DNA of 37,172 nucleotides from Pseudomonadota bacterium (GCA_021848375.1 JAJZUR010000001.1:1-37172); one strand, 5' to 3'; positions 1 to 37,172 are shown, counted from the stretch's first letter. A program made the numbers and translations. Notes: generated by a model not told the origin, from the letters alone.

Positions 1-1836
1 GCGGCTTTCGCATTTTTTGGTCTTACAAATTATTTTTCCTTTAGTAGTGGTTCTCGAAGCGTTGCTGCGACCATTAATGGGGAAAAAATCCTCTGGCCAA
101 CGGTGCAAAAAATGTATGAACAAGTTGCAAGGCGCTATGGCGAGCAAGCTGATGCAAAAGCAATAAAAGAACAAATACTCATGAAAATGGTGGAGCGTTC
201 TGCGCTGATGAGCGAAGCTAAAATTTTAGGGTTTCGGGTAGGTGAGGAACAAATTGCGGGATTTATATCTCAAATAGCCGACTTTCAGGTGGATGGAAAA
301 TTTTCAAAGGATCAGTATTTAAAAGCGTTAGGGCAGGCCTCTTATACGGATGCAAGTTTTAGAAAGGAATTATCGCAAGATGTATTGTTAGGGCAATTTC
401 AGCAGGGTATTGCGCAGTCCAGTTTTATTTTGTCCACAGAATTACAAAACACCGTAGCCTTATTAGATCAAAAACGCGACATTGGTTATATGCAAATTCC
501 AGCGAATAAATATCAAAAAGAAATCAGTATTTCGGCGGATCAAATAAAGGCTTATTATGATGATCACCAATCGAATTTTGTAAAACCAGAACAAGTCGTT
601 TTAGAATATGTTACCTTATCTTTAGACCAATTGGCGAAGCAAGTTAAACCTTCAAAGGAAGAGGTTTTAGCATTTTATCAAGAACATGAAGCAGCCTACA
701 CCACGCCGGAACGAGTTCATGCGCGTCATATTTTATTGATGACTGAGGGAACGGATAAAGAGCAGCTTGCAAAGGCAAAAGAAAAGGCAGATGCCATTGT
801 GGTAGAGTTAAATCAAGGTGCTGATTTTGAAAAGTTAGCGCGTAAAGTGTCAGATGACGCAGGTTCTGCGGAGCAAGGCGGTGATTTGGGGTGGTTTGTG
901 CGCGGGCAAATGGTGCCTGAATTTGAAAAAGCAGTATTTGAAGCGGCACTGTCAGATTCCATTATCGGTCCTGTTCAAACTCAATTTGGCTATCATGTGA
1001 TCCAAGTAGTGGAGCATAAAGTTGCAGCGGTAAGGCCGTTTGAAGAAGTAAAAGAGTTAGTCGAAGCTCAGTTAACCCAGGAAAAGGCGCAATTAAAGTT
1101 TGCAGAGGTCGAAGAACAGTTTGCCAAAGTTGCCTTTGAACAATCTAGCAGTCTCCTCCCGCTGGTTGAGTCTTTTGGCTTAAAGATTAAAGAAGAAACC
1201 ATCAGTCGCATGGCAGGCAAAGAAGGCAGCATTGAATCTCATCCTGAGGTGTTGAAAGTAGCATTTAGCGAAGAATTACTTAAAAAAGGTCATAACAGTG
1301 CACCGATTTCATTGTCTGAAACAGAGACCGCCATTTTTCGAGTCAAAAAACATAGTCCTGCAGAGCAGCAAACCTTGGCGGAAGTCGAAGGGCAGATTAA
1401 AGAACATTTGGTGGCTGAAAAATCAAAAGCGAAAATGAAAGAACTGGGTGAGTTACTGGTAAAAGAGATCCGCAATGGGAAAAAGCCGGAACAATTAGCG
1501 CTCGAACATCAGCTTAAGTGGGTTGTAAAGCATAAAGTTGTACGTACGCCATCAGATACTGATCGTAATTTGGTAACAGCTGCTTTTCAAATGCAGTCAG
1601 AAGAATCTGAAGCCAAGCATCCCAATGTAAAAGGGTTCATTACCCCAACAGGCGATTATTTAGTATTAATGTTAAATAAAGTGCAAGCTGGGGATATCCA
1701 AAAGATGGATGAAACAACGGAACGATCATATCGTCAAGGTCTAACAGAAATCTCGGGTCAACTTGAATATGCGCTTTATGCAAGTCAAGTCCTGCGAGAT
1801 GCTAGAGTTGAATTTTCTAAAGAACCGGGTGCTTAA
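1..1836 (+). CDS. ppiD: Periplasmic chaperone / peptidyl-prolyl isomerase PpiD, 5'-truncated by the window edge
   Basis: Frame 1 is open from nt 1 (AAFAFFGLTNYF...) into ORF 103..1836. It has a parvulin-type block: HARHILL ... GGDLGWFVRGQMVPEFEKAVF ... FGYHVIQV. Confidence 0.85.
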   Translation, partial: AAFAFFGLTNYFSFSSGSRSVAATINGEKILWPTVQKMYEQVARRYGEQADAKAIKEQILMKMVERSALMSEAKILGFRVGEEQIAGFISQIADFQVDGKFSKDQYLKALGQASYTDASFRKELSQDVLLGQFQQGIAQSSFILSTELQNTVALLDQKRDIGYMQIPANKYQKEISISADQIKAYYDDHQSNFVKPEQVVLEYVTLSLDQLAKQVKPSKEEVLAFYQEHEAAYTTPERVHARHILLMTEGTDKEQLAKAKEKADAIVVELNQGADFEKLARKVSDDAGSAEQGGDLGWFVRGQMVPEFEKAVFEAALSDSIIGPVQTQFGYHVIQVVEHKVAAVRPFEEVKELVEAQLTQEKAQLKFAEVEEQFAKVAFEQSSSLLPLVESFGLKIKEETISRMAGKEGSIESHPEVLKVAFSEELLKKGHNSAPISLSETETAIFRVKKHSPAEQQTLAEVEGQIKEHLVAEKSKAKMKELGELLVKEIRNGKKPEQLALEHQLKWVVKHKVVRTPSDTDRNLVTAAFQMQSEESEAKHPNVKGFITPTGDYLVLMLNKVQAGDIQKMDETTERSYRQGLTEISGQLEYALYASQVLRDARVEFSKEPGA

Positions 1837-1844
1837 CTTTCTTG

Positions 1845-1873
1845 TTGACTTTCAGACCCCCGTGTTTGAAAAT
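1845..1873 (+). promoter_or_regulatory. Candidate sigma70 promoter for the pot operon (TTGACT-17 nt-GAAAAT)
   Basis: ttgact at 1845-1850, a 17-nt spacer, then gaaaat at 1868-1873, about 30 nt upstream of the potA ATG. Confidence 0.3.
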
Positions 1874-1905
1874 GACAGTTTAAGTTGATTAACTGCCGGA
1901 CAGAC

Positions 1906-3000
1906 ATGAACAACATAATCGAATTAAAAGGGGTTTCTAAATATTATCACGATCATCCAGTGTTGCAGGATATTGATCTAGAAGTCAAAAATCGTGAATT
2001 TTTAACCATTTTAGGTCCTTCTGGTTGCGGAAAAACAACTTTATTGCGTCTGATTTCTGGATTTGAAACACCGAGTAGCGGCACAATTTTGATGAAAGGA
2101 AAAGATGTTTCAGAGTTGCCTGCGCCCTTACGGCATGTCAACACCGTTTTTCAAAGCTATGCCCTTTTTCCACACATGAATGTGTTTGAGAACGTTGCGT
2201 TTGGTTTACGTTGTCAGCACCTCCCCAAAGACGAAATAGATCATCGGGTGCGCGAGGCATTGCGAATGGTTAAGCTCGAACATTTGATATTACGCAAACC
2301 ACATCAATTAAGCGGGGGACAGCAACAACGTATTGCAATAGCGCGTGCAGTGGTGAATAAGCCATTGGTTTTATTGTTAGATGAACCGTTAAGTTCTTTA
2401 GATTATCGTTTACGTAAAACCATGCAAATGGAATTAAAACAATTACAAAGTGATTTGGGTATCACTTTCATTTTAGTGACACATGATCAAGAAGAAGCAT
2501 TATCGACGGCTGATCGAGTAGTCATTATGAATCATGGATTGATCGAACAAATTGGTACGCCGCGGGCTGTATATGAAGAACCCGAAAATTTACATGTTGC
2601 ACAATTCGTAGGCGAAGTGAATATTTTTAATGCGAAGGTTTTAGCAATTTCTCCTGATACGATTGAGGTGGAGTTTGAGGGTAAGCAGTTTACGTTAAAA
2701 AATAGTAAAAATTTTTCCGAAGCAGAATTCTTGTATATATTATTACGACCCGAAGATTTAGAAGTTTGGGGCGTTAATGAAGTGCAAAATCCAGAAAATA
2801 TGTATTCGGCTAATGTAGTACAAGTAATTTACAAGGGCTCAACGGTAGATTTAATCCTAAAATTAAAATCGGGTACTCAAATTTTAGCGACTCAATTTTT
2901 TAATGAAGATGATGAGAAGTTGGATTTTAGATTGGGTGAATCGGTGTGGGTTTGTTGGCGTTCCGGCTGGGAGGTCATTTTAGCAAATGACACAAGATAA
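1906..3000 (+). CDS. potA: Spermidine/putrescine ABC importer ATPase PotA
   Basis: Walker A GPSGCGKTT, signature LSGGQQQRIAIARA, Walker B LLLDEPLSSLD. Long blocks match my recollection of E. coli PotA (NTVFQSYALFPHMNVFENVAFGLR; FFNEDDEKLDF...WEVILA). ATG 1906 is preferred over TTG 1885. Confidence 0.93.
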   Translation: MNNIIELKGVSKYYHDHPVLQDIDLEVKNREFLTILGPSGCGKTTLLRLISGFETPSSGTILMKGKDVSELPAPLRHVNTVFQSYALFPHMNVFENVAFGLRCQHLPKDEIDHRVREALRMVKLEHLILRKPHQLSGGQQQRIAIARAVVNKPLVLLLDEPLSSLDYRLRKTMQMELKQLQSDLGITFILVTHDQEEALSTADRVVIMNHGLIEQIGTPRAVYEEPENLHVAQFVGEVNIFNAKVLAISPDTIEVEFEGKQFTLKNSKNFSEAEFLYILLRPEDLEVWGVNEVQNPENMYSANVVQVIYKGSTVDLILKLKSGTQILATQFFNEDDEKLDFRLGESVWVCWRSGWEVILANDTR

Positions 3001-3847
3001 ACTCTTTCGTACCTTTTCTACCACTATCGTTTGGTTTTGGTTAAGCGTCTTTGCTCTCGTGCCCAGTTTTTTGTTATTCATGACCAGTCTACTCGTTCAT
3101 GGAGATAGCGAATTAGTTCGATTGCAGTTTACGGTAGATAATTATTTACAGTTATTTAATGCCAATTATCTCAGAGTATTTTTACGTTCTTTTTTGTTGG
3201 CCGGCGCTTGTACTGTGGGATGCTTATTATTAGCCTATCCCTTTAGTTATTTGATTGCCAGATCAGCGGATCGCTATAAAGGGATCTTATTATTATTAGT
3301 CGTTATACCTTTTTGGACCAGTTCACTCATTCGCTCTTATGCGATTGTTGCGATTTTAAAAACTCATGGGATCCTGAATACTTTTTTACTTTGGGTAGGG
3401 ATAATCGATACCCCGATACAAATGTTATATACTGATACTGCGACTTTGATCGGGTTAATTTATACCCTGCTGCCCTTAATGATTTTGCCTTTGTATGCCA
3501 GCATTGAAAAATTAGATACGCGCTTAATTGATGCAGCATGCGATCTTGGCGCTAACAAAATCCAAGTACTTTTAAAAATCCTCTTACCATTAACACTGCC
3601 AGGTATTTTATCGGGTTGTGTTTTGGTGTTTTTACCAGCCATGACTATATTTTATATTCCTGATTTATTAGGGGGTGCTAAAACACTCTTAATTGGCAAT
3701 ATCATTCAAAGTCAATTCCTAGCGGCGCGTAATTGGCCGATGGGAGCAACCATTAGTGTTGCCTTAACGCTTTTAATGAGCATGATGCTCTTTATTTATT
3801 GGCGCTGTTATAAACATAAAAAAGAGCCGATGTATGAATCGTATTAG
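2987..3847 (+). CDS. potB: Spermidine/putrescine ABC permease PotB
   Basis: Polytopic membrane protein with the ABC permease EAA-type loop (IDAACDLGANKIQVLLKILLP). Its start overlaps the potA stop, and its operon position fits. Confidence 0.85.
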   Translation: MTQDKLFRTFSTTIVWFWLSVFALVPSFLLFMTSLLVHGDSELVRLQFTVDNYLQLFNANYLRVFLRSFLLAGACTVGCLLLAYPFSYLIARSADRYKGILLLLVVIPFWTSSLIRSYAIVAILKTHGILNTFLLWVGIIDTPIQMLYTDTATLIGLIYTLLPLMILPLYASIEKLDTRLIDAACDLGANKIQVLLKILLPLTLPGILSGCVLVFLPAMTIFYIPDLLGGAKTLLIGNIIQSQFLAARNWPMGATISVALTLLMSMMLFIYWRCYKHKKEPMYESY

Positions 3848-4604
3848 CAGGTTAGCCTATTTGATGGCAGTTTATTTATTTTTGTATGCGCCTATTTTTG
3901 TATTGGTTGCTTATTCGTTTAATGATTCTTCTTATTCCATGTTGTGGCAAGGGTTTACCTTGCGCTGGTACCACAGTTTGATAGAAAATATCGATCTTCA
4001 GGTAGTTGCTTTTCATTCTTTACTGGTAGGTGTTTTAGCTGCCACAGGTGCGACATCCATTGGCACATTAGCGGCCGTGTCTTTATATCGATATAATTTT
4101 TTTGGAAAAAAATTATTACATGCCCTAATTTTTATTTTGATAATTTCGCCCGATATTGTTATCGGAATTTCCTTGTTGATTCTATTTTCAACCTTAAAAA
4201 TTTCGCTTGGATTTTGGTCCTTGTTATTATCTCACATTACCTTTTGTATTCCCTTTGTGACGGTCACCGTTTATTCACGCCTTGCTGGACAAGATAAAAA
4301 TTTGTTTGAGGCAGCTAAAGATTTAGGCGCAACTGAAGGAACGATCTTTAGGCGTATTTTGATCCCTTTATTATGGCCAGCCATTATTGCAGGATGGCTA
4401 TTGAGTTTTACCCTATCATTAGATGATGTCATTATTAGTTTTTTTGTTACGGGTCCTGAATTTGATATTTTACCCTTGAAGATATTTTCAATGGTAAGAG
4501 TTGGCGTGAAGCCAGAAGTCAATGCCTTATGCTCCGTGTTATTTGGGTTAACGTTAGCGTTAGTGTTAGCTTATCAGTATTGCACTTGGAAAAAACGGTC
4601 ATGA
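3834..4604 (+). CDS. potC: Spermidine/putrescine ABC permease PotC
   Basis: Six-TM-type permease with the EAA loop FEAAKDLGATEGTIFRRILIPL. It overlaps the potB stop and the potD start. Confidence 0.85.
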   Translation: MNRISRLAYLMAVYLFLYAPIFVLVAYSFNDSSYSMLWQGFTLRWYHSLIENIDLQVVAFHSLLVGVLAATGATSIGTLAAVSLYRYNFFGKKLLHALIFILIISPDIVIGISLLILFSTLKISLGFWSLLLSHITFCIPFVTVTVYSRLAGQDKNLFEAAKDLGATEGTIFRRILIPLLWPAIIAGWLLSFTLSLDDVIISFFVTGPEFDILPLKIFSMVRVGVKPEVNALCSVLFGLTLALVLAYQYCTWKKRS

Positions 4605-5647
4605 AAAATGGCAAATTTTTTATTGTTTTGGTGATGTTCTGGTGGATTGTTACGCCTAACCTTTTTGCAAACGACAATATCTTAAATATTTATACCTGGG
4701 CGGGTTATTTGCCAGATTCAGTGATTCAGGCTTTTGAAGCAGAAACTGGAATTCAGGTTAACCATTCTACTTATGTGAATAATGAAGTCTTGTACGCCAA
4801 ATTAAAAGCCAACCCAGATGTGGGATATGATGTGGTGATCCCTTCTACTTATTTTATTAGCCGCATGGTCAAGCAAGATATGTTACAGAAGATAGATAAA
4901 TCCAAGCTATCCCTGTTGAAAAATATCGATCCGGTTTTTCTAAATAAAGAACACGATCCTGAGAATGAATATGGAGTTCCTTATTTGTGGAATAGCACAG
5001 GTATTGCAGTCAATACGCGCTATCATTCAAAGGAAAGTGTATTAGCATGGCGCGATTTATGGAATTCACGTTATAAAAATCAACTATTGATGTTAGATGA
5101 TGCTCGTGAGATTTTTGCGGTGGCGCTGTTAACCTTGGGCTATTCAGTGAATGAAACCAATCCTGTACATATCCAAAGTGCTTTTTTAAAACTGCAGGCG
5201 TTAATGGACAATATCAAATTATTCAATTTAGATGCGCAGCGTTCTATTTATTTAGACGAGGATATTACTCTTGGAATGGGCTGGAATGGCGATATATTTA
5301 TCGCTAAGCAAGAGAATTCTAATCTTGCTTTTATTTATCCAACAGAAGGATATATTGTGGCATTGGATTGCGTTGCTATTCCCAAAGGCGCAAAACATGT
5401 GGAGGCTGCTCATCGATTTATTGATTTTATTTTGCGGGGTTCTGTTGCAAAAGAAATTAGTGAGAGTACAGGGTTTTCGACACCGAATATTGTCGGGAGA
5501 GGGTTGTTACCGGATAACATCCGCAATGATGAAATTTTGTACCCCAACGCCGAAATTTTGAAGCGGGCACATTTGTTGACGGATGTCGGGGAGCTTGCTC
5601 CCCTGTATGAAAAATATTACGAACTTTTAAAACTTGAAACGAGGTAA
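4601..5647 (+). CDS. potD: Periplasmic spermidine/putrescine-binding protein PotD
   Basis: Signal peptide MKNGKFFIVLVMFWWIVTPNLFA. PotD-like blocks: LNIYTWAGYLP, YDVVIPSTYF, IDKSKL, GMGWNGD, LYPNAEIL. The ATG at 4601 forms an ATGA overlap with the potC stop. Confidence 0.9.
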   Translation: MKNGKFFIVLVMFWWIVTPNLFANDNILNIYTWAGYLPDSVIQAFEAETGIQVNHSTYVNNEVLYAKLKANPDVGYDVVIPSTYFISRMVKQDMLQKIDKSKLSLLKNIDPVFLNKEHDPENEYGVPYLWNSTGIAVNTRYHSKESVLAWRDLWNSRYKNQLLMLDDAREIFAVALLTLGYSVNETNPVHIQSAFLKLQALMDNIKLFNLDAQRSIYLDEDITLGMGWNGDIFIAKQENSNLAFIYPTEGYIVALDCVAIPKGAKHVEAAHRFIDFILRGSVAKEISESTGFSTPNIVGRGLLPDNIRNDEILYPNAEILKRAHLLTDVGELAPLYEKYYELLKLETR

Positions 5648-5651
5648 GGAG

Positions 5652-6182
5652 CTAGTCGGAATTAAACGTCTTGCTGATAAATTCGGCTTCTGTTTGGGGT
5701 TGACAAGCGAGAATGCTGTCCACACTTTGGCCAATGGTTGCAGCAGAAACCTTTATGTTAGCAATCAGCGCATTGTGCTCTGGTTCGCTGGCATTGGAAG
5801 CTGCTGTGATAGTTTGTAAGGCATCATCAAACCAGCGCTTTGCTTCGGCTTGGTTTTGCGGAACCCCTTTTGCACACAAATAAAATCGACCAATCTGAAA
5901 TTTGATATTGGCTTGTTCAATTGGGTTTGCAGAAGGAAGATCAGCTCTATATTTTTTCATTGCATTCATATAAAAGGTGTTGGCAAGATCAGCACTGAGA
6001 TGGGCGCTATTGCGGTAATAATCACCCAGTAAACGTTCAGCGCGCGGATCATTAACAGCGGTGACGTAAATACGAACGCCAGTCACAAATAATTCAATAT
6101 GGAATGCGTAAATAAGCCCTATTAAAACAATTAAATAAATAATAAACGGAATGGTAGGGCACTTATTGTTACTTGAAGACAT
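5652..6182 (-). CDS. Membrane-anchored Sel1-like (SLR/TPR-type) repeat protein
   Basis: N-terminal TM helix IPFIIYLIVLIGLIYAF. Sel1-type repeat IGRFYLCAKGVPQNQAEAKRWFDDA plus a weaker one, LLGDYYRNS...AMKKY. ATG 6182 has a GGAGAA SD; the longer ORF start at 6227 is rejected. Confidence 0.6.
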   Translation of the reverse strand: MSSSNNKCPTIPFIIYLIVLIGLIYAFHIELFVTGVRIYVTAVNDPRAERLLGDYYRNSAHLSADLANTFYMNAMKKYRADLPSANPIEQANIKFQIGRFYLCAKGVPQNQAEAKRWFDDALQTITAASNASEPEHNALIANIKVSAATIGQSVDSILACQPQTEAEFISKTFNSD

Positions 6183-6384
6183 AGGTTGTTCTCCATGTAG
6201 TGAGGCAACTAAAACCCATAAAAGCATCTATAACCGAGTTCGTATTTAGTGTATGCAATAATTTACTACTTGACAATTATTCGATTTCAGCGATGATGAT
6301 ACTAGCACTTAGCCCAACCTTGTGTTAGGGTTATTTTTTTATGTAATGTGTTCTCATGAGCCAACGGTTAGGAGGCAAGAATAG

Positions 6385-7818
6385 ATGAAGAGGAAAATGC
6401 ACTCTAAGATAGCGACAGGATTTGTTAGCAGCTTAGCAATGGTTAGCTTAGCTATTAGTGGTAATGCGTTTGCAGACAAGGTGAAACACCAAAATAAAGT
6501 TGCCGCTAAACCAGCAGCAAAGGTTATTCATCATCATCACCGCAAACTCCATAAGTTACATAAAACGGCTGATGGATGGGAATTAGGACAGGGTTGGTTA
6601 TTAACGTCTACCGGTGGGCTTTCTTATGTGCATCCAAATGATGATAGTTATTGGGTTAAGGTCAGTGGTACTGTGCGGTTAGATGAAACCGTATACATGG
6701 GAAATTATAGAGATAAAGGAACAGCCCAATTTCAAAGCGGCGCATTATTGCGTACTGCTGATCTCTATTTAGATGGTGGGCTGGGTAAAAATTGGGAATA
6801 CACTATTTCATTAGATTTTGCTGAGAGTGCGGGTAGCCATTTTGGTTTTGGAGATACCTGGCTAGCTTATTCTGGCTTTATGGAAAATAACCAAGTGTTT
6901 GTTGGGCAGGTGGCCGGCAACTGGTTTGGTTTAGATAATTCCAACAGTACGAGTTGGAATGCGTTTCTAGAAAAAAGTATACAGTCCTCTGCTTTTTATA
7001 TTGGCGATGGACTTGGGGTAATGACCGATTTTTGGTGGGACATGGGAGCAGTTACGTTAGTAGCAATGCAGCCTGAACAGGGCAGCAACGGTATCGCTGG
7101 CGTTCGTGATCGATGGAAAGGGACAGCGCGTGCGACCATTGCACCAAAACATGAAGCAGGTGATGTATGGCACTTTGGTGTTTCAGGCGCATGGCGTGAA
7201 ATGATCAGCTCTTTGAATGGAACCGCTTTTCCAAATGCAGGGAATCCAACCGGCGGTGGGGTAAACTATACCGCGCGGCCACCAGCGCGTAGTCGGAATA
7301 CCGTCGCGTTGTTGAATACTGCCTCGGGTAACGGTGGAGTGGACAGTGTATTAAATGGGCAAAATATTGTGGCCAACAATACTCGTCACTTTAACGTAGA
7401 AGCCGCAAGACAAGTCGGTCCTTTCATGTTAGAGGGCGAATATACGAACGTATTTGTTCACCGCATGTCGGGTTACCTAGGAACTTTAAGATTCTCTGGT
7501 TATAATGTGCAGTCCCGATATCTGTTAACCGGCGAATATCATCAATATGACGTACGTGATGGCCAATTTGGTGCAGTAAATCCGGTTGGTCCTTATGGCG
7601 CATTTGAAATTGCTGCTCGATACGACTTTGTTGACTTAAATAACAAAGACGTTCGGGGGGGCATGGAACATGATGTAACCGTAGGCTTTAATTGGTTTGT
7701 TAATAAACAAGTTCGGTTGTCTATGAATTATGTTCATGCTTCTATTCATCCGGCATTGGATGCTCAGCAACGCAACTTGGACATTATTGGGATGCGGGCT
7801 CAGATCCGGTTTAAATAA
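6385..7818 (+). CDS. Phosphate-selective porin O/P family outer-membrane protein (paralog 1)
   Basis: AGGAGG SD and signal peptide ...AISGNAFA. Beta-barrel-type alternating sequence ending ...MRAQIRFK, with a C-terminal aromatic residue at -2. Shares blocks with the ORF at 15102 (LGxNWFVN..VR...NY..A). Confidence 0.75.
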   Translation: MKRKMHSKIATGFVSSLAMVSLAISGNAFADKVKHQNKVAAKPAAKVIHHHHRKLHKLHKTADGWELGQGWLLTSTGGLSYVHPNDDSYWVKVSGTVRLDETVYMGNYRDKGTAQFQSGALLRTADLYLDGGLGKNWEYTISLDFAESAGSHFGFGDTWLAYSGFMENNQVFVGQVAGNWFGLDNSNSTSWNAFLEKSIQSSAFYIGDGLGVMTDFWWDMGAVTLVAMQPEQGSNGIAGVRDRWKGTARATIAPKHEAGDVWHFGVSGAWREMISSLNGTAFPNAGNPTGGGVNYTARPPARSRNTVALLNTASGNGGVDSVLNGQNIVANNTRHFNVEAARQVGPFMLEGEYTNVFVHRMSGYLGTLRFSGYNVQSRYLLTGEYHQYDVRDGQFGAVNPVGPYGAFEIAARYDFVDLNNKDVRGGMEHDVTVGFNWFVNKQVRLSMNYVHASIHPALDAQQRNLDIIGMRAQIRFK

Positions 7819-7869
7819 CCCCCACCCCAACCCTCCCCCGCAAGCGGTAGAGGGTGTATTTTATCAGAA

Positions 7870-7891
7870 GGGCGGACTCAGCGGTCCGCCC
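7870..7891. terminator. GC-rich hairpin between the convergent porin and xseA genes (possible bidirectional terminator)
   Basis: gggcggac / tcagcg / gtccgccc: an 8-bp perfect stem with a 6-nt loop. A second, weaker stem, accctc...gagggt, lies just upstream. Confidence 0.5.
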
Positions 7892-7899
7892 CTACAGGT

Positions 7900-9084
7900 T
7901 TAATCATTGATTGTCGCTGATATCACCCCATCTTTTACCCTAACCTCTAATAAATCCCCAGCACTCACCTCTTTAATCGTTCGTACAATCATTCCGCTAC
8001 TTTTTAAAGAAACAATGGCGTAGCCTCGATTTAACGTGGCAAGTGGGCTGACCGTTTCTAAAGTCCTTACTGCGTTCGTTAATACGAATGCTTTTTGTTT
8101 TAGGTATTGTCGTATTGCATTGTAAAAACGCGTGCGTAACGAAGTCAGTATAATTATTTGTTGTGCTATTTGGTGTCCTGGATGTCGTATGCGTTTTATC
8201 AGCCAATCTAGACGCTGCGATTCGTGTTGTAGATATTTGGTGATAGCATTAATGAGGCGTGTTTCTAGTTCCAAAAATTGTTTTAACCATTGGCTTTGGA
8301 GCGGAACAACCAATTCAGCTGCTGCAGAAGGGGTGGGAGCGCGTCTATCTCCGACCAAATCCGCAATGGTAAAATCAATTTCATGTCCTATTCCTGTGAC
8401 GATGGGAAGCGTGCTTGCAAAGATAGCTCTTGCTACCATTTCTTCATTAAAAGGCCACAGATCTTCTAGACTGCCGCCTCCGCGCGCTAAGATTAAAATA
8501 TCTGCGGCTTGATGAAAGTTTGCTAATTCAATGGCTTTAACAATTTCAAATTTGGCATCATTACCTTGAACTTTGGTTGGATAGAGAATGATAGGGATCT
8601 GAGGAAAGCGCCGCTGTAGTACGCTTAGAATGTCTCGTATGGCAGCCCCAGTCGGTGAAGTGATAATTCCGATTTGGCGAGGGAGGGTTGGTAGCGGTTT
8701 TTTCCATTTTTCTTCAAAGAGACCTTCTTTTTTTAATGTTGCAACGAGTGCTTCATAGGCCTTCCTCAGCAGACCATCTCCGGCCATTTCCATTTTATCA
8801 ACGATCAATTGATAATCGCCTCGATCTGGATAGAGGCTGACCTTCGCTTCAATTTGCACCAGTAGACCATTTTGGGGCTGAAATGCCAATCCTATTGTGC
8901 GGTTGCGGAACATGGCGCAGCGGATCTGTGCTTTTTGATCTTTTAGGGAAAAATACAAATGTCCGGATGTAGGACGTGCTAAGTTAGATATTTCACCCTC
9001 CACCCAAATGGAAGGAAAGCAGTCCTCTAACAGCTTTTGCGCAGCTAAATTGAGTTCTGATACACTAAATACAACCTTTGACAT
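7900..9084 (-). CDS. xseA: Exodeoxyribonuclease VII large subunit
   Basis: N-terminal OB-fold block VSELN...IWVEGEISNLARPTSGHLYFSLKD. Central block GIITSPTGAAIRDIL...RGGGSLEDLWPFN. Confidence 0.88.
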   Translation of the reverse strand: MSKVVFSVSELNLAAQKLLEDCFPSIWVEGEISNLARPTSGHLYFSLKDQKAQIRCAMFRNRTIGLAFQPQNGLLVQIEAKVSLYPDRGDYQLIVDKMEMAGDGLLRKAYEALVATLKKEGLFEEKWKKPLPTLPRQIGIITSPTGAAIRDILSVLQRRFPQIPIILYPTKVQGNDAKFEIVKAIELANFHQAADILILARGGGSLEDLWPFNEEMVARAIFASTLPIVTGIGHEIDFTIADLVGDRRAPTPSAAAELVVPLQSQWLKQFLELETRLINAITKYLQHESQRLDWLIKRIRHPGHQIAQQIIILTSLRTRFYNAIRQYLKQKAFVLTNAVRTLETVSPLATLNRGYAIVSLKSSGMIVRTIKEVSAGDLLEVRVKDGVISATIND

Positions 9085-9120
9085 ATCCTGACACACTAAT
9101 GATGTTAAAAATTATGTTAA

Positions 9121-9621
<501 letters not shown>

Positions 9622-9624
9622 AAA

Positions 9625-9661
9625 GTTATCCACGAAATATTTGGATATAGCTGTGGATAAC
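9625..9661. promoter_or_regulatory. Inverted repeat carrying two convergent DnaA-box-like 9-mers
   Basis: gttatccac (9625-9633) and gtggataac (9653-9661) form a perfect 9-bp inverted repeat separated by 19 nt. The right arm reads TTATCCACA on the minus strand (perfect DnaA box). The left arm reads TTATCCACg (8/9). Confidence 0.3.
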
Positions 9662-9738
9662 CTGGTGGAAAATGCGTTTGGGCCTTGTTATTCTAAGCTT
9701 CATAGGATTGTTCATTTTTTGTACAGGGAGGTGGGATA

Positions 9739-10185
9739 GTGGATAAGATAAGCTACGCAGAAATATTTGATCTTAATCCAGAAGAACGAAACTTACATAT
9801 TTTGGTTTGTGCTCTGAAAGATAAAGAGGTGGATATTCCCCGTCTTGAGTATGTGGATCCGAGTGTACTACCGCACTTACCTTTTAGCGATCATAGTTTT
9901 GATTTGGTATTATGTCCAAATGTTTTATTTAACAATAAGACGGGACAGAGTGATGCCTATATTCGCGCGGTATTAGAAGAGCTGGCGAGAGTAGGAGGGG
10001 AAGTTCGTGTGCTTCCTTTGGTAGATGCAGCGGGGAAGCCATCTGAACATCTTGGGGCAGTGATAATGAGTTTACAAGAGCGAGGCATGGGAGTTGAATT
10101 GCGTCAGGTTCGGACTAAAGAACTCAACCGCATTCCAAATGCCATGTTGAGGGTATGGAATGCGGCTTGTTTGGTGAAGAATTAG
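9739..10185 (+). CDS. C-terminal-half homolog of a class I SAM-dependent methyltransferase family; no SAM-binding motif I, so possibly a remnant
   Basis: LPFSDHSFDLVLCPNVLF and ELARVGGEVRVLPL resemble the post-motif-I part of type-11-like methyltransferases. An in-frame stop lies 36 nt upstream. There is a strong SD (GGAGGTG) before the GTG. Confidence 0.4.
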   Translation: MDKISYAEIFDLNPEERNLHILVCALKDKEVDIPRLEYVDPSVLPHLPFSDHSFDLVLCPNVLFNNKTGQSDAYIRAVLEELARVGGEVRVLPLVDAAGKPSEHLGAVIMSLQERGMGVELRQVRTKELNRIPNAMLRVWNAACLVKN

Positions 10186-10454
10186 TGAGTTTGATGAGGT
10201 TCTGGTAGCGTAATATTCAGTTCCAACACTGAGCAATTTTCGGTTCGCTGCAATTGTACATTGATTTGATCTTGATCAATGTGGACATATTTACAAATCA
10301 CCGCCAATAATTCATTACGCATGCGAGGGAGAAAATCAATATCTCCACCGTCAGCACGCTCATGGGATAAAACGATTTGTAAACGTTCACGGGCAACTTT
10401 AGCAGAACGGCGGTTTGCACTTAATCCATCTAGGAATCGACTAAATATACTCAT
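10182..10454 (-). CDS. minE: Cell division topological specificity factor MinE
   Basis: ARERLQIVLSHERA block. 90 aa. ATGA overlap with the minD stop. Confidence 0.92.
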   Translation of the reverse strand: MSIFSRFLDGLSANRRSAKVARERLQIVLSHERADGGDIDFLPRMRNELLAVICKYVHIDQDQINVQLQRTENCSVLELNITLPEPHQTH

Positions 10455-11281
10455 GCTGGACTCCTGTTCATTAGGCCTAATCCTTCTAATAATTTTGTCG
10501 TCCAGCCTTTTTCTTTCGTGATGACTTCTTGGCCGAGCAAACGGGAAATAGCTTGTTCATAGGCAGTTCTTGCATCACTGGGTGCGCCTAAGGTGACGGG
10601 AACACCACTGTTAGAAGCACTCAAAACCGCGGGAGATTCTGGGATAATGCCAAGCAATGGGATAGCTAAAATTTCTTGAACATCTTCCACACTCAACATT
10701 TCGCCTTTTAGAACGCGATTTTTTGCGTAGCGCGTCAATAACAAATGTTTGGGTATATCTAAGTTTTGTTCGGCGCGTTTGGTTTTGCTATTCAGAACAC
10801 CAATAATACGATCGGAATCTCTGACAGAAGAAACTTCAGGATTGGTAACAATCACGGCTTCGTCAGCAAAATAGAGAGCCATTAATGCACCGCGCTCTAT
10901 GCCAGCGGGTGAATCGCACACAATGTATTGAAATGTTTTACGTAATTCCGTTAAAACTTGTTCAACCCCTTCTTGGGTTAAAGCATCTTTATCACGCGTT
11001 TGCGATGCTGGTAGAATAAATAGTTTTTCATTGCGCTTGTCCTTGATGAGCGCTTGGCTGAGATTAGCATCATTTTGGATCACATTGACAAAGTCAAAAA
11101 TAACCCGTCGTTCACAACCCATGATGAGATCAAGGTTTCGAAGACCAATATCAAAATCAACCACGACGGTTTTATAACCGCGATTGGCTAATTCAGCCCC
11201 GATAGCAGCACTAGTGGTAGTTTTACCTACGCCACCTTTGCCCGAAGTCACTACTATTACTTTTGAATCTGACTTACTCAT
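10451..11281 (-). CDS. minD: Septum site-determining ATPase MinD
   Basis: Deviant Walker A VVTSGKGGVGKTT. Blocks DFDIGLRNLDL and DSPAGIE, plus a C-terminal amphipathic tail. ATG 11281 is preferred. Confidence 0.95.
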   Translation of the reverse strand: MSKSDSKVIVVTSGKGGVGKTTTSAAIGAELANRGYKTVVVDFDIGLRNLDLIMGCERRVIFDFVNVIQNDANLSQALIKDKRNEKLFILPASQTRDKDALTQEGVEQVLTELRKTFQYIVCDSPAGIERGALMALYFADEAVIVTNPEVSSVRDSDRIIGVLNSKTKRAEQNLDIPKHLLLTRYAKNRVLKGEMLSVEDVQEILAIPLLGIIPESPAVLSASNSGVPVTLGAPSDARTAYEQAISRLLGQEVITKEKGWTTKLLEGLGLMNRSPA

Positions 11282-11321
11282 GAAACCCTTCCAAATCAAA
11301 TCGTTTGTATTGGTATGTATA

Positions 11322-12074
11322 CTAAAGTGGACGAATATGCAAGCGGTTGCTTTCTAATGATATGTCAACGGCTTGTCGCCATACGGTTTGCTCCACATCT
11401 TCGCTGATTTTATATTGCCCGGCAATAGAAATCAGTTCAGCTTCCAGACTTTGACAAAAAATATGGGCGGATTCATCGCCGGTCACCCCAGCAAGTGCGC
11501 GACCTCTTAAAGGACCATAAACATGAATATTACCGTCTGCTAATAATTCTGAACCATGACTGACGGCAGCAAGCACAATTAAATCGCCACCCCGTACATA
11601 AATCTGTTGTCCAGACCGTACCGGTTCTGAGATAATTTTGGTATTGCTGCCTTTCATGTCGAGTTCTTCTGAATGCGTGGTTGCTTTTGTGGCGGAAATT
11701 AGTTTTTTGACGGCAGGTTCAGCGTTTATTTCTTTTCCATTGTCGTGAATAATAGCTAAGCCCTCTCGTGCGGCCAGCGCTTGTTCGTCGGCGCTTCCGC
11801 CTTTAATCCCGACAGGGATAAGTTTCTTCTGCGTTAAAATAGAGACGAGCTTTTTAAAGTCTAAAGGTGAAGATGTATGCGCGAGTTTTTGCAAATCAAT
11901 AACCACGGGCGCATGATGAAAAAATTTGGGGGCTTGATCAATTTTTGCGATTAATTGTTGTTCAAAAGCCGTCAAATTGTTACTCAGTAATTGTAATGCA
12001 GTGAGGGGATAAAGTCCCCCTTTTAGCTGAAATGTTAAACTGGTTTCATAAGTGGAGTTGGTGTGATTTGCCAT
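11322..12074 (-). CDS. minC: Septum formation inhibitor MinC
   Basis: C-terminal beta-helix block VRSGQQIYVRGGDLIVLAAVSHGSELLADGNIHVYGPLRGRALAG. It is the first gene of the minCDE order. Confidence 0.88.
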   Translation of the reverse strand: MANHTNSTYETSLTFQLKGGLYPLTALQLLSNNLTAFEQQLIAKIDQAPKFFHHAPVVIDLQKLAHTSSPLDFKKLVSILTQKKLIPVGIKGGSADEQALAAREGLAIIHDNGKEINAEPAVKKLISATKATTHSEELDMKGSNTKIISEPVRSGQQIYVRGGDLIVLAAVSHGSELLADGNIHVYGPLRGRALAGVTGDESAHIFCQSLEAELISIAGQYKISEDVEQTVWRQAVDISLESNRLHIRPL

Positions 12075-12183
12075 TTTGTACCTCGCAATCGAAGAAAAAT
12101 ATTATCTGTTTTCTATCTTACTGTCAAATCGAGCAGGATAGAATATGGGTTTGGCTTCTGAATATTATATAGAGGAAAATTCG

Positions 12184-12558
12184 ATGCGTCACAAACAATC
12201 CGCTTTTTCGCTGATAGAAGTTTTAATCGCCTTGTTGATATTATCCATTGGTGTGATGGCCGCTGCCAAAATGGCAATAGAGAGTTCCAGTTGTTATCGT
12301 AAAGCTGAATTGCATCAAAGTGTCACTTTGCTTGCGAGATCCATCATGAGTGCATTGTATAGCGATGTGGAAGGAGAAGCGGAATTTACCAGGTCCGAAT
12401 ATTGGCAAACAAAGTTAGAAAAACTATATCCGAGCGGTCGTTTAGCGATAAAAAAAGTGGTGGAAGCAGAACAATGGTTTTACATCATTACCATTCAGTT
12501 GGACGCAAACGATGCATCGTTGATGGTATGGAAGATAGGGATCGAGGCAGTAGTTTAG
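12184..12558 (+). CDS. Type IV pilus minor pilin, PilV-like
   Basis: Class III signal/N-methylation region KQSA|FSLIEVLIALLILSIGVMAAA. GAGGA SD before ATG 12184. Confidence 0.6.
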   Translation: MRHKQSAFSLIEVLIALLILSIGVMAAAKMAIESSSCYRKAELHQSVTLLARSIMSALYSDVEGEAEFTRSEYWQTKLEKLYPSGRLAIKKVVEAEQWFYIITIQLDANDASLMVWKIGIEAVV

Positions 12559-13532
12559 TTCAGCTTCTCATAGGTCTTTTACTGAGTGCTTTTCTGATTG
12601 CGGGAGCTTTGCAGTGGTTTGTGCATTTGAAGAAAACCTTGCAAACGCAGAAGTCTCGAGCACTATCGCTTGAGAGCGAAAGAACCATGGTTCAATATCT
12701 CATCTCAGATTTAAAGAACGCCGGCTATCGAGGTTGCCGGACGCAGGATAGCCAATTTCCTGTGCGACGAAATTTCATCGATTTTGGTGAAAAAACTCGC
12801 TATTTTCGATTGGATAGAATAGTATATGGTTTTCAGGCAACCCCTGGAAAATGTCAGGGTCGAATGCCTGCTACCGTCTGTAAGCGGCTAAAAGAAAATT
12901 CCGATCTGCTGGTTATTCATAATGTACCAGGCAAACATTTCAATCTCCGTCAAAGCATGCACACTCCAAGTGATGACCTCTATAGTTACTGGAATCAACC
13001 CATTTCTAAAGATGCGATGGTATTAATCTCCGATTGCCACCAAGGGGATGTCTTTATCGCTTCAGACGTGAACGGTGAGAGAATAAGTCATGGAACCAGT
13101 GACAATGAAACCAATCAACTCAGCAAAAATTATCCGAAAAATACCGAAGCGGTAGAATTACTAACGCTGGCTTATTATTTAGGCATTCCTCTGCGCCATG
13201 AGAAAAACTCACCTATGCCTTTGCACTATTCCTTGTATAGAGATGATCTTCAACACGAAGCAGAGGAAATTTTAGAAGGAATTATCGATTTTCAAGTACA
13301 GTATATTTTTCATGATGTTTCAAACGATGTTCGCCTTGTTTCAGCAGATAAGATAGCAGAACATGAATGGCCAGCCGTTTCGGGAATACAATTGAAAATC
13401 AAAACCATCACAAATCAAGAATGGGAGGTAATGGGTGAAATACGAAATTGGCAGCGTGTTCGTTGTGGTGCTGATTATGCTCTCTGCAATGTCGTTGTTG
13501 TCGGTACATCTGATCGGGCAGGGGATACTTAG
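12528..13532 (+). CDS. Type IV pilus minor pilin / assembly protein, PilW-like
   Basis: Degenerate prepilin N-terminus DRG|SSLVQLLIGLLLSAFLIAG, followed by about 300 aa, with a PilW-like ...GEIRN near the C-terminus. Position fits after the pilV-like gene. The start is set at the M preceding the pilin-like helix. Confidence 0.5.
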   Translation: MEDRDRGSSLVQLLIGLLLSAFLIAGALQWFVHLKKTLQTQKSRALSLESERTMVQYLISDLKNAGYRGCRTQDSQFPVRRNFIDFGEKTRYFRLDRIVYGFQATPGKCQGRMPATVCKRLKENSDLLVIHNVPGKHFNLRQSMHTPSDDLYSYWNQPISKDAMVLISDCHQGDVFIASDVNGERISHGTSDNETNQLSKNYPKNTEAVELLTLAYYLGIPLRHEKNSPMPLHYSLYRDDLQHEAEEILEGIIDFQVQYIFHDVSNDVRLVSADKIAEHEWPAVSGIQLKIKTITNQEWEVMGEIRNWQRVRCGADYALCNVVVVGTSDRAGDT

Positions 13533-14907
13533 CACTAAATTATCTAACCGTTTTCAGGCAGAGCTGGATGCAGAAGTTGCAGCGGACCATCAATTGTTAT
13601 TGCTTGAACGTGACTTTAAAAAAGATCCTTTATCACATTTAGATAAAAAAGTATCTTTTATCGCTGATGATCTCGCTTTTGGTTATGATGAAGGTGTCGA
13701 TATTTTTAAAATCACAAAACCACCTCTTCAAAGTATGCTTGCCATTCGAACAGCAGATGAACATATTCTCAATTGGACTGGAAATTGTTATTGTGATGTT
13801 CTGAATTGTCATGCATGGCGTTCTAAAGAACAGGAAGAACGAGAGGGAAAAGGGATGGTTTCTGTGCGCGTTAGGGCGCCACAATCTAAAGCATTTGAAA
13901 ACTTACTCAATTATCAGCAGTTTCAGTTAAAATACCAAAAGAGACCGGTTAGAGTATTTGGATTATTTAATGATATCACACATCAAAAAGCAGTTTTAAG
14001 AGAGGTGTCAGATAATCCGAATGCCCGATTTACCTCATACCAATTACCCTTTGCACTTGAAACCGGTTCACTATTCGTGACCGATATCTATTTTGAGCAT
14101 GATTGGCATACGGTATTAATCTTAACGGTGAAAGCGCGTGGTAGGGAGCGAGGGTCGATTTTAATTTTTGATATTAGTGATCCCAAGCAGTCGTTAACAC
14201 CTTGGCTGTATAAAGAATGGGAGGGCGGGTGCATTTTGAAGGGAGGTGGCGTCATCGTGCGAGATAAGGTGAAGGGGTTTGGTATAGCGTGGGTAGGCAG
14301 CCTATATGATCATGGCATTTTACAAATTTTATGGTTTGATGATCCAAAGCAGTTCTTTCAATTGAAAGTTGGGGCAAAAAGCTTAACTTTTGTATCGGCG
14401 ATTGATAGCAACAAAGAAGGATGGACAAATCGAATCTATGCAGCGGATGATCATACGCTATGGCGTTTTGAGACAAAGACGCGGTGCGTCAAAAAATTGA
14501 CAGATATTGAGTTGATCTCCGCAATGCGCATTGTGCCTGATCCTAAGCAAAGAGCAGATCAAATATATTTTCTCGGAAAAGGGATGATGGGGAAAGGATT
14601 GTATATGGTGCGGGATCTTTCTTCGATGGATAATTTTATTAGTATACCGCAGTTGATAAAGGGTGGGGATTTCACCAATTTATTTATTCGATCAGGAAGT
14701 ATTATATTAATCCCTGCAAAAAATACTTTGCAGGATCCAAATGATCGGGTACTATTGGAAGCGGTGGTCTGGGATCCTAAACATGAGCAAGAAGTATATT
14801 TCACTTTGAACTCAAGTTGCCAACTTAAAAGTTTAGTGATTCGCAATAATAATGGCAAGTATGCCCGGTTGTTATGGCGTAAGTTGTCATCGAGGTTGCG
14901 TGATTAA
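13435..14907 (+). CDS. PilX-like N-terminal helix fused to a short PilY1/PilC-like beta-propeller region
   Basis: N-terminus G|SVFVVVLIMLSAMSLL (PilX_N-like). DWHTVLILTVKARGRERGSILIFDISDP resembles the PilY1 W.TvL.gG...GG.g.yaLDvTdP block. IDSNKEGWTNRIYAADDHTLWRFE resembles the PilY1 Ca-loop plus the YaGD..G.lWrFd block. GGGAGG SD before the GTG. Confidence 0.5.
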   Translation: MKYEIGSVFVVVLIMLSAMSLLSVHLIGQGILSTKLSNRFQAELDAEVAADHQLLLLERDFKKDPLSHLDKKVSFIADDLAFGYDEGVDIFKITKPPLQSMLAIRTADEHILNWTGNCYCDVLNCHAWRSKEQEEREGKGMVSVRVRAPQSKAFENLLNYQQFQLKYQKRPVRVFGLFNDITHQKAVLREVSDNPNARFTSYQLPFALETGSLFVTDIYFEHDWHTVLILTVKARGRERGSILIFDISDPKQSLTPWLYKEWEGGCILKGGGVIVRDKVKGFGIAWVGSLYDHGILQILWFDDPKQFFQLKVGAKSLTFVSAIDSNKEGWTNRIYAADDHTLWRFETKTRCVKKLTDIELISAMRIVPDPKQRADQIYFLGKGMMGKGLYMVRDLSSMDNFISIPQLIKGGDFTNLFIRSGSIILIPAKNTLQDPNDRVLLEAVVWDPKHEQEVYFTLNSSCQLKSLVIRNNNGKYARLLWRKLSSRLRD

Positions 14908-14924
14908 ATGATGTTATATAAAGT

Positions 14925-14953
14925 TTGACAGAGTTGGTTGAGATGTGTATTGT
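14925..14953 (+). promoter_or_regulatory. Candidate sigma70 promoter for porin paralog 2 (TTGACA-17 nt-TATTGT)
   Basis: ttgaca at 14925-14930, a 17-nt spacer, then tattgt at 14948-14953. This leaves a leader of about 140 nt before ATG 15102. Confidence 0.3.
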
Positions 14954-15101
14954 TAATTTCTTGATGTTTGATGTGGCAAATATTAAAAAGATCTGCTAGC
15001 ATCTAACACGATGGTGGACTAATCACGAATGAGTGGATTGTATACGTAATAACACAGGTTCATTGGGCCTTAAACGCGTGTCTAGTTAGGAGAGAGTGTT
15101 C

Positions 15102-16508
15102 ATGAAGAAGCGTTCAACAAAATTGAAATGGATAGGGGCAACCCTTGCAGGCTTAGGGGCGCTAGCAGTTAGCAGCGGCGCGATGGCTAATAAACATGAG
15201 CACCATGCAGAGCCGCACGGTATGAAAGCGGAATCAGATGGTGGCTTGATGGTATTTAGCCCCAGTGATAGCACATATTGGTTTGAATTAGGCGGCCGTT
15301 TGGCATTTGACGAAACCCAATTCGCTGGCGGCTATCAAGATAAGAATGGAGATTTCCCAAGTGGTGGAAATATTCGTTATGCTCGCTTGAAGTTTGCTGG
15401 TGGCGTAGGTGAGTATCTTACCTACAACCTAACCCTAAACTTTAACGAATCATCCACTCGTGGGCAAAATGCTACTAACGTAGATTTTGAAGATGCTTGG
15501 CTGGCAGCTTGCTCTGAGTACTCGGGCGCAATTGACAGAGCGAGCATTCGCTTTGGTCAATACACACCGCCAACATCGATTGATGATTGGGGCAATTATG
15601 GTACCGTTAACGATAACTTCTTCTTAGAATCATCGTTAGCTACCAAGGCTTTTGCTCGCCCAACTAAAGTCATTGGTCTTTGGGTAGATGCGACTGCGTT
15701 TGATATGTTTGCATTAAGCATGTCTGCGCATCAGCCAAGACAAAATAACACTGGGATTGCAAATAATACCGACTCTGCCAATAACTACCTAAATCCAGGT
15801 CGTTCTGACAGATTGGGTGGAAATGTTAGATTAACTTTTGCACCAGTACATACGGAAGATACGGTGTATCACTTAGGTGTAATAGGTCGATATCAATCGA
15901 TGAACAACGTGGTTTCCGGAGCGCCAGTTTACCAGGCTAATTTTTTCTCAGTTGCGCCAGAAGCAAGAGCGCGTAACACCAATCAAGTAGTGAATACCGG
16001 CAACATTAGAGCCAGAAGCTTCAACGTTGTCACGGGTGAAGCGTTAGCGATGTGGGGACCTGCTTGGATTGAAGGGGAATACTCTCAAGCCAACGTTCAA
16101 CGCGTTCCAACTATAACGGTTGCTAATTCTGGTAACAATCCGGAGTTCAACAGCTGGCATATCCAAGGCGGTTATGTGATTACCGGTGAATCTCGGGTGT
16201 ATGATTTCGTATCGGGAACGCTGCGTAATCCAAAACCTGCGGATCGCTGCGGTGCATGGGAAGTTTTAGCAAGATTCAGTTATGTTAACTTAGTAGATAG
16301 AAATATTTACGGTGGAAGCGAACATAACGCATCATTAGGTCTTAACTGGTTTGTGAATGAGAATGTTAGAATTGCTGCGAATTATATTCGGGCTAACATT
16401 CGAGCCACAAGCAGCACGACTCCAGGTACGGCACCGGCAGGTCCGCCAACCCTACCAACCAAACGTCAGCTGGATATCTTCGGCTTACGGTTCGGGGTGG
16501 AGTTCTAA
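15102..16508 (+). CDS. Phosphate-selective porin O/P family outer-membrane protein (paralog 2)
   Basis: AGGAGAG SD and signal peptide ...VSSGAMA. Blocks shared with paralog 1: WFELGGRLAFDET / YVHP..VSGTVRLDET; LGLNWFVNENVRIAANYIRA; C-terminal FGVEF. Confidence 0.75.
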   Translation: MKKRSTKLKWIGATLAGLGALAVSSGAMANKHEHHAEPHGMKAESDGGLMVFSPSDSTYWFELGGRLAFDETQFAGGYQDKNGDFPSGGNIRYARLKFAGGVGEYLTYNLTLNFNESSTRGQNATNVDFEDAWLAACSEYSGAIDRASIRFGQYTPPTSIDDWGNYGTVNDNFFLESSLATKAFARPTKVIGLWVDATAFDMFALSMSAHQPRQNNTGIANNTDSANNYLNPGRSDRLGGNVRLTFAPVHTEDTVYHLGVIGRYQSMNNVVSGAPVYQANFFSVAPEARARNTNQVVNTGNIRARSFNVVTGEALAMWGPAWIEGEYSQANVQRVPTITVANSGNNPEFNSWHIQGGYVITGESRVYDFVSGTLRNPKPADRCGAWEVLARFSYVNLVDRNIYGGSEHNASLGLNWFVNENVRIAANYIRANIRATSSTTPGTAPAGPPTLPTKRQLDIFGLRFGVEF

Positions 16509-16543
16509 GACTCTCTTAGATTGAAGCACGACGTTATTAGTTA

Positions 16544-16574
16544 ATGCCCTATCGCAAGATGGGGCATTTTTTTA
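16544..16574 (+). terminator. Rho-independent terminator after porin paralog 2
   Basis: Stem aatgccc (16544-16550) pairs with gggcatt (16563-16569), followed by a T-run to 16574. Confidence 0.6.
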
Positions 16575-16617
16575 TGAGTAACTGGTAGATTTGCATAACT
16601 TATCATAGACTGACAGT

Positions 16618-17403
16618 ATGCTGAAAAAATCAATTTTGAGATGGGTACAGTTCTTTACGCTTTTCACAGCGGTTATTTCCTTATTTGGCTGTGTGGGCCA
16701 GCCAAAATCAGTTGATCCTATGGAAGCATGGAATCGAGGTGTGTTTGGATTTAACAAAAAAGCCGATCGTTATGTTATTAACCCAGTCACCAGAGCCTAT
16801 GAGGCACTGATCCCAAAGCCCGTTCAGTTGATGGTGAGTAACGTTTTACAGACAATCCTAGAAATTCCGAACATTGGAAACGATATTTTACAGGGTAATT
16901 TATCCTATGCCCGGCATGATGCGGCTCGTTTTATTTTGAACGTTACGTGGGGTTTTGGTGGATTATTTGATGCGGCGGGTAGAGCAAAAATGGAAAAACG
17001 CACGCAAGATTTTGGCTTAACTCTGGCGAAGTGGGGTTATACAGAGGCCAGTTACGTTGTATTGCCTATCCTTGGACCCAGCACAGTTCGTGATACGGTA
17101 GGATTAGGGGTCACCTATTTCATGTGGCCTCCGAGTTATTTGAAATCCACTTCAGCCAGAAATGCGATTTTAGTGGCTAAATATATCGACATTCGGGTTC
17201 CATTGTTAAAAGTCGAGCCGGCAAGGGAAGAAGCGCTTGATGAATATGCATTTGTAAGAGATGCTTATTTACAACATCGCCATTATAAAATGAGTGGTGA
17301 AAATATCTCAACTGCTATAGGAACAGGAGCCTTTCCGGATACAACCGCCAATGAAATTTCAACAGGTACTTCTGGCCCAATTTTGGAAGGACCTCCTCCT
17401 TAA
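16618..17403 (+). CDS. mlaA: Outer-membrane lipid asymmetry lipoprotein MlaA (VacJ family)
   Basis: Lipobox LFGC. Blocks DPMEAWNRGVFGFNKKADRYVINPVTRAY and GPSTVRD. Confidence 0.85.
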   Translation: MLKKSILRWVQFFTLFTAVISLFGCVGQPKSVDPMEAWNRGVFGFNKKADRYVINPVTRAYEALIPKPVQLMVSNVLQTILEIPNIGNDILQGNLSYARHDAARFILNVTWGFGGLFDAAGRAKMEKRTQDFGLTLAKWGYTEASYVVLPILGPSTVRDTVGLGVTYFMWPPSYLKSTSARNAILVAKYIDIRVPLLKVEPAREEALDEYAFVRDAYLQHRHYKMSGENISTAIGTGAFPDTTANEISTGTSGPILEGPPP

Positions 17404-17406
17404 CTT

Positions 17407-18594
17407 ATGATGCAACTTCCGTTAACGGCTAGAATTTTATTTATTGATGATGACGCAGCGCTTCGAAAAGAGGTCAAGGAATATTTTGAAGATAGCGGTT
17501 TTACGCTATTAGAAGCTGAAAACGGCCAGGAAGGATTAGCCGTTTTTCATGCCGAAAACCCGGATATTGTCGTGACCGATTTGCAAATGCCAGTTTTAGG
17601 CGGTCTAGCAGTTTTGCAAACCTTAGCCAAAGAATTTCCTGAAAAACCTGTTTTAGTGATTTCAGAGGCGGGTGGGTTAGATGATGTCATTCAGGCATTA
17701 AGAATAGGGGCCTGGGATTACTTAACCAAACCCATTATTCAGATCCCAGTTCTAGAGCACGCGGTCTGCAGAGCCCTAGAACGCTCTAGATTAATTGAAG
17801 AAAATAAAATTTATAGACGCGAATTAGAATTAGCAAACCAAGCGCTTAAAAAGAGTTTAGATATTTTAGAACAAGATCAAGAGGCTGGGCGTAGCGTTCA
17901 AATGCGGCTTTTACCGGAGCAAGGAACGGTCTTTGGCGCTTATCATTTTAGTCATAATGTCGCTCCTTCTTTATATTTAAGCGGGGATTTTGTTGATTAT
18001 TTTAAGATCAACGATAATCAATTTGGGTTTTATATTGCGGATGTATCAGGGCATGGTGCATCCTCGGCATTTGTCACGGTACTGTTAAAAAGCGCCATGA
18101 GCCAGATCTTAGGACGTTATCAAGCGCGGCAAGATGATCTCATTTTGCAGCCCGATAAAGTATTATCCAGTGTCAGTGCAGAAATTCATTCTGCCAAATT
18201 GGGTAAATATTTAACCATGATTTATGGCGTAGTGGATTTGGCTAAAAATGAATTTACGTATAGCATTGGAGGGCATTATCCTAACCCCATATTGTTAGAA
18301 AATGGGAAGGCACGCTTTTTGGAAGGCAAAGGTTTTCCGGTTGGGATCATGAAAACAGCAACCTATCAAAGCCATATGGTTCCCATCGGTAAAGATGCCC
18401 GTTTATTGATGTTTTCCGACGGAATTGCCGAAATCTTACCTGAAAAAGATATGGAAGCCAAAGATAAATTATTATTGTCTATGGTCACCGAAGGTAATGG
18501 CAGCATCGAATATTTTATCGATAAATTAGGTCTGCAAAATAAAAAAGGCCTGCCCGATGATGTCACCATTCTTGCGCTTTGGCATACGGCTTAA
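17407..18594 (+). CDS. Response regulator with receiver domain fused to a PP2C/SpoIIE-type phosphatase (RssB/RsbU-like)
   Basis: REC: ILFIDDD, VVTDLQMP, AWDYLTKP. PP2C: GDFVDYF, IADVSGHG, MFSDG, DDVTILAL. Starts 3 nt after the mlaA stop. Confidence 0.8.
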   Translation: MMQLPLTARILFIDDDAALRKEVKEYFEDSGFTLLEAENGQEGLAVFHAENPDIVVTDLQMPVLGGLAVLQTLAKEFPEKPVLVISEAGGLDDVIQALRIGAWDYLTKPIIQIPVLEHAVCRALERSRLIEENKIYRRELELANQALKKSLDILEQDQEAGRSVQMRLLPEQGTVFGAYHFSHNVAPSLYLSGDFVDYFKINDNQFGFYIADVSGHGASSAFVTVLLKSAMSQILGRYQARQDDLILQPDKVLSSVSAEIHSAKLGKYLTMIYGVVDLAKNEFTYSIGGHYPNPILLENGKARFLEGKGFPVGIMKTATYQSHMVPIGKDARLLMFSDGIAEILPEKDMEAKDKLLLSMVTEGNGSIEYFIDKLGLQNKKGLPDDVTILALWHTA

Positions 18595-18653
18595 TTTCTT
18601 GCGTATCACCTACATAGATGATCAAAATAATCAATGCGTTGGGTGAGGGAGTA

Positions 18654-19670
18654 TTATTTTAAATGCATCACCATTTCGTATTCATCTGGATTATCCATTG
18701 GTAGAATTTCTGCTTTCGCGTTATAAACTAAAGGATAATTCACTTTGCCATGGCCAAATTTGTCGGTTTTATAAACAGGAATGTTGGATTCTTCCGCAAA
18801 TCTTTCTAATGCAATTGTAACATGTTCGGGATGTGGAGCATTGGTAAATTCGCCAAAGAGAATGGCTTTAACGCCTTTTAGAATACCGGCTTGTTGCAAA
18901 TGGTGGAGCGATCGATCAACTTGATAACCTTTAACGTTAACATCCTCAATAAAGAGGATTTTGCCTGCGGTTTTAATTTGCCAATGGGTACCGAGGCTAT
19001 TTTCGATTAACGTTAAATTGCCGCCCGTTAATCTGCCTGTAATAGTTTTCTCTTTTTGCGCTTCTCTGTTTAAAGGAATGAGGTTGCTAAAGCGTTGAGT
19101 GGTTACGCGCTTAGCGACAATATCGGCAATCCTTAAAAAGTTTTCGGGATCCAGATGGGGATTTAATAGTTCCTTTAACGCAGCACCATGAATCGTTTTC
19201 CAACGCCATTGCTGCGATAAAAATAAATGTAGGGCGGTGTTATCACTAAATCCTATAAAAACCTTTTCTTTTTTAGGAATAGGAAACGTTCGTAATTTAT
19301 CGAGTAATCGAGCGCTGCCATAGCCGCCGCTTAAACACCAGATAATGGTATTGACAGAACGATCATATAATGCGCTTTTTAATTGTTGAAAGCGTTTTTT
19401 ATCGTTTACAGAATGAAAAATAATATCTTGTGCGATGACATTATCTGGAATTTGGATGTTTAATTCTGCAAAGGAGCGCAGCGCTTCAATTTGATCAGGA
19501 TGGATACCGGAAGCAGGAGCCACCATTTTAATGGTTTTGCCTTTAAAGTCGTCGTGAAATTGTTTATCGGCAATGGCAGGATTACGTCCGATCTTTTCGT
19601 GTGGTGTTGTTGCACATCCTGTGATAATCATCAGAACCCCCAAAATTAGTCCTTGTTTATAGTATTGCAT
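18654..19670 (-). CDS. LD-carboxypeptidase (peptidase S66), predicted lipoprotein
   Basis: Nucleophile block FIGFSDNTALH, downstream LFIEDV and FGHG. N-terminus MQYYKQGLILGVLMIITG|C has a lipobox. ATG 19670 avoids overlap with ychF. Confidence 0.75.
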   Translation of the reverse strand: MQYYKQGLILGVLMIITGCATTPHEKIGRNPAIADKQFHDDFKGKTIKMVAPASGIHPDQIEALRSFAELNIQIPDNVIAQDIIFHSVNDKKRFQQLKSALYDRSVNTIIWCLSGGYGSARLLDKLRTFPIPKKEKVFIGFSDNTALHLFLSQQWRWKTIHGAALKELLNPHLDPENFLRIADIVAKRVTTQRFSNLIPLNREAQKEKTITGRLTGGNLTLIENSLGTHWQIKTAGKILFIEDVNVKGYQVDRSLHHLQQAGILKGVKAILFGEFTNAPHPEHVTIALERFAEESNIPVYKTDKFGHGKVNYPLVYNAKAEILPMDNPDEYEMVMHLK

Positions 19671-19686
19671 AAAATCTCTTAAATAT

Positions 19687-20778
19687 CTAAACGTTAAAGC
19701 GAAAATGCATGATATCGCCTTCACGTACGATGTAGTCTTTACCTTCTAATCGCCACTTTCCGGCATCTTTGGCGCCTTGTTCGCCCCGATAGGTAATAAA
19801 ATCTTCATAACTAATCACTTCCGCACGAATAAACCCCTTCTCAAAATCGGTATGAATGACCCCGGCTGCTTCAGGAGCGGTTGCACCAATAGGGATCGTC
19901 CATGCACGCACTTCTTTAACGCCAGCGGTAAAATAAATACCTAACTGCAGTAACTGATGTCCAGCGCGAATGAGGCGATCAAGTCCTGGTTCTGTTAACC
20001 CCAGATCTGTTAGAAATTCTAATTTTTCAGCTGGAGTGAGATCGATTATTTCAGATTCAATGGCAGCGCATACGGGTACCACCACTGCATTTTCTCTCGT
20101 GGCTATTTTTTCAACGATGGTTAAATAAGGATTATCTTTAAAACCTTGTTCATCGACATTGGCAATGTACATCACAGGTTTTGCCGTCAGTAAATGCAAT
20201 GATTTAATAATGTCTTTATCGATGGGATCGACTGTAAAGGTTCTTGCTGGGTTTCCAGCATTGATATGTTCTTTTAACTTTTCAACGAGTTCTTTCTCAT
20301 GGATAGCTGTTTTGTGCCCGCTTCTTGCATTTTTTAGAGCGCGGCTTAAACCGCGTTCAATGGTATCGAGATCGGCTAGCATGAGCTCGGTATTGATAAT
20401 CTCAATATCACCGGCAGGATCAATTTTTCCACCGACATGGATAATATCCGGATTATCAAAACACCTTACCACATGCGCAATGGCATCGGTTTCGCGAATA
20501 GTGGCTAAAAATTGATTGCCTAATCCTTCGCCTTTAGATGCACCTTTTACCAATCCGGCAATATCAACAAATTCCATGGTGGTTGGCAAAACGCGTTCGG
20601 GTTTTACAATAGCCGCCAGCGCATCTAATCTTGGATCCGGTACTAACACGCGGCCGACATTGGGTTCAATAGTGCAAAAGGGATAATTTTGTGCGGCAAT
20701 CCCAGCTTTGGTTAATGCATTAAATAAGGTCGACTTTCCGACATTTGGAAGACCAACAATTCCACAATTAAAGCCCAT
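19687..20778 (-). CDS. ychF: Ribosome-binding ATPase YchF
   Basis: G1 motif [28 protein letters not shown], and the TGS-like C-terminus ...[18 protein letters not shown]. Confidence 0.95.
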
Positions 20779-21362
20779 TAATATTCCGCCTTTTTGTGAG
20801 ATTCTGTAGATGAACGGTTAATCAATTCTTGCAATTTGGTAATGGCTTCTTGAATGACCATCTTAATTTTTTGTTTGTCTTCTTTCGATGGTTTCGTGAG
20901 GACGTAGTTACTGACATCATCTTTATGTCCGGGATGTCCAATGCCAATCCGAATTCTTTGAAATTCACGGGTGCCAAGGTGGTGTATGATATCTTTCAGT
21001 CCATTATGGCCAGCGTGACCACCCCCAATCTTAAATTGAAAATCCCCGGGGGGGAGATCTAATTCATCATGCGCAATGATAATGGTTTCAGCAGGAATCT
21101 GATAATATTTTGCAATAGCGCCAACTGCGGAGCCGCTGTGGTTCATGTAGGTATTTGGCAGAAATATTTTAAATTCTTTGCCGCTAAAAGACCATTGTGT
21201 TACCCGAGCATGAAATTTGGGTTCTACTTTAAGAGAGAGTCGATATTGTTGACAGAGCGATTCTACCAACCACGCGCCAGCATTATGGCGCGTGTCAGCA
21301 TATTCTGCGCCAGGGTTTCCTAGCCCAACAATGAGTTGAATGCTCTGTCCCTTGAGGGTCAC
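20778..21362 (-). CDS. pth: Peptidyl-tRNA hydrolase
   Basis: [34 protein letters not shown]. Confidence 0.95.
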
Positions 21363-21364
21363 AA

Positions 21365-22117
21365 TTACTTGCCTTTACTCTTCTCTTTATCGTGATGGGC
21401 AGATTCATCGGGAGCTGTTTCAGAACTTTCTGCTTTAGCAGTAGGGGTTGTACCAGTAGCTTCTTTCCCTTTAGGTAAAACTTCTGTTTCAACGGTTTCT
21501 TCGACAACCACTTCTGGTTCAATTTCAGTGCGCGGCAAATGAATACTGACCACCGCGTGATCATGATCTGGATCCTGTCCATGTGCCAATGCCAGCAATT
21601 CGACACCTTTGGGTATTTTAAGCTGAGTCAAATGGATAGATTCATCCAACTTTAGGTTGGAGACATCAACACTAATGGATTCAGGCAGATCGCCTGGCAG
21701 GCAGCGGATTTCTAGGCTATTCAGCCGATGGCTGATAATGGCGCCATTGATAATCGCTTGGTTTTCCGCTTCGCCAATAAAGTGCAGCGGAACGTGCATG
21801 GTAATGGGATGTTTGGCGCTGATGCGTAAAAAATCCGCATGGAAAATCGCCTTTTTGTAGTGATGGCGTTGCAGATCCTTTAACACTGCCTTTTGCTTTT
21901 TACCCTCAATATTCAAGGTAAGAATATGGGAATAAAAGGCATCATTTTCCAGAGCATGCATCAATTTTTTGTGATCGAGCATGATTGAGATGGGATCTTC
22001 ATCCCCTCCATATAAAATGGCTGGTATTTTGTCTTGCGTACGACGTAGGCGGCGGCTCGCACCTTTCCCCTGGTCGAGGCGCAATTCTGCGTTTAATTCA
22101 AAGCTTTTCGCAGTCAT
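21365..22117 (-). CDS. rplY: 50S ribosomal protein L25 (Ctc/general stress type) with an acidic/Lys-rich C-terminal tail
   Basis: GKGASRRLRRTQDKIPAILYG. ATG at 22117 is preceded by AGGAGA. The upstream part of the 305-aa ORF is rejected. Confidence 0.9.
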   Translation of the reverse strand: MTAKSFELNAELRLDQGKGASRRLRRTQDKIPAILYGGDEDPISIMLDHKKLMHALENDAFYSHILTLNIEGKKQKAVLKDLQRHHYKKAIFHADFLRISAKHPITMHVPLHFIGEAENQAIINGAIISHRLNSLEIRCLPGDLPESISVDVSNLKLDESIHLTQLKIPKGVELLALAHGQDPDHDHAVVSIHLPRTEIEPEVVVEETVETEVLPKGKEATGTTPTAKAESSETAPDESAHHDKEKSKGK

Positions 22118-22201
22118 GTAGCGTCTCCTAAAGGTTGATGGGCATTCCCTTTTCCGCGACCAGAAAAAGGGGAAATATTGGGTTAAAAACCCAGATGCAG
22201 C

Positions 22202-22230
22202 ACTATACCTGAAGATGTGGATAAATGCAA
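22202..22230 (-). promoter_or_regulatory. Candidate rplY-pth-ychF promoter (TTGCAT-17 nt-TATAGT) with a perfect DnaA box in the spacer
   Basis: The minus strand reads ttgcat ttatccacatcttcagg tatagt. TTATCCACA occupies 22216-22224. Confidence 0.35.
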
Positions 22231-22294
22231 TCATATAATTAGTTAACATACTTTTTGTTATCCTGATACCGCAATTTTGCACCCGAATAACAAG

Positions 22295-22324
22295 TTGACA
22301 GACTTAATTTTTCCCCCCTACACT
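22295..22324 (+). promoter_or_regulatory. Candidate promoter TTGACA-18 nt-TACACT upstream of the dacB-like remnant
   Basis: ttgaca at 22295-22300, then tacact at 22319-22324. The spacer contains T5C6. Confidence 0.35.
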
Positions 22325-22357
22325 CCGCTCAATGAAGAGAGAAAGGCGATAACAAAA

Positions 22358-22627
22358 ATGCAAAACACAAATCACAAAACCAGCGGAAATTACCGTCGTT
22401 TTAAGCTTATTACCTTTGTATTCATTTTGAGTATTTTGGTTGTTCTTGCCGGGTATTTTTTACTGCCGATCTCTTTATTTGCGAATAAAACAGCGGATAT
22501 AGAAACGCTTATTCAAAATACCCTGTCAAATTCAAGTATTGGCATGGTGGTTATGGATGCAAAAACGGGTCAACTTCTTTGGTATTACGGCGCGCCTGTC
22601 GCCGCTATCAAGGTAGTTTATTTGTAA
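22358..22627 (+). pseudogene. N-terminal remnant of a PBP4/DacB-like D-Ala-D-Ala carboxypeptidase
   Basis: TM/signal region LITFVFILSILVVLAGYFLL, then SIGMVVMDAKTGQLLWYYGAPVAAIKVV. This resembles the start of the PBP4 mature domain (..v.d..tG..l....PASxxK..). The ORF stops after 89 aa, and no frame continues it. Confidence 0.4.
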
Positions 22628-22673
22628 TAAAAGATTGGTAAGGGAAGAAAATTTAAGAAATTGGGGGTTAAGT

Positions 22674-22850
22674 ATGGAAAACGCTGAAATCGAAGAAGTT
22701 GAAGATGAAATATGGGAACCTTGTATAAAATGTGGTGATAAACGTTTAATGGCATATTGGGATGATGAATTAGAATCTTATATTTATTTCACTGAGGAAG
22801 CTATTTGTACTAAATGTGAAACATTTGTTAAGATTGCAGAAACTGCCTAA
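22674..22850 (+). CDS. Small acidic zinc-ribbon protein (58 aa), function unknown
   Basis: GGGGG SD before the ATG. Two CxxC pairs (CIKCGD ... CTKCE) spaced about 30 aa apart. No recognisable family. Confidence 0.35.
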   Translation: MENAEIEEVEDEIWEPCIKCGDKRLMAYWDDELESYIYFTEEAICTKCETFVKIAETA

Positions 22851-22866
22851 ATATTCATTTCATTTA

Positions 22867-23769
22867 TCAGGATTTTCCGAATGCGATGGTGACCTTAGAA
22901 CGTGGGGGATGTTGCGTTAATTTGCCAACAAAACCACTAATTTCTACTAATGCATTGAGGTCAATTCCCGTTTCAATCCCTAATCCATTTAAGAGATAAA
23001 GCACATCTTCTGTTGCGACATTACCGGCTGCGCCTCTTGCGTAAGGACAACCCCCAAGTCCCGTAATGGAACTATCGATGATCGAAATGCCAAGCTCAAG
23101 ACACGCGTAAATATTGGCTAATGCTTGGCCATAGGTGTCATGAAAATGAATAGCTAAGTGAGATAATGGCACGTATTTTACGACAGTTTTGATGAGTGTT
23201 TGCGCGTGATGAGGCGTTCCGATCCCAATCGTGTCGGCAAGAGAAATTTCAGAACAACCCATTTTAAATAAACGTTTCGCTAGTTTTGCAACAATTTCAG
23301 GCGAAATATATCCTTCATAGGGACAACCAAGACTGCATGAAAGATAACCGCGTACAGGAATTGTTTTGAGGTTTGCTATTGCTAATATCTCTTTTATTCT
23401 TTGAATGCTTTCTTCAATAGAACACTCCGTATTTCTGCTTGAAAACGTTTCAGATGCTGCACACAGTACGGCTACTTCTTTGACACCTGCCTGTAAGGCA
23501 AGTTCTAATCCTTGAACATTCGGGACAATAACAGGAAAACGGATCTTGTTTGATTTTTTAATCCCAGCGAATACTTGAGCGCCATCGGCTAATTGTGGGA
23601 TACGTTTTGGCGAAACAAAGCTCGTTACTTCAATGGTATTAAGTCCCGTTTTTGCTAATCGATCAATCAATTCAATTTTTTGTGCAGTTGGAATGATCAT
23701 TTTTTCATTTTGAAAACCGTCTCGTGGACCGACTTCAACGATACGTACTTGTTTTGGAAATTTTACCAT
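22867..23769 (-). CDS. Hydroxymethylglutaryl-CoA lyase
   Basis: VEVGPRDGFQNE, HFHDTYGQALAN, GLGGCPYA. Confidence 0.88.
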   Translation of the reverse strand: MVKFPKQVRIVEVGPRDGFQNEKMIIPTAQKIELIDRLAKTGLNTIEVTSFVSPKRIPQLADGAQVFAGIKKSNKIRFPVIVPNVQGLELALQAGVKEVAVLCAASETFSSRNTECSIEESIQRIKEILAIANLKTIPVRGYLSCSLGCPYEGYISPEIVAKLAKRLFKMGCSEISLADTIGIGTPHHAQTLIKTVVKYVPLSHLAIHFHDTYGQALANIYACLELGISIIDSSITGLGGCPYARGAAGNVATEDVLYLLNGLGIETGIDLNALVEISGFVGKLTQHPPRSKVTIAFGKS

Positions 23770-23833
23770 ATAGGCCTTCTGTTTCGGATAAATGGTATCA
23801 GGGAAGTATTGTTACGCATCCTCTAAGTGTAAT

Positions 23834-24460
23834 CTATTTTAGGAGTTTTTTAAGATATGGCCAGACGTTTTCTAAAATACGGGGTTGCCCAAGGGCATTG
23901 GGATGCAATTGATCGGCTTGCATCAAAGTCGGATCAAGCGCAATGTCTTTTAATAAAAAAGGGACTGTTATTAAGTGACGCCGCTTCATGATATCCTTAT
24001 AAACATTTTCAAATTGGGTGCGATAAATTGGGCCATAATTGACAGGTATAAGAAGGCCAACTAACAACACTTTTGCATGAGTTTGTTCTGCTAGGGTTAC
24101 CATATTATTCAGGTTCTTTTGAATCAAAGAGACAGGTAGTCCGCGTAGACCATCATTAGCCCCCAATGCTATAATCACTATCTTGGGGCGATAGTGTAAG
24201 AGAGCAGCGGGGAGTTTTTCTAATCCTTGGCTGGTCGTATCTCCGCCCATGCTAATATTGATGACTTGATAGAGAAATCCTTGTTGTTTCAACCGCGCTT
24301 GTAGCAACGTTACCCAACCCTTGTCGGGTTCGATTCCATAAGCGCTGCTGAGGCTATCACCAACGACCAACAGGGTGGGTGGATTTGCGGTTGCCGCAAA
24401 AACCGTGCTGCAAAAAACCGAAAGACAAAGTAACAATAGGAATCGACAAAATATGCTCAT
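23834..24460 (-). CDS. tesA: SGNH/GDSL arylesterase-thioesterase-lysophospholipase (TesA-like), secreted
   Basis: Signal peptide [22 protein letters not shown]. Block I VVGDSLSSAYG, block III GANDGLRG, block V D.LHPN. Confidence 0.82.
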   Translation of the reverse strand: MSIFCRFLLLLCLSVFCSTVFAATANPPTLLVVGDSLSSAYGIEPDKGWVTLLQARLKQQGFLYQVINISMGGDTTSQGLEKLPAALLHYRPKIVIIALGANDGLRGLPVSLIQKNLNNMVTLAEQTHAKVLLVGLLIPVNYGPIYRTQFENVYKDIMKRRHLITVPFLLKDIALDPTLMQADQLHPNALGQPRILENVWPYLKKLLK

Positions 24461-25115
24461 CTGTGCAGAACACCTCACTAAACGGGTAACACTCGGATTA
24501 GAGTCAATCACCATTTTACAAGATGTTTCTCTAAATATCGACCAAGGCGAAAGTGTTGCTATTGTTGGCGTATCGGGTTCGGGAAAATCGACGTTATTAG
24601 GTTTGTTGGCAGGGCTTGATCTGCCGACTACCGGTTGTGTAATTTTTGAGGGTAAGGATTTGAATCAGTTAAATGAAGATAAGCGCGCAAAAATTCGCGC
24701 AAAACAGATAGGATTTGTTTTTCAAAGTTTTCATTTGTTATCGAATTTGACGGCATTGGAAAATGTCATGCTTCCTTTAGAAATCAATAATATGAAACAG
24801 GCTGAACAAAAAGCGAGTATGCTTTTAGAACAAGTGGGGTTAACAGATCGTTTCCATCATTATCCACGACAACTTTCGGGTGGAGAACAACAGCGTGTTG
24901 CGATTGCGAGAGCTTTTGCAACAGAGCCGCGCGTATTATTTGCCGATGAGCCGACTGGAAATCTCGATCAAGCAACCGCCGCCGTCATTATCGATTTATT
25001 ATTTGATTTAAATCAACGTCACCATACTGCTTTAGTGTGTGTTACCCATGATCCCATTTTGGGAGAACGCTGTCAGCGTGTACATCACTTGGCAGGCGGG
25101 CATTTAATAAAATGA
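24453..25115 (+). CDS. ybbA: ABC transporter ATP-binding protein (YbbA-like)
   Basis: [36 protein letters not shown]. Divergent from tesA and followed by ybbP, as in E. coli. Confidence 0.82.
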
Positions 25116-27574
25116 GATGGACGTTCTGGAAAAGCGGCGAACTACAATTAATGGCGTTTGCTATTTTTATCTCTGTTCTCTCGATGACTTCTATTGCGTT
25201 TGTGGTTCAAGCTTTACAAACCGGTCTTGAAGATAAGCGCGGCGCATTATTAGGAAGCGATCGTGCCATCATTTCACCCACACCACTGAACCCAGCACTC
25301 TCTGAAAAGGCCAAAAATCTTAATTTGAATGTCACAACGACCGTCAGCTTCTTGAGTATGTTAGTTCATGGCAACGATTTAGCGTTGGCCGATGTGTGCG
25401 CGGTAGAGAAGGGTTACCCCTTGCGCGGGCAATTACGCACCGCTTTGAATGTAAACATGCCGGATGAAATCACGAATGGGATCCCAGCACCCGGAACGTT
25501 GTGGTTAGATGCGCGTCTTTTTGCTTTGCTAAATATAAGCGCGGGAGACAATGTAACATTAGGAACAGCCAACTTTAAAGCGACACGCGTATTAACCAGC
25601 GAGCCGGATAGAACGGCAGAAGGCGTCAGTCTTGGGCCATGGGCATTGATGAATGAAGCCGATCTGTTGAAAACCGGCATTATTCAACCAGGGAGTAAAG
25701 TTACTTATAAATTATTAATCGCGGGCAGTGAAGATAAATTAAATCAATGGGAACCTTGGGTAAAATCACAATTATTACCAAGTCAGCAGTGGATGGATAC
25801 GCGTCACAGCCGCCCAATCGTTAATTTGGTGGTTGATCGGGTGAATCATTATTTAGGTTTGGTTTTTTTAATCAATATGAGTCTAGCAGGTATTGCCATT
25901 GCCATGGCTTTAAGACAATTTACACAAAGACAGTGGGATACAGTGGCCATATTACGTTGTTTTGGCGCGAGCGGATCGTGGATCTTATGGCACTATGGTT
26001 CTAGCTTGGTACTGCTCGGTCTCTTATTTGGCGGGCTTGGAATCTTAGCCGGTTATGGAGTTCAGGCCTATCTCATCCAAGCTTTTTTTAAAGATTGGTT
26101 GACCGTTGCAACGGGTCAAGCACTCGTTTTCCCATTACTGATTGGGCTTTTGACGGCATTGATTTTATTATTCGGGTTTGCGCTACCCCCTATTTTTGGT
26201 TTGCGCCAGATCTCACCGTTACGGGTTTTGCGCCGTGATATGCCAGCACCGGTATTGAATCAATACATCTCTTTTAGTATGGCAATTGCTGCCATTGTAG
26301 GCTTAATCATACTACAAACGCGCGATGTGGATTTGATGGGCCCGCTGATTGTATTAACGCTCATCGGATGTATGGTCATGTGGGGCGTTATTTATATTAT
26401 ATTGTGCGGGGTTTCACGGTCTGCGGGATTTTTTAGGGTTGCCTTCGCACTGAATCTGCGTAATATCGGACGCCGTGCAAAAGATAACACGTTGGCCGTT
26501 TTATCTTTTTCCCTAGTCTTGGGGTTATTGGCCAGCTTGTACTTGGTAAAAGGAGACTTATTAAAAACTTGGCAGGATGAGGTGCCTTTAGATGCGCCAA
26601 ATTATTTTGTATTAAACCTACCACCTTCGCAAATAACGGCTTTTCAAAAACTGCTACAGAATAATAAGATTGAAAGTTCCGTTTTGTATCCGATGATGGT
26701 CAGCCGCTTAATGGCGGTGAATAATGATCCCGTTGAAATGGTGAATGATCCTTTATCGCAAAAAAGAACTTTTAACCGTCTCTTAAATATTACCTGGACA
26801 GGGCAATTACCTCCGGATAATCAAATGTTGGTAGGGCAGTGGTTTACGGAAAAAAACCAGGGTGAGTTAGTGGTTTCAATTGAACAGGGGTTTGCCGATC
26901 GTTTAAAGATCAAAGAGGGGGATACGCTGACTTTACAGATAGATGAAAAAGTATTAACGCCTAGGATCATCAGTATTCGCAAGGTCAACTGGAATTCTTT
27001 TCATCCGAATTTTTTTGTGATCTTCCCGCCCGGGGTGATTGATAAACTGCCAAACATTTACATGACAAGCTTTTATTTAGCCAAGTCTGAAATAAATTTT
27101 TTAAAAATCTTAGTGCAGAATTTTCCGATGGTGAATATCATTGACATTCAAACGCTCATCTCTCAATTGCGATTTTTTATCCATGTCGTTGCCGACGCCA
27201 TACAATATTTGTGGCTTTTCACCATTTTGATCAGTTTCATTTTGCTTTTTGCAACCATTGCCGCCACCTTAACTCAACGCAAAGAAGAAGCGATTTTATT
27301 ACGCGCTTTAGGGGTTGGAAATCGACAATTGTTACAGATATTATTATCTGAATTTGCAGTATTAGGGTTTATTGCTGGCGCGATTGGGATCTGCAGTGCT
27401 AACATATTATTGTATTGGTTTGCGCCTAAATTTTTTAATTTACCATATCGTTTAGACAGTACGTTATTAGTGTTAATACCGCTTTTGGGGATGTTTTTGG
27501 TGGGACTTGGCGGCTGGCTAGGTACGAGACAGGTTTTTTTAACGCCGCCCTTGCATTTATTAAGAGAAGGTTAA
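25112..27574 (+). CDS. ybbP: FtsX-family ABC permease (YbbP-like), 820 aa
   Basis: Two FtsX-type 4-TM modules separated by large periplasmic domains. ATGA overlap with the ybbA stop. Confidence 0.8.
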   Translation: MRWTFWKSGELQLMAFAIFISVLSMTSIAFVVQALQTGLEDKRGALLGSDRAIISPTPLNPALSEKAKNLNLNVTTTVSFLSMLVHGNDLALADVCAVEKGYPLRGQLRTALNVNMPDEITNGIPAPGTLWLDARLFALLNISAGDNVTLGTANFKATRVLTSEPDRTAEGVSLGPWALMNEADLLKTGIIQPGSKVTYKLLIAGSEDKLNQWEPWVKSQLLPSQQWMDTRHSRPIVNLVVDRVNHYLGLVFLINMSLAGIAIAMALRQFTQRQWDTVAILRCFGASGSWILWHYGSSLVLLGLLFGGLGILAGYGVQAYLIQAFFKDWLTVATGQALVFPLLIGLLTALILLFGFALPPIFGLRQISPLRVLRRDMPAPVLNQYISFSMAIAAIVGLIILQTRDVDLMGPLIVLTLIGCMVMWGVIYIILCGVSRSAGFFRVAFALNLRNIGRRAKDNTLAVLSFSLVLGLLASLYLVKGDLLKTWQDEVPLDAPNYFVLNLPPSQITAFQKLLQNNKIESSVLYPMMVSRLMAVNNDPVEMVNDPLSQKRTFNRLLNITWTGQLPPDNQMLVGQWFTEKNQGELVVSIEQGFADRLKIKEGDTLTLQIDEKVLTPRIISIRKVNWNSFHPNFFVIFPPGVIDKLPNIYMTSFYLAKSEINFLKILVQNFPMVNIIDIQTLISQLRFFIHVVADAIQYLWLFTILISFILLFATIAATLTQRKEEAILLRALGVGNRQLLQILLSEFAVLGFIAGAIGICSANILLYWFAPKFFNLPYRLDSTLLVLIPLLGMFLVGLGGWLGTRQVFLTPPLHLLREG

Positions 27575-27580
27575 TAGTCA

Positions 27581-28321
27581 ATGAAAAAAATGTTGCGTAA
27601 AAAAGATGGCAGTGAAATTGCTTATCATAAAATCGATCGCACGAAGCCAGATCTGCCTGGGGTTGTATTTTTAGGCGGTTTTCACTCAGATATGAGCGGT
27701 TCGAAGGCATGTTATCTAGAAGCATGCTGTAAGCGTTGGGGAAATGCCTATGTGCGCTTCGATTATTTTGCGCATGGAGAAACACCAGGGGATTTTGCGC
27801 AAGGCACCATTGGCCGATGGTTAGATGATACTTTGGCAATTATAGATGAATTAACCGAAGGTCCACAAATTTTGGTCGGCTCTAGTATGGGCGGTTGGAT
27901 CATGCTATTGGCAACGCTGAAAAGGCTTGCTCGCGTTAAAGGGTTAGTCGGGATCGCTGCTGCACCCGATTTTTTGGATGATATTGAACGTTTATCAATC
28001 GATCAACATCAAGCGTTAGTCAAGCATGGGGTATGTTATATTCCAGCAGCAGAAGGCGATCCTTATCCCATCACAGAAAATTTAGTGACAGAAGGCAGAA
28101 ATCATCGGGTATTAACAGCCCCCATTGCTATTCATTGTCCTGTGCGCTTACTACATGGATTAGCCGATCCCGATGTGCCATGGCAAAAATCGATAGAGAT
28201 TTCTGAACTTATCCTCTCAGAGGATGTTATCGTGACGCTGATTAAAGATGGAGATCATCGATTATCCAATGACCAACAATTGAAGATCTTAGGCGATACG
28301 GTGTTTGGGCTTTTTAACTGA
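27581..28321 (+). CDS. Alpha/beta-fold hydrolase (serine esterase)
   Basis: Nucleophile elbow VGSSMGG, oxyanion-region FLGGFHS, and a late D...H (GDHRL). Confidence 0.7.
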   Translation: MKKMLRKKDGSEIAYHKIDRTKPDLPGVVFLGGFHSDMSGSKACYLEACCKRWGNAYVRFDYFAHGETPGDFAQGTIGRWLDDTLAIIDELTEGPQILVGSSMGGWIMLLATLKRLARVKGLVGIAAAPDFLDDIERLSIDQHQALVKHGVCYIPAAEGDPYPITENLVTEGRNHRVLTAPIAIHCPVRLLHGLADPDVPWQKSIEISELILSEDVIVTLIKDGDHRLSNDQQLKILGDTVFGLFN

Positions 28322-29002
28322 TCTTAAGTATTTTTTTCTTTCTTTTTCTGCAAATCGTTCAATGGCGTAGCGTAAAGTCGTTCTTGGCATCACAGGATGA
28401 TGGGTTTTTAGAAATGTTTTTAAGGCTTTTATATCCCGTTTGCCGACTTCACGCAGCATCCATCCAGTTGCTTTATGGATCAAATCTTCTTCATCTTTTA
28501 ATAATAATCCAGCTAATTTTAAAGTATCTTGGAGTTTATTCTTTCGAATAAACCACCACGTAGAAACGATTGCAATCCGGCGATCCCAAATATGATTCGA
28601 TTTTACGAGGGTATAAAGTATTTTTTTATCACGCCGCAGCAAATACTTGCCGACAATATAGGGGGCGCTATCATCTACGCCATCCCAATCTCGAATCGCT
28701 TTGCGGTTTTTGAGATAAAATTGATAGATCTTGCCTTGTTCTTTTTCATTCCCGTCTTCAAATTTTAAACGCAAAATGGCGTGCGCAAGGCTTCTTTCAT
28801 CACGAACTTTGGAGTGCATTAAAGTCCGCACTTCTTTTAAAGGGATGTCCCAAAATTCTTTGGCAATAATCCGAATAATGGGGGCAGGGATACCTAAAAA
28901 GATATCCGTTTTGCAATTTTTAAAAAAATTGCGATGAATAATAGCTTTTTGGGGATCACTGTGTTTTTTTAGTCTTTGTTGGATTAGACTTGATCGTGCC
29001 AT
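28289..29002 (-). CDS. DNA alkylation repair protein family (AlkD-like HEAT-repeat protein)
   Basis: N-terminal L..L....DP.KA...RNFFK....FLGIPAPIIRIIAKEF pattern, and later W....R.AIVSTWWFIRK, typical of the DNA_alkylation family. ATG lies 17 nt after the stop of the HTH gene. Confidence 0.65.
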   Translation of the reverse strand: MARSSLIQQRLKKHSDPQKAIIHRNFFKNCKTDIFLGIPAPIIRIIAKEFWDIPLKEVRTLMHSKVRDERSLAHAILRLKFEDGNEKEQGKIYQFYLKNRKAIRDWDGVDDSAPYIVGKYLLRRDKKILYTLVKSNHIWDRRIAIVSTWWFIRKNKLQDTLKLAGLLLKDEEDLIHKATGWMLREVGKRDIKALKTFLKTHHPVMPRTTLRYAIERFAEKERKKYLRSVKKPKHRIA

Positions 29003-29019
29003 TGTCTTGGTTCCTATTT

Positions 29020-29511
29020 TTATGGTAAGGGTATTAAATCGCGAATTGTGATTAAAATTGAACCATCTTCTTTTTCCAAGCGATTGGCAACATATTTGCG
29101 TCGAGCTTCTTGTTCTATGGCTAAATGGTTTTTGGAAAAGACTTCATCAAGTGTTCTTTCGTCTTTATGATAATAATCTTCCAAGGCTTCCTCTGAAATT
29201 GCACAACGTATTTTTTTACCATTATCTTGGCCCCAAAAGGTAAAAATTCGGTGAGTAGCATCATAATATGCTTGTGCTTTTTTTTCATGGGAGAAGGTTA
29301 AATTTCTGTTGTCAAGCATTCCAAGTACCCCTAATATACTAAAGACGGTTGATATTTGAATATCTTTATCGCCACTTTCAAAACGCGAAAGTGTAGGAGT
29401 GCTGACATTCGCAATTCTCGCTAAATGCTGCTGAGTTAGCTTTTGCTTTTTCCGCCTTTGCTTTGCCTCTTCAACAATAACTGCCCAATTGAGTCGAAAC
29501 TGCCTTTCCAT
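29020..29511 (-). CDS. XRE-family HTH protein (HipB-like N-terminus) with an extra C-terminal domain of about 90 aa
   Basis: HTH LTQQHLARIANVSTPTLSRFESG. The C-terminal region IFTFWGQDNGKKIRCAISEEALEDYY...NHLAIEQEARRKY reminds me of DUF1488-type domains (unverified). GGAGAA SD 5 nt before ATG 29511, which lies 76 nt inside hipA. Confidence 0.65.
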   Translation of the reverse strand: MERQFRLNWAVIVEEAKQRRKKQKLTQQHLARIANVSTPTLSRFESGDKDIQISTVFSILGVLGMLDNRNLTFSHEKKAQAYYDATHRIFTFWGQDNGKKIRCAISEEALEDYYHKDERTLDEVFSKNHLAIEQEARRKYVANRLEKEDGSILITIRDLIPLP

Positions 29512-30683
29512 CGTTTCTCCATTATATCAATAAGCTTGTTGCGTAAAAATGGCACAGCAACTTCGCATTTGGAAATCGCTGTTAATGTTGCAGAGAAGTG
29601 CTTTTTTAGATCTTCTACAGCGCCTAAAATGGCGTTCTCATTTAAACCAAACCCATATCCCATTTCAATTAAATGTTTTGCTTTCAGCATGCCTATATCT
29701 AAGTCTACAGCGCCACCAACTTGTAAAGCAATCGTATGATATTCTTTGTAGCGTGCGGCGGCGACCAAATCATAAGCTGGTGTTAGACGTAAGCCATCAA
29801 GGGTATGGAACATTGCAAAATTTTTAAAATGAGCATCGGTATTACCGAGCAAAAAACAAGCCAAAATTCTTTTATAGAGACGTTCTGATTCAATAGCCGC
29901 GCATTCTGGGTTTGTATAAATAAAGTTCCCCATATTTTCATAAGAACCATTATATTTTTTTTCTGATGAATGACCTAAAAGTTGATTAAATTCCTCGAAA
30001 TGAATTCTTTTAATATTCCCTTTATCTGATGAAGTACGATCGAAACGTTTGACGATAAGCGCTGGTTCGTTGATAGATGCAATAGAACCAATTTCTAATT
30101 CAACACATTCGTCATTGGGAAGAATCTTTTTGATGGCGAGCGTTGTTAGATATTCTAGTTCAACTATATCTTGTAAATTACCAGATGCTAACTTGGCAAT
30201 ATGAGTGCTTAATTCATTACCATGCGCGGGTCTGAATTTATTTCCTTCCTTAACCACCATTAATTTTCGTTGGATCCCAGATAAAGAGGCGCGTCCTAAC
30301 AAAGCAGCCGTGGTGACATCATCCGCATGCGCTAAAGAAATGTGTTCACGTGGCTCAGGATCTCGTATGGAGACTGCGCCAATCAAATCATAACCAAATC
30401 CGAGAAGTAGAGCGAAACGGTTTGTGGAATCTACTTGTAAGGCGCGTGCTTGGGCTTTTTGAAACCATCCTTCAGCAACGAGGTTATCAAAGTAAGGGTG
30501 GAGTCCAGATTCAGCAATAAACGCCTTTTCACGTAAGGGAAGCGTATAAGAGATGGGGCACGGTGACGGGGAGTGCAGATAGGCGGGATCATAGGTAAAT
30601 ACATAACGCCCATTTGGCTCTTTTTGTAAAAGTCCCGCATAGGCATCTTGATAATAGACCCTACCCCAAAGCGCTGTTGCCAT
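29436..30683 (-). CDS. hipA: HipA-family serine/threonine kinase (type II toxin-like), full length with N-terminal domain
   Basis: SLSGIQRKL (Gly-rich loop region), catalytic loop GNTDAHFKNF, PAYDL. At 415 aa it is comparable to E. coli HipA. Confidence 0.85.
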   Translation of the reverse strand: MATALWGRVYYQDAYAGLLQKEPNGRYVFTYDPAYLHSPSPCPISYTLPLREKAFIAESGLHPYFDNLVAEGWFQKAQARALQVDSTNRFALLLGFGYDLIGAVSIRDPEPREHISLAHADDVTTAALLGRASLSGIQRKLMVVKEGNKFRPAHGNELSTHIAKLASGNLQDIVELEYLTTLAIKKILPNDECVELEIGSIASINEPALIVKRFDRTSSDKGNIKRIHFEEFNQLLGHSSEKKYNGSYENMGNFIYTNPECAAIESERLYKRILACFLLGNTDAHFKNFAMFHTLDGLRLTPAYDLVAAARYKEYHTIALQVGGAVDLDIGMLKAKHLIEMGYGFGLNENAILGAVEDLKKHFSATLTAISKCEVAVPFLRNKLIDIMEKRWKGSFDSIGQLLLKRQSKGGKSKS

Positions 30684-30720
30684 ACAGATACCTTAATATT
30701 CCCAGTTTGTTGGCTTATAA

Positions 30721-30859
30721 TATTAACTATAGTTTATATTATAGTATATATCATAAATTATATAAAATATAATTTATATAATCAATTAAAATAGGTATTA
30801 ATATAAAATATATTTTATAAAAAATGAAAATTTAATCAAATTATTAACTACCTTTTATA
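30721..30859. repeat. AT-rich divergent control region with an 18-bp direct repeat pair and an 18-bp perfect palindrome
   Basis: TATTAACTAnnnTTTATA occurs at 30721-30738 and 30842-30859 (15/18 identical). The perfect palindrome tataaaatatattttata lies at 30802-30819. I count 12 G/C in the 150 nt of 30721-30870. Confidence 0.6.
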
Positions 30860-30923
30860 AATTTATATAAAAGTCCAGTAACAACCCTTGGCTCCTAGTG
30901 CTGTGGGCTGTTACCCTAATCTC

Positions 30924-31829
30924 ATGAACCAAATGCAACTCTCACCAACGTTTATTTCGTTTATTCAGGCAGCTTATAAAGAGCAAGGCATTGTCTGGTT
31001 GCGGCAATTACCGACGCAATTGGAACGGCTTGCCAAGCGTTGGAATTTTCGATTACTAAAGACCGTTACGAATCTAACGTTCAGTTTTGTAGGGATTGTT
31101 GAGCTACAGGAGAATGGTGAGCGGGCGATACTGAAAGTGGTGCCGAAGGGTGGGCGGGTGATTGAGGAAGCGCATTGGCTGCAATGTGTAAAAAGTGGTG
31201 TGCCAATCGTTTTTCAAATGGATGAAGAAGAACCGGCGGTATTGATGGAATATTTGGAGCCCGGACATTCGCTCAAAAAATTGGTACAAACAGGATCGGA
31301 TGACAAAGCAACCCGGATCATTTGCCAAATGATTTTAGCATTGCAATCGCAACAACAAAAAACCTATCCGTTTAAACATCTTTCTGAATTAATAAAAGAT
31401 CTGGACCATTTAAAAGGACATATTGACAGCTCTATCTTATCAAAAGCCCAATCTTGGTTTCAGGATTTGACAATAGATCATTCAAACGATGTATTGCTGC
31501 ATGGTGACTTACATCATGAGAATATTCTGGCGCATCATGATGGATGGAAGGTTATTGACCCCCATGGTTATAGGGGGGATCCAGCCGCAGAAATAGGAGC
31601 GATGGTGCGTAATCCTTGGGACTGTTTTCCAACTGAACATTCGATGCCTAAAATCATTGAACGGCGCTTAAAAATATTAGCGGAAGAATTACCTTTTGAT
31701 CGCGAAAGAATGAAAGCATGGGCTTTTTGTATGGCTGTCTTGTCGGAGGCGTGGCATATACAAGATTTTGGGATTGATGCAAAAATTGATTTGGATATGA
31801 TTGCTGCGATTGAAAAGGTTAAACTGTAA
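30924..31829 (+). CDS. Aminoglycoside/streptomycin 6-kinase-like phosphotransferase (APH(6) family)
   Basis: LHGDLHHENIL and WKVIDPHGYRGDP, with C-terminal AFCMAVLSEAW. These parallel the StrB/APH(6)-Id blocks LHGDLHHENIM, WLVIDPVGLVGE and GCLSAAW as I recall them. The start is uncertain (30888 TTG, 30924 or 30933 ATG) and there is no clear SD. Confidence 0.7.
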   Translation: MNQMQLSPTFISFIQAAYKEQGIVWLRQLPTQLERLAKRWNFRLLKTVTNLTFSFVGIVELQENGERAILKVVPKGGRVIEEAHWLQCVKSGVPIVFQMDEEEPAVLMEYLEPGHSLKKLVQTGSDDKATRIICQMILALQSQQQKTYPFKHLSELIKDLDHLKGHIDSSILSKAQSWFQDLTIDHSNDVLLHGDLHHENILAHHDGWKVIDPHGYRGDPAAEIGAMVRNPWDCFPTEHSMPKIIERRLKILAEELPFDRERMKAWAFCMAVLSEAWHIQDFGIDAKIDLDMIAAIEKVKL

Positions 31830-31871
31830 ATCTTTTGTGCCTGATGGTATAGTCTGCACGGAGGCTAAAGT

Positions 31872-32327
31872 GTGACTCATAAAACAACAGGCATTGAACT
31901 CTATGTCGATGGCGCATGCCGCGGAAATCCTGGCCCTGGCGGATGGGGCGTTTTGCTGCGTTACCAAGGGGTGGAAAAAGAATTGTCAGGTGGAGAACTA
32001 AATACGACCAATAATCGGATGGAATTAATGGCGGCTATTCAAGGATTAAATGCGCTTACCCGTCCCTGTCAGGTTGCTGTTTATACCGATTCTGAATATG
32101 TGCGAAAAGGCATTACCGAATGGATCCACGATTGGAAAAAAAAAGGATGGAAAAATGCCGCACGCCAACCAGTTAAAAATCAAGTCTTATGGGAACAATT
32201 AGCTGCGGCAACAGAACGTCATCAGATCGAATGGCATTGGGTAAAAGGGCATAGTTTCCATCCAGAAAATGATAGAGTGGATGCGTTAGCAAGAGAGGCA
32301 ATTGATAACTTACTCCGTTCTCCTTAA
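31872..32327 (+). CDS. rnhA: Ribonuclease HI
   Basis: [64 protein letters not shown] before the GTG. Confidence 0.95.
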
Positions 32328-32349
32328 TTGTTTATTGATAGAGAGTGAC

Positions 32350-33054
32350 ATGAGTCAAAAAACTGCAATACGGCAAGTAGTATTAGATACGGAAACCACA
32401 GGATTAGATCCCAGCAAAGGACATCGGTTAACGGAAATTGGTTGTATCGAGATGATCAATCGTCGTTTAACGGGTAAGCGCTTTCAAACATATATTAATC
32501 CGGAGCGAGAAATTGAACCAGGTGCTGCTGCTATTTCTGGTTTAACCAATGAATTTTTGTTAGACAAACCAAAATTTAGTGAAATCGTAGAAGAGTTTTT
32601 GACATTTATTCAAGTGCCGGGAACGGAACTTATTATTCACAATGCTCCGTTTGATTTGGGATTTCTTAATTATGAGTTGAATTTGGTCAGTCATCCTTGG
32701 CAGCCCATCGAAAATTATGTTGGGGTTATCGATACATTGCTGATGGCAAGACGCCTGCATCCTGGACAGCGAAATAATTTAGATGCCTTATGTGTTCGAT
32801 ATAATATTGATAACTCTGCTCGAGAATATCACGGCGCTATTTTAGATTCAGAATTATTAGCAAAAGTATATTTAGCAATGACCGCGGGGCAAACCATCAT
32901 GTCGCTTGGGACAGAACAAAAGCGTGATGAAGTCATAAAGGCTGATATTCCGTTTCAACCCGTAACTCGCACAAAACCTTTACGAATTATTCGGGCAAGT
33001 GATGAAGAGTGTAGATTGCATTTGGAAAAGATGGCAGAACTAGAGCGCAAATGA
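32350..33054 (+). CDS. dnaQ: DNA polymerase III epsilon subunit (3'-5' proofreading exonuclease)
   Basis: Exo I VVLDTETTGL, Exo II IIHNAPFDLGFL, Exo III HGAILDSELLAKVYL. ATG 32350 is preferred over the 32302 ORF start. Confidence 0.9.
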   Translation: MSQKTAIRQVVLDTETTGLDPSKGHRLTEIGCIEMINRRLTGKRFQTYINPEREIEPGAAAISGLTNEFLLDKPKFSEIVEEFLTFIQVPGTELIIHNAPFDLGFLNYELNLVSHPWQPIENYVGVIDTLLMARRLHPGQRNNLDALCVRYNIDNSAREYHGAILDSELLAKVYLAMTAGQTIMSLGTEQKRDEVIKADIPFQPVTRTKPLRIIRASDEECRLHLEKMAELERK

Positions 33055-34368
33055 AGCCGCATTCCACCAAAGGTGGCACGCAATACTTGCAGCATAGCCC
33101 AAAGCAATTGCCCAGATCCATTTTAAATGCGTAAAAAAGGTATAAATGCCACGGGTTTGTCCCATTACTCCGACACCCGCAGCAGAACCGATCGCAAGCA
33201 AACTTCCGCCAACACCGGTCGTTAACGTTAACAAGAGCCATTGTCCCTGCGACATCTCAGGATGAATGGTGATAATGGCAAACATCAGAGGAATATTATC
33301 CACAATGGCGGATAACAAGCCAATAAAAATATTCGCGAATGTTAGTTGATCGGCAGTAGTGAGGGCGGAATGCCAATCAGAGTAAAGCAAATCCGAAATA
33401 ATCTCTAAATATCCCACTGTTGCAAGACCACCAATGGCTAAAATGACGCCGTAGAAAAATAACAACGTATCCCAATCTAGTTCTTTAATGGCGGGAAAAA
33501 ATTCAATGGTTTCAACATGATCTGTTAATTTGGTATAGTATGCAAACAATTGTAAATAACTAAGCCCCAGCATCATACCAATAGCTGGCGGCAGATGAAA
33601 AAATTGTTGCAGACAAACGGTTGTGATAATGGTTAATAAAAAAAGAGCAATTACCCGTTTTGCGCCAATTGTTAACCGTGTGTCTTCTTTAATAGCGGGA
33701 GGAGAAGCTTTAGGAATTGCAAAATGCATGAAAAAAGCGGGCACTAAAAAATTAATCAGCGAGGGTAAAAAGAGTTTAAAGAATTGGGTGAAAGATAAAA
33801 TATCTGCCTGCCATACCATCAGAGTCGTAATATCCCCAAATGGGCTAAAAACACCACCTGCGTTAGCAGCGACCACCAGATTAATGCAAGCGATGGCTGT
33901 AAATCGTGGATTATCTTTACCTACCGCAACAATGACTGCTGAGAACGCTAGCGCAGTGGTTAAATTATCCGCCAATCCGGAAATAAAAAAAGCGAGGAAC
34001 CCTGTGATCCAAAACAGTTTGCGATAAGAAAATTGTCGTTGAATAAGCCAAGCGCGTAGAGCGTCAAAGACTTTGCGATCGGCTAAAACGTTAATGTACG
34101 TAATGGCCACGATAATAAAGAGCAACAGTTCGGCATAATCCATTAGGTTATGACGAAGAGCAGTATTAACGAGTTCGGATTGTCCTTTTTGTGCGCCAAT
34201 CATGGCAACTAATATCCAAATAATCCCTGCGGCAACCACAATGGGTTTTGATTTTCGTAACTGGGTAAATTCTTCTAGGATGACGAAAATGTAAGCAATG
34301 AAAAAGGTCGCCAGCGCAATCAATGCGGGGGTTGAATCAATCGCATGATTGAGTATATTGGTTTTCAT
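33040..34368 (-). CDS. nhaD: Na+/H+ antiporter, NhaD/ArsB-type permease
   Basis: A 442-aa polytopic protein. Blocks GLADNLTTALAF, SPFGDITTLMVW and AIVDNIPLMFA are typical of the NhaD family. Confidence 0.72.
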   Translation of the reverse strand: MKTNILNHAIDSTPALIALATFFIAYIFVILEEFTQLRKSKPIVVAAGIIWILVAMIGAQKGQSELVNTALRHNLMDYAELLLFIIVAITYINVLADRKVFDALRAWLIQRQFSYRKLFWITGFLAFFISGLADNLTTALAFSAVIVAVGKDNPRFTAIACINLVVAANAGGVFSPFGDITTLMVWQADILSFTQFFKLFLPSLINFLVPAFFMHFAIPKASPPAIKEDTRLTIGAKRVIALFLLTIITTVCLQQFFHLPPAIGMMLGLSYLQLFAYYTKLTDHVETIEFFPAIKELDWDTLLFFYGVILAIGGLATVGYLEIISDLLYSDWHSALTTADQLTFANIFIGLLSAIVDNIPLMFAIITIHPEMSQGQWLLLTLTTGVGGSLLAIGSAAGVGVMGQTRGIYTFFTHLKWIWAIALGYAASIACHLWWNAASFAL

Positions 34369-34430
34369 GAGATCCTATCTCCCTTCTTCTTGTGAAAGTT
34401 TAAGGGAAAAAGGACGAGAAGACAAGAATA

Positions 34431-35084
34431 TTAAATGTTATTTTGGGGATGTAAGCTACCATTGGCGATGTAGTCCCCGCACGCTTGAATGATTTGCACT
34501 AGCACAATCAGTAATACTAACGTACTTAATACATAATCTGTCTGAAAAGACTGATATCCTTTGGCAATGATAATCCCGCCTAAGCCGCCTGCGCCAAGAG
34601 CCCCTGCAATAGTCGAGTAACCTACCAGATGAACCAATGTTGTGGTTAAGCTCTTGATGATATTAGGCAGCGCTTCTGGGATTAAAATTTTATATATAAT
34701 CTGAAAATTGGAGGCGCCGACGGTTTTGGCAGCTTCTATCAATCCTGCTTGGACGTGATTGATGGCTTTTTCGGTGAGACCCGCAAAGGTAGGCACGGCA
34801 GCTAGGGTCAGAGGGACGACAGCTGCGACTGAGCCTTCCGTGGATCCGATGATGAGGCGGGTAAAAGGAATGACGGCAATCATGAGAACGATATAAGGCA
34901 CTGAACAAGTGGTATGGATTAAGAAGTTAAGCGATTTGTGAATCACATTATTGGCTAAAAATTTCTCTGGGGCCGTTACTGATAAAATTGCACCTAGCGG
35001 TAATCCAATGATCCACGTTAAAAGTCCAGCGGCAAAAATCATGAATAGCGTTTCTTCTAGCGCATTAAGCAGTTCGTGAAGCAT
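34431..35084 (-). CDS. metI: Methionine ABC importer permease MetI
   Basis: Start region LLNALEETLFMIFAAGLLTWIIGLPLGAIL parallels E. coli MetI. EAA loop IEAAKTVGASNFQIIYKILIPEALP. The start is ambiguous (35084 or 35102). Confidence 0.85.
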   Translation of the reverse strand: MLHELLNALEETLFMIFAAGLLTWIIGLPLGAILSVTAPEKFLANNVIHKSLNFLIHTTCSVPYIVLMIAVIPFTRLIIGSTEGSVAAVVPLTLAAVPTFAGLTEKAINHVQAGLIEAAKTVGASNFQIIYKILIPEALPNIIKSLTTTLVHLVGYSTIAGALGAGGLGGIIIAKGYQSFQTDYVLSTLVLLIVLVQIIQACGDYIANGSLHPQNNI

Positions 35085-36108
35085 ATCCCAGCACCTCCAC
35101 ATGTAATTTTTTGTGTTCCAAAAAGCGCAATGCGCTTTCAATATCCTCTTTCTCTCCCACCATTTCAGCAACCATTATACCAATAAGATGATTGTGAATA
35201 ATTTCTGTATTCGCTTGAATAATGTTTACGGATAAATTGTATTGTTGGATAATCATGGCAAGAAAAGGTTGTTGACTGTTAGAATTTCTAAACGCGATAC
35301 GCGCAATAGGATAACTATTTTTACGATAATCTGGGTGCATACGATTACGCAGAGCAGTTGGCAGATCATTTCTTGCCGCTGTCTTGATGAATTCCTTACC
35401 AACCAAAGAGGTAGGATGCGAATAGAAATCTAAAACGGTAGTCTGTTCGACGATTTCGCCCTCATGTAACACCGCGACTCGATTACAGATGGATTTGATC
35501 ACTTCCAGTTCGTGCGTAATAAGCACAATGGTTAAATTAAGTTTTTGATTAATCAAACTCAGTAATTTTAAAATAGATTGTTTTGCTTTAGGATCTAAAG
35601 AGGCGGTTGCTTCTTCGCAGAGCAATACTTTTGGTTGATTGATTAATGCGCGTGCAATGGCCACTCGTTGTTTTTGGCCGTTATTCAATTGATGAGGGTA
35701 CGCATTGGCTTTATCTTCTAATTGGGTTAGTTCCAGTAAGGGGCGTACTTGAGATTCAATTTGATCTTTTGGCGTGCCATTCAGTTCCAATGGAAGTGCG
35801 ATATTATCAAAAACGCTGCGAGAGGCTAACAAATTAAAATGTTGGAAGATCATGCCAATATTGCGTCTGGCATTTCTCAATCCTTCCGTTGTCAGCGTCA
35901 TTAAATCACAGCTATCGACGAGCACTGCACCGCCGGAGGGAGGCTCTAATAAATTGATGCAACGGATCAAAGCGCTTTTGCCAGCGCCCGCTCGGCCAAT
36001 GATGCCGAAAATTTCCCCTTGCTCAATATTTAAGGTAATGCCTTTTAGGGCATGCAAAATGATATTGCCCTTTCTAACAATTTTTTCAATTCCATTGAGT
36101 GAGATCAT
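35065..36108 (-). CDS. metN: Methionine ABC importer ATPase MetN with a C-terminal NIL domain
   Basis: Walker A GRAGAGKSAL, Walker B VLLCEEATASLDP, H-loop ITHE. The C-terminal NIL-type regulatory domain is ...IIQANTEII...GIMVAEMVG. Confidence 0.85.
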   Translation of the reverse strand: MISLNGIEKIVRKGNIILHALKGITLNIEQGEIFGIIGRAGAGKSALIRCINLLEPPSGGAVLVDSCDLMTLTTEGLRNARRNIGMIFQHFNLLASRSVFDNIALPLELNGTPKDQIESQVRPLLELTQLEDKANAYPHQLNNGQKQRVAIARALINQPKVLLCEEATASLDPKAKQSILKLLSLINQKLNLTIVLITHELEVIKSICNRVAVLHEGEIVEQTTVLDFYSHPTSLVGKEFIKTAARNDLPTALRNRMHPDYRKNSYPIARIAFRNSNSQQPFLAMIIQQYNLSVNIIQANTEIIHNHLIGIMVAEMVGEKEDIESALRFLEHKKLHVEVLGYASRTA

Positions 36109-36168
36109 GTAACCATCTCTTTTAGAGCAGTGTCTTAACTTTTACCATAGTTCGTAGTTGCCGAACTT

Positions 36169-36933
36169 TCAATTTTCAGGAAGGAATTGGGGAATATTAT
36201 TAGTTAAATCACTAAATACAGCGGTAACACCGGCTTGTAATAAGTGGCGGATCACTTGCGGTTGATTGACGGTATAAATAAGCAGCGGGACTTCTTGAAC
36301 AATGCGATTGAGCATGACAGGATCTTTAACGGCTTCATAGCTGCAATGTAAGCTATTGAATTGATAGCGTTGCACCATTTTCACCCCTGTATCCACATCT
36401 GCCTCTATAAGATACCCAAGGGGAAGGGTTGGATCCAATTGTCGAAGCATAATCAGGCATTCTATATCGAAACTCGAAATGAGTGGAGGAGTCGCGTTAG
36501 CCCAATAGGGGCGATGTTTGGAAAGAAAATCGATTATCTGTTCTTTTTTTTTATGATTGGAAAGACCTTTCAATTCAATGTTGGGTTGAAGATTTCGTTG
36601 TTTTAAATAGGATAGGGTTTCTGTCAAGAGCGGGATCTTTTCACCGTAATAAGGCGGGTTAAACCAAGCGCCTGCGTCCAAGGTTTTTAGGGTTTGGTAG
36701 TGAGTATCAACGACAAAGCCATGACCATTGGTGGTGCGCTCGAGCGTTTCGTCATGCAGCAAAACCCATTCACCGGATGCGCAACGTTGCACATCAAATT
36801 CAATCCAGTTCAATCCCAATGCTGCAGCCTTTTGAAAACTGCGGAACGTATTTTCAGGGGCTAACCCGGCCGCGCCGCGGTGACCAATAATGCCTTTATA
36901 CGGGACAGGTAACTCACAAAATATATGCTGCAA
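36169..36933 (-). CDS. ugpQ: Glycerophosphodiester phosphodiesterase
   Basis: GHRGAAGLAPENT, WIEFDVQ, LHDETLERTTNG, IELK. Confidence 0.82.
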   Translation of the reverse strand: MQHIFCELPVPYKGIIGHRGAAGLAPENTFRSFQKAAALGLNWIEFDVQRCASGEWVLLHDETLERTTNGHGFVVDTHYQTLKTLDAGAWFNPPYYGEKIPLLTETLSYLKQRNLQPNIELKGLSNHKKKEQIIDFLSKHRPYWANATPPLISSFDIECLIMLRQLDPTLPLGYLIEADVDTGVKMVQRYQFNSLHCSYEAVKDPVMLNRIVQEVPLLIYTVNQPQVIRHLLQAGVTAVFSDLTNNIPQFLPEN

Positions 36934-37172
36934 TGATATTCTCCTCCTAGCAGGCGGTTATAATTGATTATAAAGGGATACAAAATCCATCCTCCATTGA
37001 TTTCTACTGGGGATATCCCCAAATATATAATTATTATGTACATTTTACGTTTTATTTCAGACTAATTTTTGTTAGAGTAGAAACTCTCGGTCAAGCTTTT
37101 TTATTAACTGGAGCGTTATCGCTATGCATGTAGAGGAAGTTGTTGGGATCTTAATGTCCTTAACAGCCATCT

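Follow-up and report, generated by a model that had tools for sequence, protein, structure and literature searches.

A candidate toxin-first HipA module whose HipB-like HTH-DUF1488 partner is encoded from within the 3′ end of hipA

Results

[quoted passage not shown] It lies in a stretch of 37,172 nucleotides from a Pseudomonadota bacterium (GCA_021848375.1, JAJZUR010000001.1:1-37172), analysed as a whole and referred to below as the window, and it represents a widespread unnamed HipA clade with three testable regulatory features: an array of 16-bp palindromic operators, a ribosome-binding site (RBS) hard-wired inside the toxin gene and a toxin gene devoid of a Shine–Dalgarno (SD) sequence. 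The analysis also does away with a tempting connection, here found to be wrong, between alkylation repair of DNA and a kinase toxin of the persistence type. The features of the locus are as follows.

29436–30683, minus strand: hipA, a 415-aa HipA-family Ser/Thr kinase and putative toxin (Pfam, alignment to E. coli HipA structures)
29020–29511, minus strand: partner gene, 163 aa, putative antitoxin/autorepressor (Pfam, AF2 model, Foldseek)
29320–29463, minus strand: HipB-like XRE HTH of the partner, residues 17–64 (Pfam HTH_3), followed by a linker and then DUF1488
29053–29271, minus strand: DUF1488 domain of the partner, residues 81–153 (Pfam)
28289–29002, minus strand: AlkD-like DNA glycosylase gene (PF08713), 237 aa, outside the conserved module (Pfam, AlkD alignment)
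29436–29511, minus strand: 76 nt of dual-coding sequence shared by the end of hipA and the start of the partner gene
29509–29520, minus strand: internal RBS and start codon of the partner (GGAGAAACGATG; direct sequence reading)
30721–30859, no strand: operator-like palindrome array, four sites in the AT-rich intergenic region 5′ of hipA
30757–30785, minus strand: best sigma-70-like promoter match for the hipA operon (TTGATT-17-TATAAT; consensus scan)

Gene order and coding potential

The intact 415-aa HipA kinase which the first-pass annotation had placed at the head of a minus-strand unit is borne out by its ORF coordinates, Pfam matches and motif alignment, and the proposed 163-aa HTH partner downstream is likewise found on direct reading, with its ATG at 29511-29509, a GGAG at 29520-29517 and the hipA stop codon at 29438-29436, so that the two genes share 76 nt in different frames. 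The alkD-like ATG follows the partner stop codon after a gap of 17 nt and, as also proposed, a pattern scan found no terminator-like site between the hipA, partner and alkD-like genes. A terminator-like hairpin inside hipA (29582-29554) is within chance (3 found, 4.1 expected). On the 5′ side of hipA lies a 204-nt intergenic region and then a divergent APH-like gene; no HTH gene is present 5′ of hipA, the sole HTH gene being downstream, as it is in related loci. Of the profiles that had been put forward for the three proteins, those matched were Couple_hipA and HipA_C, HTH_3 and DUF1488, and DNA_alkylation. Judged on sequence, the three ORFs are genuine genes rather than chance occurrences: more than 330 homologues were found for the partner and 1470 for the kinase, and conservation of the partner among its homologues begins at residue 1 (MERQF...), which validates the internal ATG.

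The kinase

HipA exceeds the gathering scores of both Couple_hipA (E 9.1e-23) and HipA_C (E 2.4e-38) and is also matched by TIGR03071 couple_hipA of NCBIfam, the N-subdomain (Couple_hipA) and the kinase core (HipA_C) being contained within one 415-aa polypeptide, different parts of which are matched by the HipS and HipT structures. E. coli HipA is only distant kin (phmmer E 3e-17). The motifs of the window protein, among them a Gly-rich loop with its Ser, align to S150, K181, the catalytic D309 and the Mg-binding D332 of E. coli HipA, with SLSGIQRK, THIAK, TDAHFKN and PAYD pairing with the E. coli motifs in the alignment to 2wiu/3tpd, and S133, S135, K164, D283, H285, K287, N288 and D305 are invariant in 74/74 clade members.

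The partner protein and the role of DUF1488

The partner had been described as an oversized HTH protein with an extra C-terminal domain, which Pfam identifies as DUF1488 (residues 81–153, E 4.1e-11) following an HTH_3 match at residues 17–64 (E 1e-9); the best NCBIfam match is couple_hipB. With the AF2 model (pLDDT 88) as the Foldseek query, HipB structures (9u9g, 8ezt and 4pu7) are retrieved for the N-terminal domain, while the top match of the C-terminal domain is the DUF1488 structure 2gpi (TM 0.74, E 1.5e-4). The HTH is nearest to solved HipB antitoxins (42–44% identity), with an rmsd of 1.1 Å to S. oneidensis HipB.

The first-pass annotation had proposed that neutralisation may be provided by the extra domain, and DUF1488 could indeed be envisaged as the actual neutraliser of the kinase, analogous to HipS in HipBST, with the HTH serving for DNA binding only. 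The domain clearly matters since it is well conserved and retained in most lineages, and its fusion to domains of the toxin-type enzyme family Fic/Doc (2 of 104 representative matches) hints at a toxin-regulating role. However, partners of 68–74 aa that comprise the HTH only occur in three independent lineages, adjoining kinases with all catalytic residues intact; these make up 5 of 82 relatives, and at least three losses of DUF1488 have left the kinase intact. In the nearest outgroups the homologous HTH is kept but the C-terminal domain, of about 260 aa, is unrelated to DUF1488. The HTH is moreover the most conserved part of the partner (mean column identity 0.83–0.85, against 0.68 for DUF1488), and the kinase has its own N-subdomain, so that no HipS-like complementing piece is needed. 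The HTH-only losses and the sister clades with an unrelated C-terminal domain thus point to DUF1488 as an accessory domain and not the core neutraliser. An essential role in neutralisation is unlikely on this comparison, and neutralisation by DUF1488 with an HTH confined to DNA binding appears quite improbable; where present, the domain could contribute to neutralisation.

Overlap and translation signals

Of the 79 measurable loci provided by 80 genomes carrying the HTH-DUF1488 protein, 72 have hipA directly upstream of the partner gene, on the same strand and with an unchanged frame relation in the overlap, whose length is 76 nt in 34 loci, 70 nt in 24 and 91 nt in 14, and always 1 mod 3. The HipA-first unit with an overlapping downstream partner is thus a conserved feature of the family. 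The partner RBS and start are encoded inside HipA codons M388-E-K-R-W392, with ATGGAGAAACG 5′ of the partner ATG in nearly all loci; HipA R391 and W392 are invariant, and the partner GGAG and ATG are in this way hard-coded in invariant HipA codons. Conservation within the overlap is higher for partner residues 1–25 (0.85) than for the HipA tail, residues 393–415 (0.63). A GGAG is present at the partner start in 74 of 82 cases (mean anti-SD dG −6.3), whereas an SD ahead of hipA is missing from 64 of 76 loci (anti-SD dG −1.9 on average). The hipA gene of the window carries a weak AAGG SD, which makes the argument from translational asymmetry weaker for this copy.

Because the overlap exceeds 60 nt, gene callers truncate or miss the antitoxin: the partner was automatically called as a 99-aa ‘DUF1488 protein’ in the window, and in the closest relative it was missed altogether. 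Surveys of TA and defence systems would consequently under-count this family and score its kinases as orphan toxins. A search of a word-indexed database for DUF1488 alone returned seven matches, mostly truncated gene calls of the same family.

Operator array and promoter

The window contains four palindromic sites of 16–18 bp 5′ of hipA with the form ATAAA-N6-TTTAT (two exact and two with one mismatch in a pattern search), whose 16-bp cores at 30722-30737, 30762-30777, 30803-30818 and 30843-30858 are spaced by 40/41/40 bp; an independent repeat search returned them as family D1, with four copies spaced by 40, 41 and 40. Of 71 related loci, 68 carry the same palindrome 5′ of hipA, in three to four copies phased at 40 bp with maxima near −100, −60 and −20 relative to the hipA ATG, and at a density of 2.66 sites per 200 nt compared with 0.015 elsewhere in the loci, an enrichment of about 180-fold. 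The sigma-70-like promoter, a pattern match scoring 10/12, overlaps the operator at 30762-30777, and in the consensus of the family operator O1 is followed by a TTG, while O2 contains the −10 region. In most relatives the operators also cover the hipA start codon, whereas the array of the window is shifted upstream by about 35 nt and leaves the hipA start without an operator.

The AlkD-like neighbour

The 237-aa product of the third gene matches PF08713 DNA_alkylation over its full length (E 8.7e-58), and its alignment to B. cereus AlkD (3bvs) retains the WDxxD and GW(V/M)LRE positions, which we take to be the catalytic W109/D113/W187 of that enzyme. The first-pass annotation had proposed a three-component module in which the kinase, the HTH-DUF1488 protein and the AlkD-like glycosylase are co-transcribed and act together, and locally the arrangement is suggestive: the alkD-like gene has an AGGA of its own in addition to the short terminator-free gap that separates it from the partner, and the three genes occur together on three public contigs carrying this exact HipA, all from the same organism. 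At the level of the family, however, the proposal is refuted. An AlkD homologue occurs in 0 of 80 loci of genomes carrying the partner and in 0 of the 3 closest HipA relatives (68–70% identity), which have psd or a giant ORF downstream; reciprocally, HipA or the partner occurs in 0 of 80 AlkD-homologue loci. Neighbour clustering revealed no recurrent third gene, no other family being present in more than eight loci. The annotation had made its proposal depend on synteny of the alkD-like gene in related genomes, and when this was checked the gene was not syntenic. On the comparison of loci, the AlkD-like gene is an unrelated, chance chromosomal neighbour, and its participation as a coupled third component is highly improbable. 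Given the 17-nt gap and the lack of a terminator, it is possibly co-transcribed by read-through in this genome. The terminator detector used (hairpin plus T-run) was not discriminating across the family, with 26 of 80 hits downstream of the partner and 26 of 78 inside hipA.

Distribution and genomic context

The 1470 homologues of the HipA clade correspond to about 0.05% of species genomes, mostly of uncultured Proteobacteria, and the module is found in Gamma-, Alpha- and Deltaproteobacteria, Opitutales, Elusimicrobia and Melainabacteria. Contexts differ even among the closest relatives, one locus (L164) having epmA-like and psd genes and another (L166) an ankyrin protein beside a giant protein, which fits a mobile cassette. 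We infer from the patchy distribution and variable context that the module is a mobile, horizontally scattered bicistron. Flanking direct repeats or insertion scars were absent between 27800 and 31300 apart from the operator array.

A distribution and context of this kind would also fit a defence gene. The pair might accordingly not be a TA system at all, but a kinase/transcription-factor signalling pair, in which HipA phosphorylates or is recruited by the HTH-DUF1488 protein and so controls the operon or other genes, or else an abortive-infection module with a phage-sensing C-terminal domain. Variable C-terminal domains on a constant HTH do resemble swappable sensors, and phage-responsive antitoxins have been proposed for other Hip families (Gerdes et al., PMC8262856). 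Yet PADLOC defence models gave no significant match for the kinase and generic HTH matches only for the partner, neither module nor partner was matched in the plasmid and phage collections, and neighbour clustering detected no recurrent defence-island genes. As the predicted autoregulatory operators, tight coupling and toxin-type kinase motifs match validated hipBA/hipAB systems (PMC8978831), we consider such a signalling or defence role unlikely.

Discussion

In the TA-like reading that we favour, the toxic effect, its neutralisation, binding to DNA and the substrate of the kinase are predictions throughout. HipA would be an active Ser/Thr kinase that arrests growth; the analogy to HipA and HipT of E. 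coli suggests an aminoacyl-tRNA synthetase as its probable substrate. The partner would dimerise through its XRE-type HTH and bind the phased ATAAA-N6-TTTAT operators over the −35/−10 region, repressing the operon. In-silico support for such autoregulation is strong, both the phased sites and the way they are conserved along with the HTH being visible in the sequences. The conserved N-terminal HTH module would also hold HipA inactive, as HipB does. A toxin-first order would need antitoxin in excess, and translation may supply it: the asymmetry between an SD-less hipA and a strong GGAG and ATG for the partner, 76 nt before the hipA stop codon, is evident from the loci, and its predicted effect is on the ratio of the two proteins. 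DUF1488 would then be an accessory domain at the C-terminus, open to exchange and perhaps acting as a sensor, as a stability module or as a second contact, and the AlkD-like gene would have no part in the mechanism.

The hipBA operon of E. coli K-12 encodes an 88-aa HipB upstream of a 440-aa HipA that phosphorylates GltX, and has four operators of the form TATCC-N8-GGATA (Black et al. 1994, as cited in PMC8978831). The present module shares with it the kinase N-subdomain and core, the catalytic motifs, a partner with a HipB-type XRE-HTH, and several phased palindromic operators over the promoter. It differs in its reversed gene order, with no upstream HipB gene, in the out-of-frame overlap of 70–91 nt, in a partner twice as long that includes DUF1488 and is thus not of the short HTH-only type (~70–105 aa), in its operator sequence, in the pairing of an SD-less hipA with a strong-SD partner, and in the distance of the kinase itself. 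A likeness to HipBST of E. coli O127 and L. pneumophila extends to the combination of a HipA-related kinase with an HTH protein, but the three-gene appearance is superficial, as the kinase is split there (HipS the N-subdomain, HipT the core) and is a single polypeptide here, where the third gene is an unrelated, non-syntenic AlkD homologue.

The first-pass annotation had suggested that the module could be undescribed, which can be upheld in part. Toxin-first hipAB subclades and hipEB (HipE) have been published (Gerdes, Baerentsen & Brodersen 2021; PMC8262856), although only 8 + 12 reversed-order modules were sampled, compared with the 1470 kinase homologues found here. These likewise have the kinase first, an HTH ‘HipB’ second and N-subdomain 1 retained, while DUF1488, a long conserved overlap and the operators do not feature in the main text of that work; the present clade, likened by gene order and domains, may well be one of these hipAB/hipEB groups. 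The HipAB of S. putrefaciens CN-32 (Sputcn32_2916/2915) has been demonstrated by experiment to be toxic, neutralised and autorepressing at its promoter (PMC8978831). It too is toxin-first with an XRE partner of about 150 aa (152 aa), but its HipA has 448 aa, its genes lie 4 bp apart without overlap, and its partner carries the HTH at the C-terminus with no DUF1488 reported. The nearest outgroup kinases (32–35% identity) belong to uncharacterised hipA-first modules of alphaproteobacterial megaplasmids (S. meliloti pSymA, Azospirillum p3, Ensifer, Sphingobium pCFD-2-1), where the partner again overlaps the hipA 3′ end and has a homologous N-terminal HTH (40% identity, hhalign probability 98.5%). 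In contrast to the present module the overlap there is only about 4–25 nt, the partner has 330–343 aa with a C-terminal domain of about 260 aa lacking a Pfam match, and ATAAA-N6-TTTAT operators were not seen. Thus, the toxin-first order is already known; what appears to be undescribed is the DUF1488 partner, together with the overlap and the array of operators.

The C-terminal domain of the partner shares its fold with Shew_3726 (PDB 2gpi), a stand-alone 91-aa DUF1488 protein of unknown function (PMC2954204), but here it forms one polypeptide with a HipB-like HTH and has a genetic link to a kinase. In the collection of papers searched, none linked HipA with DUF1488, and a domain known for 20 years for its ‘unique fold, unknown function’ gains its first genetic context. 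More speculatively, and as an idea which we hold only tentatively, the clade may belong to a large unnamed toxin-first HipA superfamily in which a constant HipB-like HTH is joined to an exchangeable C-terminal ‘input’ domain that gates kinase release, a phage product or a metabolite being conceivable triggers. If so, DUF1488, with its unique fold, Fic-toxin fusions and common occurrence among integron cassettes, would acquire its first functional context as a general toxin-regulating module. Variants at the input-domain position comprise DUF1488 in the present module, the unrelated domain of about 260 aa on rhizobial plasmids and, in some lineages, none.

Gene organization of the hipA locus

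Three genes lie on the minus strand of the window:

29436-30683, minus strand: hipA, HipA-family kinase of 415 aa (ORF map; Pfam Couple_hipA and HipA_C)
29020-29511, minus strand: partner gene, HTH protein of 163 aa (Pfam HTH_3 at residues 17-64 and DUF1488 at residues 81-153)
28289-29002, minus strand: AlkD-like gene, 237 aa (Pfam DNA_alkylation across the full length)

The partner ATG (29511-29509), preceded by GGAG at 29520-29517, and the hipA stop codon (29438-29436) define a 76-nt out-of-frame overlap, and 17 nt separate the partner stop from the AlkD-like ATG. A scan of the locus found no terminator-like sites between the three genes. The ORF map, the sequence itself and Pfam confirm the first-pass annotation in every detail of ORF positions, overlap, partner size and 17-nt gap. 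Similarity of the kinase to E. coli HipA is remote (E 3e-17), yet the alignment retains the serines of the Gly-rich loop, the equivalent of Lys181 and the aspartates for catalysis and Mg binding. The top NCBIfam match of the partner is couple_hipB, a HipB-type model, at a score under the model cutoff.

A terminator-like hairpin with a T-run occurs inside hipA (29554-29582, minus strand), some 45 nt before the partner start codon; such sites are no more numerous than chance would give (3 found, 4.1 expected). Over window positions 28000-31000 the G+C content is 0.37-0.39, slightly below that of the flanks (0.40-0.45), and GC skew falls to about 0 across the three genes; both are compatible with a foreign origin of the block and are not diagnostic of it.

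A conserved hipA-partner bicistron

More than 330 homologues of the partner were found, of about 155 aa and 53-62% identity, all with the HTH_3 and DUF1488 combination. Conservation of their N-terminus (MERQF...NW...EEAKQRRK) from the very first residue validates the internal start codon. Scanning one genome per species for the partner returned 80 loci from Gamma-, Alpha- and Deltaproteobacteria, Opitutales, Elusimicrobia and Melainabacteria. With all three proteins of the window as tblastn queries, essentially every sufficiently long locus contained a HipA homologue (48-68% identity) whose gene ends just within the partner gene, so that the HipA-first order with an overlapping downstream HTH partner, noticed initially in the window, proves to be a family-wide feature.

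The AlkD-like gene behaves differently. The first-pass annotation had proposed it as the functionally coupled third component of a HipA-HTH-AlkD tricistron, yet an AlkD homologue was present in 0 of the 80 partner loci, and none was found beside the closest HipA relatives (68-70% identity), which are flanked by an epmA-like gene and psd, or by an ankyrin protein and a giant ORF. Reciprocally, 80 metagenome loci with AlkD homologues contained neither HipA nor the partner nor any of the genes that flank the block in the window. This want of synteny in both directions refutes the tricistron and its DNA-repair coupling, a reading that we now consider highly improbable. The AlkD-like protein, in which the W-D-W residues of the B. 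cereus enzyme are kept, itself looks functional, and it is a neighbour of the module in this one organism. Its gene and a convergent gene for an alpha/beta-hydrolase (27581-28321) share 33 nt at their 3' ends (28289-28321), which leaves no room for a terminator of either.

Neighbour clustering of the 80 loci plus the window, by a crude ORF call followed by all-against-all comparison, identified HipA and the partner as the only recurrent families, the next being found in 8 loci. Together with the absence of AlkD from related loci, this points to a mobile bicistron of hipA and partner as the conserved unit. One gammaproteobacterial MAG carries two hipA/HTH-DUF1488 modules about 40 kb apart on the single contig CAWDUG010000013.1 (L026 and L033), and another locus (L037) has an extra distant HipA-like match some 5 kb downstream of the module there.

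The overlap, its translation signals and its effect on gene calls

When the exact stop and start positions are compared, 34 loci have an overlap of 76 nt, 24 one of 70 nt and 14 one of 91 nt; every one of these lengths is 1 mod 3, which places the two genes in one relative frame throughout. A ATGGAGAAACG-ATG motif marks the partner start throughout the loci, the HipA codons for M-E-K-R-W encoding both the partner Shine-Dalgarno (SD) sequence and its ATG, with R391 and W392 invariant. An SD sequence is missing before hipA at 64 of the 76 loci, the mean anti-SD duplex energy being -1.9 kcal/mol (the window gene carries a weak AAGG), whereas GGAG precedes the partner start at 74 of 82, with a mean of -6.3. 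We infer that this asymmetry and the internal partner SD would secure an excess of antitoxin despite the toxin-first order. The cost of the overlap falls mainly on HipA: partner residues 1-25 are better conserved than the HipA tail (0.85 versus 0.63), which is also variable in length.

Common gene finders limit the same-strand overlap that they allow, and the hipA/partner overlap is larger. This 70-91-nt overlap is the likely cause of partner calls that are either cut down to 'DUF1488' proteins of 95-99 aa, read from an internal Met, or missed at the following loci:

Partner genes truncated or missed in public annotation
Window, 29020-29511: called in public contigs with the exact locus as a 99-aa DUF1488-only protein from Met65
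L081, 11365-11664
L082, 6233-6532
L166, 6353-6640: called as 95 aa
L164, 3562-3768: 68-aa HTH-only partner, entirely uncalled, as also in L165; the closest relative of the window is affected

Some 'stand-alone' DUF1488 proteins in the databases are thus probably truncated calls of the HTH-DUF1488 fusion, and some 'orphan' HipA toxins are probably artefacts of missed partner calls.

A conserved putative operator array upstream of hipA

Pattern search and repeat finding identified four ATAAA-N6-TTTAT palindromes, spaced 40/41/40 bp, in the AT-rich stretch of 204 nt that precedes hipA:

30722-30737, palindrome
30762-30777, palindrome
30803-30818, palindrome
30843-30858, palindrome

The same palindrome, with the consensus ATAAAaTATAtTTTAT, precedes hipA in 68 of the 71 related loci, with at least two copies in 64 and at least three in 41. 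Positions peak sharply at -100, -60 and -20 relative to the hipA ATG, and density is 2.66 per 200 nt in this region, compared with 0.015 in the remainder of these loci. In the consensus layout O1 is followed by TTG (-35), the -10 region lies within O2, and O3 abuts the hipA ATG; in the window the array is displaced upstream by about 35 nt, which leaves the start codon free of sites. Among partner homologues the HTH recognition region, VSTPTxSRFE, is near-invariant. Its conservation together with the palindrome across phyla, high-GC genomes included, constitutes strong in silico evidence for an autorepressor role of the partner at these predicted operators. The E. coli hipBA promoter has multiple operators, which the predicted array parallels.

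The intergenic region bearing the operators is common to hipA and a divergent gene for an APH(6)/hydroxyurea-kinase-family phosphotransferase (PF04655, E 8e-34; 30888-31829, plus strand). The outermost operator (30843-30858) consequently lies about 30 nt from the annotated TTG start of that gene, which is not syntenic with the hipA module elsewhere.

DUF1488 as a putative accessory domain

The AlphaFold model of the partner (pLDDT 88) consists of a five-helix HTH joined by a linker to an alpha+beta domain. In Foldseek searches the N-terminal half matches solved HipB antitoxins from P. fluorescens (9u9g), L. pneumophila (8ezt) and S. oneidensis (4pu7), while the top PDB match of the C-terminal half is 2gpi, the DUF1488 prototype, described as a unique fold whose function is not known (PMC2954204). 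No function was ascribed to DUF1488 in the papers naming it in the searchable literature, and the hipA-partner module provides a first context for it.

The first-pass annotation suggested that neutralization may reside in this extra domain. Although DUF1488 is kept in most lineages, HTH-only partners of 68-74 aa occur at five loci, spread over three distinct branches in the HipA tree, one of these loci holding the closest relative of the window, and the adjoining kinases keep every catalytic residue. Moreover, the nearest outgroup kinases (32-35% identity), from alphaproteobacterial plasmids of Azospirillum, Ensifer, S. meliloti (pSymA) and Sphingobium, are likewise encoded hipA-first with an overlapping partner. 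The partner of these modules (330-343 aa) shares a homologous N-terminal HTH (hhalign 98.5%, 40% identity) but has a C-terminus of about 260 aa that is unrelated to DUF1488 and has no Pfam match.

Outgroup modules on megaplasmids
L167, 2780-4554: Sphingobium pCFD-2-1
L168, 2480-4638: Azospirillum brasilense p3
L169, 2480-4659: S. meliloti 1021 pSymA (without an annotated feature in the PLSDB table)

With the HTH also the best-conserved part of the partner, these three lines of evidence argue that DUF1488 is an accessory domain and not the core neutralizer, a role that it is unlikely to have. Two of 104 representative relatives (P0263, 469 aa; P0274, 190 aa) are Fic/Doc fusions with DUF1488 at the C-terminus, which associates the domain with a second, unrelated toxin-type enzyme. 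This hints at a general toxin-associated regulatory role, as a lead and not a finding.

Proposed mechanism and relation to known HipA systems

The order of hipBA genes has been reversed several times, in hipAB subclades (8 modules) and in the deep-branching HipE family with its hipEB operons (12 modules), these kinases being accompanied by HTH 'HipB' partners (Gerdes, Baerentsen and Brodersen, 2021; PMC8262856). The window clade may coincide with one of these named, uncharacterized families, HipE or hipAB; the text of that paper does not mention DUF1488, and the searchable literature yielded no paper treating HipA together with DUF1488. NCBI and JGI name members of the clade only 'HipA domain-containing protein', 'DUF1488 family protein' or 'XRE-family regulator'. 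Toxin-first HipA modules are thus already known, the new side being a HipB-like partner that carries DUF1488, while the conserved dual-coding overlap and operator array appear undescribed. We regard the module as a useful, testable addition to HipA biology that will not surprise a TA specialist.

Taken as a whole, we favour a type II TA-like, toxin-first HipA system, with a probability of roughly 0.6. The kinase would act as a growth-arresting toxin, by analogy probably on an aminoacyl-tRNA synthetase. A dimer of the partner HTH would repress the operon at the phased in silico operators and also, like HipB, keep HipA inactive; the asymmetry in ribosome-binding strength would provide antitoxin excess, and DUF1488 would be an exchangeable accessory domain. 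That the genes form instead a signalling pair or a dedicated phage-defence system seems to us doubtful, and phage defence is a biological role compatible with the TA-like mechanism. For that mechanism the toxin-first HipAB of S. putrefaciens CN-32, which is toxic, neutralized and autorepressing, is a functional precedent of different architecture, with a kinase of 448 aa, an XRE partner of 152 aa whose HTH is C-terminal, and a 4-bp gap between the two genes (PMC8978831).
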